From the NCBI GenBank assembly GCA_964422025.1, contig CAYQYZ010000004.1, positions 7,768-71,767 on the forward strand: a DNA stretch of 64,000 nucleotides, in the 5' to 3' direction. Positions within the stretch are counted from its first letter, which is position 1. The number at the start of each line of letters is the position of its first letter. The stretch comes from an uncultured Gammaproteobacteria bacterium (lineage in GTDB: Bacteria > Patescibacteriota > Microgenomatia > UBA1406 > HO2-37-13b). The translations under genes were made by a program, and so were the position numbers. The notes below the pieces were generated by a model, which saw only the letters and a list, made by a program, of their open reading frames with translations, had not been told where the DNA came from and did no database searches. Shown in pieces: positions 1 to 64,000 of the stretch.

Positions 1-1
1 G

Positions 2-685
2 GGCATTGGAACATTGTTGATCGTGAATAAAAAAGGTTCGCTCGATGCGGTTGCCGCTATGAAAGCATCGCTTCCGCTTATAGTACCAATGGTATTTGCG
101 TATTTGCTCGTATCATTTTTAGTATTTGGGTCAATGGTATTATTATTCTTTCCGGGTCTTTTGGTGCTTATATTACTTTCTTTTGCACAGCTTGATGTAG
201 TACTGGGTAAGCATGAACCTTTTGCTGCATTGCGCCGATCGGCATTTATGGTGCAAACAAATTTTGGACAACTATTTGTTCACTTAGGTTCAATTTTCCT
301 CGTATACATCGCAGTTTTTATGATTCTCCCAAACATTCTTAGTAATGCGGCTCCTCAGTTGAAGGGGTTGATAAGTATTTTGTCGAGTGTGGGTGGCATT
401 GTGTGGGGATGGTTTATGGTTGCCTACATGGTACTTTTGTATAAAAAACTTTCAGCCGATGTGCGTGAGAAGAAAATATGGTGGATGTGGGTAATGGCAG
501 TAATTGGATGGGTGTTATTCTTCTTGCTCATGTCGACAATAATGCGTGTAGTTACTTCACCAGCATTTATGGATACGTTTAAAAAGCAGCGCCCAGGTAT
601 GCAAAATGAAAAAATGATGCAACAATATAAGCAACAAATGGAACAATACGACTCTTCGCAAGACTCAGATACGTATACACAGTAA
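2..685 (+). CDS. polytopic membrane protein, unknown function; frame is open to the window edge so the true start may lie upstream (track start at 14 is TTG)
   Basis: Long ORF with several hydrophobic helices (e.g. LPLIVPMVFAYLLVSFLVFGSMVLLFFPGLLVLILL) and a Q/M-rich C-terminal tail; no family motif recognised. Confidence 0.6.
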   Translation, partial: GIGTLLIVNKKGSLDAVAAMKASLPLIVPMVFAYLLVSFLVFGSMVLLFFPGLLVLILLSFAQLDVVLGKHEPFAALRRSAFMVQTNFGQLFVHLGSIFLVYIAVFMILPNILSNAAPQLKGLISILSSVGGIVWGWFMVAYMVLLYKKLSADVREKKIWWMWVMAVIGWVLFFLLMSTIMRVVTSPAFMDTFKKQRPGMQNEKMMQQYKQQMEQYDSSQDSDTYTQ

Positions 686-781
686 AGCTCAGTAAGGACT
701 ACTATAGATCTATTTGTACCCTTTGTTTCTACTTAATTCTACTTGAAATGACAATATAGATGTATGTACTCTTAAATGGTG

Positions 782-825
782 GTACGAGTGCTTAACAGAT
801 AGAACATAGTAATAAGCACGAGTAC
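782..825 (+). promoter_or_regulatory. 5' UTR stem-loop upstream of the 839 gene
   Basis: GTACGAGTGCTTA (782-794) pairs with TAAGCACGAGTAC (813-825): 13-bp stem with a 2-nt internal mismatch and an 18-nt loop, ending 5 nt before the GGAAGGAGG Shine-Dalgarno. Confidence 0.3.
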
Positions 826-838
826 TACACGGAAGGAG

Positions 839-1189
839 GTGAAAAATATGTCAATCAAAAGAACAATGCTTTCAATCGCTTCAGGAGTTGTTATGTTTGC
901 TCCTTTGGCCGGAAATGTGCATGCGGCAACAGTAAATTGTAGTAGTAATAAAACAACAGTTGTTACCGTAGTAAACAGTAATGTAAGCATGACCACACAA
1001 ACAGTAATGCAAAGTAACAATACTGGTGGAAATGTAACTATGGGTAATATTGGAGGAGGAGGAATTAGAACTGGAAGAACTCGATCGATGGCTAATTTGA
1101 GCACTGGTGGAAACACTAATGGAACGATGCTAACGTTAACCGGAGGAGGATCTTCAAATACCTGCAATGTAGTAAATACAGGGAACTAA
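839..1189 (+). CDS. small secreted Gly/Asn/Thr-rich protein, unknown function
   Basis: Strong SD (GGAAGGAGGTG) 5-8 nt upstream; signal peptide ending AGNVHA-AT; mature part has TGGN/GGGG repeats and one Cys near each end; followed by an intrinsic terminator. Confidence 0.75.
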   Translation: MKNMSIKRTMLSIASGVVMFAPLAGNVHAATVNCSSNKTTVVTVVNSNVSMTTQTVMQSNNTGGNVTMGNIGGGGIRTGRTRSMANLSTGGNTNGTMLTLTGGGSSNTCNVVNTGN

Positions 1190-1210
1190 GGATCTAAGAA
1201 TGATCATAAG

Positions 1211-1235
1211 GGGGAAGCGAAAGCTTCCCCTTTTT
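1211..1235 (+). terminator. rho-independent terminator of the 839..1189 gene
   Basis: GGGGAAGC-GAAA-GCTTCCCC perfect 8-bp hairpin followed by TTTTT. Confidence 0.85.
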
Positions 1236-1732
1236 CATTGGTTACTTGCTACGCATTCGCAGTCGCCACCTTGGCAGACCTTCACGGTTCCGGCAGAACA
1301 TGAAAATAGGACAGGGTTAGGAGTGATAGTCGGTTGGCCTGCTGAAGACGTGGTTGGATTGATGCCAGATGATGGAGTCGTTTTTGGACTCGTCCACGAA
1401 CAGAAGCCACTTATGCATGAACCTTGAGTACATTGACCAAGAGGTGGGCATTGCACGCATGCCGTGTCGCTTGTGCATGAAATTGATGATTCGGGCCCGG
1501 ATGTAGGTAGGCTCTCTAGGGGCTCTACGGTTGGCAATGGGCTCGGAATAACCGTTATAACGGGCGTCGCTTCAGGAGTTACTTCTTTAGGTGTAGAGTT
1601 TCGAAAATAGACATACGTAGTTCCAATTCCCAAAAACATGGCAATAAGAATCGTGGCCAAAGCTTTTTTGTAGGGGGAATGGGAGGTGGGTGTCTGAGTA
1701 AAGAGACTCGATGGTAATGGAGTGTAGTTCAT
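1235..1732 (-). CDS. membrane-anchored Pro/Thr/Ser-rich protein with Cys-rich C-terminal domain, unknown function
   Basis: N-terminal TM (ALATILIAMFLGIGTTYVYF), PT-rich linker, then 12 Cys in the last ~80 aa (CTSDTACVQCPPLGQCTQGSCISGFC...). Confidence 0.6.
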   Translation of the reverse strand: MNYTPLPSSLFTQTPTSHSPYKKALATILIAMFLGIGTTYVYFRNSTPKEVTPEATPVITVIPSPLPTVEPLESLPTSGPESSISCTSDTACVQCPPLGQCTQGSCISGFCSWTSPKTTPSSGINPTTSSAGQPTITPNPVLFSCSAGTVKVCQGGDCECVASNQ

Positions 1733-1767
1733 GAAATTTATTATACATAAATTTCATGATTCTTTTT

Positions 1768-1810
1768 GGCAACCTGGGAGGTGGAACGTGCGTGGCAACC
1801 TTCGAGGTTG
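1768..1810 (+). repeat. dispersed double-hairpin repeat, family 1, copy A
   Basis: GGCAACCTGGGAGGTGGAACGTGCGTGGCAACCTTCGAGGTTG; core palindrome CAACCT-TCGA-GGTTG; lies just 3' of the stop of the 1817..3025 gene. Confidence 0.8.
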
Positions 1811-1816
1811 TCAATA

Positions 1817-3025
1817 TTATTCGTAGCGGATTGCTTCAATTGGCGACAAGTTTGCAGCTTTGCGGGCAGGAAATACGCCGAAGATAATTCCAATGAGTGA
1901 AGATACGCCGAATGCGACTAAAACTGAAGTAAGATCAATATACGCTGGGAATACACGTTGGATAAAGAAAACAATTATGTATGAGATGGCGACTCCGCTA
2001 AATCCGCCGATAAGCGAAAGGATGACTGATTCAGCCAGGAATTGCGATAGAATATCTCGGCTTGTAGCCCCAATTGCTCTGCGTATTCCAATTTCACGAG
2101 TACGCTCCACAACTGATACATACATTATATTCATAATACCAATTCCACCGACGAGCAGGGAAATTCCTCCAATGAATACAAGGAGCGTGTTGAGTACTCC
2201 AAAGATCGAGCTTACTGCATTCAAAATCTCGGTTTGTTCGATAACGGAAAAATCATCTTCTTTATAGCGAATTAAGAGTGAATCGGTAACACGAGCTTTT
2301 GCGATGTTAACTGCATCTTCATTGGCGACTTTCACATAAATTCCCACAAAGTTTTTGTCGGGGTTAAAGCTGTATACCGACTTATACGGAGCGTATGTAA
2401 AACTGTCAAGATCGGGCCCTCCAAATCCACCGCCTCCTTTGGACTCAAGTACTCCGATTACTCGAAATGCCTGACCTTCGATTTGTACATTTCTGCCCAC
2501 AGCAGCCGCAGATGATCCAAAGAGCTTTTTTGCTAGAGTTGGGCCAATGACAACAATTTTAGACCGCTTATCTACGTCTGTCTTTTTAAATATGCGTCCT
2601 TGGTCAATGGTTAAGTTACGAATCGTAAACATGTCTGCGGTAGTACCATAGAGGTCGGAAACCTCTGTTTTTTTACCAGCGGTCATACTAACGGCTCGGC
2701 TAAAAATTGGCACTACATAGCTGACTGATGGTACTCGTTTTAGCTTTGCAACATCGCGCTCGTCGAATTTAACTCCTCCGAGTCCGCTTGAACCTCCACG
2801 AAAACTTCCACCCGAAAAAACTTTTCCCGGCAGTATGACAATTAAATTAGTTCCTAAACTCTCAAATTGATTTTTAATGTATTGTTTCAAGCCGAGCCCA
2901 AAAGCAATAAGAAGAACGACTGATGCTACGCCAATGAGAATTCCAAGCGATGTTAGAAAAGTGCGTAATTTGTTGCGCTTAAAGTCTTCCAAAGCCGTCT
3001 TGATTATAAATATAAAATAGTTCAT
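1817..3025 (-). CDS. ABC transporter permease, MacB/FtsX family
   Basis: N-terminal TM, large extracytoplasmic domain, then C-terminal FtsX-type 3-TM bundle (GGIGIMNIMYVSVVERTREIGIRRAIGA). Confidence 0.9.
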   Translation of the reverse strand: MNYFIFIIKTALEDFKRNKLRTFLTSLGILIGVASVVLLIAFGLGLKQYIKNQFESLGTNLIVILPGKVFSGGSFRGGSSGLGGVKFDERDVAKLKRVPSVSYVVPIFSRAVSMTAGKKTEVSDLYGTTADMFTIRNLTIDQGRIFKKTDVDKRSKIVVIGPTLAKKLFGSSAAAVGRNVQIEGQAFRVIGVLESKGGGGFGGPDLDSFTYAPYKSVYSFNPDKNFVGIYVKVANEDAVNIAKARVTDSLLIRYKEDDFSVIEQTEILNAVSSIFGVLNTLLVFIGGISLLVGGIGIMNIMYVSVVERTREIGIRRAIGATSRDILSQFLAESVILSLIGGFSGVAISYIIVFFIQRVFPAYIDLTSVLVAFGVSSLIGIIFGVFPARKAANLSPIEAIRYE

Positions 3026-3687
3026 GATATTTCTCCGTCGACAACTTTTATTTGGCGCTGTGCGCGTTTGGCAACATCGGCTTCGTGCGTAACAATAATA
3101 ACGGTAATTTTATCCTTTTTATTAAGCTCTTGAAGCAGGTCAAGGATCGTGTTCCCCGTTTTTGTGTCTAAATTTCCAGTAGGCTCATCGGCAAGAATAA
3201 ATGAGGGTTTCATAATTAACGCGCGGGCAATAGCTACGCGCTGTTGTTGACCTCCGGAAATTTTATTTGGAAATGAATCGGCTTTGCTGTCGATTCCGAA
3301 ACGCTTTAAAAGCTCCATTCCACGAACTTTTGGATCGTAATCGAGCTTTTTTCGTGCGTAAATGGTTGGAAGTAGTATATTTTCTAAAATCGTCAATTTA
3401 TTGATTAAATTAAACTGTTGAAACACGAATCCTACAAATTCACTGCGTAGTTGTGAAATTTCATCATCATTGAGCGTGGAAATGTCTACCCCGTTAATAA
3501 CGATCTTTCCGCTTGTAGGTTGATCTAGTAGCCCTAGAATATGCATAAGCGTTGACTTTCCGGAACCGGATGGCCCTAGAATAGCCACAAATTCTCCTTC
3601 CTTAATAGCTACTGAAACGTCTTTGAGGACCGTGAGTGATTCATCTTCGAGTTCGTACGTTTTGAATATCTTACTGAGTGAAATCAT
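3022..3687 (-). CDS. ABC transporter ATP-binding protein (MacB/LolD-type)
   Basis: Walker [10 protein letters not shown], signature [15 protein letters not shown], Walker [12 protein letters not shown]; ATG at 3687 (MISLSKIF...) preferred over track start 3750, which lies inside the upstream gene. Confidence 0.92.
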
Positions 3688-4702
3688 AAATAGTTTCGCC
3701 TTTGGACAGTCCAGATGTAATTTCGATGGTTTCATCGCCTTCAATGCCAATCTTTACAAATTTTTTATCTCTTTTGCCTTTCATAACCACATCGACGTAT
3801 TTTTTGCCATCAGCGTCTTCTTTAAGATAATTGGAAGGAATAGTGAGCGTGTCTTTTTTTTCGCGCATAGTAAATAAAACGTCACCCGTCATTCCCTGAC
3901 GATATTGCTCGTTCCATTCTCCGGATAACGGGAGTTTAATGGCATATACGGTAGAAGTTTCACCGGCCTTAGGTACGAAGGAAATGGATGAGACAGCTGA
4001 ATTAATGGTGTTATCCGAGAACGAATCAAGCGTAATAAGGCCTGTTTTGCCAATAGAAAGTTTGGTAACTTCGCTTTGATCAGCAGTTGAAGCAAAATAG
4101 ATTGATTCTGGGTTAATTATTTCAAACTGCGCAGTTGCCGGGGAAACATTAACGCCTGCGATAGGAGCGCTAATTGAAGTTACAATTCCTGCGATAGGAC
4201 TGTAAATATTGGCGTATTTAACTGCAATGTCAGTTAGTTCAACGTCGAGAACGGAATTATTTAATGTGTTTTGAGACTGATCAAGCGTGCGTGAAATGGC
4301 GTCGTTTAAGGCTACATCTTTATAATCTGCTTTTGTTTGGTCGAACACACTTCGGGAAATTGAATAGGTATTAAGCTGTTTTTGGAGCCGTTTCTTAAGA
4401 TCTCGTTGGTCAAGCGACGCAATGAATTGGCCCTTTTTGACATAATCGCCTTCTTTAACTGCTACTGCAGTAAGCATGCCGCCTGTTTGGAACGTAAGGA
4501 CAGTCTGTTCATCGGCATTAATGGTGCCAGAAAGTGTGAGCGTTTCTTTAATTGTTTCTTGTTTTACGGTTGTTTTTTGAACGCCTTCAAGTTCTGTGCC
4601 TGACTGCGCGCGATAAATAAGGAATACAAGGGCAAATGCAAGAACAGCAGTAACTTTTTTGTGAGTAAGTATCCATGTTTTTAGTGAAGTGATTTTGTTC
4701 AT
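3671..4702 (-). CDS. efflux transporter periplasmic adaptor (HlyD/MacA family membrane fusion protein)
   Basis: N-terminal TM anchor, lipoyl-like and coiled-coil segments, C-terminal beta-barrel; first gene of the adaptor-ATPase-permease operon. Confidence 0.8.
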   Translation of the reverse strand: MNKITSLKTWILTHKKVTAVLAFALVFLIYRAQSGTELEGVQKTTVKQETIKETLTLSGTINADEQTVLTFQTGGMLTAVAVKEGDYVKKGQFIASLDQRDLKKRLQKQLNTYSISRSVFDQTKADYKDVALNDAISRTLDQSQNTLNNSVLDVELTDIAVKYANIYSPIAGIVTSISAPIAGVNVSPATAQFEIINPESIYFASTADQSEVTKLSIGKTGLITLDSFSDNTINSAVSSISFVPKAGETSTVYAIKLPLSGEWNEQYRQGMTGDVLFTMREKKDTLTIPSNYLKEDADGKKYVDVVMKGKRDKKFVKIGIEGDETIEITSGLSKGETIYDFTQ

Positions 4703-4726
4703 ACTGCGCCATTATACCGTATATCT

Positions 4727-4735
4727 TGGTATAAT
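4727..4735 (+). promoter_or_regulatory. extended -10 box TGGTATAAT upstream of tRNA-Cys
   Basis: TGnTATAAT match, 24 nt upstream of tRNA position 1. Confidence 0.5.
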
Positions 4736-4759
4736 AAAAGTGGAAAGTTGCACTGCAAC

Positions 4760-4831
4760 GGCACGTTGGCGAAGTGGAAACGCGGGAGTCTGCAAAACTT
4801 CTATGCGCCGGTCCGATTCCGGCACGTGCCT
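4760..4831 (+). tRNA. tRNA-Cys (anticodon GCA)
   Basis: Hand fold: acceptor GGCACGT/ACGTGCC (7/7), D stem GCG/CGC, anticodon arm GGAGT-CTGCAAA-ACTTC, T arm GCCGG-TCCGATT-CCGGC, discriminator U; CCA not encoded. Confidence 0.9.
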
Positions 4832-4874
4832 CATAATCGACCGAACCCGCAAACTTGACTTGGGACCCCAAAAA

Positions 4875-4883
4875 TGGTATAAT
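4875..4883 (+). promoter_or_regulatory. extended -10 box TGGTATAAT upstream of the CAP-domain gene
   Basis: TGnTATAAT match ending 14 nt before the ATG at 4898. Confidence 0.5.
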
Positions 4884-4897
4884 ACCAGCTTGTCTTT

Positions 4898-5581
4898 ATG
4901 ACACTCGTAACGAAAGTTACCTTCCACATTCTTGTGGCGACAGTCGCCTCATTTATGCTGGGAACCATACCGATAGCACGGGCAAATCTGGATTCAAAAC
5001 CCACGACAATGGCATGTACGACGATCTCCCTGTGTCCTAAAACGCCCAAGATATGTAATGCACCTGTTGGCGACCCAAAGCCTGAACAAGTCATTTTTGC
5101 TGCTTTACAGGCCGAGTATGTACCTCCTGCGCCTGTTGAACCTGTCGTTCTTGGAGCAACCGCTCCAGTAGTCGCTCCCGCCACGCCCGAAACTCCTATT
5201 GTTCCTGTAGTACCTGGTTTTGACGCCAGTGGCCAAAACAATCCTGATTTGATTTTGCAGCTTATTAATGCTATTCGAACCCAGGCGGGATTGCCTGCTT
5301 TTGAGAAAAATGACGCGCTTTGCGCAGTAGCCGAATCACGCACGCCTGAAATTCCGGTAGAAGTCGCAAATGGACGATTCCACAGTGGTTTACATGCTAA
5401 AAACTTGCCATACTGGATTACCGAGAACATGAAATATGGAAGTAATGATGGCGGAACCGTGCAATGGTGGATGAATTCACCGATTCATCATGCTGCCATT
5501 ATGGGTAATTCTAAATATAGCTGTGGAAAATGTGTCGGAAATGCGTGTATTCAACTGTTTACGAGCTTTGAACCTAAATAA
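4898..5581 (+). CDS. secreted CAP/SCP (YkwD-like) domain protein
   Basis: Signal/anchor, Pro/Val-rich linker, then C-terminal CAP-like block (LINAIRTQAGLPAFEKNDALCAVAESR ... WWMNSPIHHAAIMGNSKYSCGKC). Confidence 0.8.
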   Translation: MTLVTKVTFHILVATVASFMLGTIPIARANLDSKPTTMACTTISLCPKTPKICNAPVGDPKPEQVIFAALQAEYVPPAPVEPVVLGATAPVVAPATPETPIVPVVPGFDASGQNNPDLILQLINAIRTQAGLPAFEKNDALCAVAESRTPEIPVEVANGRFHSGLHAKNLPYWITENMKYGSNDGGTVQWWMNSPIHHAAIMGNSKYSCGKCVGNACIQLFTSFEPK

Positions 5582-6709
5582 TTATAGGAAGGGTTTCCAA
5601 TCTGCGATGGGTGCTGCGTTGTGTCCAATGAAATTCCATGCATACAGGTAAATTGCAGGGAGAATGATGAGAGACGCGAGTAGGAACTTCTTAGAAGTAA
5701 TGATTTTTTCACCAGCAATTACGGCTAGTGGCCATAACGGCAAGCTATATCGGGCAATATCACGGTGTTCTACGAAGATTGTGGCTATAAAAAACGTAAC
5801 AGCAAAGTAAAAAAAGCTCCGGTGAATGCTGTGTCGCAGTGTAACAATTGTTGCTGCATATATTCCAAAGTAAAAAATAACGTCTTCGAGCCAAATTGTA
5901 CCTACCCATTTTGCTGCTTGGTTGAACACTGCGTAGGGTGAAACAAGTGGAACAACTGCATTTGTGTGGAAATAGGCGAAAAAGTCGTTATATTGACCTG
6001 CGTATATTCCAAAAACTCCCAAAAGACCCAAAGGAATTATGAGGGTGTACATAGATCGCCAGTTAAATTCACGGTTGCTCAGGTATCTCTCTGCATACAC
6101 CAGCCCATAGGCGACAAATAGCAAAATTCCCGGTAACTTTGTGGCTACTGCAAGCGCTCCCAATACACCTGACAGGACTAATTTATTCTTCTCGAAAAGA
6201 TACAGCGAGCCTAGAATTAGTAGCATAAATAAACTCTCTGGCGAACCAATAGAACGTACGACTAGGAATCGGGGCAAAAACAGGAAGACGCCGGTTAAAA
6301 GCAGTGGTCGGCGCGATAAATTAAAGTCCTTAACTACATAATGAAGCAAAAACGCCAGGGCAATCGTGAAAACAACATTAACCAAAATCATGGCTCTCAA
6401 ATAGCCTGTTACTGGTCCTACCATAGCTATAAATGCCGGATACAGTGGTAAATGGGCCGCAAAATATTCCGGATTCAGGTTAAGACCTACTTGTAGACTC
6501 TGGATTGCAGATGGATTATAAAACGTTTTGGCCACAATTATATATAAAGGGCCGTCGTAATTGGCGTAAACTGTTAGAAAATTACGCATAAATGGCACCC
6601 ATGCAAGTAGGGTACTTCCTAAAACTAAATAGAGTAGAGTAAAATAAGGGTATATGAGCCGTTTCATAGATGCGATAAAGATCATTGTAACAAAAAATTT
6701 GTTCTTCAC
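5582..6709 (-). CDS. polytopic GT-C-like membrane glycosyltransferase (family uncertain)
   Basis: 375 aa, almost entirely TM helices; early loop YDGPLYIIVAKTFYN resembles mannosyltransferase-type GT-C enzymes. Track start 6709 is GTG; ATG at 6667 (MKRLIYPYF) sits 16 nt downstream of a TGTTACAAT box and may be the real start. Confidence 0.65.
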   Translation of the reverse strand: MKNKFFVTMIFIASMKRLIYPYFTLLYLVLGSTLLAWVPFMRNFLTVYANYDGPLYIIVAKTFYNPSAIQSLQVGLNLNPEYFAAHLPLYPAFIAMVGPVTGYLRAMILVNVVFTIALAFLLHYVVKDFNLSRRPLLLTGVFLFLPRFLVVRSIGSPESLFMLLILGSLYLFEKNKLVLSGVLGALAVATKLPGILLFVAYGLVYAERYLSNREFNWRSMYTLIIPLGLLGVFGIYAGQYNDFFAYFHTNAVVPLVSPYAVFNQAAKWVGTIWLEDVIFYFGIYAATIVTLRHSIHRSFFYFAVTFFIATIFVEHRDIARYSLPLWPLAVIAGEKIITSKKFLLASLIILPAIYLYAWNFIGHNAAPIADWKPFL

Positions 6710-8135
6710 GAGCTTACTTTTGGCAGGAGCGTTTTTGAGATTTTATAAACTTCAGGAATTTACGATATTTTTGTCGGATCAGGGAAGAGACGCTCTAATA
6801 GTTAAAGATATCGTTACATTAACCCATTTGCCCCTTATTGGAGCACCAACTTCCATAGGGCAAGTATTTTTGGGTCCTGCGTACTATTACTTAATAGCGC
6901 CATTTTTGCCGCTATTTAATTTCAATCCGGTAGGGCTTTCGTATGGAGTCGCTGTGTATTCATTACTTGGAGCAATTGCCTGCTACGCTGTTATTAAGCG
7001 GGAAATTAACATAGCTGTTGCTTTACTATTCTCTGTTTTAGTGCTTTTTTCGAGCGTACAACTTGAGCTTTCCCGTTTTTCGTGGAATCCAAACTTGTTG
7101 CCTATTTCATCATTTTTTGCGCTGTATTTTTTGTACAAGCTCTTTAACTCTCCGAAGGTGCTATATGGAGCGTTATTTGGGTTCTTTTTGGGACTATCGC
7201 TTCAGTTTCACTATCTTGCGCTACTCTTGGGACCTGCGATTGCAGTGTTTTATGGTGTGTTTTATATGCAAAACAGCGGATCTCTCAAAAAAACACTCAA
7301 GGCCACGATCATCGCCCCTACAATCGCGCTCTTTATTAGCATAAGTCCACTTATTCTATTTGACTTGCGACACAATTTTATTAATAGTTCAAACTTCTTA
7401 AAACTATTTACTGAGCAAAAAGATATTCCCCACGAACTTCTTTCCACCCGTTTCCTAAATGTAAACAATGCATTTATGAATTTGTTTTTCCATCATCAAT
7501 TTAGTGTAAGTCAAGCATTGGCTCTGAGCATTACGCTGTTTGCTATATATATTGTAGTAAGTAAGCGCTGGAGAGTTCCATATTTCATTCACATGAACGC
7601 GATTGCCGTGTTTTTGTTTGTAATTTTCTTTGCATTTTTGCAAACCCCCAGACATATTCACTATTTCACGCCCATATATTTGAGCTTTTCATTAGTGCTT
7701 GCTTACCTGCTCTCCTTACTCACACGACTTAAGAAGTGGGGAGTAATCGTTCTTGCAATTCTTCTTTTTGCATACTTGCGACTTAATTTATACAACTTGC
7801 CTTTCTTGGTTCCTGCTGGAAACGGACAAATTAATCATGCACAGCGAGTTGCACAGTTTATTGGTTCAAAAGTAGGAAACGAGCCATACAATATTGCAAC
7901 ATGGCCGGTGTATTTTACCGAAGACAATTATATTTATTTCTTAAGTTTACAAGGACAAGCTCCGGCTGACCGTAAAAAGCTTGAGATAACGAATCAAATG
8001 ATTGTATTATGTGGCGAGGAGCCGTGCTTAGTGGAAAACTCTCCGTCATGGAATATTTCTATGTTTGGACCTGCAAAAATTGATACAATGTGGGAAATAG
8101 AAGGAATAAAAGTATATAAATTACTTCATAAATAA
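6654..8135 (+). CDS. polytopic GT-C-like membrane glycosyltransferase, paralog family II
   Basis: 493 aa multi-TM; shares DQGRD first-loop motif and [ED][IL][KR]H[ND]F motif (FDLRHNF) with the 27064 and 28547 genes. Confidence 0.7.
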   Translation: MSRFIDAIKIIVTKNLFFTSLLLAGAFLRFYKLQEFTIFLSDQGRDALIVKDIVTLTHLPLIGAPTSIGQVFLGPAYYYLIAPFLPLFNFNPVGLSYGVAVYSLLGAIACYAVIKREINIAVALLFSVLVLFSSVQLELSRFSWNPNLLPISSFFALYFLYKLFNSPKVLYGALFGFFLGLSLQFHYLALLLGPAIAVFYGVFYMQNSGSLKKTLKATIIAPTIALFISISPLILFDLRHNFINSSNFLKLFTEQKDIPHELLSTRFLNVNNAFMNLFFHHQFSVSQALALSITLFAIYIVVSKRWRVPYFIHMNAIAVFLFVIFFAFLQTPRHIHYFTPIYLSFSLVLAYLLSLLTRLKKWGVIVLAILLFAYLRLNLYNLPFLVPAGNGQINHAQRVAQFIGSKVGNEPYNIATWPVYFTEDNYIYFLSLQGQAPADRKKLEITNQMIVLCGEEPCLVENSPSWNISMFGPAKIDTMWEIEGIKVYKLLHK

Positions 8136-8141
8136 CCCGTC

Positions 8142-8891
8142 ATGACTATTTCACTCATCATTCCGTGCTACAACGAAGAAGCAAATATCCAAAAAGGAGT
8201 GTTAGATAGAATCGGAAATTACACTGGGGAAAGAAACTACTTTAAAGAGGTAATCATTGTTGATGATGGATCGAGCGATGATTCTGCAGCGATTGTTAAA
8301 AAAGAGTACTTAACTCATTTTCCTAAATTCCGATTAATCGAAAATGCACATGCTGGAAAAGGTGAAGCAGTAATTTCAGGTATTGAAGCAGCTAAGGGGG
8401 AATATATTTTGTTTGCTGATATTGATTTGGCAACTCCTTTGGAAGAAGCGGAAAAATTGATGGAAAAGGCTAGTGATGAATTTCCTATTGTTATTGGTTC
8501 AAGAAAAAGCGCTCGAGCTGGAGCGCCATTTTTACGAAAAGTGCAATCGGTAGGATTCATAATTATTCGTGATATTTTTTTAGGTTTAGGGGGACTGAAA
8601 GATACACAATGCGGATTTAAAATGTTTCGCAGAAAAGAGGCGCTTGAAATAATTTCTCGACTTGCGGTGTTTGAAAAAAATCATGTGGTCGATGGATCAT
8701 CGGTTTCTGCAGGGTTTGATTTGGAATTTTTATATATCGCGCGGCTGCTTGGATACGGCATTGCAGAAGTTCCGGTACGATGGAAACATGTTGAGACAAA
8801 GAATGTGAAGTTTATAAAAGATACCATTGAAACGCTTAAAGACTTGGCTCGAATCAAATATTATTCCATGACAGGAAAATATAAAAAATGA
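8142..8891 (+). CDS. GT2 glycosyltransferase, polyprenyl/dolichyl-phosphate sugar synthase-like
   Basis: SLIIPCYNEE, VIIVDDGSSDDS, ADIDLATP motifs typical of GT-A fold family 2 (Alg5/GtrB-like). Confidence 0.88.
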   Translation: MTISLIIPCYNEEANIQKGVLDRIGNYTGERNYFKEVIIVDDGSSDDSAAIVKKEYLTHFPKFRLIENAHAGKGEAVISGIEAAKGEYILFADIDLATPLEEAEKLMEKASDEFPIVIGSRKSARAGAPFLRKVQSVGFIIIRDIFLGLGGLKDTQCGFKMFRRKEALEIISRLAVFEKNHVVDGSSVSAGFDLEFLYIARLLGYGIAEVPVRWKHVETKNVKFIKDTIETLKDLARIKYYSMTGKYKK

Positions 8892-10300
8892 AAAAACTCC
8901 TTGTACTGCTTTTAGGTTTTGTACTGGTGATTTCACTCCTGAATCTCTCACGGACTTACTTGTACGACTGGGACGAGGCTATTTACGCGCAAGTTGGGAA
9001 AGAAATGGTCGCGTCGAACACTCCCTTTGGCATGTGGAACGGCCAACCGTGGCTTGAAAAACCACCACTCGTATCACTCCTGTCGGGCCTGTTTATGAGT
9101 ACGGGTTTGGGGTCGGTTGAGATGTTAGCTCGGCTTCCTTCATTTTTAGCAGGGCTTGGAGTACTTTATTTTATTTTTAAAATATTTAAAGAAAAGTTTG
9201 AAAAGAATTATGAATTGTATTTTTTAGGGACCGCAGTCTTTCTACTTGTTTCCCCGCCATTTTTAAATCGACTAACATCTCTGAATACCGATATGTTTTT
9301 AGTGCTCGGGTGGTTGGGTTTTTATTATTTTTTTAAAAAAAGTATTTCTCGTACCGCGCTCTTTTTATTTATCGGAGTTATGTCGAAATCAATTCTGGGA
9401 CTGTTTCCAATTTTTGTGGTGTTGGCAGAAGAGCTCTTTACAGTACGATCCGTAAGACCTCTGTTTACCCACACAAAGACGTTGTTGTTCTCGGTAGGAG
9501 TAAGTGTTGCTTGGTTTTTATTTGCCTACCTTAAATTCGGACAACTATTTATTCAAGAAAATTTCTATGACCATTTGATTTCACGAGTTGTTCGGCCCGT
9601 GGAATTACATTATGGCGGACTCTTTTTTTATCCGAAATTATTATTTAGTTATTATCATGTTTTTTTAGTCGCGATTGTACTCTCCACGCTCTACGTTATA
9701 TATACAATTGTAAAGAAGAAGCGATTTGAACTGCTTTTTATTCCACTCTTTTTGCTTTACAGTGTAGTAATTTCAATTCCCCAAACAAAATTGAATTGGT
9801 ACATGTTCCCTATTATTCCATTTTTAGGAATGAGTGTCGCGGTGGCCTTTATTGATTTGGGCCAGCGTTTCAAATTCTCCCAACGAACTCTCTACATTGT
9901 CCTTATTGGAGTGACGGTTGCCGGAATAATTGGAAACAAATCGTATGTTGTAAAAACGCAAAAAGATGAACCAGGAACACTAACCACACTTGCGTTAGTT
10001 GCAAAAAAAGAATGTAAAAGCGTAACAGTTGTTGCGAGTAATGAAGAGCAGAAATTTTACGATGTTATTAATGCTGCAAATGTACAAATCTCCTCGACCT
10101 TTAGATACGGAGGATCACCGGCATTTAGATTTTATGCTGATCAACCAGTGGTATATCGATATGATAAGAGTCCGAGCAGGGAAGTTATGGATAGTTCAGA
10201 TTGTTTGGTGTTACCGCAGGATACATCGTTTAAACTGACTTCGGAAATGTGGAAACCAGTTGTGAAAAAGGATGGGTTTATTTTGTATAAGAACAATTAG
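8888..10300 (+). CDS. ArnT/PMT-like (GT39/GT83-type) GT-C membrane glycosyltransferase
   Basis: 470 aa multi-TM; first-loop acidic motif YDWDEAIYAQVGKEM; ATGA overlap with the upstream GT2. Confidence 0.8.
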   Translation: MKKLLVLLLGFVLVISLLNLSRTYLYDWDEAIYAQVGKEMVASNTPFGMWNGQPWLEKPPLVSLLSGLFMSTGLGSVEMLARLPSFLAGLGVLYFIFKIFKEKFEKNYELYFLGTAVFLLVSPPFLNRLTSLNTDMFLVLGWLGFYYFFKKSISRTALFLFIGVMSKSILGLFPIFVVLAEELFTVRSVRPLFTHTKTLLFSVGVSVAWFLFAYLKFGQLFIQENFYDHLISRVVRPVELHYGGLFFYPKLLFSYYHVFLVAIVLSTLYVIYTIVKKKRFELLFIPLFLLYSVVISIPQTKLNWYMFPIIPFLGMSVAVAFIDLGQRFKFSQRTLYIVLIGVTVAGIIGNKSYVVKTQKDEPGTLTTLALVAKKECKSVTVVASNEEQKFYDVINAANVQISSTFRYGGSPAFRFYADQPVVYRYDKSPSREVMDSSDCLVLPQDTSFKLTSEMWKPVVKKDGFILYKNN

Positions 10301-10302
10301 TA

Positions 10303-10308
10303 TATAAT
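10303..10308 (+). promoter_or_regulatory. -10 hexamer TATAAT 6 nt upstream of the ATG at 10315 (predicted leaderless)
   Basis: TATAAT-ACACTT-ATG; no SD. Confidence 0.4.
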
Positions 10309-10314
10309 ACACTT

Positions 10315-11817
10315 ATGTTCGATATTTGGAATACCATTGCCGATATTAAAAAAAGATTTACGAAGAATGATTTTTTGGCTGCAGGCGCTCTCCTAGTAGG
10401 TTACATTGTAACCCGCACAGTTAATTTAACCAAATTCCCCATTTTTTCCGATGAAGCAATTTATATTCATTGGGCAAAGGTGGCTTGGCATGACGCGGCA
10501 TGGCGGTTTATATCGCTGACGGACGGAAAGCAGCCGCTGCAAACGTGGGGAACGATTCCTTTTTTGAAATTATTTCCAACCGATGCGCTTATGGCAGGAA
10601 GACTCTTTGCGGCTGCAAGCGGACTCTTCGCTCTGACGGGGCTCTTTTTACTGATTCGTTACTTGTTTGGAAAACGAGCAGCTTTTATTGGAGCATTTTT
10701 ATATGTAATAACTCCTTATTTTCTATTTTATGACCGTATGGCATTGGTAGATAGCGCGGTAAATGGATTCTTTATTTGGATTGTTTTATTAAGTTTAATT
10801 CTCTTTAACACGCTTCGATATGATGTTGCGCTTTTGTTCGGACTGATCTCTGGTTTAGGATTACTCGGGAAATCATCTGTACGACTGTTTATGTTGATTG
10901 GGTTTGGAGCGGTGGTAACCGGGAGAAAATGGAGCATAAAGAGAATCGCAAATTTTACCGTACTATTTGGTCTCGGCACGCTCCTCGCGTTAATCGTTTA
11001 CAACGTACAACGCCTATCGCCTTTTTTCCAATTTGTTTCTCAGAAGAATAATACATTCATCGTAACACTTCCGGAGCTCATGGAGAGTCCGTTCAGATAC
11101 TTTACAGAGAATATTGTAAATATTCCGTATTACGTTTTTTCAGAAATGGCATATATAGTTCCGACATTGGGAGTGCTGGGAATTGCACATTTATTGAAGA
11201 AAAAAAATACATATGGATTATTCTTATTATGCGCAATTCTTTTCCCAACAATTTTAATTGCATTTATTTCAAAAGTTTTGTTCCCTCGATACATCATTTT
11301 CTTAGGAACATTACTCCTTATACCGGCTTCATACGCAATTGCTCAAATTAGAACTACAAAAAAGCTGGTGGCGTTTATAGCTCTCATCGTACTCTCAGTT
11401 AGTTACTTTAACTATTCATTATTATTTAACCCTGCAAAAACTCCGTTTCCGGGTGTTGATCGAGGACAATATTTAGAAGGATGGCCGGCAGGATGGGGAG
11501 CACAAGAAATTGTGCAATATGCACGTGAACATGATACGGGAAAAAGAATTACGTTTTTAGCAGAAGGGGATTTTGGAATGGCTGGCGATGTTTTGGACGC
11601 ATTTATTAATCCGACTGATAATATGGGAATTAAAGGACATTGGCCACTTGGAGAAACACAGTTGTTTGCAGCCCAAGCGCTCCTAGAGAAAGAAGATGTA
11701 TACGTAGTATTTGGACATCAATCAGAATTCCCCGAACATTGGCCGATTAAATTAATTAAAAAGTTTGAAAAACCCAATAATAAATCTGCGATATATTTCT
11801 TTAAGCTTCAACCGTAA
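10315..11817 (+). CDS. ArnT/PMT-like GT-C membrane glycosyltransferase
   Basis: 500 aa multi-TM; first-loop motif FPIFSDEAIYIHWAK; soluble C-terminal domain. Confidence 0.8.
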   Translation: MFDIWNTIADIKKRFTKNDFLAAGALLVGYIVTRTVNLTKFPIFSDEAIYIHWAKVAWHDAAWRFISLTDGKQPLQTWGTIPFLKLFPTDALMAGRLFAAASGLFALTGLFLLIRYLFGKRAAFIGAFLYVITPYFLFYDRMALVDSAVNGFFIWIVLLSLILFNTLRYDVALLFGLISGLGLLGKSSVRLFMLIGFGAVVTGRKWSIKRIANFTVLFGLGTLLALIVYNVQRLSPFFQFVSQKNNTFIVTLPELMESPFRYFTENIVNIPYYVFSEMAYIVPTLGVLGIAHLLKKKNTYGLFLLCAILFPTILIAFISKVLFPRYIIFLGTLLLIPASYAIAQIRTTKKLVAFIALIVLSVSYFNYSLLFNPAKTPFPGVDRGQYLEGWPAGWGAQEIVQYAREHDTGKRITFLAEGDFGMAGDVLDAFINPTDNMGIKGHWPLGETQLFAAQALLEKEDVYVVFGHQSEFPEHWPIKLIKKFEKPNNKSAIYFFKLQP

Positions 11818-11822
11818 CGAGT

Positions 11823-13481
11823 ATGAAATTTGAATATAAAATCTTCTCGGTGATACTTGGCTTGATTCTGATATTTGTGTTAGGAGCAAAGCTGTTACCA
11901 ACAACCCGAACGATGTTTGAATTTCATGATCAAACCCAGGCCGCACGGATTGCGCAATTTACGGTGAATTTAGAAAATCTCAATATTCCTCCGCGAATGG
12001 CTCCGGACTTTTCATATGGTTTGGGATACCCGGTATTTAATTTTTATGCACCATTTGCGTATTGGGTGAGCTCACTCCTCTCCTTACTCGGCATGACGAC
12101 GATAGCCGCCTTAAAAACATCCTTTTTACTTGCGATTGTTGTTGCAGCTGGGGGAATGTATTTATTTTTGCGTGAGCAATTTGATGAGGCAGCATCACTC
12201 CTCGGTGCAACACTGTATGTAACGTCGAGCATCATTCCCTTAGAAATTTTTGTACGTGGAAATCTGGCTGAGATGTGGTTTTTAGCACTGTTTCCAACGG
12301 CTTTATATTTGCTTATGAGGAACGCAAGAGAGAGTTCTGAGAGGGTGTTTGTGATGACAGCCTTGACTCTGTCCTTTTTGCTAACAGTACACAACATAAT
12401 GTCGCTTTTAGCGGGAGTGTTAGTGGTGATATTTATTGGATTATTGAAGCATAAAAAACGAAACATTCTCGCGCTTTCACTCGGAGTCCTTGCTGGATCA
12501 TATTTTTTAATTCCCGCTTTGCTTGAGTCGCAACTTACTTACGCAACAACCGTTGCGGCGATGACAAATTATGCGGATCATTTTTTGTGTGCAAAACAAC
12601 TATGGAAAGGAATGTGGGGATTTGGAGGAAGTGTTCCCGGATGCGTAAGTGATGGAATGTCGTTTGCTTTGGGGAAAATGCAGTGGGTGCTAGGGCTTGT
12701 AGGCGGCGGAGCGTTGATGTTTACGTTTTATGAGAAGCGAAACTCTCTGAGAGCATATATTGAACACAATGTCCATTCGCGAATCTCACTCTACGTCGCT
12801 CTGTTAACAGGAGTCTCACTCTTTCTAACACTTTATCAATCTGCATTTATATGGAAAATCTTATATCCAATCCTTTCACTCTTCCAGTTTCCGTGGAGAT
12901 TTTTGGTATTTGGTGTATTTGGACTAGCTTATTTTGGAGCATATGGAGCGTACGTTTTGCGCGAAAGACTTCCAGTTATCTCTCACAAGGCTTGGGCCTT
13001 CATCCTTTTTGTCGTGAGTGTCGGACTAATGGCGAACGTCTGTACTCTCTTTAGAGGACAATCAGTAAATAATACGCTATACGAGAGTATGTATATTTCA
13101 GATAATTACATTCGTAATTCAGTCGCATACAAGATACCTGAGTACTTGCCCAAAACGGCAGATTACGCATTTTGGAGGAGCTTTGAAGACAAAAATACAG
13201 TACCATATAGTGATGGACAGTTTGAGAAGCAGACACTGAATATTCACTATTTTCCGTATTGGAAAATTAGAGTAGATGATGAGGAAGTTGTGCCAGATAA
13301 ATTTGATAGTTTTGGTCGGCCAATTATGGTGATTCCAAGTGGATCTGAACTCTTAGTCACCTATGAGCAAACGGCAATAGAGAAATTTGGAGATGGAATA
13401 ACGTTAGCGGCGATAATACTCTTACTGGGAATCGGTATTAACAACAAATTATGGATACGAATAAAGAACATCGAGAGTTAA
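11823..13481 (+). CDS. polytopic membrane protein, GT-C-like paralog family III
   Basis: 552 aa; shares FQFPWR and YFP.WK..VD..V blocks with the 19053..20741 gene. Confidence 0.65.
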   Translation: MKFEYKIFSVILGLILIFVLGAKLLPTTRTMFEFHDQTQAARIAQFTVNLENLNIPPRMAPDFSYGLGYPVFNFYAPFAYWVSSLLSLLGMTTIAALKTSFLLAIVVAAGGMYLFLREQFDEAASLLGATLYVTSSIIPLEIFVRGNLAEMWFLALFPTALYLLMRNARESSERVFVMTALTLSFLLTVHNIMSLLAGVLVVIFIGLLKHKKRNILALSLGVLAGSYFLIPALLESQLTYATTVAAMTNYADHFLCAKQLWKGMWGFGGSVPGCVSDGMSFALGKMQWVLGLVGGGALMFTFYEKRNSLRAYIEHNVHSRISLYVALLTGVSLFLTLYQSAFIWKILYPILSLFQFPWRFLVFGVFGLAYFGAYGAYVLRERLPVISHKAWAFILFVVSVGLMANVCTLFRGQSVNNTLYESMYISDNYIRNSVAYKIPEYLPKTADYAFWRSFEDKNTVPYSDGQFEKQTLNIHYFPYWKIRVDDEEVVPDKFDSFGRPIMVIPSGSELLVTYEQTAIEKFGDGITLAAIILLLGIGINNKLWIRIKNIES

Positions 13482-14899
13482 AACGAAATACGGTAATTAG
13501 TGCATTTAGTTTATTTTTTCAAAGTGGATTTAGTGCCGTGTTGGGGTTGGTAGCAAATTTGGTTTTAACAATCCTACTTGCTCCGGCTGTTTTTGGAATT
13601 TATATTACCGTTCTATCACTTATTTCATTACTCAATTATTTTTCCGATATCGGACTTGCGGCTTCACTTGTACAGAAACATGAAATTAGCGATGAGGATA
13701 TCTCAACGACGTTCACGCTTCAACAGCTCCTTATAATCACCATTATTGCAATTGGATTTTTAGGTACTAATTTTGTTACAGAATTTTATAAATTACCCGC
13801 AGCAGGAGTTCATTTGTATTGGGCGCTATTGTTTTCATTTTTTATATCATCGCTTAAAACAATTCCCTCGATATTGCTTGAACGCAAAATTCAATTTCAA
13901 AAAATTGCATTTGTTCAAATAACAGAAAATGTGGTTTTTTATTGCGCCGTAATTTTATTTGCATTATTAGGATATGATTTAGCAAGCTTTACATACGCCG
14001 TAATGTTACGAGCGATAACCGGACTTATTCTTATTTACACGATTTCATTTTGGAAACCAACATTTGGGATTTCAAAAAGTAGTCTACATACGCTGTTGTC
14101 ATTTGGTATTCCATTTCAGGCTAGTTCATTTTTAGCATTGTTTAAAGATGATTTAATAATTTTGTTTTTAAGTAAAGTATTAGGATTTGATGCAGTCGGG
14201 TATATAGGATGGGCGAAAAAGTGGGCGGAAACTCCGATACGGATTATTATGGATAACTTAAGTCGCGTGCTGTTTCCTGTGCTTGCGCGAATTCAGCATG
14301 ATAAAGAAAAAATTTCACGACTTATTGAAAAGATTTTATATTATCAGACAATGCTTTTGGCTCCGGCAATTTTTGGACTATTTATGACAATGCCGGTAAT
14401 GGTTCAGTTGATTCCAAAGTATGCCAAGTGGGAACCAGCGCTGCCATTATTTTACCTTTTCTGTATTAGTGCATTCTTCTCGTCGTATTCGACACCATTT
14501 ATGAACTTGTTCAATGCGCTAGGAAGAGTGAAGACGTCGTTTGCATTCATGTTATTCTGGACAGTAACTACATGGATTTGTACACCACTGTTTACTGCTA
14601 AATATGGAATGTTGGGATTCCCAATTACTCAACTAATATTAGCAACAAGCTCGCTGTTGGTGGCCGGACAAGCTAAGAAATTAGTTGAATTTAGATTTTG
14701 GCATTCAATCTATAAACCATTGATTGCAACAGTCGTTATGGTGATATGTATTTATGCTGGGTTGTCAATAATGCCAGTAACATACTTATCGCTATTACTT
14801 GCAGTAGTCGGTGGAGCGGGAGTATATTTTGGAGTCTTATTTTTCGTATTTAATGTGAACCCTATTAATGAAGTTAAATCACTATTTAATCATGAATAA
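13451..14899 (+). CDS. Wzx-like oligosaccharide/polysaccharide flippase (MOP superfamily)
   Basis: 482 aa, ~12-14 TM, N-terminal pattern KRNTVISAFSLFFQSGFSAVLGLVANLVL typical of polysaccharide biosynthesis (Wzx) proteins. Confidence 0.8.
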   Translation: MDTNKEHRELKRNTVISAFSLFFQSGFSAVLGLVANLVLTILLAPAVFGIYITVLSLISLLNYFSDIGLAASLVQKHEISDEDISTTFTLQQLLIITIIAIGFLGTNFVTEFYKLPAAGVHLYWALLFSFFISSLKTIPSILLERKIQFQKIAFVQITENVVFYCAVILFALLGYDLASFTYAVMLRAITGLILIYTISFWKPTFGISKSSLHTLLSFGIPFQASSFLALFKDDLIILFLSKVLGFDAVGYIGWAKKWAETPIRIIMDNLSRVLFPVLARIQHDKEKISRLIEKILYYQTMLLAPAIFGLFMTMPVMVQLIPKYAKWEPALPLFYLFCISAFFSSYSTPFMNLFNALGRVKTSFAFMLFWTVTTWICTPLFTAKYGMLGFPITQLILATSSLLVAGQAKKLVEFRFWHSIYKPLIATVVMVICIYAGLSIMPVTYLSLLLAVVGGAGVYFGVLFFVFNVNPINEVKSLFNHE

Positions 14900-15869
14900 T
14901 AATACAACCTCGAAGGTTGAACACGCACTACCAACCTCGAAGGTTGTCAAATCAGCCGTTATAGTAGTAAAAGATTACCCGGAACATATTTTCAAAACGC
15001 TCGATTCAGTTCGCTCTTTTGTAGATGAGGTAGTCATTGGCGATATTGGTATTGATGAGGAGCTGTTGGCGAAGCTGAAAAAGATTGAGAATATAAAAAT
15101 AGTTACTGTTACAAAAAAAGTTCCCTATGTTGAATTAATTCGTGAGGAGTTGCATGCGCAAGCAAAAGGAGACTATATTTTAGTTCTTGATTCGGATGAG
15201 ATTGTTCCATCTGCTCTCGCCACCCTGTTGGACTCGGCAGTAGGGAAGTATGACTATGTAAAAGTTCCCCGAAAGAATATTATTTTTGGAAAGTGGATTG
15301 AACATTCACGCTGGTGGCCTGATTATCAAGTGAGATTTTTTAAGAAAGGCTCAGTTGTATGGCCTAAGGTGCTTCATGCACAACCTAAAGCTGAAGGAAG
15401 CGAGCTCATAATCGAACCCAAGGAGGAGAATGCACTTGTTCATTATAATTACAGGGATCTGGATGAATACCTCTCAAAAGCTCCACGGTATGCAAAGGCA
15501 GAGGCGGCAGGGATCCTGAAACAAGTTCAGGATGACAATACTGCTCAAAGTGATACGAGCTTTACCTTCTTTGGTAAAAAAGCGCTGTCTGAGTTTGTTG
15601 GACGATACTTTGCGGATGATGGATATAAAGATGGCATGCATGGATTTGTATTGGCATTCTTGCAAATGATGTATTACTTTCTAGTGTATTTCTATGTATG
15701 GGAATTGGGAGGAAGAAAAGAAGTAGAACAAAAAAGTCTTTTACAGGGCACAGTGCAATTCTTTTCGGATGCATTGTATGAAATAAGTTTCTGGGGAAAG
15801 AAAAAAGGTTTGAGTAATATTTCATTTGTAAAATCGAAATTACATAACTTAGTCCGTAAGTTGTCATGA
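14892..15869 (+). CDS. GT2 glycosyltransferase (paralog of 30144..30998)
   Basis: DSDE (DxD) motif, PRKNIIFGKWIEHSRWWPDYQVRFF block shared with 30144; ATG at 14892 overlaps the flippase stop; contains family-1 and family-2 repeat copies in frame. Confidence 0.8.
   Translation: MNNNTTSKVEHALPTSKVVKSAVIVVKDYPEHIFKTLDSVRSFVDEVVIGDIGIDEELLAKLKKIENIKIVTVTKKVPYVELIREELHAQAKGDYILVLDSDEIVPSALATLLDSAVGKYDYVKVPRKNIIFGKWIEHSRWWPDYQVRFFKKGSVVWPKVLHAQPKAEGSELIIEPKEENALVHYNYRDLDEYLSKAPRYAKAEAAGILKQVQDDNTAQSDTSFTFFGKKALSEFVGRYFADDGYKDGMHGFVLAFLQMMYYFLVYFYVWELGGRKEVEQKSLLQGTVQFFSDALYEISFWGKKKGLSNISFVKSKLHNLVRKLS
14905..14946 (+). repeat. double-hairpin repeat, family 1, copy B (inside CDS)
   Basis: CAACCTCGAAGGTTG-AACACGCACTAC-CAACCTCGAAGGTTG; translated in frame as TTSKVEHALPTSKVV at the N-terminus of the GT2. 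Confidence 0.85.
15511..15537 (+). repeat. hairpin repeat, family 2, copy a (inside CDS)
   Basis: GGATCCTGAAACAAGTTCAGGATGACA; 8-bp inverted repeat ATCCTGAA/TTCAGGAT; read as GILKQVQDD. Confidence 0.85.
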
Positions 15870-17512
15870 AAAAAATATCTGACTATATCTCCTCGCATAA
15901 ACATTTATGTATTGCTGCGGTTGTGTTTTTTTTACTCCGACTACTTTTTTTAGATCAACTATTTTTACTGCATGATGAACGAGATATTGTTCTATCAGGG
16001 TACTCCGTTGCAAAAACTGGACACGATTTATTTGGGAACTTTTTACCAATAAGTTTTGCCGGAATTAGTCCAGATAATCCACTTGTATCGATTTATTATT
16101 CTGCCGTTTGGTGGCTTGTATTGCCGATTAAATCGGTCTTCTTTGCTCGTTTACCGTTTGTATTAATCTCCACGCTGCTCATGTTCTTGGTGTACGAGAT
16201 AGTACGAAGAATTTCGGATGATAAAAGATTGGCGTTTACTTCTGCACTTATATTCTGTTTTTCACCATGGGTGTTTCATGTAACACGACTTGCGATGGAT
16301 TTGCCCTTGGCCGCAGTCACTCTCTTTGGATCCATACTTTTTTACTTGAAGGGGAAAAGATGGTTATCGTATTTACTTTTTTTTCTTACATTTTATAATT
16401 ATCAGGGTTTTCGAGTAGTGATTCCATTCTTGATAGTGTATTTGGAATTGATTAAAGGTGAGTCGGAGATCCTTCGTTTCACTCAGGATGACATAAAGAT
16501 CTTTATACGAAGAAATATTACTAATGTGATGTTTATTGTTTTCCTTTTTGTATCGATTTCATTCATAGATAAAGCGGTTACTGCAAAACGATTTTCACAA
16601 GTAGCTTTCTTAAGTCCTGAACGGTTTACAGCAGAGGTGAATACTCGTCGTGCAGCATCGAACGTTCCATTATTAATTCGAGATGCATTTCATAATAAAA
16701 TAACCGTTGCAGCAGACTATGTAATTGATAACTTTGTTAAAGGGCAGGACATTTCATACTTATTTAAAACCGGGGATTATAGCCCAATTAATGGAAATGC
16801 AGTTGGAGGACAATTTTTCTTTGTATTCTTACTATTCTTTTATTTGGGAATCATGGCGCTCGGGCGTCGGCTTAACAGAAAAGATTTTTATTTAATTGGA
16901 TTTATTTTTCTGGGACTCCTTCCGGCAATGGCATCAGTAAATAGTGCAACGTATTCGATTAGGGGATTTGTGTCGGCACTAGGATATGCATATTTGTTGT
17001 CGTTGGGAGTTGATTTGGGAATTGATCTGACTAAAAGAATGACCAAGACTCCTCGCTACATACTCTACGCGCTCCTTATGATAGTGATGGTCGTTAACGG
17101 ATTGTATTTTACGTATAACTTTTATGAGAGAAAACAGGTAGCGGTGGGAGAGTTATTTAATGAGAGTGAAAAGAGAGTTTCACAATATTTGCTCGATCGT
17201 CCTGAAAAACAATTTACCGTGTATCACGACTTTCCAAAGAATGTCTATCTTTCATATATATTTATGGATAGTGGAAACTCTGCTCCACAAGTTACGGGTA
17301 AAGATGGTGAGGTAGATTCCTACGCATCCAACAATGTTGTATTTGTGAAGTGCCCAAAGCTTATTGACTACGCGACACTTACAAATACGCTCGTTTCCGA
17401 ATCGTGCATGAATCTGAAAACGCATGATCAATTAAATAGCCAAGTCGACTTACAACAAAAGATTCTGTATAAGGATTTATCGCTCAAGACTGCGTATTTT
17501 ATATTTGAGTAG
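15866..17512 (+). CDS. PMT_2/ArnT-like GT-C membrane glycosyltransferase
   Basis: 548 aa multi-TM; first loop LHDERDIVLSGYSVAKTGHDLFGNFLP; ATGA overlap with the upstream GT2. Confidence 0.75.
   Translation: MKKISDYISSHKHLCIAAVVFFLLRLLFLDQLFLLHDERDIVLSGYSVAKTGHDLFGNFLPISFAGISPDNPLVSIYYSAVWWLVLPIKSVFFARLPFVLISTLLMFLVYEIVRRISDDKRLAFTSALIFCFSPWVFHVTRLAMDLPLAAVTLFGSILFYLKGKRWLSYLLFFLTFYNYQGFRVVIPFLIVYLELIKGESEILRFTQDDIKIFIRRNITNVMFIVFLFVSISFIDKAVTAKRFSQVAFLSPERFTAEVNTRRAASNVPLLIRDAFHNKITVAADYVIDNFVKGQDISYLFKTGDYSPINGNAVGGQFFFVFLLFFYLGIMALGRRLNRKDFYLIGFIFLGLLPAMASVNSATYSIRGFVSALGYAYLLSLGVDLGIDLTKRMTKTPRYILYALLMIVMVVNGLYFTYNFYERKQVAVGELFNESEKRVSQYLLDRPEKQFTVYHDFPKNVYLSYIFMDSGNSAPQVTGKDGEVDSYASNNVVFVKCPKLIDYATLTNTLVSESCMNLKTHDQLNSQVDLQQKILYKDLSLKTAYFIFE
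16466..16493 (+). repeat. hairpin repeat, family 2, copy b (inside CDS)
   Basis: GAGATCCTTCGTTTCACTCAGGATGACA, read as EILRFTQDD. Confidence 0.75.
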
Positions 17513-17652
17513 CGAGCTAAGAGTCATTGAGAGATCTGCTCAGAACCGGCATTCCAGTCAGATGAAACAGGTGGTTTAATAAATTTGGTTAGGAGCTTGC
17601 TCCATAGATATTATCGAGCGTGAGATTGTCAATTCTCGAGGTTAGAGGACTT

Positions 17653-18975
17653 TTATTGATATAATTCAAGCCAGTAATGACCCTGTGCTGTCTGTACTGT
17701 TCCTGATTTTAATAATATTTTCAGTGTATCTTGAATTAATCTATTTGAAATCGATCTCCCCAGTATGCCGCTTGCAACTTCATGAATATGAGTTGTGGAA
17801 ACTGGTTCACCTAAGAGTTTAAGGGCTTCTATAATTAAACTACCTTTTTGTGCGCTGGTAAGAGTGTTCGCATGTGAAGAACTATTTCTCAGCTTGTCGA
17901 TGAGTGTCGAGACACTTACGGGTTGAGCTAATAGAAATTTACCTCTATATGCTTTATCTCGAAGTTCTTGATCTGATGCACTTTGAAATTCGTAGACTGT
18001 TGATACGAGATTGTAAATAGTACTGCGCTGTTGGGGCGTAAGACTAATTTGTGCAAATCCATCTTTTTTGTTAAGTAATCCTGTTTCAACCGTGCCTTGT
18101 AAAAGTTGTCTTTGAATAGTTTGCGTTACTGCTGTTCGTAATCTTGCTGGATCATGCTGATAATAATCTCCATATTGATCGTAGATACCGTCGCAAATTT
18201 GATCGATCGAAACATATTCATCCTGTGAACTAAGAAAGTCGATTACAGACTGTGTTAATCCTAAAGCGGTCTTTCTCTCAGCTTTAGGTTTGTCTGGATT
18301 GATTCTATACATCGTCTTTACTCCGTCTGTTTTTCGTGTAATTATATGATTAGCGCCAAGATTTTGTAGCTGAGCAATAAGCGAATCTTCTGGTGCTTCC
18401 AGGTCGTGATGTATTTGCACCTGACTAACAGGTAAAGTTGCAGTTACAAGTGCCCAATATATTTCGAACCTATTACTTGGCCCTCTTTTTTTCATTAAAA
18501 CCGTCTCACCTTCTACTACTCGTTCATATGCTGTTACAACTGATGCTGCACTTCCTAGCATATCCCGTAAGGATACGTGAGGATGGGCTAATGAATATGC
18601 AAGCATGTCGCTTGCAAATGGGATTCCATATTTTTTTCCAAATTCAGTAAGCTCATATCCGTTTGACCTTCCAGTTGTCGGATCAATAAGTTCTCTATCT
18701 AAGAAACCAACTCCAGCTAAAGTATCTAAATGAACTTGAACTAAATTATCCATAGGCCATCTTTCAGAATCTTCGCCGCGTAATTCATGTAGTCGTTTTG
18801 AAATTTCAGGAGGTGTCCAAATACCCGTTTCCATAACACATACAATTAGAGCTTTTATCTCATTATTTCCTGCACCCGCCAAAAGTAACTCCATACCTTC
18901 TTTCGAAATTCCTTTTTGGACTTCTGGATAACCTTCGGAATATTGATGTGGGACTGGACGAGATTCTAGAGGCAT
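17653..18975 (-). CDS. cytoplasmic protein with several winged-helix-like repeats, unknown function
   Basis: 440 aa, no TM; repeated helix-turn-helix-like units ending in short beta-hairpins (e.g. GYELTEFGKKY, TMYRINPDKP, GHYWLELYQ); monocistronic, flanked by non-coding DNA. Confidence 0.6.
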   Translation of the reverse strand: MPLESRPVPHQYSEGYPEVQKGISKEGMELLLAGAGNNEIKALIVCVMETGIWTPPEISKRLHELRGEDSERWPMDNLVQVHLDTLAGVGFLDRELIDPTTGRSNGYELTEFGKKYGIPFASDMLAYSLAHPHVSLRDMLGSAASVVTAYERVVEGETVLMKKRGPSNRFEIYWALVTATLPVSQVQIHHDLEAPEDSLIAQLQNLGANHIITRKTDGVKTMYRINPDKPKAERKTALGLTQSVIDFLSSQDEYVSIDQICDGIYDQYGDYYQHDPARLRTAVTQTIQRQLLQGTVETGLLNKKDGFAQISLTPQQRSTIYNLVSTVYEFQSASDQELRDKAYRGKFLLAQPVSVSTLIDKLRNSSSHANTLTSAQKGSLIIEALKLLGEPVSTTHIHEVASGILGRSISNRLIQDTLKILLKSGTVQTAQGHYWLELYQ

Positions 18976-19052
18976 AGTTTGGAATACTGTGGCGGGCTAA
19001 TTAATGCTCAATTATATCACAAGATATCAGATATGAAGGTGAGAGAGTGGAC

Positions 19053-20741
19053 TTAGTTTAGTTTTGGATAATGTAGGTATTTATTCAACAAATGAAACTT
19101 CTTTTCTAAGTAATATGCAAGAATAAATCCCAAGAAGGCTGCGACAGAAATGATATTACCCAATGTTCGAACTTTTGTATTGGTGAATTTGAGGTAAATA
19201 TCATGCTTGCCTGCAGGAACGTTATAGGTGATTACTCCTCGATAATCAGGGTCTTGGAATTGAATTTCGACTGGTTGGCCATCGACCCACACTTTCCACC
19301 CTGGAAAATAAAATGTGTAGTCGACCATTCGAGTTTCTGTTTCATTTTCTACAGTATATTTTCGCCAAGAATTTGACAGTTCGCTCTTTACCACCTTTCC
19401 AGTGCCTCCAATGATTCCAACTTTTTCAGGATGAACCGGATAATCGACTGTCTCTCCGGTCCACACGGTGTTCATGTTGGTGGAATGGAGATTAATTACG
19501 GTAAATAGATACCGACTCATTGGATGATTGGTGTTGTTTTTACTATATAGTTGTGGGAAACGCGTAATTGCAAAAAATGCGATTAAACAAAATGCCGCGA
19601 TATGCATGACTTTTACATTCGTCTTGTTGAGGAGGTATGCGACGATAATAGGTGGAAGGAAAATAAAGAGCGATAACATTCTCCAAGGAAACTGAATATT
19701 ACTTAGTAGATTTATTTTTTGATAAAAAATGAGGGCATAGTCCGTAGTGAAAATGAGCGTTACAAGGCTCACAAGAACGGTTAAATCGAGAAGATCGGGT
19801 TTCCATTTTCTATTGCGAAGAACTCTCCCTAATACGAACAACACTCCTACCGCGACAATAATAACTTCGAATAATCCTGGTGTTACAAAATGTCCGCGAT
19901 TCAAAATATCTCTTTCCAGATAGTAATACCAATTAGGATCTATGAAGTTATTCAAATGAAGGGTTTGTCCGGGTGTTAAATGATTTCCACGACCGTAATA
20001 AAAATACTTAATTTCAATTTGAAGGGGAAGTAAATAATAAGCCGCCATGAGAAGTCCCCATGCCATAAGAAATCCAGAGAGTAAAAAGGGTCGGATTTTA
20101 TCTTTTTCATCTTTTAATAAGAAGAAAAAGTATGGAACAACGATAAACATTGAAACAACTAACATCATGGGGTGACTTAACGCCAAGCCGGCCATGGCGA
20201 TTGTTAAAAATGGAATTGCCCACAATTTCCTCTCCTTTATTAGGTAGTATAGTGCCATGAGAACAAGGGGGAAAAATACGGATGCAAAAAATTCTGGTAA
20301 CGCCTCTCGAATGTACAAGTTAAGAATTCTGTACGGAGCGACGTTATACAAAAAGACTGCAACGAACGAGGCTAGCGGAACAAAGTAAATTCTAAGAAAT
20401 CGATAAAAAATGACGTTTGACAAAACAGTGGCGATAAGCGCAACAATTTTCCAGGAAGTTATGGTGTTATTGGTAATGAGCGTAATCCACGCTCCCAAGT
20501 ATGAAATTAGCTGGTGAGCGACCATAGGAACCGGCATGCCGTAATTTGCAAACCAATTTGACCAGGTGGGCTTTAAATCGCCTGAAAGCATGGCGCGGTA
20601 AAACTGGGTTATGGTGGTAATATGAACGCGGCCGTCCATGTGAGCACTGTGGCCGTTGTTAAAGAAGAGATCGAAGACAAGGAGAGCGGAAATGAGAACA
20701 ATCAGCGAGATGTAGATTTTGTCGATTTTTTCTTTGAACAT
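19053..20741 (-). CDS. polytopic membrane protein, GT-C-like paralog family III
   Basis: Paralog of 11823..13481 (FQFPWRMLSLFIF; YFPGWKVWVDGQPVEI); ATG at 20741 has GGAAG SD 6 nt upstream; track start 20753 is TTG. Confidence 0.7.
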   Translation of the reverse strand: MFKEKIDKIYISLIVLISALLVFDLFFNNGHSAHMDGRVHITTITQFYRAMLSGDLKPTWSNWFANYGMPVPMVAHQLISYLGAWITLITNNTITSWKIVALIATVLSNVIFYRFLRIYFVPLASFVAVFLYNVAPYRILNLYIREALPEFFASVFFPLVLMALYYLIKERKLWAIPFLTIAMAGLALSHPMMLVVSMFIVVPYFFFLLKDEKDKIRPFLLSGFLMAWGLLMAAYYLLPLQIEIKYFYYGRGNHLTPGQTLHLNNFIDPNWYYYLERDILNRGHFVTPGLFEVIIVAVGVLFVLGRVLRNRKWKPDLLDLTVLVSLVTLIFTTDYALIFYQKINLLSNIQFPWRMLSLFIFLPPIIVAYLLNKTNVKVMHIAAFCLIAFFAITRFPQLYSKNNTNHPMSRYLFTVINLHSTNMNTVWTGETVDYPVHPEKVGIIGGTGKVVKSELSNSWRKYTVENETETRMVDYTFYFPGWKVWVDGQPVEIQFQDPDYRGVITYNVPAGKHDIYLKFTNTKVRTLGNIISVAAFLGFILAYYLEKKFHLLNKYLHYPKLN

Positions 20742-20785
20742 ATTGACTTCCAAATTCTTAAAAACAATTATATACTACATACAGA

Positions 20786-21376
20786 ATGAAAAATATAGAG
20801 AGAAAATATGTGCTGATTGTTGGGATCGTGATTCTGGGATTATTTGTGTTTACGCAGCCCAAGCTCTCAGCCTACCTGTTCCCATTTAAGCGACAGGCTA
20901 TGTGGAGAGAGTTTAAGCAGACTGTCATTGATGCTCGTGGTATTGAAGGACAAACCTTCTGGAAATTTCGCGAATTTTATTACCCCGGGTCATTTACATT
21001 TGAGCCAAATGGGTTTGGGAAAGAACTAACTGCGCAAAAGGCAAAAGAACTCTCTATTACTCTCTTGCCACAGGCAACCGCAAGTGCATTTTTGATTTAC
21101 GAATCAGGGAAGTTTAATAGCTTGGAAGCGCTGGTGAATCCAGGAGACTTGGCTGCAACCGTGAAAGATAATGGACCAATCCAATCATCAAATGAAGGAT
21201 CTTTTGATGGATCGTACACTATGTATGTGTCAGGTAATAAAGCGCGCATTATGTTTATAAAGCCAGTTTCTGAAATGGTAAAGGCGAACGGGTATTTTGA
21301 TTTGAAAAATAAACAGGATGCCGCGAGAATTGAGGGGAAATATTGGCTGAGCGTAAGCGAAGTTGAATTAGATTAA
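20786..21376 (+). CDS. membrane-anchored/secreted hypothetical protein
   Basis: N-terminal TM (YVLIVGIVILGLFVF) then a soluble domain; TATACT box (20771-20776) 9 nt upstream of the ATG. Confidence 0.65.
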   Translation: MKNIERKYVLIVGIVILGLFVFTQPKLSAYLFPFKRQAMWREFKQTVIDARGIEGQTFWKFREFYYPGSFTFEPNGFGKELTAQKAKELSITLLPQATASAFLIYESGKFNSLEALVNPGDLAATVKDNGPIQSSNEGSFDGSYTMYVSGNKARIMFIKPVSEMVKANGYFDLKNKQDAARIEGKYWLSVSEVELD

Positions 21377-21378
21377 TT

Positions 21379-21513
21379 ATGGAATATCCATTATTAAACA
21401 ATACGCCTAAGGGGCTTGACAGTTCCCGTAGGAAGCCCTTATTAATCCTAATACTTGTTTTCTTCGCAATGATAATCCTTGGAGTTATTCTTAATTTGCC
21501 TTATATATGGTAA
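21379..21513 (+). CDS. possible 44-aa single-TM micro-protein (below the ORF-track cutoff)
   Basis: ATG 2 nt after the stop of the 20786 gene; MEYPLLNNTPKGLDSSRRKPLLILILVFFAMIILGVILNLPYIW; basic stretch then a clean TM helix. Confidence 0.35.
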   Translation: MEYPLLNNTPKGLDSSRRKPLLILILVFFAMIILGVILNLPYIW

Positions 21514-23188
21514 CTGTCTTATTCTGAAAGATCTGCTCGATACTCCCTTGGCAACCTTCGAGGTTAGTAATCGGGCGCGATGTAAGTTCATAGAGATAGT
21601 CGACTTCATTAAGTACTTCGCAATTCCAGTCTAAGCTTTTCTCCATACGCTCCTGGTAGTCGACTCCTGTTAATTGTAATTGAACTTCATCGGCGATGTA
21701 TTGTTGTTTGCCCGAAAACGCAGCAATATATGCGGAGTCATTCATGTGCGAAAGGGGAATTGGCGCTTGTGTAGCTAGTCTGTTAATTTCTTTATTCGGG
21801 AGAGGTGAGAAAATAACACCGGATGGTTGGGTTTTAAGGAATGAAAGCGCGGCAAGCTCCTGTTCCGGAATATATGAGTGTGCTGGGAACTGTGCGAACG
21901 TTTTGAAAATGTCGATAGATGAGGGAATAGTGAGAAGGATAATGAAAAGAGTAATTATAACTCCCCCGCGCTTAAACCTCTTTACAAGTTCGTAGAGTGC
22001 GCTTGCCGTAAATATGTTCGCTAAGAAAAACGCATAGTAACTAAACTGAACCGTGTTCCACCACTGCCCTTTTTGAACAAAGAATATATTCAAGAACATA
22101 GCAAAAATAATAGTGAGCGTGATAAGGAAATGAAATGTCGTAAACTCTCTCTTAACGAGCAACTTGAGAACGTAGAGGAGTCCGAGGATTCGGGTTCCAA
22201 AATTGAGAAGTAAGAAGAGTGCTATTACTTGAAATTGGATTAAGACAAGACGCGGGCTGAACTTTCCAGAATTTTCAAGAAAATATTTTGCATTAACTTT
22301 GTCGGGCATGTACAGGAGGTTTGGATCCTCGATAAGCGGATACACAGTGGCCAGAGGTTTAAATGTCATAATTGCACCACCAGTTGTGGGTGCGAAAGGA
22401 TTATAAAAAAGGAGAACGGAAAGTGCAGCAAACGCTCCCAAAAGCCCAAAACGCGTTACAAACGAGCTCAGTTTTCGCTCCTTTATAGACTGAATGAGAA
22501 AGTATGTCCCAACAATGAATAGACTAATTACTCCTCCGTAGAATTTAAGTGCGATGTTAAGAGCAACAAGAAGACTTAAAAGAAAAATCGAACGTGCATC
22601 ACTCTTGCCTACCTTAATCATGATAAGGATGTACAGGAGGACACACAGCGAGAATCCGAATTGCACGTTGGTAAGCGTAAGAAGCGACTGCATTGCCAGT
22701 AACGCTCCCGATCCTTCGATGGTTTTATCTTTTAAGAGTGTAATGAAATACGAAAATGAGCCAGAAAAATACATGAAAAAAAGAAGAAGCCCAACGAATA
22801 GACTCGAATCATGCAATTTGCGCCCGAGTTTAATAACGAGCGCGGTAAAGAGTGTAAACCACATTAGTGGAAGAATCTTAAAGTACGTAATAAGAGCGGG
22901 GATTCCAAGTTTAGAAAATACAAAGATAACGATATCAAGAAAAAAATTGTAACCTGAAAGTTGAGCTCCTGAAAATGTGGGAGCAACAAAAGGTAAATCG
23001 GTAAATGAGGCGACCACAATTGCTAAATGCCAGATTGCATCGTGTCCATGGGCTCCCCAGAAAAAAAGTCCGCACGAATCCTTAAAGCAGTATTCACTTC
23101 CACTGGGCATAATAGTAAGCATGTATGAAACAAAGGCAACAAGGATAAGCAAAAGTAGTGCGGGGTATTTTTTGATATAATCGATCAT
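21491..23188 (-). CDS. polytopic membrane protein, GT-C/O-antigen-polymerase-like (family uncertain)
   Basis: 565 aa, >10 TM plus soluble C-terminal domain; located in the glycosylation cluster; no diagnostic motif recognised. Confidence 0.6.
   Translation of the reverse strand: MIDYIKKYPALLLLILVAFVSYMLTIMPSGSEYCFKDSCGLFFWGAHGHDAIWHLAIVVASFTDLPFVAPTFSGAQLSGYNFFLDIVIFVFSKLGIPALITYFKILPLMWFTLFTALVIKLGRKLHDSSLFVGLLLFFMYFSGSFSYFITLLKDKTIEGSGALLAMQSLLTLTNVQFGFSLCVLLYILIMIKVGKSDARSIFLLSLLVALNIALKFYGGVISLFIVGTYFLIQSIKERKLSSFVTRFGLLGAFAALSVLLFYNPFAPTTGGAIMTFKPLATVYPLIEDPNLLYMPDKVNAKYFLENSGKFSPRLVLIQFQVIALFLLLNFGTRILGLLYVLKLLVKREFTTFHFLITLTIIFAMFLNIFFVQKGQWWNTVQFSYYAFFLANIFTASALYELVKRFKRGGVIITLFIILLTIPSSIDIFKTFAQFPAHSYIPEQELAALSFLKTQPSGVIFSPLPNKEINRLATQAPIPLSHMNDSAYIAAFSGKQQYIADEVQLQLTGVDYQERMEKSLDWNCEVLNEVDYLYELTSRPITNLEGCQGSIEQIFQNKTVTIYKAN
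21549..21566 (+). repeat. family 1 half-element, copy G (inside CDS, opposite strand)
   Basis: TTGGCAACCTTCGAGGTT; read on the minus strand as NLEGCQ near the C-terminus of the 21491 gene. Confidence 0.6.
23173..23181 (+). promoter_or_regulatory. extended -10 box TGATATAAT 7 nt upstream of the ATG at 23189 (predicted leaderless)
   Basis: The box lies within codons 3-6 of the divergent 21491..23188 gene; start codons abut as CAT|ATG at 23186-23191. Confidence 0.5.
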
Positions 23189-24037
23189 ATGGCAGGAATC
23201 GCAATCATAACGGTGGTGTATAAGAATTATACGGTACTTGAGGACTTCATGGAGAGTATTCGAAAGCAGAAAGATACGGATTTTAAGTTGTTTATCGTGG
23301 ATCTAACTGAGAATGCGGTGAGTGTGCTTGATGCGAAAACCTTCGAGGATCCTAAAAAGGGATCCCGAAACGAGTTCGGGATGACAGTTCTACACTCTGC
23401 GAACAAAGGCTATGCGCATGGAATTAACGTCGGTTTAAAAAAAGCGATCGATGAAGGGTTTGAAAAATTCTGCGTAATGAATAGCGATACGTATTTTAAA
23501 GAAAACTTTGTGTCGTCAATTTCTGATTTTTTGATTGCGCATCCACGAACAATTGGAGGCGGGAAAATATACTATGCTGATGGTTTTGAGTATCACAAAG
23601 AATATGCAAAAAATGATTTGGGAAATGTGATTTGGTTTGCCGGGGGGAAAATAGATTGGAATCACGTAATCACCTCTCACGTGGGCGTTGATGAGGTGGA
23701 CGAAGGGCAGTTTAATGAAGAAAAAGAAGTGGATTTTTTAACGGGGTGTATGATGTTTTTTGACAAAGCTGCGTTGGATGTAGTGGGTTTTTGGGACGAG
23801 TCGTACTTTTTATATTATGAAGATGCAGATTGGAGTGTTCGCGCAATAAAGGCGGGCGTACGACTGGTGTACACTCCACGGGTTACCTTGTGGCATAAGA
23901 ATGCACAATCGACTGATGGGGCGGGTTCAAGTATTCATACAAAATATCAGGAAAAGAATCAGGTTAAATTTGGACTTGCGTACGCTCCTTTGCGAACTAA
24001 ACTACACTTACTAAAAAACTTATTCTGGCACAATTAG
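23189..24037 (+). CDS. GT2 glycosyltransferase (rhamnosyltransferase-like subfamily)
   Basis: IAIITVVYKNY start, NSDT (DxD-equivalent), YYEDADWSVRAIKAGV block shared with 32028..32864 (YWEDVDLSLRAKKRGW). Confidence 0.85.
   Translation: MAGIAIITVVYKNYTVLEDFMESIRKQKDTDFKLFIVDLTENAVSVLDAKTFEDPKKGSRNEFGMTVLHSANKGYAHGINVGLKKAIDEGFEKFCVMNSDTYFKENFVSSISDFLIAHPRTIGGGKIYYADGFEYHKEYAKNDLGNVIWFAGGKIDWNHVITSHVGVDEVDEGQFNEEKEVDFLTGCMMFFDKAALDVVGFWDESYFLYYEDADWSVRAIKAGVRLVYTPRVTLWHKNAQSTDGAGSSIHTKYQEKNQVKFGLAYAPLRTKLHLLKNLFWHN
23338..23386 (+). repeat. composite repeat: family-1 half site plus family 2 copy c (inside CDS)
   Basis: AACCTTCGAGG-ATCCTAAAAAGG-GATCCCGAAACGAGTTCGGGATGACA; read as TFEDPKKGSRNEFGMT. 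Confidence 0.75.
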
Positions 24038-24520
24038 CGTTTGTCCGGGTTCAAGTTCAAATGTATTGGGGCTTTTAAACGAATTAAACGGATAGTTTAC
24101 GATATTCATAGGATCAACTTTGTATTTGTCTGCAATCGTATAAACGGTCTCTCCTTGTGCGACGGTATGTAAGTATCCAGATACCGGCAAAATAGTGAGT
24201 TTCATTCCTGGTTCAACTTCTGAGTCAGTAGGAATTTCATTTGCTTTTGTTATTGTAGACTGCGAAATAGTAAAGGCTTTTGCAATTGCCTCAAGTGAAT
24301 CACCGTGTTGAGTTGTATAAAAGATAACTTCCCGACGGGGGGTTACAGATGTGGGTATGACGTGTTTAATTGATGGAGAAGCTTCTTCAACTTTGGTGGT
24401 AGGATTACTAGTTAATTTTCCCACGAAAAATACAAATGTTGCGACTAAAAGCATAAGAAGAAAAAAAGGAGTATTGTCTCCGCTCGAACCCCCGCTGTCA
24501 TGAGAACCGTGAGTTGCCAT
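24020..24520 (-). CDS. membrane-anchored protein with two LysM domains
   Basis: TM (FFLLMLLVATFVFFV), then two LysM-like units (YTTQHGDSLEAIAKAF...ANEI; HTVAQGETVYTIADKYKV...IVNYP). Confidence 0.85.
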   Translation of the reverse strand: MATHGSHDSGGSSGDNTPFFLLMLLVATFVFFVGKLTSNPTTKVEEASPSIKHVIPTSVTPRREVIFYTTQHGDSLEAIAKAFTISQSTITKANEIPTDSEVEPGMKLTILPVSGYLHTVAQGETVYTIADKYKVDPMNIVNYPFNSFKSPNTFELEPGQTLIVPE

Positions 24521-25604
24521 ATGTTATTTTACGCCTTTTCTTGAACAGAAAATAGACAAGATTTACAATGAAAAAAATCCATATAATGTCGTGTTTTTGG
24601 GAAATCGTTTGCGCTGTCCAATCGCCATACCGCACAAATGGGTAATAGGCAAACACAAGTCCAGTGAAAAAAAGAGAAAAGTTCATGAGTAGATCTTTGT
24701 AGAAAGGAAGGAAAATAAGAAGATTTAGAAAATACCAGGGTTGGATCTCGGAAGTGTAAGAAATGTAAAGAATGAGAAGTAACGTAGAGATAAAAGAAAT
24801 TAGCATGTTTCGCTCTCTAAAGTGTTTGCTCTTAATGGGGAGCGCTAGTAAAAGAAGTGGAGCGGTAAGGTATTTAATTCCTGCGGAAAGCGCAAACATG
24901 AGTGCAGACTTTTTTGAGATATTCTCGAGGAAATAATAAACTCCAATAACTCCTAGCGAGACGGCAATGAGATCGTTATGGGAGTTAATTAAGCCTTCAA
25001 CAATAATAAGTGGTTGGGTTGCAAAAAAAACGGCGACTTTTTTATCGACTTTATTAAGAAAATATACAGCAAGAAAGTAGAATGCGGCAAACATACTTTT
25101 AAAGAACCACATGTTTAGAATAAATTTTCCAAAAGCTAGAAATGACGGAACAAGTGTTATAGGCAAAAATGTTGGGCCATACGGATACACTCGAATTGTC
25201 CAATGCATAAAGCGAAGCCAGGGGTCAGTAGGGAAATCGATGGCTTTATGAAGATATGGATTTTGGTGATAAAACGTAAGTATTTTTGCATCGAATAAAT
25301 AGTTAAAAAAATCGTGGGAGAGGAATGGGTAACTTATTAGTGAGACGAGGGCTGCTCCTAACGCAAGTTTTAGAACGTTGATCCGTTTATACTCTTTAGT
25401 TGCGAAATAGTTGAATACGCCGAGTGCCGCGACTAACAATGTGAAGTATAGTGCAGAATTATACCTTTGATGATATCCGAGTTGCACCATAACATTTCTA
25501 AAATTTGTCCAGATTGGGTGCGAAATTAACGTAATATTCGGATCGATTAGTGCATACGAGTACAAGCTAAACAGTGAAAGTAGAATTATAAATATAGCTA
25601 TCAT
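24498..25604 (-). CDS. polytopic GT-C-like membrane protein (DUF2029/GT87-like)
   Basis: 368 aa multi-TM; loop motif SHDFFNYLFDAKILTFYHQNPY resembles the D..Y....G.NPY loop of GT87-type mannosyltransferases. Confidence 0.6.
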   Translation of the reverse strand: MIAIFIILLSLFSLYSYALIDPNITLISHPIWTNFRNVMVQLGYHQRYNSALYFTLLVAALGVFNYFATKEYKRINVLKLALGAALVSLISYPFLSHDFFNYLFDAKILTFYHQNPYLHKAIDFPTDPWLRFMHWTIRVYPYGPTFLPITLVPSFLAFGKFILNMWFFKSMFAAFYFLAVYFLNKVDKKVAVFFATQPLIIVEGLINSHNDLIAVSLGVIGVYYFLENISKKSALMFALSAGIKYLTAPLLLLALPIKSKHFRERNMLISFISTLLLILYISYTSEIQPWYFLNLLIFLPFYKDLLMNFSLFFTGLVFAYYPFVRYGDWTAQTISQKHDIIWIFFIVNLVYFLFKKRRKITYGNSRFS

Positions 25605-25605
25605 A

Positions 25606-27084
25606 TTATCGGGTTACAATTACAAATGTGCTGTTTTCTTTAATAATTTTATAGGGAATTTTTTCACTATCTAAATTTCCCGTGGCCCATTTGCGAGTAA
25701 TAACGGCAAAGTTTTTTTCTTTTGATTTGAAAAGAGAAACAAGTGTTTCGTCATCGATGTTAAATCCATAGTAGCGCAATTCGCGAATCGGGTATACCAC
25801 TCTGTCAGCATAATACACAGCCATGGGCAAAAAATCATCGTCTAAAAATACTCTCTGTTTGAGTAAGTGAGATGCTTGGGCAATTGCAACATCGTCGGGG
25901 ATGTATTTGTCAGCTTGAATAACTTCTGGTTTGAATGTTTTTATTTGTAAGAAAGCGACAAATAGAAATGCTCCCAAATATGCAAGAGCTCGAATTCTGA
26001 ATGGGGGGATAAAGGAAATCTTCGGGACTCTCCTAGCGAGCCATTTAGGTAAGACAATATCATAGGGAAACCACCCATATGCGGTTATGAGCGCAATGGG
26101 AATATACACCGGAATTAAATGCCACAGCTGTGTTTGTGTCGTAGTTAAAAATGGGTACAAGACAAGTGCATTCCAAGAAAGTAATAATGCGACTTCTTTT
26201 TTTAGGAAATCTCGACGGACAAAAATAATTCCCAAAGCCGCTATCCATAAGTAATACCATTTTCGAATTCCCATATGTAAATAATAAAGAGGCTGGGTGG
26301 CATTGAGCTGAAAATATGAGGTGAGGGTTTTGTTGCGCGTTCCAATGTCGACAAAATGATGCTGAATGAAGTTGTGATACGAAAGCCAATGAATGGTATA
26401 CCAAGGCAGGATGATGACGGCCGCAGCTAAAATTCCTATTACAATGAAACGAAGGCCCGCAACTTTCCGCTCCCGTACACTCCTTATGAGGTGATTACTA
26501 TTAATAAGTATGACCAACGCGATTGCAGATGCCCCCACAAGCGTCTTGGTCATAAAAAGAAGCGCAAAACTAATCATGGTGGGAACAAACCAACGAATAT
26601 CCATACGTGAGCGAATAGCGCTGTAAATGGTGAGTAGATAAAAGAATACAAAAGGCGAATCTAAATTTCCAGACCTCACCCTGAGCACAAACCACACGCA
26701 TGTGCCTAATATAGAAGCAGCAACGAAGGCCTGTGTTTTACTCCGGAACAGTCTGAGACTTAGTAAGTATGTAAGAGCTATCGATCCAATTCCAAACAAA
26801 ACACCAGGTAACCGCGTCGAAAATTCACTCACGCCCAATAGCTTGTACGATAGCGCCATAAACCAAAATCCTGCTGGCGGATGATCGAAAAACGGGAGCG
26901 AATTAAAATGCATTCGCAAAAAATCGCCCCGTGAAAGCATGTCGCGTGCAATAACAGCGTACCAGGCTTCATCCCATGAAGAAAGGGTGCTATAATTAAC
27001 GTGAAAGAAAAAAAGTATGCTGAAAAAGACTAAAAGTATATACAATCCTATATTGTTTTTAACATGACTACTAATAAACTTCAT
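25606..27084 (-). CDS. ArnT/PMT-like GT-C membrane glycosyltransferase
   Basis: 492 aa multi-TM; first-loop motif LSSWDEAWYAVIARDMLSRGDF. Confidence 0.8.
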   Translation of the reverse strand: MKFISSHVKNNIGLYILLVFFSILFFFHVNYSTLSSWDEAWYAVIARDMLSRGDFLRMHFNSLPFFDHPPAGFWFMALSYKLLGVSEFSTRLPGVLFGIGSIALTYLLSLRLFRSKTQAFVAASILGTCVWFVLRVRSGNLDSPFVFFYLLTIYSAIRSRMDIRWFVPTMISFALLFMTKTLVGASAIALVILINSNHLIRSVRERKVAGLRFIVIGILAAAVIILPWYTIHWLSYHNFIQHHFVDIGTRNKTLTSYFQLNATQPLYYLHMGIRKWYYLWIAALGIIFVRRDFLKKEVALLLSWNALVLYPFLTTTQTQLWHLIPVYIPIALITAYGWFPYDIVLPKWLARRVPKISFIPPFRIRALAYLGAFLFVAFLQIKTFKPEVIQADKYIPDDVAIAQASHLLKQRVFLDDDFLPMAVYYADRVVYPIRELRYYGFNIDDETLVSLFKSKEKNFAVITRKWATGNLDSEKIPYKIIKENSTFVIVTR

Positions 27085-28560
27085 GGGTGGAAAGTGTGGT
27101 TGCCATACATAATTTTGTTCCTTCTATTCGTTTATTTTAGAGCAAAACCCATTCATTATCAAACGGTACCGTACACGTACGACCAGGGGCGCGATTTTTT
27201 AAAGGCTGAAGAAATTGTGCGATTCAAAAATCCTACATTTATTGGACCGACTACTGGAATCGCCGGAGTGAATCATGGGGTGTGGTGGTATTACTTTTTG
27301 GCGGGAAACTATGCGGTGTTTGGTGGAAACCCAAGCGGATTTTATTGGGGAGTGCTCATTATGATGCTTATTAGTACAATTTTGTTTACCGCTTTTTTGA
27401 AAAAGGAATTCGGGAACTATATCGCATTGATCTTTTTATTAGTAGTAACAGTATCGCCGTACTTTGTTGGGATTTCGATATTTGCAGGAAATAATATTTT
27501 GGCACCTCCGTTTGTTTTACTATTTATTTATAGTGCGTATAACCTCTTCAAGTACGGTGGCGGTAAGTATATTTTTTTGACAGCGTTCTCACTAAGTATG
27601 ATCTTCGAATCAGAAATGCCATTTGGGATTTTTATAATTCCATCTTTCTTCGTAGCGAGCATTCTCTTTGCGGAGCTACGAAAAGTATATAGAAGTCGAA
27701 ATTCTCTTCTCGCACTCCTTGCAGGACTTATGCTGCCATTCGCTTTCAGAATTCTGTTCGAAATTAAACACAATTTTTCACAGATAAAAGGCATTATTGC
27801 ATTTTTTAATAATCCGTCGGCTACACATACGCAGAAATTCAGCGGTATTGTTCATGATCGGGCAGTATTATTCTTGAGTTATTTTAAGGAGATTTTTTAT
27901 GATAATAATTCATTATTGGTCTTTTCGGCAATATTACTCATACTGTCGCTATTAATTTGTCGATTCAAAACACTTTCTTCATTCAATCAAAAAATATTCA
28001 GATTCTTTATGAGCATGATCGCGCTTATTTTTATGTTCTCACTTGTATACCGAAACAATTTTTTCTGGGACTATTATTTAGAAGGAATCCAGTATTTACT
28101 CCTATTCCCTATGTTGTTACTTTTGTACAGTATTAAAGAATCAAAGAAGTTAATTGTCGCTGTACTCATTTTTTACTCAGTGCTAGTGGGAGCGAAAACT
28201 CATTACGAGTTGAACAACCATGCGGTACCAACAGTCGGGCTGCGAGCTGATATTGCAACGGTCGAGCAGGTATATTTAATAGTAGGAAAAGAAGATTTCT
28301 GTGCGCGAATTTATACTCCGCCCGTGGTTCCCAATACTTATAATTATTTGTTTCATTACTACAATTTAAGAGGGTATAAAGTTCCGCTTGAGAATCCGGT
28401 CAATGACAAATGCATGATTATTGTAGATTCTGATGAATATGTATTTCGGATCGACGAGTGGCGTAAGATGAATATTCCAAATAACTATGTAATGGTATCG
28501 AGTCACAGAATGCAGAACAAAACGCTAATTGAGTTGTGGCAGAAACCTAACGGAAAATAA
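27064..28560 (+). CDS. polytopic GT-C-like membrane glycosyltransferase, paralog family II
   Basis: YTYDQGRDFLKAEEIV and LFEIKHNF motifs shared with 6654 and 28547; 5' end overlaps the divergent 25606..27084 gene by 21 nt. Confidence 0.7.
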   Translation: MTTNKLHGWKVWLPYIILFLLFVYFRAKPIHYQTVPYTYDQGRDFLKAEEIVRFKNPTFIGPTTGIAGVNHGVWWYYFLAGNYAVFGGNPSGFYWGVLIMMLISTILFTAFLKKEFGNYIALIFLLVVTVSPYFVGISIFAGNNILAPPFVLLFIYSAYNLFKYGGGKYIFLTAFSLSMIFESEMPFGIFIIPSFFVASILFAELRKVYRSRNSLLALLAGLMLPFAFRILFEIKHNFSQIKGIIAFFNNPSATHTQKFSGIVHDRAVLFLSYFKEIFYDNNSLLVFSAILLILSLLICRFKTLSSFNQKIFRFFMSMIALIFMFSLVYRNNFFWDYYLEGIQYLLLFPMLLLLYSIKESKKLIVAVLIFYSVLVGAKTHYELNNHAVPTVGLRADIATVEQVYLIVGKEDFCARIYTPPVVPNTYNYLFHYYNLRGYKVPLENPVNDKCMIIVDSDEYVFRIDEWRKMNIPNNYVMVSSHRMQNKTLIELWQKPNGK

Positions 28561-30091
28561 TGGTATGAAGTAGATTGGGATCCGGGGCAACTCGGACTTC
28601 TTCGGGTGTAAGGTCGTACTCCTCAATATAAAAATTGGAATTGTATTTATGTATTAGGTTGGGTTTGCGATCAATTTTAACTTGTCCAGCCTTCCACCAC
28701 TTTTCATTTGTATACGGGTGGTCATGAGCAGGGAATGTAAGTAGATATGTTTTCTCGCTTTTTTGAAACGGTTTAGCGATCTTGTTTTCATTCGCCTTTT
28801 GAGCATAATTCATAGCGTATCGTGACGAATAACCAAATTGGTCAGCAGTGTAAATAAAATATCCGAACTCCGACGGGGCCGACGCAAAAATATCTTGGGC
28901 AGGTTTGTAGTAGTATTGCCACGTTCCACCTGTTTTTCCGGTTCCAATATACGCACTAGCCTTATAGCTATCTTTTGTAAGATTAATAACATTGAATCCT
29001 AGTAATAATATATATGCTACGAAAAAAATTCTTTTGTCGATCAACTTATACGTTGATGCAATAAGGATAATAAGCAGAGGAGTAAGTGGCCAATAATAAT
29101 AACTCCAAATGACTCCTTTAAAGATTAGAGTACATGCCCAAAAGCCAATATAGAAACTTCCAATAAGAAAATATATGAGCTTGTCATTAAAGGTTTTCTT
29201 GTGACTCACGAGGCCGGCAATAATTGTGGTCCATGTTGCTGCAATTAATAGCGGGAAGTTATGTCCGATAAATGAAATGCCACTTCTAGTGAATCCCTGC
29301 ATTCTGTCATATAGAAATTTACTCGTTGAGGTGTGTACCTTCCCAGCGTTTTCAACCCCAGTGAGGAAATTAATGACTGATCGTACTTGAAGGAAGTCGT
29401 GTTTTATTTCGAATAAAATGTAACTTGAAAGAGGTAGGATAATTGTAGACATAAAAAGAATGTGTTTAAACTCTTTCTTTTTGCCAATGTGAAACAGTAC
29501 TATGCATGTGGTGATAAGTGCAATTGGCACCCCAAAAGCCATTTGGAATTGAATTAGGAGACCGAGTATGAAATATGTTACCGCAAGATAAACTCCTTTA
29601 TTTTCCTTAATATACAAGTATAAAAAATACAGAAAAAGTGGACTTAGGTATACGGCCCCAGAAGGATTAAAAGAATCTTTTACCAATCCCGCAGTTGTAA
29701 ATGTATATAGCAAAGTGCTTAAGTACGCAACTTCTGCTCCAAACATTTTTTTTGAAACATGCCACATTCCCCAGACGCTCGCAATGAAAAATAATAGCCA
29801 GCCCCACGCTACTATGACTGGATTACCATTTCCAATTACAAATGCAGGAATGTTAATATATAGCCATAACGGGCCATGAAAAACTCCTGGAATACCCCCT
29901 GCCCGTGGGCCGATCAATGTAAGAGGCTTTACGTGTACAATGTCTTCTAGTAACAAAAAATCACGAGCAATGTCGGTATGAAAAGTGAGATCGTTATGTA
30001 AGAAAAACCATGATCCTAAAAAAATACCAAACAGAATAAGTATAAGCGATAGTTTTTGAGGCAAAGACGAGATGTTTCTTATTTTGTGCAT
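28547..30091 (-). CDS. polytopic GT-C-like membrane glycosyltransferase, paralog family II
   Basis: FHTDIARDFLLLEDIV and LFEIKHDF motifs; 514 aa multi-TM. Confidence 0.7.
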   Translation of the reverse strand: MHKIRNISSLPQKLSLILILFGIFLGSWFFLHNDLTFHTDIARDFLLLEDIVHVKPLTLIGPRAGGIPGVFHGPLWLYINIPAFVIGNGNPVIVAWGWLLFFIASVWGMWHVSKKMFGAEVAYLSTLLYTFTTAGLVKDSFNPSGAVYLSPLFLYFLYLYIKENKGVYLAVTYFILGLLIQFQMAFGVPIALITTCIVLFHIGKKKEFKHILFMSTIILPLSSYILFEIKHDFLQVRSVINFLTGVENAGKVHTSTSKFLYDRMQGFTRSGISFIGHNFPLLIAATWTTIIAGLVSHKKTFNDKLIYFLIGSFYIGFWACTLIFKGVIWSYYYWPLTPLLIILIASTYKLIDKRIFFVAYILLLGFNVINLTKDSYKASAYIGTGKTGGTWQYYYKPAQDIFASAPSEFGYFIYTADQFGYSSRYAMNYAQKANENKIAKPFQKSEKTYLLTFPAHDHPYTNEKWWKAGQVKIDRKPNLIHKYNSNFYIEEYDLTPEEVRVAPDPNLLHTIIFR

Positions 30092-30143
30092 GTATAGAGT
30101 AGAATAATACTATCAATGCGATTCGTGATTATCAATAAGTAAA

Positions 30144-30998
30144 ATGGACAAAAAAATAACCGTCTTAATTCAAGCGTATAACGAGCAAGAGGAGATTGTG
30201 GAGTGTATAAAAAGCGCCCGTTTACTCAGTCACACTATAATTGTAGTAGATACCGAGAGTACTGATAAAACAGTTTCGTTGGCCAAAGAGCAGAATGTTA
30301 CGGTACATTCATTCCCGTATTCACGGTATGTAGAGCCTGCGAGAAACTTTGGTATCGAAAAGGTTAAGACCGAATGGGTATTTTTGTTGGATGTGGATGA
30401 GAGATTGACAGAGGAGTTGGCGGGGGAGATTGTGGGGATCCTGATCCGCCATGGGCGGAAAGTTCAGGATGACAAGGGTGTGGCTCAAGGTGACCCTCCT
30501 TCGCTCTCCGAGCTACGGGAGGGCAAGCAAGATATTACGTACTACAAACTCCGACGGAAAAATATTTTTGCTGGGAAAAAATGGCTTCAGTATGGCGGGT
30601 GGAATTCAGTAACGGATTATCAGACACGTCTGATTAAAAAAAGCGCATTTAAAGAATGGCCACAAGCGATTCACTCGACTCCTATTATTGAGGGTGAAGC
30701 GGGCCTGCTCAAAGAGCCATTACTACATTATTTTCACAAGAATTTAGAAACGATGGTTGCAAAAACTGCGGTGTATGAAGATGTTGAATCGGATCTTTTA
30801 TTTAAGGCAGGAAAGCCGGTTTCAACCGCCACGTTCTTTAGAAAGTTTTTAGGGGAATTATATCGACGTTTTTTTAAGTTTCAAGGATTTCGGGACGGAA
30901 CATTGGGAGTTATTGAATCGGTGTATCAGGCTTTTTCAAAAACAATAACCTATTTATTTTTGTATGAAAAGTATCATGAAAAAAATTCTAATCGTTGA
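30144..30998 (+). CDS. GT2 glycosyltransferase (paralog of 14892..15869) carrying a ~30-aa repeat-derived insertion
   Basis: ITVLIQAYNEQEEI, VVDTESTDKT, LLDVDE motifs; insertion IRHGRKVQDDKGVAQGDPPSLSELREGKQ is absent from the paralog. Confidence 0.85.
   Translation: MDKKITVLIQAYNEQEEIVECIKSARLLSHTIIVVDTESTDKTVSLAKEQNVTVHSFPYSRYVEPARNFGIEKVKTEWVFLLDVDERLTEELAGEIVGILIRHGRKVQDDKGVAQGDPPSLSELREGKQDITYYKLRRKNIFAGKKWLQYGGWNSVTDYQTRLIKKSAFKEWPQAIHSTPIIEGEAGLLKEPLLHYFHKNLETMVAKTAVYEDVESDLLFKAGKPVSTATFFRKFLGELYRRFFKFQGFRDGTLGVIESVYQAFSKTITYLFLYEKYHEKNSNR
30436..30523 (+). repeat. hairpin repeat, family 2, copy d, long form (inside CDS)
   Basis: GGATCCTGA-TCCGCCATGGGCGGA-AAGTTCAGGATGACA nested hairpins, then CCCTCC...GGGAGGG hairpin. 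Confidence 0.8.
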
Positions 30999-32031
30999 TC
31001 CATATTTAGATGTTTTTGGAGGAGGGGAGAAACATATTCTTTCGATTGGAAAAGTATTTGAAAAACATGGATATGAGGTATCGTTGTATTGGAATGATGA
31101 AAAGATTCTTACGCAACTCTCTGAAACGCTTAAAATCGACACGCACTCTTTTACCATCGAAAAAGAGAAAAGAAAAGGGGAAGGGTATGATGTTTTGCTA
31201 TATGTAACCGATGGAAGTTATTTTATTCCAAAAGCTAAAAAGAATTATGTATTTTGCATGTATCCTCAAAAATCAATTTATGCGAGTTCCCTACTGAATA
31301 AAGTGAAATGGAGAGGGTGGAATTTTTTTGCAAATTCAGAATTTACTGCCAGTTACATTTCTAAATGGGTGGGGAAGAAGACGGGAGTTGTACACCCATT
31401 TATTGAAGATGCAATTTTTGATGCGTACTCTCCTATTGAAAAAAAAGAAAAAGTGATTTTGTCGGTGGGAAGATTTTTTAGACATTTACATGCAAAAAAT
31501 CAGCATTTGTTAGTTGAGGCGTTTAACTTTCTGCAATCACGTCACTCAGAGTTTGAGGATTTCAAATTGGTATTAGTTGGTTCAGTAAAAAAAGAAGATG
31601 AAGAATATTTTGAAGAAGTGAAATTATTGGCACAGGGAAATGAGAATATTGTTTTGGTAAAAAACGCGCCATATTCAGAATGGTTACAGCATTACAAGAC
31701 TTCCATATTTTATTGGCACGCAGCGGGGTTGGGAGCGGATTTGAATGTACATCCGGAAGCGACGGAGCACTTAGGAATTTCAGTTTTGGAAGCAATGATT
31801 GCCGGGTGTATTACATTTGCTCATAATTCCGGTGGTCCAAAAGAAACAATTGAAAATGGAAAGACAGGGTTTTTGTATGATACGATTGAAGAGTTAGTTA
31901 GTAAGACGGCGGAAGTGCTCTCTAAGAGCCCTGCTCTCCAAGAAGTATCAACAGCGGCAAAGGAATATGGAGAACAAAATTTTTCAAGTGAGGGGTTTAA
32001 AAGAAAAGTTGAAGAATATTTTAATCTATGA
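30964..32031 (+). CDS. GT4 (group 1) glycosyltransferase
   Basis: GT-B C-terminal signature EHLGISVLEAMIAGCITFAHNSGGPKETIENGKTGFLY; start may be the ATG at 30976 (MKKILIVD). Confidence 0.88.
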   Translation: MKSIMKKILIVDPYLDVFGGGEKHILSIGKVFEKHGYEVSLYWNDEKILTQLSETLKIDTHSFTIEKEKRKGEGYDVLLYVTDGSYFIPKAKKNYVFCMYPQKSIYASSLLNKVKWRGWNFFANSEFTASYISKWVGKKTGVVHPFIEDAIFDAYSPIEKKEKVILSVGRFFRHLHAKNQHLLVEAFNFLQSRHSEFEDFKLVLVGSVKKEDEEYFEEVKLLAQGNENIVLVKNAPYSEWLQHYKTSIFYWHAAGLGADLNVHPEATEHLGISVLEAMIAGCITFAHNSGGPKETIENGKTGFLYDTIEELVSKTAEVLSKSPALQEVSTAAKEYGEQNFSSEGFKRKVEEYFNL

Positions 32032-32864
32032 AAATTTCAGTAATCATTCCGGTTTATAAAAATAAGGAACTTTTGAAAAAAAGTTTTGAAAATAATTATG
32101 AATTTTTGAAAGGATGTGAAATTATTGTGGTAAACGATTTTCCGGATGAGTCGATTGCGGATGTGTTTGAAAAATATTCTGATGTGAAACAAATTGTGAA
32201 TGAAAAAAATATGGGATTTGCAAATACCGTGAATCGTGGTGCAAAAGAAGCTTTGGGTGATTTATTATTCTTGTTAAATTCAGATGTCATTTTGAAAAAT
32301 GATTCATACAAAAAAGCAATAAAACATTTTGAAGAAAATGAAAAATTATTCGCAGTAAGTTTTGCACAAATTGAGCAAGACGGAAAAACAGTAGGAAAGA
32401 ATAGGGTATTTTTTCAGAATGGATTTATTATGCATGAGAAAGCCAGAGATCTCTTATTTGGACCTACCGGTTGGGCGGAAGGTGGAACGTGTGTTATACG
32501 GAGAGTATATTTTGAAAAACTTGGCGGATTTGATGGGGCATACTCCCCTTTTTATTGGGAGGACGTTGACCTATCGTTGCGAGCTAAAAAGCGTGGGTGG
32601 GATGTTATTTTTGATCCGGAGATATTAGTCGAACATCATCACGCTTCAACAATTGGAAAATATTACAAAGATGATTTTCGAGAACTGATCTCTTATCGGA
32701 ATCAGTTTATATGTACATGGAAGAATGCGATGGGTTCACAGAGAATTTCACATGCACTCCATTTGCCGTTTATATTGGTAAAATCTATAATCACCGGAAA
32801 TTGGAATTTAGTGAAAGGATTTTTTAAGGCAATTCTGGTAACCTCGGAGGTGGAACATGCCTAG
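32028..32864 (+). CDS. GT2 glycosyltransferase
   Basis: ISVIIPVYKNKELL, VVNDFPDES, LNSDV, YWEDVDLSLRAKKRGW; the last 8 codons and the TAG stop lie in family-1 repeat copy C. Confidence 0.88.
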   Translation: MKISVIIPVYKNKELLKKSFENNYEFLKGCEIIVVNDFPDESIADVFEKYSDVKQIVNEKNMGFANTVNRGAKEALGDLLFLLNSDVILKNDSYKKAIKHFEENEKLFAVSFAQIEQDGKTVGKNRVFFQNGFIMHEKARDLLFGPTGWAEGGTCVIRRVYFEKLGGFDGAYSPFYWEDVDLSLRAKKRGWDVIFDPEILVEHHHASTIGKYYKDDFRELISYRNQFICTWKNAMGSQRISHALHLPFILVKSIITGNWNLVKGFFKAILVTSEVEHA

Positions 32865-32880
32865 TCAACCTCGGAGGTTG
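32837..32880 (+). repeat. double-hairpin repeat, family 1, copy C
   Basis: GGTAACCTCGGAGGTGGAACATGCCTAGTCAACCTCGGAGGTTG followed by TTTT; ends 10 nt before the ATG at 32890. Confidence 0.85.
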
Positions 32881-32889
32881 TTTTAGCAT

Positions 32890-34518
32890 ATGAAAACAAA
32901 ATTAATACTACTTGGAATAATTGTTTTGACAGTCCTTTTACATGTTGTGAAAGTAAAGTCGCTTCCTGTCTGCTTGAATGCAGATGAGGCTGCATTTGGA
33001 TATAACGCGTATAGTCTCTTGAAGACGGGAAAAGATGAATATGGCGCCATGCTCCCATTAAGACTTAAATCCTTTGGAGATTATAAACTTCCATTATATT
33101 CATATCTCTCAGTTCCCTTTATTGGTGCAATGGGACTCACAGAAACTTCAACCCGCGCACTTGCGATGCTGATTGGAATTCTATTCCCATTAGTAGTATA
33201 TTTTTTGACAAAAGAATTATTTGAGGATGAACGGATTTCTTTGCTTGCGGCGTTTCTAACAGGCGTTTCCCCGTGGATCCAAATCACCGCTCGGCATGCA
33301 CATGAAGCACCATTGGCAGTATTTCTACTAACCATAGCCGCAACGTTACTGCTAAGATTTATTAAAACTAGTGAGAAAAAATATTTGTATTGGTTTGCGT
33401 TTGTAGAATTGATGAGTTTATTTGCATATCACTTAAGCAGACCAATTGTATTGGGGATGATTGTGTATTTGGGAGTTGTACTCTTATTAAGGAGAAAACA
33501 CCTAGATCCTTCGACTCGTCGTACCTCCTCGCTCAGGATGACAAGCCGACTTATTGCCGCGGCATTATTACCTTTAGTGGTATTTACGTTTACTGACGTT
33601 TTATATAATCCAACTCGGTTAAAAAATTTGATTTTCTTTAATGACGGGGGATTCAAACTTTCAATTAAACAAAAGTTGACAGAAAAGAATTTGCCAATTA
33701 TTTACAATCCGGTAACACAAAGCTTGTTGGATTTACCTAAAGAATACATAAAGTATTTCTCACCAGAATTTTTAGTTGTTCATGGTGACACGAATTATCG
33801 ATTTGGCTATCCGGGAATCTCTCTCATCTCTCTCGTCGAGTACGGCATGGTGTTTGTGGGGTTATATTTCCTAATAAATAAGCGGCCAAAAAATATGTCG
33901 TACATCCTCTTTTTACTCCTCATTGGACCTGTTGCCGCGTCACTTTCTTTTTTTGAATATTCAGCAACACGATCGATATTCATGGTGGTTCCGATGTTAA
34001 TTATTGCATCATATGGAGCGATTTCATTAGTCAATTCTCTTACTCGCCGTTACAGAGTATGGGCGGCTGTACTTCTTTTTGTTGCATTTGGATTCTTTAA
34101 TTTTATGACCTGGGACTTTTACTTTTTTCATTACCCATACAGAGCGGTCACTGTACGATCGTGGCAATGTGGATACAAAGAACTTGCACAATATGTAAAT
34201 ACTAATTACGATAAATTTGAGAAATTTAATATTACAACTCGAAATGGGGAACCATATATTTTCATGCTGTTTTATTCAAAGTATCCACCGGAATTATATC
34301 AGAAACAGGCCACACTCTCTCCACCTGACGAGTATGGGTTTGGACAAGTATGGAAGTTTGATAAATACGATTTTCAATTTAATGTAGATCATCCAAAAGA
34401 GGGGACTTCGTATATTGGATATCCGGAGCATTTCAAAGATAAAGCAGATATTGACACTTCTAAGATTCAGAAAATAACTGCAGGGACAGAAGAGATGTTT
34501 TATATATACGAACCGTAA
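32890..34518 (+). CDS. PMT/ArnT-like (GT39-type) GT-C membrane glycosyltransferase
   Basis: 542 aa multi-TM; first-loop motif CLNADEAAFGYNAYSLLKTGKDEYG; soluble C-terminal domain. Confidence 0.8.
   Translation: MKTKLILLGIIVLTVLLHVVKVKSLPVCLNADEAAFGYNAYSLLKTGKDEYGAMLPLRLKSFGDYKLPLYSYLSVPFIGAMGLTETSTRALAMLIGILFPLVVYFLTKELFEDERISLLAAFLTGVSPWIQITARHAHEAPLAVFLLTIAATLLLRFIKTSEKKYLYWFAFVELMSLFAYHLSRPIVLGMIVYLGVVLLLRRKHLDPSTRRTSSLRMTSRLIAAALLPLVVFTFTDVLYNPTRLKNLIFFNDGGFKLSIKQKLTEKNLPIIYNPVTQSLLDLPKEYIKYFSPEFLVVHGDTNYRFGYPGISLISLVEYGMVFVGLYFLINKRPKNMSYILFLLLIGPVAASLSFFEYSATRSIFMVVPMLIIASYGAISLVNSLTRRYRVWAAVLLFVAFGFFNFMTWDFYFFHYPYRAVTVRSWQCGYKELAQYVNTNYDKFEKFNITTRNGEPYIFMLFYSKYPPELYQKQATLSPPDEYGFGQVWKFDKYDFQFNVDHPKEGTSYIGYPEHFKDKADIDTSKIQKITAGTEEMFYIYEP
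33504..33544 (+). repeat. hairpin repeat, family 2, copy e (inside CDS)
   Basis: AGATCCTTCGACTCGTCGTACCTCCTCGCTCAGGATGACA, read as LDPSTRRTSSLRMT in a predicted loop. Confidence 0.75.
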
Positions 34519-34551
34519 TGTTCAAATAAGTTGAATAGTTAATTCTTTCTT

Positions 34552-34595
34552 GGCAACCTGCGGGATTTGATAGGCACTGGCAACCTTCGAGGTTG
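34552..34595 (+). repeat. double-hairpin repeat, family 1, copy D (terminator-like)
   Basis: GGCAACCTGCGGGATTTGATAGGCACTGGCAACCTTCGAGGTTG followed by TTTT, between convergent genes. Confidence 0.8.
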
Positions 34596-34599
34596 TTTT

Positions 34600-35088
34600 C
34601 TACGCCTTTCCAATAAATGGAAGGGGAAACGGCTGGGAAAGATATTTTTTGTACAATTCCAAATCATCGCCATGATCGAAAGCTATTTCCTCAGCCGGAG
34701 GTAAGGTGTCGATCGAAAACCATGCGAGTTGTTTAACTTCCTCATCGCCTTCAGTAAAGTCAGAATCAGTCTTTACAATATATACAAATTCAATAATTTG
34801 TCGATCTTCGGCAGGACGATCAGGGTTGTCTTTAATATGCATAAGTGTCATGTCGCCCGCCATGCAACTGGTTTCTTCTAGGATTTCTCGGGCAAGCGCT
34901 TGATGCAAATTTTCATCGCGATTTACAAATCCGCCAATTAGCCCCCATTTTCCATATTCAAGCATTGGTTTCCCATGAACGGTTCCCCGTTTTCCTAGAA
35001 GGATTTTTCCGTCTTTTATAAGAATCGCGTTAACAGTGACATGTCGTAAAAGAGCGGACCCGCCGTCTTCAAAAGTGCATGTGATCAT
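34600..35088 (-). CDS. NUDIX hydrolase
   Basis: Nudix box GGFVNRDENLHQALAREILEETS. Confidence 0.9.
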   Translation of the reverse strand: MITCTFEDGGSALLRHVTVNAILIKDGKILLGKRGTVHGKPMLEYGKWGLIGGFVNRDENLHQALAREILEETSCMAGDMTLMHIKDNPDRPAEDRQIIEFVYIVKTDSDFTEGDEEVKQLAWFSIDTLPPAEEIAFDHGDDLELYKKYLSQPFPLPFIGKA

Positions 35089-35747
35089 ATATACAGAATT
35101 ATCGACAGATTATAAAGCGCATGGATGAGGATTGGGGGAACGAGACTCCTTCGGCTCAGGAAAATAAATGAGCAGATAAGACTTAATATAAAATCGGTTG
35201 CCATAAACCAAATAAGAACAGACCCAGTAAGTTTAAGGTTAGTAAGTAAAATTGGAATGTGTAAAATTAAAAAAAGGACACTTGCTAAAAATGATGAAGT
35301 ATATGCATTTCCCGATTCTTCATACAGGCGTTTAAGAACAAATCCGCGCGAAACGACTTCTTCACAAAAGGCGGTAAAAAGGGCAATGACAATTGCAAGG
35401 ACTAATGACTGTGCTGTAGCGCTTGAAAGCGTTTCTCCAAATGAAAATGTACCGAACTTTCCGTAATTTGCCATGAGTGCCGAAAGTGCAAAAATTGCTC
35501 CGATAAAAAAAGAAAGATAGATGTTGCTAAATAATTTTGCTGTAGTAAGCCATACGGCTGGTGCAAAATCCTTTTTTTCAGTATTTTTAATGTATAAATA
35601 AACGGGAAGTAAAAAAACAAATGGTTTGGCAATTAGTTCATCGATTATTTCGGGAAGTTGGAATTTTGCACGATACACACTCCACATAATAAGCACAATG
35701 GCCCATACGTTAAGCATTGATTGGGTTTTTGAAATCGCCTTTTTCAT
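35085..35747 (-). CDS. CPBP (CAAX/Abi) family intramembrane metalloprotease
   Basis: Multi-TM with EEVVSRG (EExxxR), FLILH and HALYN motifs. Confidence 0.85.
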   Translation of the reverse strand: MKKAISKTQSMLNVWAIVLIMWSVYRAKFQLPEIIDELIAKPFVFLLPVYLYIKNTEKKDFAPAVWLTTAKLFSNIYLSFFIGAIFALSALMANYGKFGTFSFGETLSSATAQSLVLAIVIALFTAFCEEVVSRGFVLKRLYEESGNAYTSSFLASVLFLILHIPILLTNLKLTGSVLIWFMATDFILSLICSFIFLSRRSLVPPILIHALYNLSIILYI

Positions 35748-35804
35748 TACTATACAATATAGGAGGTTATGGGGGAAATATCAAGGAGAAGAAGCTGTAA
35801 AATT

Positions 35805-35813
35805 TGATATACT
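35805..35813 (+). promoter_or_regulatory. extended -10 box TGATATACT 6 nt upstream of position 1 of the tRNA-like gene
   Basis: TGnTATACT; the spacing places the predicted start at G35820. Confidence 0.45.
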
Positions 35814-35819
35814 TTGCCT

Positions 35820-35892
35820 GATGCGGTTGTCGAGTGGTCAGGCGCCCCGCCGTGAAGGTGGGGAGACGGAGGTTCAATTCCTCCCCGCATCT
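35820..35892 (+). tRNA. tRNA-like gene with atypical anticodon arm; isotype undetermined
   Basis: Acceptor GATGCGG/CCGCATC 7/7; D stem GTC/GGC with loop GAGTGGTCA; T arm GGAGG-TTCAATT-CCTCC; anticodon region folds as a 6-bp stem with loop CGUGAAG (no U33). Confidence 0.55.
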
Positions 35893-35897
35893 CATAT

Positions 35898-36884
35898 ATG
35901 ACTCCAAAAGATTATATTCTATCGCAACTGAAGAGCTTGAATGAACCTTTGCCATTGGGTCTACAACCCGAAGGTGATTCTGAAATGGCTGACGCAATCT
36001 TCAAAGTCCTTTTGTCAAAAAAATTTAGGAAGTTCTCAATTCCCGAAGGCAATCAAGCTATAATTAGGGCGGCTATAGAAAAGAATATAGCCAATAAAGA
36101 GCCTATAAAAATCTCATGGCCTTTTGGAGGTTACAAGCTTTGGCGTCTTGCGGAAGCCCCTGAGGCCGATTGGGCAGAGCTCTTTACAATGATGTATATT
36201 GCGCAGTGGCTAAAAGCAGCATGTGCAATGTATTCACCCGGGATTGATTTCACATTCTGGGAAGATGAGGTTGTCATAAGTAAGATGAACAATATTCCTC
36301 AGCATGAATTGGATACTTACCAACAGAGCTTTATAGATCTGCTGAACTTTATTAGTCCTTATCTTCCAACAAATTTAAAATTTGACTTTTTTTTGGAGAG
36401 ATCACAATACGAGAGTGCTGATGTTTTTGAGGCAGAGTTAAAGATTGAGATGGAAAAGCTTAAGCAAGCTCGTGCTAAAAACCCCCAGCCATTATCGGAT
36501 GAGGCGAGACGCTCGATAGAGTTGAATGTGAAGGTTACACCCGATCAAGCTCTTGATCCTCTGTGGAGAGAAAAAATAGACCTTATGCACTATGCATACT
36601 ATAATCTTCAAGAGAGTAAAAGTACTGTGCGCAAAGCTTATTCAACCGAAAATATTACAGCTTTTACAACATTTTTCGAGCCAAATGTAATACCTATTGG
36701 TAGTACAAAAACATCCATTGTTAGATTTTGGGTGGGTGTTGGAGCGCTTCAAAGAAGAGGGGACAGTTTCATCGAGACTATTCTTTCCCCGTCACAGATT
36801 GAGAAAGCTCAGTTTGAGTGGGAAACTGTAGAAATAAAAGAACTAGTGGGAAAAAACTTCAAAAAGATACGTATTTTGGAATAA
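35898..36884 (+). CDS. hypothetical cytoplasmic protein (328 aa), no family recognised
   Basis: Long ORF with non-repetitive composition; ATG 5 nt after the tRNA-like discriminator base; no SD. Confidence 0.7.
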   Translation: MTPKDYILSQLKSLNEPLPLGLQPEGDSEMADAIFKVLLSKKFRKFSIPEGNQAIIRAAIEKNIANKEPIKISWPFGGYKLWRLAEAPEADWAELFTMMYIAQWLKAACAMYSPGIDFTFWEDEVVISKMNNIPQHELDTYQQSFIDLLNFISPYLPTNLKFDFFLERSQYESADVFEAELKIEMEKLKQARAKNPQPLSDEARRSIELNVKVTPDQALDPLWREKIDLMHYAYYNLQESKSTVRKAYSTENITAFTTFFEPNVIPIGSTKTSIVRFWVGVGALQRRGDSFIETILSPSQIEKAQFEWETVEIKELVGKNFKKIRILE

Positions 36885-36900
36885 AATATACGATGCTAAT

Positions 36901-38010
36901 TCAATCCTTCTTCTTCCAAACCACCTTGTTGTACAGATAGTATGAGTACGGGATAATTACAAGTGCGATGATGATTATTTTGTAAATATACCAGTAGTCT
37001 TTAGGGAAGATCACGGTGGCTGTTTGCAGGAGCACGGCTTGAATGAGAATGTTTCCAATTGAAATAGTGTTGAATTGGACTAATGACTGCAGCATTGACT
37101 TAAGCGAATTATCGACTTTTTTATACGAAAAACTCCAGTAATTATTCAGGAAAAAGTTTGAGATAATCGCAAGTTCTGCGCTGATAACGGTCGCAAGCCA
37201 CACCGGGAAAATAAATCGTTCAATTAACAAAAATGAGGTTCCAAAATCAAGAATAGCGCCAATAAGGCCAACAATTCCAAATTTAATAAATGAAGAATTT
37301 TGGAAAATGTACGTAATGATATCGAAAATGTAGCGGCCTGAGCTGATTTTGGAAGAACCGGCATTGCGTTCTTGAAAGTTAATTGGAACTTCCCCGATTT
37401 TATTATGTAATTTTACCGCGCGATCAAGCAGCGCAATTTGGAAAACGTAGCCGTTATAGTTGTCGAGGTGATCAAGAATTTCATGAAGAAAGTTGGTTCG
37501 AATCACACGGAAACCGTTGGTCCAATCGTGAATTGAGGGATGCATAAAGCCTAGACGAACGACCAGATTTCCACAGAACGAAAATATTTTGCGATACAGC
37601 GCCCAGTTTTTAGGAATGGATCCTCCGTTAACATAGCGAGCGCCGATGACTATGTCGAATCCTTCATCCAGTTTAGCAAGGAGGGGAGGAATGGAGTTGG
37701 GATCGTGGGAAAGATCGGCATCCATTTCAAAAATAGCATCGGCAGAAAGACTCTCTAGAACGTGTCGAAAGCCTCGGACATACGCTTTGCCTAAGCCTTC
37801 TTTTTGACCGGAAATAAGATGAAGGTTTTTATACTTTTTTTGCAGATCTTTTATTTTATCGGCAGTATTATCGGGTGAATTGTCGTCGACAACTAAAATT
37901 CCTAATTCCCAGCCGGGGGTATTCTTTTGTTGTTCAAGAATTTGAGGAATGATGATTCCCACGTTTCCGGCTTCATTATATGTTGGAAGAATGACGATGG
38001 CTTTTTTCAT
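36901..38010 (-). CDS. polyprenyl-phosphate glycosyltransferase (Dpm1/Ppm1-like GT2) fused to a GtrA-like membrane domain
   Basis: AIVILPTYNEAGN, LVVDDNSPDNT, MDADLSHDP; C-terminal 4-TM GtrA-like block (FIKFGIVGLIGAILDFG...ISNFFLNNYWSF). Confidence 0.88.
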   Translation of the reverse strand: MKKAIVILPTYNEAGNVGIIIPQILEQQKNTPGWELGILVVDDNSPDNTADKIKDLQKKYKNLHLISGQKEGLGKAYVRGFRHVLESLSADAIFEMDADLSHDPNSIPPLLAKLDEGFDIVIGARYVNGGSIPKNWALYRKIFSFCGNLVVRLGFMHPSIHDWTNGFRVIRTNFLHEILDHLDNYNGYVFQIALLDRAVKLHNKIGEVPINFQERNAGSSKISSGRYIFDIITYIFQNSSFIKFGIVGLIGAILDFGTSFLLIERFIFPVWLATVISAELAIISNFFLNNYWSFSYKKVDNSLKSMLQSLVQFNTISIGNILIQAVLLQTATVIFPKDYWYIYKIIIIALVIIPYSYYLYNKVVWKKKD

Positions 38011-38011
38011 A

Positions 38012-38980
38012 TTACAGGTTAAAACGATTTTTAAAATAGGGTATTGTTTTTGTTATACCATCTTCAAACGATGTTGTGGGATTGTAGTTTAGTTGCGAGC
38101 GGGCTTTTGAAAGGTCGGGGCAGCGGCGTTGGGGGTCATCGCCCGGAACATTATCGGGGTATGGAATGGGGGTAATTGTTGAATTTGAATTGGTGAGTTG
38201 TTTTACAGTGGCGGCAACATCGGAAATAGTGCGTTCTGTGTCGTTTCCAATGTTGTAGATTTCTCCGGCTTTTCCGTTTTCAGAAAGCGCAATAAGACCA
38301 TCAACTGTATCAGAAACATATGAGAATGATCGGGTTTGTTTGCCTTCGTTATAGACTGTAATTGGTTGATTTTGCAGGGCTTGCACAATGAAATTCGAAA
38401 CGACTCGGCCGTCTTCGCGTTCCATATTAGGACCGTAGGTGTTGAAAAGACGCGCAATGCGAATGTCGAGTGCGTGCTGACGAAAATACGATATGCATAA
38501 TGCTTCGCCAAAACGCTTGGATTCATCGTAGCATGATCTTTCTCCAACTGGGTTTACGTGTCCCCAATAGGTTTCTTTTTGTGGATGTTCAAGCGGATCG
38601 CCATACACCTCGGAAGTGGACGTGAAGACGACATTTCCCGATTTGCTTTGCTTTAGAAAACTAAGCACATTAAGAGTGCCGACAGAATTGACGAGTAGCG
38701 TTTCAGTTTGATGAGTGTAATATTGTTTCGGTGAAGCAGGTGAAGCTAGATGAAAAATTGTGTCGAATTTTTGCTCGTGTAATGCATCTAGCCAATCGGT
38801 TGAGATAATATCAGCTTGGAGGAATTTAAAGTTTGGATTAGAGGAAAAAGGCTCAATATTCTGCCGCGATCCGGTAAGTAGATTATCGACAACCGTTACG
38901 TGGTGGCCTTCATCGAGGAGTTTTTGGGTAAGATTCGAGCCAATGAATCCGGCTCCTCCGGTTATTAAATAGTTTTTCAT
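38012..38980 (-). CDS. UDP-glucuronate decarboxylase (UDP-xylose synthase-like SDR)
   Basis: GGAGFIGSNL Rossmann motif, YDESKRFGE (YxxxK), overall UXS-like layout; overlaps ugd by 4 nt. Confidence 0.85.
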   Translation of the reverse strand: MKNYLITGGAGFIGSNLTQKLLDEGHHVTVVDNLLTGSRQNIEPFSSNPNFKFLQADIISTDWLDALHEQKFDTIFHLASPASPKQYYTHQTETLLVNSVGTLNVLSFLKQSKSGNVVFTSTSEVYGDPLEHPQKETYWGHVNPVGERSCYDESKRFGEALCISYFRQHALDIRIARLFNTYGPNMEREDGRVVSNFIVQALQNQPITVYNEGKQTRSFSYVSDTVDGLIALSENGKAGEIYNIGNDTERTISDVAATVKQLTNSNSTITPIPYPDNVPGDDPQRRCPDLSKARSQLNYNPTTSFEDGITKTIPYFKNRFNL

Positions 38981-40263
38981 CTTCCAACTGATTCATAGGT
39001 AAATCCTGCTTCTTTCATTTCGCGTGGGTGGTATACGTTGCGGCCATCGAAAATGTGGGGGGATTTCATTGCACTTTTAACTTTAGCCAGATCCGCTTGT
39101 TTGAATTCATTCCATTCAGTAAGAATTAGAAGGGCATCGGCGTCTGTTACAGCGTCATAAGCTGAATCGACGAACTCTACAACATCACCAAAAAGTTTTT
39201 GAGAGTTCGCTCGGGCTTCCGGATCATACGCGCTTACGGTATAGCCTTTTTCAAGGAGCTTTTTAATGATGTACGTTGATGGAGCGAATCGGATATCGTC
39301 GGTATTAGGTTTGAATGCAAGTCCCCATATGGCGATTTTTCCAGGCTTAATGTTTGTGAGAATTTTTTCGAGAAAATTATCTTTCGCATGTTTATTAATA
39401 TCCTCAACAGCTGATAGCAGCGACATATCGACTCCATATGAAGTTCCGGTACTAATGAGCGCTTTTACATCTTTAGGAAAACAGCTTCCTCCGTAACCAA
39501 CGCCAGGATCAAGGAAAATTCTCCCTATTCTACGATCTAGGCCAACACCTTCCAAAACTTCGTCAATATTGCCACCCGTCTTTTCACATAAGAATGAAAT
39601 CATGTTGGCAAATGAGATTTTGGTTGCAAGAATGGAATTTGCTGCGTATTTAATAATTTCAGCTGACTCTAAGCCTACGATCACTCTCTCGCCCGGCAAC
39701 GGTTCGTGAAGTTTTAGTAGCGCAGAAACTGCTTTTTGAGAATCTGAACCGATAATCACTCTATCCGGCTCGAAAGTATCGGAAAGGGCACTGCCTTCAC
39801 GCAGGAACTCGGGGCATGAAGCCATGTCGAATGTTGCGCCTGCAGGCTTGACTTCTTCAATTTTTTTAGCAATTGTTCGATTAGTACTTACAGGAACGGT
39901 GCTCTTGCACGAAACGACGGTGTATTTGTTTCCCAAATTTTTTCCAATATTTTCAGCAACATCGAGTACTGTTGAAAGATCTGCCTCACCATTTTCCTTA
40001 GGAGGTGTGCCGACAGCAATAAAAACGACATCTGAGTCAGGAATAGCTTTAGCGTACTCGTTGGTGAAATGAAGACGATTTGCAGCAAGGTTTTTTTTGA
40101 GCAGTTCTTGAAGGCCCGGCTCAAAAATTATGGGGTCTCCATTGCGTAGGCGATCTAATTTTTCAGGCGTGTGACCGACTACATGAACGGTGTTTCCCAG
40201 ATCGGCAAAAACACACGCGGTAACCAGCCCAACATATCCGTGTCCAATAAAGGTGATTGTCAT
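38977..40263 (-). CDS. ugd: UDP-glucose 6-dehydrogenase
   Basis: N-terminal GHGYVGLV Rossmann motif, catalytic GGSCFPKDV, 428 aa. Confidence 0.92.
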   Translation of the reverse strand: MTITFIGHGYVGLVTACVFADLGNTVHVVGHTPEKLDRLRNGDPIIFEPGLQELLKKNLAANRLHFTNEYAKAIPDSDVVFIAVGTPPKENGEADLSTVLDVAENIGKNLGNKYTVVSCKSTVPVSTNRTIAKKIEEVKPAGATFDMASCPEFLREGSALSDTFEPDRVIIGSDSQKAVSALLKLHEPLPGERVIVGLESAEIIKYAANSILATKISFANMISFLCEKTGGNIDEVLEGVGLDRRIGRIFLDPGVGYGGSCFPKDVKALISTGTSYGVDMSLLSAVEDINKHAKDNFLEKILTNIKPGKIAIWGLAFKPNTDDIRFAPSTYIIKKLLEKGYTVSAYDPEARANSQKLFGDVVEFVDSAYDAVTDADALLILTEWNEFKQADLAKVKSAMKSPHIFDGRNVYHPREMKEAGFTYESVGR

Positions 40264-40300
40264 AAAAGTACATAGTATCGGATTTTACGCAAAAAAACAA

Positions 40301-40411
40301 TTACTTCTTTTTGGAAGGGTGTTTGGGAAAAAAGTTTCTGAAGGCAGCTATGTAGCTAAATACCAATACAAAAATAGTGACAATGGTGAGGTTTACTGCA
40401 ACTTCATTCAT
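40301..40411 (-). CDS. possible 36-aa single-TM micro-protein
   Basis: MNEVAVNLTIVTIFVLVFSYIAAFRNFFPKHPSKKK; its ATG overlaps the stop of the 40404..40607 ORF (ATGAATGA coupling). Confidence 0.3.
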   Translation of the reverse strand: MNEVAVNLTIVTIFVLVFSYIAAFRNFFPKHPSKKK

Positions 40412-40607
40412 AGGTGTCATGGTGTTTTGCAAATAATAAACTGCTTAATAATAAAAGTGTAGCACAAAATAAGAAAACTGTTTTAAGTATGGTAAGAGAT
40501 CCATCGACAAGCAGTGGATTGATTACAAAGCCTAGAAAAATGGCCAAAGCTAGATTGGCCTGAAAGTCAGCCAATTTATCGAGTTGTGAGGGAGAGAGTG
40601 ATCTCAT
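40404..40607 (-). CDS. small two-TM membrane protein (67 aa)
   Basis: Two hydrophobic helices (LALAIFLGFVINPLL; VFLFCATLLLLSSLLF). Confidence 0.45.
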   Translation of the reverse strand: MRSLSPSQLDKLADFQANLALAIFLGFVINPLLVDGSLTILKTVFLFCATLLLLSSLLFAKHHDTYE

Positions 40608-40701
40608 AATTCCGGATCATACAGGATTGGAAAACTCAAGTCAACGGTATATAAGCCGCAAAAATGCATGTTTAGCTCTTCAGGACAATATAAAAATTGC
40701 G

Positions 40702-41544
40702 TTATACCATCTGCTTCTTTAGCTCTAGGAGGCCGTCGTGGAGCGTCTTCATGGGGTAGAAATTATTTTTGGTTGAAATGGTAGTGCCATTTTTAGGGCG
40801 GGCAGCTCTGTTTGCATAGAATTCACCGTACGTTGTTTGATCGACTTTTGATTTGTCGAGGCCAAAGACGTCACAGATTTGCAAAATAGAATCATATCCA
40901 TTCTGACTATCCGCACCAACGACATGATAAATCTCTGGGGAAAAATTAGTGAGCAAGTGTTTTAGAGAAAAGGCAATGTCATCAATAAAAGTGTAGGTAA
41001 GAATCTGATCGGTGATTCCTTTAATTCGAGTTCCACTCTTTAATAGGTCAATAATACTGCGAACAACATCTTTTTTTTGATCGAACACAGCTCTATACGG
41101 GTAACTTATGCGCACGATCATGCCGTTATGGCCAACAATTTGTTCTCCTTCTAATTTAGTTCTTCCGTAAATGGAAATGGGATTGGGCGCAGAACTCTCT
41201 GTCGCCGGTGCATGCTGCCCATCGAACACAAAGTCTGTAGAAATGTACATGAATTTCTTGCGTTTATTGGTAACAGTCTCAAAAACATTCTTAGTTCCGG
41301 TGACATTTAAGTTGTATGCGGTGTCGTGATCTTGCTCGGCGCCATCTACATTAGTATATGCAGCGGCATGCAGAAAAATATCAAAATCGGTTTCAAAAAG
41401 CTTGCGGTTTACGGCGTCTTTGTTAGTAATATCCATATCGGAAAATGGAATGGGTGTGAAATCGAAGTCATCCTTCAAAAGCTCTACTATTCGAGAACCT
41501 ACCAGGCCTGTAAGCCCAGTTCCGGAGATTTTAAGTTTGTCCAT
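40702..41544 (-). CDS. RmlD-like NAD(P)-dependent sugar-nucleotide reductase/epimerase
   Basis: ISGTGLTGLVGSRIVELL Rossmann motif, DITNKDAV, HAAAYTNVDGAEQD typical of the RmlD substrate-binding family; ATG at 41544 (MDKLKISG) preferred to the track start. Confidence 0.75.
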   Translation of the reverse strand: MDKLKISGTGLTGLVGSRIVELLKDDFDFTPIPFSDMDITNKDAVNRKLFETDFDIFLHAAAYTNVDGAEQDHDTAYNLNVTGTKNVFETVTNKRKKFMYISTDFVFDGQHAPATESSAPNPISIYGRTKLEGEQIVGHNGMIVRISYPYRAVFDQKKDVVRSIIDLLKSGTRIKGITDQILTYTFIDDIAFSLKHLLTNFSPEIYHVVGADSQNGYDSILQICDVFGLDKSKVDQTTYGEFYANRAARPKNGTTISTKNNFYPMKTLHDGLLELKKQMV

Positions 41545-41609
41545 GCGATTATTGTAGCAGATTTGCGCAACGGTTGACATTCCTAACAAATTCTGCCAAA
41601 ATGGGACAT

Positions 41610-41876
41610 ATGATTGACATATCACAAGTATTTATTGCATCTGCGATTACCATTATGACGGTGGTTTTGGTGGTAGTGGGAATTAATTTGATTATTTTCT
41701 TGCGAAATATGAGTAAAATCATTGCTCGGGTTAACGGAATTGTTGACGAACTTCAAAAGATTGGCATGCATGTAGGACAAGGAGCCGGAGAAATTGTTGG
41801 ATTTGTTTCAGGAATCAAGGGGTTCTTTAGAATTGTAGATCTATTATCGAAAAAAAAGAAGAATGACAAAAAATGA
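41610..41876 (+). CDS. small membrane protein (DUF948-like)
   Basis: N-terminal TM (FIASAITIMTVVLVVVGINLIIF) followed by a helical region; track start 41574 is the TTG of a TTGACA box; ATG at 41601 or 41610 more likely. Confidence 0.55.
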   Translation: MIDISQVFIASAITIMTVVLVVVGINLIIFLRNMSKIIARVNGIVDELQKIGMHVGQGAGEIVGFVSGIKGFFRIVDLLSKKKKNDKK

Positions 41877-42174
41877 ACACGATACACATAATAAATCCTT
41901 TTGGTCGGGACTTTCGCTCGGCGTAATCGTTGGTGCTTCGGGACTTGCCCTGTTTGGAACAAAAAAAGGACGGGAATTGGTACATAAACTTCTGGAAGTA
42001 ACCGATAATTTTGAAGAAACTGCTGGGGGATTTATTAATGATATGGAACACGAGATTGAAAGTCATGAAGGCCTAGGCGCCGCCAAAAAAGCCGGATTTA
42101 CCGCTATTGAGTCATTGTTGGATAAAATTCAATCAATAATGCCCGACAGAAATCCTCCGAAGGTGTTGAAATAA
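41863..42174 (+). CDS. YtxH-like small membrane-associated protein
   Basis: FWSGLSLGVIVGASGLALFGTKKGRE motif characteristic of the YtxH family. Confidence 0.65.
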   Translation: MTKNEHDTHNKSFWSGLSLGVIVGASGLALFGTKKGRELVHKLLEVTDNFEETAGGFINDMEHEIESHEGLGAAKKAGFTAIESLLDKIQSIMPDRNPPKVLK

Positions 42175-42184
42175 GGAAAAAGTT

Positions 42185-42230
42185 GGCAACCTCCGGGCCG
42201 GATCAGGCACGTTCAACCTCTTAGGTTGAA
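42185..42230 (+). repeat. double-hairpin repeat, family 1, copy E (doubles as terminator)
   Basis: GGCAACCTCCGGGCCGGATCAGGCACGTTCAACCTCTTAGGTTGAA then TTTTG; the right half is identical to copy F. Confidence 0.85.
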
Positions 42231-42246
42231 TTTTGCAAAATGGTGC

Positions 42247-42275
42247 TTGACAAGAATAATGGCTTGTAGTATCAT
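42247..42275 (+). promoter_or_regulatory. sigma-70-type promoter for the rpoB operon
   Basis: TTGACA (42247-42252), 17-nt spacer, TATCAT (42270-42275); about 120-nt leader to the rpoB ATG. Confidence 0.6.
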
Positions 42276-42348
42276 ATCGTTATCTTTTGATAATACCTAG
42301 GTAATAAATTGGATAGTAACATCGTATTCAAAAAATAGTTTCAGGCTT

Positions 42349-42379
42349 AAATAGGTCTTTACGGCCTATTTGTTTTGTT
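42349..42379 (+). terminator. terminator-like hairpin in the rpoB leader (possible attenuator)
   Basis: AAATAGGTC-TTTAC-GGCCTATTT 9-bp stem (one G-U) followed by GTTTTGTT, 20 nt before the rpoB ATG. Confidence 0.45.
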
Positions 42380-42399
42380 AAAAAAACGCTTTTACGCAC

Positions 42400-45300
42400 A
42401 TGCCCGCAAAACAAACCAATTCAAAAAAAACAGAACCAGCCGAACGAACATTTTTTGGCATGAAAGACGAGGTTGATCATATTGACCTTATTAAAATCCA
42501 AAAAGACTCCTGGAACAACTTTTTAGAAGTTGGCCTCACCCAAATCCTGCACGAATTCTTTCCAATCGAAGATTACACAAAAAAGAACTTCTCACTCGAA
42601 CTTAAAGACATTTATTTTGGCGAACCCCGATATACATTAGCAGAATGTATTGAAAAAAAACTCTCATATTACTTCCCAGTATATGTAAAAGTAAATTTGA
42701 TTAATAAGCGTCGAAATGTTTCCAAAACACAAGATGTGTATTTTTTCAATTTGCCACGAATGACTGATCGGGGAACATTTGTTATTAATGGTATTGAACG
42801 AGGCGTTATTAGCCAAATTTCACGTTCACCGGGAATTTACTTTACTGCAGAAGTTGATAAAACAACCGGTGCAACGGTATATAATGCCGAAGTTCGACCA
42901 TATATTGGATCATGGCTTGATTTCTCGATTGCAAAAAACAATTTAATTGAGGCAAAAATTAACAAACGCCGAAAATTTTTGGCAAGCTCATTCTTGCGCT
43001 CATTTAAAGATATGAGTAATAACGAGATTCTTGCTCTATTTTCTGACGTCGATAAAGAATTGGTTAACAAATACATTGTTCCAACGCTTGAACGAGATAG
43101 CGCAAAAACGAAAGATGAAGCGGTGTTGGAAATTTACAAGAAATTGCGACCAGGTGAACCATTAGTATTGAATAATGCCTATGAAACACTCGAAAACCTT
43201 TTTTTCAACCCACGACGATACACGCTTGACGCCGTTGGACGATACAAGATCAACAAGAAACTAGGACTCGACATTCCCGTTGAAAAAGAAAATTATGTCA
43301 TTACACTTAAAGATGCTGTTGAAACAATCAAATATTTAATTAATTTGACTGCTAAAAAGGGTAAATTCGATGATATTGATCATTTAGCAAACCGACGACT
43401 TCGAACTGTTGGAGAATTAATCGGCATGTACGGGGTTCGTGTTGGAATGGTCCGAACAGAACGAGATATTAAAGCTCGCATGAGCATGACGATGACCGAC
43501 GTTGACGTGCTTCCTTCGCAAATTATTAATAGTAAATCGCTTATTGCAACAATTAACTCCTTTTATAGAACTTCACAACTTTCAACAATCATCGATCAAA
43601 CCAACCCGCTTTCAGAAATTGACAACCTCCGACGATTTACGGTAGGAGGCCCGGGAGGACTTGAAAAAGAACGTGCGTCATTCTCGATTCGAGACATTTC
43701 TTCGTCACAATATGGAAGAATTTGTCCAATTCGATCACCTGAAGGACCTAATATTGGAGTCGTAACCTATATGGCTTTGTACGCAAAAATTAATGCCTAT
43801 GGATTCCTTGAAACACCATATAGAAAAGTTATTGAAGTAAAAGAAGGTAAAAAAACTCGCGCAAAAGTAACGGATGACATTATTTACTTACAACCTGATG
43901 ATGAAGAAGCATTTTATATTACGCATAGTAGTGTAACGGTTGATGAAAAAGGATTTTTGACCGATGAACGCGTTCCAGTTAGATATAACGGAGATATGGC
44001 TCAAGTTCCTGCTGAAAAAGTACAATTAATTGATATTTCACCTCGACAAGTCGTAGGACTTGCTGCTGCGTGTATTCCTTTCTTGCAACACGATGATGCT
44101 TCACGTGCGCTTATGGGCACGCACATGTTATGTCAGGCAGTACCGCTCGTGAAACCACAGGCTCCTGTCGTGGGAACAGGTATGGAAGGTAAAGTAGCAA
44201 GCGCACTTGGCCGAACACTTAGCGCTCCTGAAGACGCAAACGTAGAATATGTAGATGCAACAAAGATTTTACTTAAAGGAAAGAGCGGAAAATCGTATCA
44301 GTATGATTTGGAACGCTTCAACAAGACAAATAAAGACGTTGTATTTGATCAGCGACCATTAGTATCCCTTGGGCAGTCAATTAAAAAGGGAGAAACGATT
44401 ATTGATGGACCTGCGACTGACCATGGTGAACTGTCACTCGGACAGAATTTAGTTGTAGCCTATGCGTCACTTGATGGTTTAGGATACGAAGACGGTTTCG
44501 TAATTTCTGAACGCCTCGTAAAACAAGACCTCTTTACATCAGTTGTAATGGAAGAATTCATTGCTGACGTTGTTGATACTAAACTTGGCGCAGAAGAATT
44601 AACTCGAGATATTCCAAATGTTCGAGAAGAAATTTTAGCCAACCTTGATAAAGACGGTTTAGTAACAATTGGAGCTGAAATGCACCCAGGAGATGTATTA
44701 GTTGGAAAAGTCGCTCCTAAAGGTGAAAAAGAATTATCAGCCGAAGAACGATTGTTACGTGCAATTTTCGGAGAAAAAGCAAAAGACGTAAAAGATACAT
44801 CACTTCGTATGCCATATGGTAAAAAAGGAACGGTTGTTGATGTACAAATTATTGACGCTAAAAAAGATCCAAATGAACTTGAACCAGGCGTGTTAAAGAG
44901 AATTATTGTTACACTTGCACAACTTCGAAAGATTAAAGTCGGAGACAAATTGGCCGGTCGACACGGAAACAAAGGTATTATCTCAAAGATTCTACCTGAA
45001 CACGACATGCCATATTTGGAAGATGGAACACCGGTTGATGTTGTCCTCTCTCCTCACTCTGTGCTTGCTCGTATGAACCTTGGTCAGCTCTATGAGACTA
45101 TGTTAGGACTTGCAACCATGGGTACTGACAAGAAATTCGCATTACCTGTATTTGACCCTGAAAGTGAGAAAGTCATTCGAACCCAATTAACATTAGCGGG
45201 CAAAGCAGAAGATGGAAAAGTAAAACTCTACGACGGTCGAACCGGTATGGAATATGAAAAATCAGTATTAGTAGGAATTGGATACATTTTGAAGTTGGTC

Positions 45301-45618
45301 CACATGGTGGAAGACAAATTCCACGCACGATCAACCGGTCCATACTCATTAGTCACTCAACAGCCACTTGGTGGAAAGAGCCAAATGGGAGGACAACGAT
45401 TTGGAGAAATGGAAGTGTGGGCGCTTGAAAGCCACCGAGTTCCTTACGCATTGCAAGAAATGTTGACGATTAAATCAGATGATGTGCAGGGTCGACGCAA
45501 GGCTTTTGAAGCTATAATTAAAGGAATCGATATTCCACAATCAGCAGTACCAGAATCATTTAATGTTCTTACAAAGGAACTTAATGCGCTGGGGTTACAT
45601 ATAGAAGCAATTCAATAA
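42400..45618 (+). CDS. rpoB: DNA-directed RNA polymerase subunit beta
   Basis: 1072 aa; conserved blocks RRLRTVGELI, GRHGNKG, GGQRFGEMEVWALE. Confidence 0.98.
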   Translation: MPAKQTNSKKTEPAERTFFGMKDEVDHIDLIKIQKDSWNNFLEVGLTQILHEFFPIEDYTKKNFSLELKDIYFGEPRYTLAECIEKKLSYYFPVYVKVNLINKRRNVSKTQDVYFFNLPRMTDRGTFVINGIERGVISQISRSPGIYFTAEVDKTTGATVYNAEVRPYIGSWLDFSIAKNNLIEAKINKRRKFLASSFLRSFKDMSNNEILALFSDVDKELVNKYIVPTLERDSAKTKDEAVLEIYKKLRPGEPLVLNNAYETLENLFFNPRRYTLDAVGRYKINKKLGLDIPVEKENYVITLKDAVETIKYLINLTAKKGKFDDIDHLANRRLRTVGELIGMYGVRVGMVRTERDIKARMSMTMTDVDVLPSQIINSKSLIATINSFYRTSQLSTIIDQTNPLSEIDNLRRFTVGGPGGLEKERASFSIRDISSSQYGRICPIRSPEGPNIGVVTYMALYAKINAYGFLETPYRKVIEVKEGKKTRAKVTDDIIYLQPDDEEAFYITHSSVTVDEKGFLTDERVPVRYNGDMAQVPAEKVQLIDISPRQVVGLAAACIPFLQHDDASRALMGTHMLCQAVPLVKPQAPVVGTGMEGKVASALGRTLSAPEDANVEYVDATKILLKGKSGKSYQYDLERFNKTNKDVVFDQRPLVSLGQSIKKGETIIDGPATDHGELSLGQNLVVAYASLDGLGYEDGFVISERLVKQDLFTSVVMEEFIADVVDTKLGAEELTRDIPNVREEILANLDKDGLVTIGAEMHPGDVLVGKVAPKGEKELSAEERLLRAIFGEKAKDVKDTSLRMPYGKKGTVVDVQIIDAKKDPNELEPGVLKRIIVTLAQLRKIKVGDKLAGRHGNKGIISKILPEHDMPYLEDGTPVDVVLSPHSVLARMNLGQLYETMLGLATMGTDKKFALPVFDPESEKVIRTQLTLAGKAEDGKVKLYDGRTGMEYEKSVLVGIGYILKLVHMVEDKFHARSTGPYSLVTQQPLGGKSQMGGQRFGEMEVWALESHRVPYALQEMLTIKSDDVQGRRKAFEAIIKGIDIPQSAVPESFNVLTKELNALGLHIEAIQ

Positions 45619-45619
45619 T

Positions 45620-48600
45620 ATGGAAGAAAATTTAAAAGACGCAAAATTCGTAGATTTCTCAGGACTTAAGATTACATTGGCTTCACCAGAAGTTATGACC
45701 CAGTGGTCATACGGAGAAGTCACCAAGCCTGAAACAATTAATTATCGAACATTTAAGCCTGAAAAAGATGGTTTGTTTGACGAGCGCATTTTCGGACCTA
45801 CCAAAGATTACGAGTGTTACTGTGGAAAATACAAACGAATTCGATACAAGGGAATTATTTGTGACCGCTGTGGAGTTGAAATTACCACAAACACCGTTCG
45901 TCGTGAACGAATGGGACACATTAAATTAGCTGCTCCAATTGCTCATATTTGGTATTTTAAAGGCGCATCGTCACCATTGAGCGTATTGCTCGATATTACC
46001 TCTAACAACCTAGAACGCATCATCTATTACGCTCTGTACCTCGTTAAAGACGTTGATGAAACCAAACGAGACGCAGCACTTTCAATCGTTAACAACCTAA
46101 AAGACGATGAAGTTAAAGTACTTGAAGAATGGAAAAAAGTTGAAGAAGATAAAGTAGAAGTAGAGCTTGCCAAAGCTAAAGAAGGGGTTGAGAAAAAAGT
46201 AAAAAACGTAGAACAAAGAGAATTGATGATGCATGAAACTGAATTTAAATTCAGAGAGCGAATAACCTCAATTACCCAGGTATTCAATGAGAAAAAAACC
46301 GAAAAAGGCATTTTTTATGAAAGAATCTTGAAGGTTATTAAAGGCGCAATGTCACTTTCCGTTGTAGAAGAAGAAGATTTCATGTTCTTACGAGAAAATG
46401 AAGCACATGAATTCTTGCAAGTAGGCATGGGATCAGAAGTAATTCTGGAAGTACTTTCTGCAATGGACCTTGACGGCATGTACAACGAATTTGTTAAAAA
46501 ACTCATTAAAGCTAAAGGCGATAAACGAACACGACTGCTTAAAAAAGTACGATTAGTTGAATCATTCATAAAATCTGGTGTTTCGCCAAAATGGATGGTA
46601 CTCGTAGTGCTTCCAATTATTCCTCCAGATTTGCGCCCAGTAGTGCAACTTTCAGGTGGAAAATTTGCAACAAGCGATTTGAATGATTTTTATCGACGCG
46701 TTATTAACCGAAATAACCGATTGAAGCATTTGATTGAACTTGGTGCTCCTGAAATTATTCTTCGAAACGAAAAACGAATGTTACAGGAATCAGTTGATTC
46801 ACTTATTGACCTTTCAAAGTCACGAGGTGGAAAAACTGCGCAATCACGAAGCAAAGCCCTTAAGTCACTCTCAGATGTTCTTAAAGGTAAGAGTGGACGA
46901 TTCAGACAAAACTTGCTTGGAAAACGTGTAGATTATTCCGGACGATCAGTTATTATTGTCGGACCAGAACTGGCCTTAAATCAATGTGGTATTCCAAAAG
47001 AAATGGCATTGGAATTGTTTAAGCCATTCTTACTTCGTGAAGTAATTATTCGTGGACATGCTCAAAATATTAAGAGCGCTAAAAATTTCTTGGAAACAAA
47101 AGATCCAATTATTTATGACATTTTGGAAGAGATTACTCGAAATCACCCGGTTATTTTGAACCGAGCACCAACCTTGCATAAACTTTCAATCCTAGCATTC
47201 TACCCAGTACTAACTGATGATTATGCTATCAAACTGCATCCAACTGTATGTCAAGGGTACAATGCCGACTTTGATGGAGATCAAATGGCTATTTTCGTTC
47301 CACTTTCTGAAAAATCAATTGAAGAAGTAGAAACACGCATGATGCCGCAGCAAAATTTGCTCAAACCATCTGATGGTACTCCAATCGTAGTTCCAAACAA
47401 AGAAATGGCGTTGGGAGCCTATTATTTGACCACATTTGATGCTACGTACGACAAACTTAAAGACGAAGAGTTGATGCACTTTAGTGGTGCCGATGAAGCT
47501 TTGCTTGCTCATGCGAGTGGATCTATTCAAACTCGACAACCAATGAAAGTAAAAATTGGCGATGAGATTCTAAAAACCACTGTTGGACGCATTATTTTTA
47601 ACGCACGACTTCCAGAAGCCTTGCAATTCCATAATGAGCCCGTAAAAGCAGCTGATTTGAAGAGCATTGTAGTTGCCGCAACGACATTATTCGCAGGCGA
47701 TGAAGCACTATTAATCACCCTGATTGACAACTTGAAAGAGATTGGTTTTATGGGAGCAACCATTTCTGGAGGAGTTTCAGTATCGCTGTTCGACTGTATT
47801 ACGGTTCCGGAACGCGAAGGATTGATTAAGATTGCTGAAGGAAAAGTAAAAGAAATTGAAGATAATTACTTTAATGGACTTATTACCGAAGAAGAGAAGA
47901 AAAGACTTTCAAATAACGTGTGGATCGATGTAACCGAAGACATGGCTAATCGAACATGGGATGCGATTGATGAAGAAAATCCAGTAAAAATCATTATTAA
48001 CTCAGGAGGAGCTCGTGCTTCGCGTGAAAACATGAAGCAATTGTCAGCCATGAAAGGACTCGTTATAGATCCGTTGGGAAAGATTATTGAAGTTCCAACA
48101 AAATCGAATTACCGAGCAGGATTGACCATTTTTGAATACGTAATTAATGCTCGAGGAGCCCGAAAAGGACTTATTGACTCGGCTCTTAAAACTGCTGATG
48201 CAGGATACTTAACTCGACGATTGGTTGACGTTTCGCATGACATGATTATTCGTGAAGAATTATGTACAACAACCGAAGGACTCGTTATTACTAAAGAAGG
48301 CGAACGAGGAGAAAAATTCAATGATCGAGTAAAGGGACGAATGCTATTGAAAGACGCTACTGGCGCCAAGAACAAAGTAATCGTAAAAGCAGGAGCTATT
48401 ATTACTGATGAAGAACTTGCTGACATGAGCAAGAATGAGGTTACACGTGTAACAGTACGAAGTGCTCTGCATTGTAAGACTGAATACGGAGTTTGCCAAG
48501 GCTGTTATGGAGTTGACCTTTCAACACATAAATTAGCCGATGTTGGAGTTCCAACGGGTGTGGTTGCTGCACAATCAATTGGAGAACCAGGAACTCAGTT

Positions 48601-49690
48601 GACGATGCGGGTTCGACATTTTGGAGGAATTGTTATTGCCGACGTTACCCAAGGGTTGCCACGAGTCGAAGAATTATTTGAAACTCGAACACCAAAAGTA
48701 TTCTCACCAATTTCAGATGTATCTGGAAAAGTGAGTATTATGGAAGACACTGACCGCGCAGTATTTGTAATCAAAGTGCAGTCGGATGTAGATGGTGCTG
48801 GAAATGAACGAGAATTTATTGTTCCAAGCAATCGAAAATTGAAAGTAAAGCATGGACAATTAATTGCTTCAGGACAGTCGCTGTGCGAAGGATACTTGGA
48901 TATTAAAGAAGTACTCTCAATCAAAGGACTTGAAGAAGCGCAAACATACTTGTTAAACGAAATTCAAAAAGTGTATGAATCACAAGGAATTGCGATTCAC
49001 GATAAGCATTTTGAAGTCATTATTCGAAAAATGAGCGACAAGGTTATTATTGAAAACGAAGGAGACACTAAATTTATTGTCGGAGAAGTCGTTTCAATGT
49101 ACCGGTTTGAACGTGAAAACAAAAAAGTATTGGCTCAAGGTGGTCGACCAGCCGTTGGAAGAGTATCAATTCTTGGAATTACTCGAGCCGCTATGTATTC
49201 GGATTCATGGTTGTCATCGGCATCATTCCAGGGCACGACAACTATCTTAACTGAGGCTTCAATTAAGGGTCAAGTTGATGGGTTGCTGGGACTGAAAGAA
49301 AATGTTATAATTGGGCGTTTGATACCGGTGACTGCGCAACTATTAGATAAATACTATGGTGCGGGAGGAACATCAGAACTTTCAAAGTCACTTCCGGTAG
49401 AGGCCGTTGTACCAAGTGCAGAAGTGATCTCTGAGCTCTCTGCAGCACCTTTGATGGCAGATATGGCCGAAGAAGGAATGGGAGAAGTAGAAGCGGGAAC
49501 CGAAATGGTTGATAACGACGGAGCACCACTTGAAGAGAATTTGGATGAAGATATCGCGGTTGACGCGCTTGAAAGTGACGCAGACGACGCTCCCGATGCT
49601 CTCGACGAGGCCAGTGGAGACATGACGCAAGCTGAGGTTGCAGAGGAAGCGACGGAAGTAGAAGGAGATTCCGAAACAAGTTCGGAATGA
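45620..49690 (+). CDS. rpoC: DNA-directed RNA polymerase subunit beta-prime, with acidic C-terminal extension
   Basis: 1356 aa; Zn finger [22 protein letters not shown], catalytic [10 protein letters not shown]; starts 1 nt after the rpoB stop. Confidence 0.98.
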
Positions 49691-49713
49691 CGTATGAGTA
49701 AGTTGAGACAGGC

Positions 49714-49744
49714 GGAGATTCTTCGCTAACGCTCAGAATGACAA
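49714..49744 (+). repeat. hairpin repeat, family 2, copy f (rpoC-rpsL spacer)
   Basis: GGAGATTCTTCGCTAACGCTCAGAATGACA, degenerate copy of the GAGATCCTTCG...CTCAGGATGACA form. Confidence 0.6.
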
Positions 49745-49753
49745 ACAAAGATT

Positions 49754-50176
49754 ATGCCAACAATAAATCAATTAATTAAGCACAAAAGAAAACCAAAAGT
49801 TCGACATGGACGTGCTATGGCCTTAAAAACGACCATTAATACTGTTCGACGAACCAAAAGCATTGTTCCTTCCGCTCTTAAACGAGGAGTGTGTGTCGTT
49901 GTACGTACCATGACGCCTAAAAAGCCAAACTCGGCTTTGCGAAAAGTGGCTCGTGTAAAATTGTCAAACGGCATGGAAGTAACTGCTTACATTCCTGGTG
50001 CAGGACATCAATTATCGGAACACTCGATTGTATTAGTTCGCGGAGGTCGTGTGAAAGATTTACCAGGAGTAAAATACCACATTGTTCGCGGAGTGTACGA
50101 CACCACGGGTGTTGACGGACGAAAAGTTTCACGTTCTAAATACGGAACGCGTCTACCTAAAGCTAAAACAGCTTAA
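49754..50176 (+). CDS. rpsL: 30S ribosomal protein S12
   Basis: MPTINQLIK...[14 protein letters not shown]... Confidence 0.98.
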
Positions 50177-50181
50177 TACTT

Positions 50182-50655
50182 ATGCCACGACGATCATATA
50201 AACGAATTCCAACAAAAAAAGATCCTGTGTACGACAGCTTAGAAATCTCAAAGCTTATTAACTATGTAATGCTTGATGGAAAAAAGACAGTTGCTACAAA
50301 ATTGGTATACAAAGCCTTGGAATCAATTAAAGCTGAAGATTTAAATCCATTGGAAGTAGTTTCTCAGGCGCTCTTAAATGTTGCTCCACAGTTTGAAGTA
50401 AAACCAAAACGAGTTGGAGGAGCATCATATTTGGTTCCAATTGAAACCCGAGCTGCCCGAAAGATCTTTTTGGCATTCAACTGGATTGTAGACGCTGCAA
50501 ATGCTCGATCAAACAAAGAATTCCATTCATTTGATAAAAAATTAGCTGCAGAATTAACGAGTGCGGCAAAAAGTGAAGGGGAAGCATTTAACAAACGTAA
50601 GCAGGTTGAGAAATTGGCTGAACAGAACAAAGCGTTCGCACATTTTAAGTGGTAA
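50182..50655 (+). CDS. rpsG: 30S ribosomal protein S7
   Basis: MPRRSYKRIP...; 157 aa; canonical position after rpsL. Confidence 0.97.
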   Translation: MPRRSYKRIPTKKDPVYDSLEISKLINYVMLDGKKTVATKLVYKALESIKAEDLNPLEVVSQALLNVAPQFEVKPKRVGGASYLVPIETRAARKIFLAFNWIVDAANARSNKEFHSFDKKLAAELTSAAKSEGEAFNKRKQVEKLAEQNKAFAHFKW

Positions 50656-50664
50656 TATTCATTT

Positions 50665-52761
50665 ATGGTTAATATAGTAACAAAAGATCGAGTAGTTTCT
50701 TCTGACAAAATCCGAAATATTGGGATTATTGCTCATATTGATTCTGGAAAAACGACTACAACTGAACGTATTCTGTTTTACACCGGTCGTTCATACAAGA
50801 TTGGCGATATTGACGATGGAGACACACAAATGGACTGGATGGAACAGGAACGTGAACGAGGAATTACGATTGTTTCGGCTGCAACCACCACATTCTGGAA
50901 AGACATGCGTATTAACATTATTGATACTCCAGGCCACGTAGACTTTACCGCTGAAGTAGAACGCTCACTGCGAGTCCTTGACGGGGGAGTCATGATTTTT
51001 GACGCAGAAGAAGGCGTACAATCACAATCTGAAACCGTGTGGCGACAAGCTGATAAATATAAAGTACCTCGAATTTGTTTCATTAACAAAATGGATAAAA
51101 TTGGAGCTGACTTTTTTAAGACGGTTGATGATATTAAAAACCGACTTGGTGCAAAACCAGCGGTTATGGTATACCCAATTGGTGCAGAAAATGACTTTGT
51201 TGGAGTAGTTGACCTTATTACACTTCAATCATACGTATGGGGAGAAGATCCAACAGGCGTAAAATACAAGATCTCTGATGAAATTCCTGCTGATTTGAAG
51301 GATGGCGTTATGAAAAAACGTGCAGAACTCATCGAGTTGGTGGCTGAAAATGATGATATGCTTTTGGAGAAATTCTTAGCAGGCGCAGAAATTAGTAATG
51401 AAGAATTAAAAGCGGCATTGCGACGAGTAACGATTGCATACAAATTAGTGCCTGTGTATGCCGGAACATCACTGAGAAACAAAGGAGTACAACCAGTATT
51501 AGATGCTGTTGTTGATTATTTACCTTCACCAGAAGATTTGAAAGAGGTTATCGGTATAAATCCTGACACTAAAGAAGAAGAAAAACGACAATTAACGAAT
51601 GATGAAGATTTAACCGCCATTGCGTTTAAGATTCAACTTGATCCACACGTAGGAAAACTTACGTATGCGCGTGTGTACTCTGGAACCCTGCAATCAGGCT
51701 CATACGTATACAACGTAAACCGCCGAACCCGTGAACGTATTGGTCGTATTTTGTTGATGCATGCTAATCAGCGTGAAGAAATTGATAAAGCTTATGCCGG
51801 AGAGATTGTGGGACTAATTGGTCCAAAAGACACCCGAACTGGTGACACGTTGGCTGTTGAAGGAAAACCAATCATTTTGGAACAAATTACGTTCCCAGAA
51901 CCAGTTATTTCACTTGCTATTGAACCAAAAACAAAAGCTGATCAAGAAAAGCTTTCATACACCTTACAAAGACTTTCAGAAGAGGACCCAACATTCCATG
52001 TAAAAGTTGACCAAGAAACGGGACAAACCATTATTTCAGGAATGGGAGAATTGCATTTGGAAATTTTGGTTGATCGTATGAAACGTGAAATGGGCATGAA
52101 TGCTAACGTAGGTAAGCCACAAGTTGCCTATCGCGAGACGATTACTAAAAATGCACAAGCTGAAGGTAAATACATTAAACAATCCGGAGGTCATGGTCAA
52201 TATGGTCACTGTTTGATTCGCGTTGAACCATTGGCTCGGGGAGAAGGATTTAAGTTTGTAAGTGCCATTAAAGGAGGATCGATTCCAAATGAATTTATTG
52301 CACCAGTCGAAAAGGGAGTTATTGAAGCGCTTGAAAAGGGTGTACTGTTAGGGTTCCCAATGAGCGACGTTCAGGTTACCCTGTACGACGGTACCTACCA
52401 CGATGTCGACTCGTCAGACTTAGCATTTAAGATTGCCGGTTCAATGGCTATGCAAGCTGCAGCAAAATTGGCAGGTATGGCGCTTTTGGAACCAATCATG
52501 AAAATGGAAGTTGTGGTGCCTGACGAATTCATGGGAACTGCTATTGGCGACTTATCCTCACGAAGAGGTAAAGTGCTTGGAACTGACAAACGTGGAAATG
52601 TAACAGTTATTAAAGCCTATGCTCCACTCGCAGAGATGAGTGGATATGCTACGACCATCCGATCACTTACGCAGGGACGAGGGTTCTTCTATATGGAACC
52701 TTCACATTATGAGGAAGTGCCTCAGGCAATTATTGCCAAACTTCAGAGCGAACGAGCGTAA
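50665..52761 (+). CDS. fusA: translation elongation factor G
   Basis: [34 protein letters not shown] GTPase motifs; 698 aa. Confidence 0.98.
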
Positions 52762-52798
52762 GATTCTCCGTTTAGCACTCAAAGCATTAGTCTGCTAA

Positions 52799-53521
52799 TT
52801 ACTGTATTGCTGGATTGAACCCGGTAAGCGTTGCTTTTACCCCTGCAATGGTCATTGAACTCACGCCGACCCCTTTGGTGAGCGTGTATTGCAGAATGTC
52901 TCCATTTTTATCGGCTTGTATATTTCCGGGAAGAAGGCTTGTTCCCATATTGATACTTGATCCAACAGTAACAGAATCGTCGGCATACTCCCTAATCGTG
53001 CTGTGAATTGCAATGCCACCTTCGGCGAAGGGAATTTGTACGCCAACATCAATGGTGCTGTCCCACTCGGCTGTTTTTGTAAGTTGTGCATCGGGTGGAA
53101 TAAACAAAATAGCATCCATAATGGAAGCAGGGATACTTTTTGACGTAATGGGAACAAAAGGAAGTCCATAGATGCCGGATTTTTTACACGTAAGTGTTGA
53201 TTTGACGGGCTCTTTTACCGACTGAATTTTGGTGGAAATAGTGACCGAGGACTCTGTGCTCTCCACGACAGTACTGGTGAAGGTTGTTCCAGCTGACATT
53301 TTATATTTCCAGGTGCTCCCTTTTTCGAAATTAAAGTATGAACTTTTGCAGGGAACGAAGGGGTCAGGAGCTGGACTCGGCGTGCTCTCTACGGCAGTCG
53401 CTTGGGCACTGGCAACTTGGGGAGTAGCTACCGGTATTGGAAAAAATCGCTCTTTCAGTAGAACTCCTGTAATGCCAATAATTGATAGCGCGATAATGAA
53501 ATTCAAAAATCGAGGGGACAT
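52799..53521 (-). CDS. membrane-anchored extracytoplasmic hypothetical protein
   Basis: N-terminal TM (FLNFIIALSIIGITGVLL), Pro/Ala linker, beta-rich S/T-rich domain. Confidence 0.6.
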   Translation of the reverse strand: MSPRFLNFIIALSIIGITGVLLKERFFPIPVATPQVASAQATAVESTPSPAPDPFVPCKSSYFNFEKGSTWKYKMSAGTTFTSTVVESTESSVTISTKIQSVKEPVKSTLTCKKSGIYGLPFVPITSKSIPASIMDAILFIPPDAQLTKTAEWDSTIDVGVQIPFAEGGIAIHSTIREYADDSVTVGSSINMGTSLLPGNIQADKNGDILQYTLTKGVGVSSMTIAGVKATLTGFNPAIQ

Positions 53522-53542
53522 GAGTTAAGTATAGCAGGAAAC

Positions 53543-53743
53543 TTATTCCTGTCCAAGATGCGAAAGATCATCCTCTTCGTATCGGGTCCCTGTTGGAGGC
53601 ACAGAATCCTTTGGTTGTACGTCAAACAAATCGTGCCCATTAAGCGTGACCCGAACTCCTTCTGGCGCGTTAGGATCGGGACGAAGCACATCTCTCATAA
53701 AACCCGAACCTTGACTTTGTGGACCTCTATCTGGATTTGCCAT
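53543..53743 (-). CDS. possible small acidic/Pro-rich protein (66 aa)
   Basis: ORF only; non-repetitive polar sequence; no SD and no family. Confidence 0.3.
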   Translation of the reverse strand: MANPDRGPQSQGSGFMRDVLRPDPNAPEGVRVTLNGHDLFDVQPKDSVPPTGTRYEEDDLSHLGQE

Positions 53744-53806
53744 ATATTTTTATTCTAAATAAGTAATAAGAATATTCTAGAAACATGTTTCATAGTTGTC
53801 AACCCC

Positions 53807-54055
53807 CTAAAATACCCAATAATTTAGCACTCCATACAAAATTATTATAGAAATAATGATAGTCGTTATAAATATTCTTATTTGACCCGCGGTTTTCCAG
53901 GCTTTATACCCTGAATACAACCAGAATATTTCAGAGGCTAGATTGAAAATGAGTCCCAGTTCCGGTTTTTTCATGGAAGTAAGCGTAAATCCTAAAATTG
54001 TAGTTACTGGGAGCATGACTTGCGTTAGTTTATCGAACCAGTTAGTTTTGTTCAT
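53807..54055 (-). CDS. small three-TM membrane protein
   Basis: ATG at 54055 (MNKTNWFDKL) preferred because the first 9 codons of the track ORF are read through repeat copy g. Confidence 0.5.
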   Translation of the reverse strand: MNKTNWFDKLTQVMLPVTTILGFTLTSMKKPELGLIFNLASEIFWLYSGYKAWKTAGQIRIFITTIIISIIILYGVLNYWVF

Positions 54056-54067
54056 ATGATTAGAGCT

Positions 54068-54139
54068 GAGATCCTGAAACAAGTTCAGGATGACCCGACT
54101 TCGTTATGTTCAAGATGACAAAGGTATGATTCAAGACGA
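54068..54139 (+). repeat. hairpin repeat, family 2, copy g, plus two degenerate tail boxes (intergenic)
   Basis: GAGATCCTGAAACAAGTTCAGGATGAC (identical core to copy a), then GTTCAAGATGACA and ATTCAAGACGAT. Confidence 0.8.
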
Positions 54140-54733
54140 TTAGAGTTTATAATCGCTTTGCATTTTCGTCACAAAATTCTCAAAATCCGTATAAAGTTCT
54201 GCGTGAATGCCAAAGTGCTTGGCGACGTCGACATTTTTTTCAGTGTCGTCCCAGAACATGATTTGATCTTTCTTGAGTTTTAACGACGCCACCACCATTT
54301 CATAAAATTGCACCGTTGGCTTTTTGTGGCCAATGTGCGACGATGCAAACACGCCATCGAATGCGTCGGCAAATCCCATATTTTTTAACATATATTCGAT
54401 CCGATTTTTTTCTTGATTGGTAGCAACGTAACACATAATATTTTTCGCTCGAAGTTCCTGAATATACCCAATTAGTGCTTCATCGATTTTGTGTTCTGAC
54501 TCAAACCAATATTGCAAAAATGCATCCACTCCCCCCTGCCAATTCCATTTGGCTAAAAATGGCGGCAAAATATCGCGCAGATCCTTTTTTCCCACAATTG
54601 TGTCTTTAAACGGGCCTTTAAAAAATTCATGTGTAGTTTCCTCTGTGAGGCCTTTTTCTTTAGCCAGAACGCGAGAAAACTTTTCACCGTTTAATAACAC
54701 CCCATCCGCATCAAACAATATTGCTTTAATCAT
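54140..54733 (-). CDS. HAD-superfamily hydrolase
   Basis: Motif I LFDADGVLL at the N-terminus (ATG at 54733), motif IV-like FWDDTEKNV. Confidence 0.85.
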   Translation of the reverse strand: MIKAILFDADGVLLNGEKFSRVLAKEKGLTEETTHEFFKGPFKDTIVGKKDLRDILPPFLAKWNWQGGVDAFLQYWFESEHKIDEALIGYIQELRAKNIMCYVATNQEKNRIEYMLKNMGFADAFDGVFASSHIGHKKPTVQFYEMVVASLKLKKDQIMFWDDTEKNVDVAKHFGIHAELYTDFENFVTKMQSDYKL

Positions 54734-54757
54734 GCAGAAAGTATACACCTTAATTTA

Positions 54758-56509
54758 TTATTCAACAATAAATCCTTTCACCTGGTGTTCCCACATACGC
54801 TTAAATTCACTGTGTGGATTTTTGAGCAGGTCTTCGACCGGACCGTCTTCGATGACTTTCCCGTGGCGCATAATTACGATTCGATCCATTTCTTTTAACG
54901 TGGAAAGTCGGTGCGCGATTGCAATAACAGTTCTGCCTTTCATAAGGCTTCGCAAGGATGTTTGAATTGCTTGCTCACTTTCGCTATCTAAACTACTCGT
55001 AGCTTCGTCGAGCACTAAAATAGGGGAATCTTTCAGGAATGCCCGGGCAATCGCCAAGCGTTGACGCTGCCCGCCCGATAATTTAACTCCTCGTTCGCCA
55101 ATAATAGTGTCGTATTGTTTGGGAAGTTTTGAAATAAAACCGTGCGCAAGTGCGAGTTTTGCAGCTTGTTCAACCTGTTGCTGGGTTGCGTTGGGATTGC
55201 TACTGGCAATATTTTCTCGGATGCTGCGATGAAACAAACTTGAGTCCTGGGGAACGACAGCAATCGATCGACGTAAACTTTCAAGCGTTAGCTGATTTAT
55301 GGGATGCCCGCCAATTGAAATTGTTCCGTCGGAAACATCAAAATGACGAAGGAGTAACGAAACAAACGTGGTTTTACCGGCTCCACTGTGGCCAATTAGT
55401 CCAACTTTTTGACCTGCTGGAATATGAAGTGAAAAATTCCGGTAAATAGGCGATCGTTCGTAGCTAAAATTGACTGAATCAAAAACAATTTCACTATTTT
55501 CAATGATGCCGTCATACGCTTCCGGATCTGTAACTACGTCATGATCTTGCAGGACTTCTTGCAATCCTTCATTTATTTGTCCATACGTGCGTCCAGCCTC
55601 TTTTAGTTCCTGACCCAAAAAAAACAACTGATGCGAAATATCGCGAATGATTGCAATGACCATAATAACTACTCCAACGGTTATGAGTTTCAGTTGTAGT
55701 AAATATACTGTCGTTACTAACATTGATGCCGTAAAAATTAAAATCAAAAAACCATTTGCTACCAAAAACCACTCAGAAAGCCACCATTCACTTAAATCTG
55801 CCTTCTTTCGCTTGCTTAAAAACGAGAAAATATGCTCATGCTCGTTTCGTAAATATGCATTTTCATGTACTAAGGAAATATTTGATATCGAATCAATAAC
55901 CACTCCTCGCAAGTTTGAATTGGATGCTGCCTGTTTTCGCGCACGAACCTGAATTTTTTTTGCAAAGACAATATTTAAAAGAAAATAGAGCGTTGTCCAG
56001 ATTAATATAATGAGACCAAGGCGGTAATCGCTTTGCCACGCAATTCCTACGTATATAAGTGCCCCCATGCACGTCGGAAAAAAATTCCATAACAAGCGCC
56101 CTACCAAATGATCTGAGCCGTCGGCCGCATTAGAAATTTTATTTTCAAGGGAACCAGCAAACCGATTGTTAAAATAATCTTTGCTATGATGCGTTATGTA
56201 TTGATACAAATCTCGATACGCGGTAACTTTTAAATTCACAATCCAGCGCATGCCCGCAAACCCGCTTAGTCGCCAAATATTTTCATTAACAAGGTCGAAA
56301 ATTGAATAAAACAGCACCCAGTGCCAAATATCGGAAAAGCCATTCTGATAATTAGCTAGCGCATCAGTCAGGTTTCTTAAGATTATTACGGTATATCTTC
56401 CAAGAAAATTTGCGACAATAACCGTAAATATAGCCGCAAACGCCCATCGTTTGTGAAAACGTGAAGCATACAGAACAAATTTTATAGGACTTTGGGGAAT
56501 TTCGGACAT
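54758..56509 (-). CDS. ABC exporter, fused permease/ATPase (MsbA-like type I exporter)
   Basis: 6-TM N-terminal domain; Walker A GHSGAGKTT, signature LSGGQRQRLAIARAF, Walker B ILVLDEATSSLD. Confidence 0.92.
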   Translation of the reverse strand: MSEIPQSPIKFVLYASRFHKRWAFAAIFTVIVANFLGRYTVIILRNLTDALANYQNGFSDIWHWVLFYSIFDLVNENIWRLSGFAGMRWIVNLKVTAYRDLYQYITHHSKDYFNNRFAGSLENKISNAADGSDHLVGRLLWNFFPTCMGALIYVGIAWQSDYRLGLIILIWTTLYFLLNIVFAKKIQVRARKQAASNSNLRGVVIDSISNISLVHENAYLRNEHEHIFSFLSKRKKADLSEWWLSEWFLVANGFLILIFTASMLVTTVYLLQLKLITVGVVIMVIAIIRDISHQLFFLGQELKEAGRTYGQINEGLQEVLQDHDVVTDPEAYDGIIENSEIVFDSVNFSYERSPIYRNFSLHIPAGQKVGLIGHSGAGKTTFVSLLLRHFDVSDGTISIGGHPINQLTLESLRRSIAVVPQDSSLFHRSIRENIASSNPNATQQQVEQAAKLALAHGFISKLPKQYDTIIGERGVKLSGGQRQRLAIARAFLKDSPILVLDEATSSLDSESEQAIQTSLRSLMKGRTVIAIAHRLSTLKEMDRIVIMRHGKVIEDGPVEDLLKNPHSEFKRMWEHQVKGFIVE

Positions 56510-56554
56510 GAATTAAGTATAGCAGGAATGGCGGTAGACGCTCAGCCACTTTTT

Positions 56555-56563
56555 TGGTACAAT
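56555..56563 (+). promoter_or_regulatory. extended -10 box TGGTACAAT upstream of tRNA-Lys
   Basis: TGnTACAAT ending 13 nt before tRNA position 1. Confidence 0.5.
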
Positions 56564-56576
56564 AGAGGGGTAATTT

Positions 56577-56648
56577 GGGTCGGTAGCTCAGTGGTAGAGC
56601 AGGAGCCTTTTAAGCTCTTGGTCGTGGGTTCGAACCCCACCCGACTCA
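56577..56648 (+). tRNA. tRNA-Lys (anticodon UUU)
   Basis: Acceptor GGGTCGG/CCGACTC (one G-U), D arm GCTC-AGTGGTA-GAGC, anticodon arm GGAGC-CTTTTAA-GCTCT, T arm GTGGG-TTCGAAC-CCCAC, discriminator A. Confidence 0.92.
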
Positions 56649-56662
56649 CAAGAATATCTTCG

Positions 56663-56687
56663 CACACACACCTCAAAGGCGTGTGTG
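56663..56687 (+). terminator. hairpin downstream of tRNA-Lys
   Basis: CACACACACCT-CAA-AGGCGTGTGTG 11-bp stem with one mismatch; no U-tract, so terminator function is uncertain. Confidence 0.35.
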
Positions 56688-56721
56688 AATAACTGACTCT
56701 ATCCTTCTCCAACAGTCCGCA

Positions 56722-56730
56722 TGGTATAAT
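56722..56730 (+). promoter_or_regulatory. extended -10 box TGGTATAAT 5 nt upstream of the ATG at 56736 (predicted leaderless)
   Basis: Part of the conserved box AACAGTCCGCATGGTATAAT, which recurs at 58911-58930. Confidence 0.55.
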
Positions 56731-56735
56731 GCGGT

Positions 56736-57248
56736 ATGACAGAAAAATCACCAATACCTACACCTGAAATTCCATGGAGAGATCAGGCCAATATTGTATC
56801 TGCATTAGTTCGAACTGGATTAACAGCATCTGAATTATCCTCTGATGAGCTATCGCCAGAAGGGCATGCTGCTCTTTGGCAGCGATACAGAGATATAGCG
56901 CCGAAATTTGCCGATATAGTAACTTTGTGCGAAGGTGTAGCTCGTGTAACAGAAGGCACTGCAAGACGCTATGTAGACGACTCAGATTTTAGAAGGATAG
57001 CTATCCAGAAGTACGATGATGACGCGCGTGATCTTGTAATGCGTATAGCACATTACAATGCTGCAGCTACTAATCCAGAAAAAGCTGTGGATGAACAACG
57101 TTATTGGCGTGCACTTAATGATGTCGTTGGAACACTACAAGGCAGTCACTTTTATCCAATGCCTCCTGTTACCGTAAATACGGTCATGCATTCTATATTT
57201 AGTAAAAAAGGTTTTTTAGTGAGGTCACCCGAAGAGCCAGAAGAATGA
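56736..57248 (+). CDS. hypothetical cytoplasmic protein (170 aa)
   Basis: ORF with helical, charged composition; N-terminus MTEKSPIPTPEIP resembles that of the 58939 gene. Confidence 0.6.
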   Translation: MTEKSPIPTPEIPWRDQANIVSALVRTGLTASELSSDELSPEGHAALWQRYRDIAPKFADIVTLCEGVARVTEGTARRYVDDSDFRRIAIQKYDDDARDLVMRIAHYNAAATNPEKAVDEQRYWRALNDVVGTLQGSHFYPMPPVTVNTVMHSIFSKKGFLVRSPEEPEE

Positions 57249-57282
57249 GCTAAGCCTAATTATCCTTTCCTAACGCTCTGTG

Positions 57283-57291
57283 TGATATAAT
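57283..57291 (+). promoter_or_regulatory. extended -10 box TGATATAAT 5 nt upstream of the ATG at 57297 (predicted leaderless)
   Basis: GTGTGATATAAT-TGTGT-ATG; track start 57291 is a TTG that begins at the last base of the box. Confidence 0.55.
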
Positions 57292-57296
57292 TGTGT

Positions 57297-58151
57297 ATGC
57301 CAAATAGACTGAGAACCACACCCTTACCAGATGAAATTAGAGCTCTTGTTGTGGCTTTTGATGAGGGTAACATTGACTGGCTTGCTTATTCTGAAAATGC
57401 GCTTTTATTAAGTGCTCGTAAACTAGATGGTGATTTGCCAGTTGGGTCGGATCTTCGTCACGAACGTGCACTTACAGACCAGATACAATCGCCATTGGCT
57501 GCTGTAAGCTATGAAGCGGGGGAGAGCGGTTTACCTGCTCGTAGAATTGGTTCCGGAAGACATCCTGTTCAAAAGCTTGACAGAATTCAGTCTTTGATTG
57601 AAAGTCGATTTGGTTATGGTTATACGCCGGATGGCATTATACAGCGGTTATTTGCATCGGGTAACAGTCGAAATGTTCAAGATAGAACTGAAGCTATTAC
57701 ACGACAAAGATTACCCGAAGAGCTTGAAGCGATATTTATGGTTGCATTGTTGGGACGTGTTGCGGAAGAAGAAGTGCATGCTCAATACTCTACACTACTT
57801 GATACAGATATTCGTACGCAAATTCCACCAGAAAATACTACAGTTTTTTGGGCAACTAAAGTTGATAAAGTCAAAAGAAATACGGCGTTTGCACAAAAAG
57901 CTCTGAGCAGTGCGCAGGTAAAAGCAGAGGAGTTATATGGAGCAGACGGTGAGCGCATTATGAGTATTTTTGATGCGATAGTTATGCTTCGAGCAAACAC
58001 TTTCAATCGATCGGATCGTGGACAGTTTCGCAACGCTGTGTTGCGAAAAATTAATGAAGGTAATTTGGATGAAGCGGAACGAATAATTACTGTTTTGATT
58101 CAACAACATCCGGCTTCTTTTACCGGTAGAGCAAGAAAACTGTTTTCTTAA
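57297..58151 (+). CDS. hypothetical protein, paralog of 58939..59796
   Basis: Shared blocks PLPDEIRAL/PLSEEILAY, GNIDW/GHIDW, FGYGYTP..IIQRLF/FGIGYTP..LIDRLF, EGNLDEAERI/EGRVDDAEAI, FTGRARKLF/FNGRALKMY. Confidence 0.7.
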   Translation: MPNRLRTTPLPDEIRALVVAFDEGNIDWLAYSENALLLSARKLDGDLPVGSDLRHERALTDQIQSPLAAVSYEAGESGLPARRIGSGRHPVQKLDRIQSLIESRFGYGYTPDGIIQRLFASGNSRNVQDRTEAITRQRLPEELEAIFMVALLGRVAEEEVHAQYSTLLDTDIRTQIPPENTTVFWATKVDKVKRNTAFAQKALSSAQVKAEELYGADGERIMSIFDAIVMLRANTFNRSDRGQFRNAVLRKINEGNLDEAERIITVLIQQHPASFTGRARKLFS

Positions 58152-58804
58152 TGGTCGATCTCAATCGCTCCCCGATCATCCACTCGAAGGGTTCTGCTAC
58201 AGCTGTCAAATTCTCCGGTTACCAGCACTTTCTGTTTGTTAAATAGGCTCATATCTACTTCCTTGTTATACGGAATATATATCGTGTCGCTGCCATCCGT
58301 TTGGAGAATTGCGCGGGGATGCTTTGTGTCAATGCTCCCCGGGTGCATGAAATTTTTGTAGTATTCGACTACCGGTTGTATAAGTGGCCATTGGTAATCA
58401 ATCTCATCTGCGGTTCCTAACACTCTGACCACGCCTACGTGCGTTTGGCGGCCTTTGTCGCATAGTAGTTTTGCTCCTCCGAAAATTCCAAAGGTGGATA
58501 ACACGAGGCCGACCCCCATAATTCCCAGAGATCCTTTGAGCGTAAATGAGAAGGCTTTTTGTTTTTTGATGTCTTGCAGAAGCTGGGTGATGCGGGCAAG
58601 GGGATTGCCGACGTGAATATCGAGAAGGTCGTCGTGTTTCTTATCGTAACGGGTGTTGTTGGCGATGTATTGGTGAAGGGGGTGAGACGAGTTACTCTCT
58701 GCGGGAGAGGAATCGGAACTTGGAGAAGATTTGGGGATAAAATGGCCATTTTCGTCATGCGGCTGTGATTGGGCGGCCTTTTCATGATTTGAAAGATCAT
58801 CCAT
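58148..58804 (-). CDS. single-pass membrane protein with polar His/Ser-rich N-terminus and beta-rich C-terminal domain
   Basis: TM GSLGIMGVGLVLSTFGIFGGA; stop codon shares the TTAA tetranucleotide with the convergent 57297 gene. Confidence 0.6.
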   Translation of the reverse strand: MDDLSNHEKAAQSQPHDENGHFIPKSSPSSDSSPAESNSSHPLHQYIANNTRYDKKHDDLLDIHVGNPLARITQLLQDIKKQKAFSFTLKGSLGIMGVGLVLSTFGIFGGAKLLCDKGRQTHVGVVRVLGTADEIDYQWPLIQPVVEYYKNFMHPGSIDTKHPRAILQTDGSDTIYIPYNKEVDMSLFNKQKVLVTGEFDSCSRTLRVDDRGAIEIDH

Positions 58805-58921
58805 GAAATAGTTTTACTGGATATTGTGGAGAAAATCAACCATATCATTTACTCATCGGGCGCTTTTACTGGAACCACCATGCCTTTCGAACTCATTTTT
58901 AGCTTTTCACAACAGTCCGTG

Positions 58922-58930
58922 TGATATAAT
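58922..58930 (+). promoter_or_regulatory. extended -10 box TGATATAAT 8 nt upstream of the ATG at 58939 (predicted near-leaderless)
   Basis: Conserved box AACAGTCCGTGTGATATAAT (17/20 identical to 56711-56730). Confidence 0.55.
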
Positions 58931-58938
58931 AGGTTCGT

Positions 58939-59796
58939 ATGTCAGGCGAAGCACCTATTCCCGTTCCCCTTAGCGAAGAAATTTTAGCATATCAGATAGC
59001 GTATGATGCAGGTCACATAGATTGGTCGGATTTTTCACAAGATGCGATTCGGTTGGCTGCGCGTCGGCTTGATGAGGGGCTTGTTGCGAGTGGACAAGAT
59101 CCTATTCATGTAGACATGTTGCAACAACATTTAAATTCCCGACAAGCACAACAGAGCTATGATTATGGCTTGAGCGGACTTTCACCGCGCGAAATTGAGC
59201 CTGTTGAGTATGATCCTCGTAGAGATGTAGTTCGCGAAACGGTGTTGGCAGAATTTGGGATAGGATATACTCCCAAATACTTGATTGATCGACTTTTTAC
59301 TGATCATGATAAAGGTCATACGCGATCGCGTACGCTTGCGGTTTTAGATTCAAATGTCCCACAAGAATATGGTGCGTTATTTTTTACGGATCTTCTTGCA
59401 TGGCAAAGCGTAGCGAAAGTGCATCGGCAATACAATGCGTTGATTGATCCTGACATTACGTCACGCGTACCTACTGATAAGGCAGATGAGTTTTGGCGTA
59501 ATCGAGTTTCTGATTTTAATCGCTATTCGGGGTTTGCCGTGCGTGCACTTATGGCATCTTCAAAGCAAGCAGAGAAGTTGTTTGGTAATGACGGGCCACG
59601 TGCCATGAGTGCTTTTCGAGCAATAACTTTTCTGAAAAAAGGGGTGTTTCATAACGCGATGACTCACCGGAAAAGTGTTATACAGGCGTTGGCCGAAGGA
59701 AGGGTTGATGATGCGGAGGCTATCGTTGTAGATCTTGTAGCACGCAATCCAACTGCTTTTAATGGAAGAGCTTTGAAAATGTATGCAGTCAAATAA
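58939..59796 (+). CDS. hypothetical protein, paralog of 57297..58151
   Basis: See the shared blocks listed for 57297; 285 aa, no TM, no family recognised. Confidence 0.7.
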   Translation: MSGEAPIPVPLSEEILAYQIAYDAGHIDWSDFSQDAIRLAARRLDEGLVASGQDPIHVDMLQQHLNSRQAQQSYDYGLSGLSPREIEPVEYDPRRDVVRETVLAEFGIGYTPKYLIDRLFTDHDKGHTRSRTLAVLDSNVPQEYGALFFTDLLAWQSVAKVHRQYNALIDPDITSRVPTDKADEFWRNRVSDFNRYSGFAVRALMASSKQAEKLFGNDGPRAMSAFRAITFLKKGVFHNAMTHRKSVIQALAEGRVDDAEAIVVDLVARNPTAFNGRALKMYAVK

Positions 59797-60122
59797 GTAG
59801 TTTTTATAGTGCTTTCAGAAAACTCACAGATTCTATTCATGCGTGCGGAATATATGTATTTTATGGTGGTAGAATAAGATTTAGGATGGGTGATTTTGGG
59901 GAAGCGTAATTGTGAGATTTGAAAGAATTGGACATATCTTTACGGGTGTATTTTGCCTATGACTATATATTGATATATCGCAAATTTGTGCCTAGTTTGA
60001 GGCGACTTTTGTGCCTGAATTCGGGGCAAAAAAATAGGATATCAATATGTTGACATGGTCGGAAAAAGGAGACATATATTGAAAATATCTTACTTTCTTA
60101 GCTATTTCCACATGACCTATTA

Positions 60123-60131
60123 TGATATAAT
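60123..60131 (+). promoter_or_regulatory. extended -10 box TGATATAAT upstream of the 60158 gene
   Basis: TGnTATAAT ending 26 nt before the ATG. Confidence 0.45.
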
Positions 60132-60157
60132 AGAGCATTACAAAAGTCTAAAACTGT

Positions 60158-60997
60158 ATGCCAAAAGAACATATGGGTCGCAATTTACTGGCAACTGGTC
60201 TTACGATTGCGGGTGTTGCTTTGGGACTTCAGAAGCACAAATCCATTCAGGAACAGCTTAATGCAGAAGCTCATGGAGCAATTCCTCCGATTGTTGAACA
60301 TCTTAGTGGACGATATGGCGTTGATCTTGCACTTCAAATTTCCGAATACGAAAGAGACTTGGGTTTCCCTTTTGAAGAACCCTTGCCCGTTGATAGCTTA
60401 CGAGCTGCACGTGTAATTCAAGATGAACTTTCAATATTACCACCTGATCTAGTAAAAAAGATTGGCCCCAAACGTATTGTTCTATCAGATAGGTTTGGGT
60501 ATGTTGGTTTTGGTGAAATGACTGGCTTTACGTTTCCAAAGTGTGCCTTTGTATATATATCTACTCATAAAGGCGATCTAACAAGAGATAATTCTCACAG
60601 ACTCACCCTAGGACATGACGTGCAGCATGAGTTTCATCATGTGGCTGACGCATCAGATGATATATGGGTCGATGATCAAGCATGGAATCAGCTTTCCTCT
60701 AAGTCTAACAAATTTCATATTTTTGGGCATCCTGGTTTTATATCTGAATATGCTCAGGCAGGTCCCAATGAAGATCAGGCTGAAATTGCCGCATTACTTT
60801 TCAAACAAAATACGCCTCAAGGACGTGAGGCATATGATCAAATTGATGACCCCATAGTTCTTGCTAAAGTAGAAGAGATGAAACGTCGGTATGAGGAATG
60901 GAGTGATGGACTGATTAGTGATCAATATTGGATCGATTTGCGCGCGGGAATTGTTGGTGAGGCGTATTGGAATGAACGCGATGTAAATCGCGATTAA
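60158..60997 (+). CDS. membrane-anchored putative zinc metallopeptidase (HExxH, gluzincin-like)
   Basis: N-terminal TM (LLATGLTIAGVALGL); HEFHH motif; downstream GPNEDQAEIAALLF helix could supply the third ligand Glu. Confidence 0.6.
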   Translation: MPKEHMGRNLLATGLTIAGVALGLQKHKSIQEQLNAEAHGAIPPIVEHLSGRYGVDLALQISEYERDLGFPFEEPLPVDSLRAARVIQDELSILPPDLVKKIGPKRIVLSDRFGYVGFGEMTGFTFPKCAFVYISTHKGDLTRDNSHRLTLGHDVQHEFHHVADASDDIWVDDQAWNQLSSKSNKFHIFGHPGFISEYAQAGPNEDQAEIAALLFKQNTPQGREAYDQIDDPIVLAKVEEMKRRYEEWSDGLISDQYWIDLRAGIVGEAYWNERDVNRD

Positions 60998-61338
60998 CTT
61001 TCTTTGCTAGTGTCCGATTCGCTTGAGGTAGGTTCCATTTTATTCTTTCTTCCTTTCAAAATCATTCCCCAATGATAGAGATATAGCGGTAGGCCGACGG
61101 CAAGCATGGAAATAGATGAGGACATTTGGCGTTGTCGGGTTTTTTCTGCTTCATCACGAGAGCGTGTTTCATTTTCCTCTTTTGTCAGCATAGTGTCGTT
61201 GTAAGTGTAGACATCGACGTTGGGGAAAAAGTACGTTTTGATTCCGAGGTCAATGAGCTGGCTGGTTCCAAAGACGATGATAATGAGTCCCACGAAAGAG
61301 AAGAGGTATAGGTAAAGGAGGCGAAGTGAGAGTTTCAT
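60994..61338 (-). CDS. small two-TM membrane protein with charged loop
   Basis: TMs LLYLYLFSFVGLIIIVFG and ISMLAVGLPLYLYHWGMIL separated by an E/R-rich loop. Confidence 0.55.
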   Translation of the reverse strand: MKLSLRLLYLYLFSFVGLIIIVFGTSQLIDLGIKTYFFPNVDVYTYNDTMLTKEENETRSRDEAEKTRQRQMSSSISMLAVGLPLYLYHWGMILKGRKNKMEPTSSESDTSKES

Positions 61339-61395
61339 GAGATGAGTGTAAATGAGGGAGGAGGTGAATGCAAGGGGAAAATTTGGACCGTTTCG

Positions 61396-61441
61396 TGCAA
61401 CCTGCGGGCTAAGCTAGGCACGTTCAACCTCTTAGGTTGAA
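61396..61441 (+). repeat. double-hairpin repeat, family 1, copy F
   Basis: TGCAACCTGCGGGCTAAGCTAGGCACGTTCAACCTCTTAGGTTGAA; the right 27 nt are identical to copy E. Confidence 0.85.
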
Positions 61442-61443
61442 TT

Positions 61444-62925
61444 CTAGGCCTTCTCCGTAACCTTATATTCCAAATTCTTTCCTAAAATAAGCCGTGTGTG
61501 GGCTTCCAGAGCAGGAAGAGATGAAAATACAAACGAAACAATCGGCATTAAATACCACTGAATAAAGAGGAGGGGTACGTTGCGAAGCGACGTTTTAATG
61601 TTCACTTTTTCACGGAGTTTGTGGTCGAAATAGAGGGTGATTACCATGGTAAGTGTTCCAAGCGTTAGAATTGCGGATGACATTTGGGGAAGCAGATAGC
61701 CAAGTACCGTGCGGCCGAATGACGGGTTTACCCAGCCGGGAACCCAGGCGGATAGGGTGAGAATGAAAAATGACGTTGGCCATAGCAGGTGGGGTTCTGC
61801 GAGGAGTATTATGCGACGTAGTTTTGGCCACCAGGCAATGTGGGGGGTTTGCAGCGATTGTTTGATGGCGTAGGGAATGTCGGTGGCGCCCCATGCCCAG
61901 CGGCGTTCTTGCTCGTAGCGATTTTGAAAAGCGCTAATCATGCTGCCGGTGTACACCGGGTCGCCAATGACGGGCAAATAAATAGGAAGTGTGCGGACTT
62001 TTTCACCGTGTTTAAAAAACGCTTGTAGCCAAATATGCCAATCTTCGGGAATAATATCTACGTCCCAAAATCCTACGCTATGAAGTAACCATAAATTGGT
62101 GGAGTACGTTGAAACTTGAATCAGGTCGTCGCGCTGGGGCAACATAGAGACGCGGATTATTGAATGTAAAATTGCTTGCATGCGAATAGGTAGGCTCAAT
62201 TTCCAGAAATTGTTGTATAGCAAAATAGGAGCCCAATAAAAATGGAAATCGCGATCCTTGTCTTTTAAAAATTCTAGACTTAAATACGCCAAGTATGCTG
62301 GGGGAAATAGGCTGTCGGCATCGGCGATCGTAATAATTGCCTGTTTTGGATTGGTATGGTGCTCTTTAGCGTGTTCATAAATTACTTTCCCCGCGTGTGC
62401 TTCGTTACTTGCTTTACCAACGATTTCTCCTTCGATCAATGGATGATACGTTGTAATAATTTCTCCAAAAACATGCCCAAATTTTTTAGTCAGCGCTTCG
62501 CTACGGATTCGGGCTGGCTCGCCTTCGCGTTGTTCCATAGCCAAAACAACAATGACTTTTTTTAAGTCATACTGTTGCGCGGAAAGTTTTTCGAGCGACA
62601 AAGAAACTTTTTCGACTGTTTCTTTGTAATTTGCGACAACAATGTAATGAGCTAAATCTTGCCATCCTGGGGTTTTGAGCAGTCTTTTGTGCCAATCTAT
62701 TGTATCGGCTTTTTCCATTAACTGATAGGCAATTGATGCAAAATAGACCCCTTTGATTGTTTTGTACAAAAAATACAAAAAGTACGCCAAAATAAAATAT
62801 GAAACAACGGCAGGACGAAACGGGGAAAGATACACGGGCATTAAAATAATGAGCCACGCAAAAATAGGAATGAGCATTTCGGCAATTCGGTAGAATAATC
62901 GCGTCTCGACAATCTTATTGATCAT
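61444..62925 (-). CDS. membrane-embedded processive-type GT2 glycosyltransferase (cellulose/chitin-synthase-like)
   Basis: N- and C-terminal TM bundles flanking a GT-A domain with ADADS and QERRWAWG (Q..RW-type) motifs. Confidence 0.8.
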   Translation of the reverse strand: MINKIVETRLFYRIAEMLIPIFAWLIILMPVYLSPFRPAVVSYFILAYFLYFLYKTIKGVYFASIAYQLMEKADTIDWHKRLLKTPGWQDLAHYIVVANYKETVEKVSLSLEKLSAQQYDLKKVIVVLAMEQREGEPARIRSEALTKKFGHVFGEIITTYHPLIEGEIVGKASNEAHAGKVIYEHAKEHHTNPKQAIITIADADSLFPPAYLAYLSLEFLKDKDRDFHFYWAPILLYNNFWKLSLPIRMQAILHSIIRVSMLPQRDDLIQVSTYSTNLWLLHSVGFWDVDIIPEDWHIWLQAFFKHGEKVRTLPIYLPVIGDPVYTGSMISAFQNRYEQERRWAWGATDIPYAIKQSLQTPHIAWWPKLRRIILLAEPHLLWPTSFFILTLSAWVPGWVNPSFGRTVLGYLLPQMSSAILTLGTLTMVITLYFDHKLREKVNIKTSLRNVPLLFIQWYLMPIVSFVFSSLPALEAHTRLILGKNLEYKVTEKA

Positions 62926-62953
62926 TATCGTTAATTATACCGCGATTGAAGGA

Positions 62954-63232
62954 TTAAAGGGCGAGTAAACTGGCACCGAGCAGGAGTGTAATAAGTACGT
63001 TAAGGGGAGTTAGAACATGGAGTATTTGGAGCGTTAAAATGAGAAAAACGAGAATTCCAGTAATAATTCCAAGTTTGCGCTTTTTACTTACGACCTGCGC
63101 TATCAATCCGCAGAGTGAGGCTGCAAGTAACGAGAATAGAGCGACTATTCCCCAATGAAGCGGAGGAATAAAGAATAGTATGCCAAGGAGCAAAATAGAG
63201 AGAATGATTATCACAGTGATATAGTTATTCAC
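62954..63232 (-). CDS. small three-TM membrane protein
   Basis: 92 aa, almost entirely hydrophobic helices. Confidence 0.5.
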   Translation of the reverse strand: MNNYITVIIILSILLLGILFFIPPLHWGIVALFSLLAASLCGLIAQVVSKKRKLGIITGILVFLILTLQILHVLTPLNVLITLLLGASLLAL

Positions 63233-63256
63233 CTTGTTATTCTACCATTCATTCGT

Positions 63257-63262
63257 TAGAAT
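63257..63262 (+). promoter_or_regulatory. -10 hexamer TAGAAT 6 nt upstream of the metK ATG (predicted leaderless)
   Basis: TAGAAT-CTTCCA-ATG; no SD and no room for a riboswitch. Confidence 0.4.
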
Positions 63263-63268
63263 CTTCCA

Positions 63269-64000
63269 ATGTCAAAAAGCGTTTTTTCTTCCGAATCGGT
63301 CTGTGCAGGCCATCCTGATAAAGTGTGTGATGCAATTTCCGACTCCATTTTAGATGCCGTTTTAGCCAAGGATCCGTTTGGGCGAGTGGCGGTAGAAACG
63401 CTGGTTACTACAAACCGAGTGGTAATTGCGGGCGAATTAACTACTGATGCAAAAATTAATATTGAAAAAATTGCCCGCGAACAAATTAAGCGACTCGGAT
63501 ACACAAAAGCCAGCTACGATTTTAGCCATAAATCAGAAATTGAAGTTTTGCTACATCAACAATCCCCCGAAATTGCCCAGGGTGTCGATAACGACGGAGC
63601 CGGTGACCAGGGAATGATGTTCGGGTACGCGTGTTCAGAAACCAACGAGCTTATGCCGCTTCCCATAACACTTGCGCATCGACTTGCCCAACGCATTGAT
63701 CACGCGCGGGAAAAAGAATTAATTCCGTATCTTCGCCCCGACGGAAAAAGCCAAGTGTCAGTAACATATGAAAATGGAAAACCGGTGGGAATTGCAGCTG
63801 TGGTCATTGCAGTACCGCACAAAGAGAGTATACAGCTCGAACAGGTTAAACACGACATCTACAAAAAAGTCGTTGCACCAGTACTTGCAAAATATGGATA
63901 CTCTTTTCCTGAAAAAGATGTAATCGTTAACGGAACCGGCGCATGGTACAACGGAGGTCCGGCAAGTGACACGGGGCTAACAGGGAGGAAAATTGTGGTT
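63269..64000 (+). CDS. metK: S-adenosylmethionine synthetase (3' end beyond the window)
   Basis: My translation: MSKSVFSSESVCAGHPDKVCDAISDSILDA..., GAGDQGMMFGYA, GGPASDTGLTGRKIVV; not in the ORF track because no stop occurs in the window. Confidence 0.95.
   Translation, partial: MSKSVFSSESVCAGHPDKVCDAISDSILDAVLAKDPFGRVAVETLVTTNRVVIAGELTTDAKINIEKIAREQIKRLGYTKASYDFSHKSEIEVLLHQQSPEIAQGVDNDGAGDQGMMFGYACSETNELMPLPITLAHRLAQRIDHAREKELIPYLRPDGKSQVSVTYENGKPVGIAAVVIAVPHKESIQLEQVKHDIYKKVVAPVLAKYGYSFPEKDVIVNGTGAWYNGGPASDTGLTGRKIVV

Follow-up and report, generated by a model that had tools for sequence, protein, structure and literature searches.

NTS/SRM hairpins, among them the Neisseria dRS3 elements, are the ssDNA targets of Ssn single-domain GIY-YIG nucleases (Chenal et al., Nat Commun 2025, PMC11893778). 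The NTS reads CGTCATTCCCGCGMAVGCGGGAATCYRG, occurs in the layout NTS-ssnA-NTS, and clusters around membrane and surface genes; in N. meningitidis, 2% of its copies touch coding sequence (PMC11893778). The description of these nucleases and of the hairpins they target dates only from 2025; the hairpins were presented as almost entirely extragenic, and their mobility is merely hypothesized, since transposition was proposed in the Ssn paper but never demonstrated (PMC11893778). Rickettsia is listed among the SRM-rich genera (PMC11893778). The RPEs of Rickettsia are palindromic repeats that lie in frame in unrelated housekeeping genes and are translated (Ogata et al. 2000, as summarized in PMC10969869). 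Here, we describe hairpin units that resemble the first of these systems in their architecture and the second in their fate.

We analyzed a stretch of 64 kb (the window) from an uncultured Roizmanbacteria (CPR) bacterium, centering on a gene at 30144..30998 (+) that encodes a family-2 glycosyltransferase (GT2) of 284 aa. The Pfam match (PF00535, E = 1.9e-17), a DxD motif (D83-V-D85 in LDVDER; 30390..30398, +) both aspartates of which are unchanged across 42 orthologs, and Foldseek matches to the GT-A enzymes SunS, WrtF, TarP, and SpsA agree in assigning it a GT-A fold. The gene is part of a conserved GT2-GT1-GT2-PMT_2 cluster, and this synteny is kept in orthologous loci. The whole segment of interest occupies 30435..30530 (+; codons 98-129, GILIRHGRKVQDDKGVAQGDPPSLSELREGKQ). 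It was delimited, to within about 2 codons, by its absence from a paralog, from the insert-free ortholog P0013/L085, and from the modal orthologs, and by its GC content (0.58 to 0.61, versus a window mean of 0.40) and pLDDT. Its net gain over insert-free orthologs is 26 to 28 codons. An earlier note on this DNA had placed the insertion about 15 residues after the DxD motif; it is indeed close to the motif, but G98, where it starts, lies 13 residues past it.

The hairpins that the note described are exactly where it put them. Outer arms ATCCTGA (30438-30444) and TCAGGAT (30464-30470) enclose TCCGCC-ATG-GGCGGA (30445-30459), and a second stem pairs CCCTCC (30494-30499) with GGAGGG (30518-30523). 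The fold of the 88-nt segment (-36.8 kcal/mol; z = -2.0; 7/200 shuffles) bears them out, although alone it is only modestly unusual. Three parts can be recognized. Unit 1 (30435..30473, +) is a full 39-nt hairpin unit, GGGAT-CCTGA...AAGTTCAGG-ATGAC, that was detected by the stem scan, by its fold, and by a covariance model, R1, that had been trained without this copy (23.5 bits, E = 0.0019). Compared with simple 27-nt units such as 54068-54094, its loop carries a nested 15-nt hairpin, TCCGCC-ATG-GGCGGA (30445..30459, +), in place of the usual AAC, for a net gain of 12 nt. In the 90%-identical ortholog L082, the closing pair of this nested hairpin is altered on both sides, from C-G to T-A, a compensatory difference from the window. 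Next, the right arm of the unit is partly repeated over 21 nt (AAGGGTGTG-GCTCAAGGTGAC; 30474..30494, +), and L083, L001, and L082 have a homologous piece; partial outer-arm tails of the same period come after units in many metagenome loci and stand before the GIY-YIG gene in L211. Unit 3 (30489..30528, +) is decayed, GGTGA-CCCTCC...GGGAGGG-CAAGC, and still folds through CCCTCC/GGAGGG and an inner GCTC/GAGC stem. Its homologs are GGCGACCCTTCGACTGCACTCAGGGTAAGC in L083 and, in L001, the canonical GAGACCCTTCGCTCTGCTCAGGGTGAC.

With filters off, R1 matched the window at exactly 8 units; every one is on the + strand, and 2 were outside the training set. Five lie inside genes, each in an envelope glycosylation gene between 14.8 and 34.5 kb, and one more supplies the end of rpoC, so 6/8 touch coding sequence. 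Besides unit 1, the intragenic copies are the unit in the paralogous GT2, called copy a by the earlier note (15510..15536, +; 41 bits; in frame and sense, GILKQVQDD); one in a PMT_2-type membrane glycosyltransferase gene (Pfam PMT_2; 15866..17512) at 16466..16492 (+; 37.3 bits; EILRFTQDD); one in a third GT2 gene (23189..24037) at 23359..23385 (+; 38.1 bits), read in another frame as GSRNEFGMT; and a long-loop unit outside the training set (DPSTRRTSSLRMT; 33504..33542, +; 20.6 bits, E = 0.009) in the PMT_2 gene 32890..34518, where ortholog comparison places it in a loop of variable length flanked by predicted transmembrane segments. The rpoC gene (45620..49690, recognized by its Pfam domains) ends in 8 codons and a TGA stop that come from the unit at 49665..49691 (+; 41.3 bits), translated as GDSETSSE and stop. 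The two intergenic units are at 49715..49742 (+; 36.2 bits), between rpoC and rpsL, and at 54068..54094 (+; 43.3 bits), a canonical copy (GAGATCCTGAAACAAGTTCAGGATGAC) followed by decayed partial arms to ∼54140.

On the + strand, a unit of ∼27 nt consists of GRGAT, an 8-bp stem, a 5-nt loop, the other stem strand, and ATGAC. Read on the opposite strand, it is GTCAT...ATCTC, with the parts GTC, ATCCTGAA, CTTGT, TTCAGGAT, and CTC. Positions G1, G3, A4, and T24-G25-A26-C27 were invariant in 18 units, and CAGGATGAC occurred 5 times in the window versus 0.28 expected. Because the stem scan required the outer 5 pairs, its pair counts are partly circular, and we used instead an unbiased scan for G[AG]GA-N4...N4-TGAC. 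The result was bimodal, with 246 fully paired stems of 8 stem types, where ∼5 would be expected by chance. The stems covary, and the window copies are members of one repeat family. A 27-mer identical to the unit at 54068..54094 was present in >120 metagenome contigs, and contigs with near-identical 27-mers ranged from 23 to 68% GC. Gene-less head-to-head doublets of units, with inverted ends and spacers of 15 to 25 nt, were common. Rfam at gathering thresholds returned three tRNAs only across the whole window and no match at the units, a full-text search for unit sequences gave unrelated primer matches only, and a literature search for CPR palindromic repeats gave nothing relevant.

The earlier note had argued for the insertion from the paralog at 14892..15869 (+), a distant one with 26% identity to the GT2 protein (BLASTP, E = 2e-20); its start is M9 of ORF 14868, which is also the start in its orthologs. 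In the BLASTP alignment, a 26-residue gap in the paralog falls exactly opposite the insert, and a 6-residue gap in our protein falls opposite the paralog's QVQDDN.... The paralog thus does carry an extra repeat at a different site, as the note said, but relative to distant orthologs it amounts to ∼8 to 10 residues rather than ∼6. When checked against orthologs, both segments were lineage specific; for copy a, this was seen in alignment A2, where P0128 lacks it. Together with the paralog gap, the orthologs and the R1 match at 30435-30473 (E = 0.002) uphold a repeat-derived in-frame insertion in the catalytic domain near the DxD motif. The note's dating of the insertion as recent did not survive. 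Reciprocal presence and absence cannot date it because GT2s of 26% identity are ancient paralogs, and the same three-part architecture is found in L082, which comes from a different sample, with related versions in orthologs down to ∼70 to 80% identity.

Among 76 Roizmanbacteria orthologs, the segment between LDxDER and RKNIF was modally 35 aa (24 species) and measured 33 to 37 aa in about half, versus 61 aa in the window gene, so the claim also withstood the comparison of homolog lengths that the note had proposed. The syntenic ortholog P0013 (77% identity) reads DEILQLEGSVTHYKL without an insert, and the P0013/L085 segment has 33 aa. Every ortholog variant of the segment was in frame and without stops, as expected for translated sequence. 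An intein or otherwise excised element was considered and rejected: the insert has only ∼30 aa, no domain, and no Rfam match, and none of the variants breaks the frame. The insert-bearing protein is found in an identical NCBI record and in a separate Logan assembly. These data indicate that the segment is a translated, in-frame insertion derived from a dispersed hairpin family.

The site was also struck elsewhere. Of 33 R1 matches in 536 kb of ortholog loci, 14 sit at this single GT2 site; units of the window clade have + orientation, L017 has - orientation, and L014 and L015 carry -/+ doublets, and the insert-bearing taxa are interspersed in the ortholog tree. Across the window locus and its orthologs, the site can be empty or hold a single unit, tandem units, a nested unit, antisense units, or a full doublet. 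Because both orientations and whole doublets occur in other lineages, the site is a recurrent hot spot used by several lineages rather than the scene of one recent event, although in the window clade a single ancestral insertion may account for part of it. Such before-and-after states argue that the hairpins move or are copied to new places. Host E-E-I codons (GAGGAGAT) were suggestive as a target site at two sites; in the window clade, unlike this idea, the unit begins two codons after host E-I. The insertion boundaries are blurred because these E-I codons read GAGAT, much like the 5' end of a unit.

In AlphaFold models with the insert, a helix spans residues 90-109, residues 110-128 have pLDDT <50, and a strand begins at 131; without the insert, the helix spans 90-97, the strand begins at 103, and the remaining elements are unchanged. 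The insert, at a helix-to-strand connection, is thus predicted to add a helix extension and a disordered loop while leaving the GT-A fold undisturbed; modeling with and without the insert had been suggested by the earlier note. Between the window gene and L082, substitutions at the three codon positions numbered 3/4/4 in the insert versus 22/13/81 elsewhere (Fisher p = 0.04), and amino acid identity in the insert was 81%. Protein-level constraint on the insert is thus relaxed, and the insert is presumably neutral for the enzyme. Selfish hairpin repeats can, in this way, remodel protein loops.

The earlier note gave no kinship for the repeat, which is an NTS/SRM-like hairpin tied to small GIY-YIG (Ssn-like) nuclease genes. 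Across 120 metagenome loci, the most recurrent neighbor of the exact unit was a GIY-YIG ORF of 95 to 104 aa between a - unit and a + unit. In 6 metagenome loci, units lay on both sides of a single-domain GIY-YIG gene, and NCBI MAGs of Levybacteria (L211) and Microgenomates (L213) have the very same units, recognized by sequence and R1, on either side of 96-aa GIY-YIG genes. Close homologs of the unit-flanked ORF (69 to 79% identity) come from the same two groups. The encoded proteins match Pfam PF01541 and, weakly, the UPF0213 protein 1ywl; NCBIfam gave sub-threshold matches to group I intron endonuclease only. Units are thus associated with GIY-YIG genes in related MAGs, and the nuclease would mobilize them. 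Because the 23S_rRNA_IVP four-helix-bundle genes were a second recurrent neighbor, the role of the GIY-YIG gene may be that of a passenger and not the driver. A tblastn search with the GIY-YIG and four-helix-bundle proteins found neither in the window or in 536 kb of Roizmanbacteria loci. About 7 kb beyond one window end contained no unit and no nuclease, while the other end offers only 3 kb of contig. A GIY-YIG nuclease of this genome is thus only putative. The 10 small window ORFs searched for a mobilizing gene encoded NUDIX, Rce1-like, LysM, HAD, DUF5671, and other proteins, with no Y1 and no GIY-YIG among them.

We consider it likely that the segment arose by translated insertion of SRM-like hairpin units, non-autonomous derivatives of GIY-YIG cassettes that would spread through ssDNA cleavage and survive at tolerant sites. 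The parent would be the IS-like arrangement in which units bracket a 96-aa GIY-YIG gene in related Microgenomates. As selfish derivatives of such cassettes, most likely, units would spread when ssDNA is cut beside the hairpin and then repaired by the host. Where genes are packed as densely as in a CPR genome, most copies would land in genes, and survivors would be those that kept the frame, avoided stops, and fell in tolerant surface connections, such as the GT2 helix-to-strand connection 13 residues past the DxD motif, which has been struck repeatedly in Roizmanbacteria orthologs. In the window gene, the loop of a full unit would later have been invaded by the 15-nt hairpin; the other two parts are the 21-nt partial re-copy of the unit's right arm and the decayed third unit. 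That the segment is instead the product of local slippage or template switching at a quasi-palindrome, with no dispersed element, is very improbable and already largely refuted. The insert-free ortholog does have GAGATTCTTCAG at the site, like the unit's 5' end, and the 21-nt arm duplications suggest local copying, but the window has near-identical 27-mers at 7 further positions, the >120 unrelated contigs of widely differing GC have them as well, and other lineages hold antisense units and complete doublets at the same site. That the segment is ancestral to the GT2, as a functional loop specific to its lineage, or an artifact of assembly can be virtually dismissed in view of the ortholog and repeat-family data. 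The segment is in frame, stop free, and 81% identical in amino acids to that of L082; against this stand its composition, hairpins, and family membership, its absence from the nearest insert-free ortholog and the modal state, and, for an artifact, the independent records of the identical protein and the same architecture in a different sample.

Two readings accept the repeats but explain them otherwise. The hairpins could be selected signals that mark surface-related genes for Ssn-type ssDNA cleavage and modulate recombination or DNA uptake, like NTS in Neisseria, with an intragenic position forced by the near-absence of intergenic space in a CPR genome. This would suit the concentration of 5/8 units in envelope glycosylation genes and the clustering of NTS around membrane and surface genes, a third-position divergence that is lower in the insert (4/32) than elsewhere in the gene (81/253), and a hairpin kept by compensatory change. 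We nevertheless think it unlikely, as about half of the orthologs have no unit at the GT2 site, units decay (unit 3; tails at 54095-54140), orientation varies between lineages, this genome's available sequence contains no nuclease gene, and the numbers are small. The location of 8/8 window units on one strand would fit selected signals as well as a REP/REPIN-like or ordinary MITE-like element moved by a RAYT/IS200-IS605 Y1 or a DDE transposase, with the GIY-YIG genes as passengers. The doublets with their 15- to 25-nt spacers resemble REPINs, and the 23S_rRNA_IVP family of small genes likewise recurs beside units. Here, too, the probability is low: no Y1 transposase was present among the 10 small window ORFs or the recurrent neighbors in 120 loci, no target-site duplication was evident at the GT2 site, and the oriented GTCAT flank with its hairpin fits NTS and not GTAG-type REPs.

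In CPR genomes, which are gene dense, such hairpins end up as protein sequence, as the states of the GT2 site show. Many odd low-complexity CPR peptides (..ILRSAQDD.., ..VIASEAKQS..) are repeat derived, which calls for caution in annotation. A test system is at hand in the 96-aa GIY-YIG protein of Microgenomates with a defined substrate of 27 nt (GTCATCCTGAACTTGTTTCAGGATCTC), and the tolerance of a GT-A enzyme for up to 29 extra residues beside its DxD motif raises a structural question. Further, and only tentatively, SRM-type units, including gene-less doublets, might be truly mobile in CPR and a general generator of protein loop insertions, repeatedly striking permissive envelope-glycosyltransferase sites and, in rpoC, the C terminus and stop. 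In that case, GIY-YIG ssDNA nucleases would drive a much wider process, with the in-frame palindromes of Rickettsia as a single example of it, and intragenic copies might double as cis recombination signals at surface-glycosylation genes; we doubt this larger picture more than we believe it.

Among known systems, MITEs (Correia, ERIC, Nezha, and others) resemble the units in being non-autonomous, with a terminal inverted structure and occasional in-frame ORF fusion. The units are much shorter, however, each "terminal repeat" is itself a hairpin, and the enzyme encoded by their putative parent is a GIY-YIG nuclease rather than a DDE transposase. Doublets with inverted ends were found, and no clear target-site duplication was seen at the GT2 site, where the host GAGAT blurs the boundaries. 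With REPs and REPINs, the units share short GC-rich hairpins with an oriented flank, inverted doublets, clustering, partial copies, and a proposed single-strand mechanism. They differ in their flank (GTCAT versus GTAG) and in that one 27-mer spans contigs of 23 to 68% GC, whereas REPs are species specific and extragenic; no RAYT was found among the small window ORFs or the recurrent neighbors in 120 loci.

The likeness to NTS/SRM extends to the oriented motif, with GTC, an 8-bp stem starting AT, a 5-nt loop, and then C-Y-N. The non-palindromic flanks (5' GTCAT..., 3' ...ATC-Y-N) align with those of the NTS. Both are hairpins of 20 to 50 nt in many dispersed copies (here, 8 in 64 kb), with stems that vary between lineages with compensation. 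The repeat-gene-repeat layout around a gene of ∼95 aa that has a GIY-YIG domain only is seen for the units in related MAGs; flanking of the ∼94-aa gene on both sides was found in related organisms and not in this genome's available sequence. The units differ in their CPR/Microgenomates host, in touching coding sequence in 6/8 cases versus 2% of NTS in N. meningitidis, and in having no nuclease gene found so far in the window genome. Their stems are also A/T-richer. As a regular expression, the published SRM string HGTCWYN(0-2)YYVSBRHN(0-5)WNVSBRGN(0-2)RNCYNB accepted the NTS, rejected 5/5 unit types, and matched nothing in the window, because the unit stems are too A/T-rich and fail at the S positions. 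The units thus extend the SRM definition, whose published form misses this A/T-richer subfamily.

The closest precedent is the Rickettsia RPE, likewise an in-frame translated palindrome whose insertions are predicted to be compatible with the fold. In the GT2 gene, orthologs and AlphaFold models point to the same thing, a translated, in-frame, fold-compatible insertion in a conserved gene. RPEs are set apart by a length of ∼100 to 150 bp and a conserved peptide, whereas the units have 27 nt, are read in several frames, and are nested and tandemly patched. RPEs and SRM-type units may nonetheless be related, Rickettsia being SRM-rich.

Window gene 30144..30998 (+ strand) encodes a 284-aa family-2 glycosyltransferase (GT2; PF00535, E=1.9e-17), and the identical protein was found in an NCBI assembly and in a separate Logan assembly of SRR12762304. 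DNA was retrieved for 87 orthologous loci, most of them under the label Candidatus Roizmanbacteria; they have the GT2-GT1-GT2-PMT_2 neighbourhood in common. Close homologs of the protein were 251 to 300 aa long, and in their alignment (A1) the length variation was confined to the insert position. In 76 of the 87 loci the LDxDER-to-RKNIF stretch was recoverable; its mode was 35 aa (24 species), with about half of the orthologs at 33 to 37 aa. The window stretch is 61 aa, and only locus L001 had a longer one (64 aa). A syntenic ortholog with 77% identity (P0013, locus L085) lacks the insert and reads DEILQLEGSVTHYKL. A segment of equivalent length in most homologs would have counted against the insertion proposed in the earlier note; most of the 76 orthologs have none, and the segment is an in-frame insertion of 26 to 28 codons.

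The sequence and hairpins described earlier for 30435-30530 agree exactly with the window DNA. Outer arms ATCCTGA (30438-44) and TCAGGAT (30464-70) flank an inner TCCGCC-ATG-GGCGGA (30445-59), and CCCTCC (30494-99) pairs with GGAGGG (30518-23), with a GCTC/GAGC stem inside. RNAfold reproduced these stems at -36.8 kcal/mol, which, taken by itself, was only a modest gain over shuffles (z=-2.0, 7/200). Composition is the more telling indicator: the GC content of 90-nt windows at the insert reached 0.58 to 0.61 versus 0.40 for the whole window.

BLASTP of the gene against its paralog GT2 (14868/14892..15869; 26% identity, E=2e-20) bore out the alignment on which the earlier note had relied, with a 26-residue gap in the paralog facing the insert and a 6-residue gap in 30144 facing the "QVQDDN" region of the paralog. 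The two are ancient paralogs, however, so the comparison cannot date the insertion. The earlier note was right about the kind of event, a repeat-derived in-frame insertion, and wrong to call it recent, and it did not name the element. The paralog's own unit ("copy a") is lineage specific: distant orthologs are 8 to 10 residues shorter there, and P0128 lacks it. Another ortholog of the paralog, P0122, carries six extra residues of its own in the copy a loop (GILKPPSEGRQVQDD). A palindromic family unrelated to the hairpin units, CAACCT-NNN-AGGTTG, was also present, with 9 matches in the window versus 0.13 expected (14905-14946, 1770-1810, 21552, 32866, 34581, 42214, and 61425), mostly just 3' of genes. 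The two tandem in-frame copies at 14905-14946 lie at the 5' end of the paralog and encode extra N-terminal residues (TTSKVEHALPTSKVV) absent from most orthologs.

The insert belongs to a family of ∼27-nt hairpin units dispersed in the window. CAGGATGAC occurred 5 times versus 0.28 expected, and a stem-aware scan found 7 units versus 1.3 in shuffles. A covariance model (R1) trained on 18 units and run with filters off recovered exactly 8, all on the + strand. Two were outside the training set: the GT2 insert (30435, E=0.002) and a unit at 33504-33542 (E=0.009) in PMT_2 gene 32890..34518. Copy a (15510), a unit at 16466 in another PMT_2 gene, and one at 23359 in a third GT2, in a different reading frame, are also intragenic. 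The unit at 49665-49691 supplies the last 8 codons (GDSETSSE) and TGA stop of rpoC (45620..49690). Repeat sequence appears to have taken the place of the native C terminus of this essential gene. The remaining two are intergenic, at 49715 (24 nt past the rpoC-terminal unit, before rpsL) and 54068. The 33504-33542 site is a length-variable loop between predicted transmembrane segments with units in the close clade only; among orthologs, L083 and L088 carry other or additional units there, and the loop is shorter in L089 and L002.

The intragenic units are all sense, in + strand genes, although ∼40% of window genes are on the - strand. In this small sample of 8 units, the one-strand bias could reflect either replication direction, as for elements dependent on single-stranded DNA, or frame constraints. 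Five of the 8 units fall in a large envelope glycosylation cluster (6654-34518) with a Polysacc_synt flippase, at least four GT2 genes, one GT1 gene, and several PMT_2/GT39-like membrane proteins. The tRNA genes of the window are at 4760, 35820, and 56577.

Graded states at the GT2 site of relatives allowed the insert to be read in three parts. L002 has a single simple 27-nt unit, GAGATCCTGAAACGAGTTCAGGATGAC; in L083 a unit (GAGATTCTTCGCTCCGCTCAGAATGAC) is followed by a partial right arm of 21 nt (AAAGGTGTTGCTCAGGGCGAC) and then by a degenerate unit (..GACCCTTCGACTGCACTCAGGGTAAGC); L001 has one additional tandem unit; and L082, from another sample and 90% identical, shares the window architecture. 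The window insert therefore reads, on the + strand, as unit 1 (30435-30473), in which a 15-nt hairpin (30445-30459) replaces the usual AAC loop, a partial right arm (30474-30494), and a decayed unit 3 (30489-30528). The copy a loop of P0122 shows the same nesting as unit 1, so secondary insertions seem to favour unit loops. The pair that closes the nested hairpin is altered on both sides between the window and L082 (C-G to T-A). Substitutions by codon position were 3/4/4 in the insert and 22/13/81 in the remaining gene (Fisher p=0.04; small numbers), and amino-acid differences were 6/32 and 22/253 (also small numbers). Thus the peptide is weakly constrained while the hairpin is retained, as far as such small numbers can indicate.

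Across 536 kb of ortholog loci, R1 gave 33 matches (E≤1), ∼14 of them at this one GT2 site. The site holds + units in the window clade and L023, - units in L017, and, by stem scan, an antisense unit in L006. Two other Roizmanbacteria species carry complete in-frame doublets, antisense then sense (L014, 3295-3375; L015, 3283-3357), encoding peptides such as VIASEAKQSQSKQEIASSPSAPRND. In a neighbour-joining tree with the variable region masked, insert-bearing and insert-free taxa were interspersed. We infer at least five independent insertions at the site; the units of the window clade may all descend from one of them. In the insert-bearing protein (pLDDT 86), AlphaFold2 predicted a helix at 90-109, pLDDT under 50 for residues 110-128, and a strand beginning at 131. 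In insert-free P0013 (pLDDT 91) the helix covers 90-97 and is joined by a 5-residue turn to a strand beginning at 103; the remaining elements were identical. The insert is thus predicted to lengthen the helix after the DxD strand and add a floppy loop, leaving the fold unaffected. Foldseek placed the model among the GT-A enzymes SunS, WrtF, TarP, and SpsA.

The exact 27-mer GRGATCCTGAAACRAGTTCAGGATGAC was found in at least 120 metagenome contigs, with GC content of 0.23 to 0.68 among the matches listed; of 126 copies in these matches, 87 lay outside long ORFs and 23 sense and 16 antisense within them. Many copies formed head-to-head doublets (GTCAT..ATCTC, 15 to 25 nt, GAGAT..ATGAC) with compensated differences between their stems, and in many of the matches listed a tail of partial outer arms came after the unit. 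When pairing was not imposed, G[AG]GA-N4...N4-TGAC frames were bimodal, with 246 fully paired versus ∼5 expected, in 8 stem types. In one locus (L129, 580-698) three identical units form an array-like tandem with a 46-nt period, made up of the 27-nt unit and a near-identical spacer of 19 nt.

We clustered all ORFs of 120 unit-bearing loci among the matches listed. The top recurrent neighbour, at 6 loci, was a 95- to 104-aa protein consisting of a GIY-YIG domain only (PF01541), with an antisense unit on its upstream side and a sense unit on its downstream side. Genes for 23S_rRNA_IVP four-helix bundles (PF05635) came second (L105, L146, L160, and L168), suggesting that these hairpin ends are common to several small cassette genes. 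Named records of close homologs of the GIY-YIG protein (69 to 79% identity) belong to Candidatus Levybacteria and Microgenomates. In one NCBI MAG locus (L213), GTCATCCTGAACTTGTTTCAGGATCTC (∼1452-1479) precedes the GIY-YIG ORF (1501-1791) and AGATTCCGAAACAAGTTCGGAATGAC follows, ending at ∼1825; another (L211) has the same layout with four tandem 21-nt partial arms ahead. R1 confirmed the units of both, whose sequences are those of window copies 54068 and 49665. Partial outer-arm copies with a ∼21-nt tandem period (L211, 1385-1477; window, 54095-54140 and 30474-30494) flank full units at their GTCAT/ATGAC end, the reported cut side of Ssn nucleases.

The hairpin family is dispersed and conserves its structure, brackets GIY-YIG genes in related Microgenomates, and has repeatedly occupied the GT2 site. 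Its units are most likely non-autonomous derivatives of GIY-YIG cassettes. Ssn nucleases bind the hairpin and cut a few nucleotides upstream, in single-stranded DNA only and on one strand only (Chenal et al. 2025, PMC11893778); units would spread by such cleavage beside the hairpin followed by repair, and the 21-nt partial arms would be by-products. Where genes are densely packed, copies would persist only when in frame, free of stops, and located in tolerant loops. Against this mechanism, a search of the 64-kb window and ∼7 kb beyond found no nuclease gene, and mobility of Ssn-related motifs (SRM) has never been demonstrated (PMC11893778).

The known NTS (CGTCATTCCCGCGMAVGCGGGAATCYRG) and the broader SRM are 20- to 50-nt hairpins with a conserved oriented flank, and ssnA, a 94-aa single-domain GIY-YIG (cd10448) nuclease, has an IS-like NTS-ssnA-NTS layout (PMC11893778). 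In N. meningitidis, only 2% of NTS lie inside genes; Rickettsia is listed among SRM-rich genera, and neither in-frame insertions nor CPR hosts are reported (PMC11893778). Like NTS, our units consist of GTC, an 8-bp stem that begins with AT, a 5-nt loop, and then C-Y-N. The published degenerate string for SRM nevertheless does not match them, owing to their A/T-richer stems. PMC10969869 describes Rickettsia palindromic elements as frequent, translated in-frame insertions predicted to be fold compatible. The feature is a form of the recently described Ssn-related hairpin repeats that acts like these Rickettsia elements in a CPR host. The units extend both the definition and the known genomic behaviour of SRM, the states seen at the GT2 site make up a natural insertion series, and the feature lends itself to a clean biochemical test.
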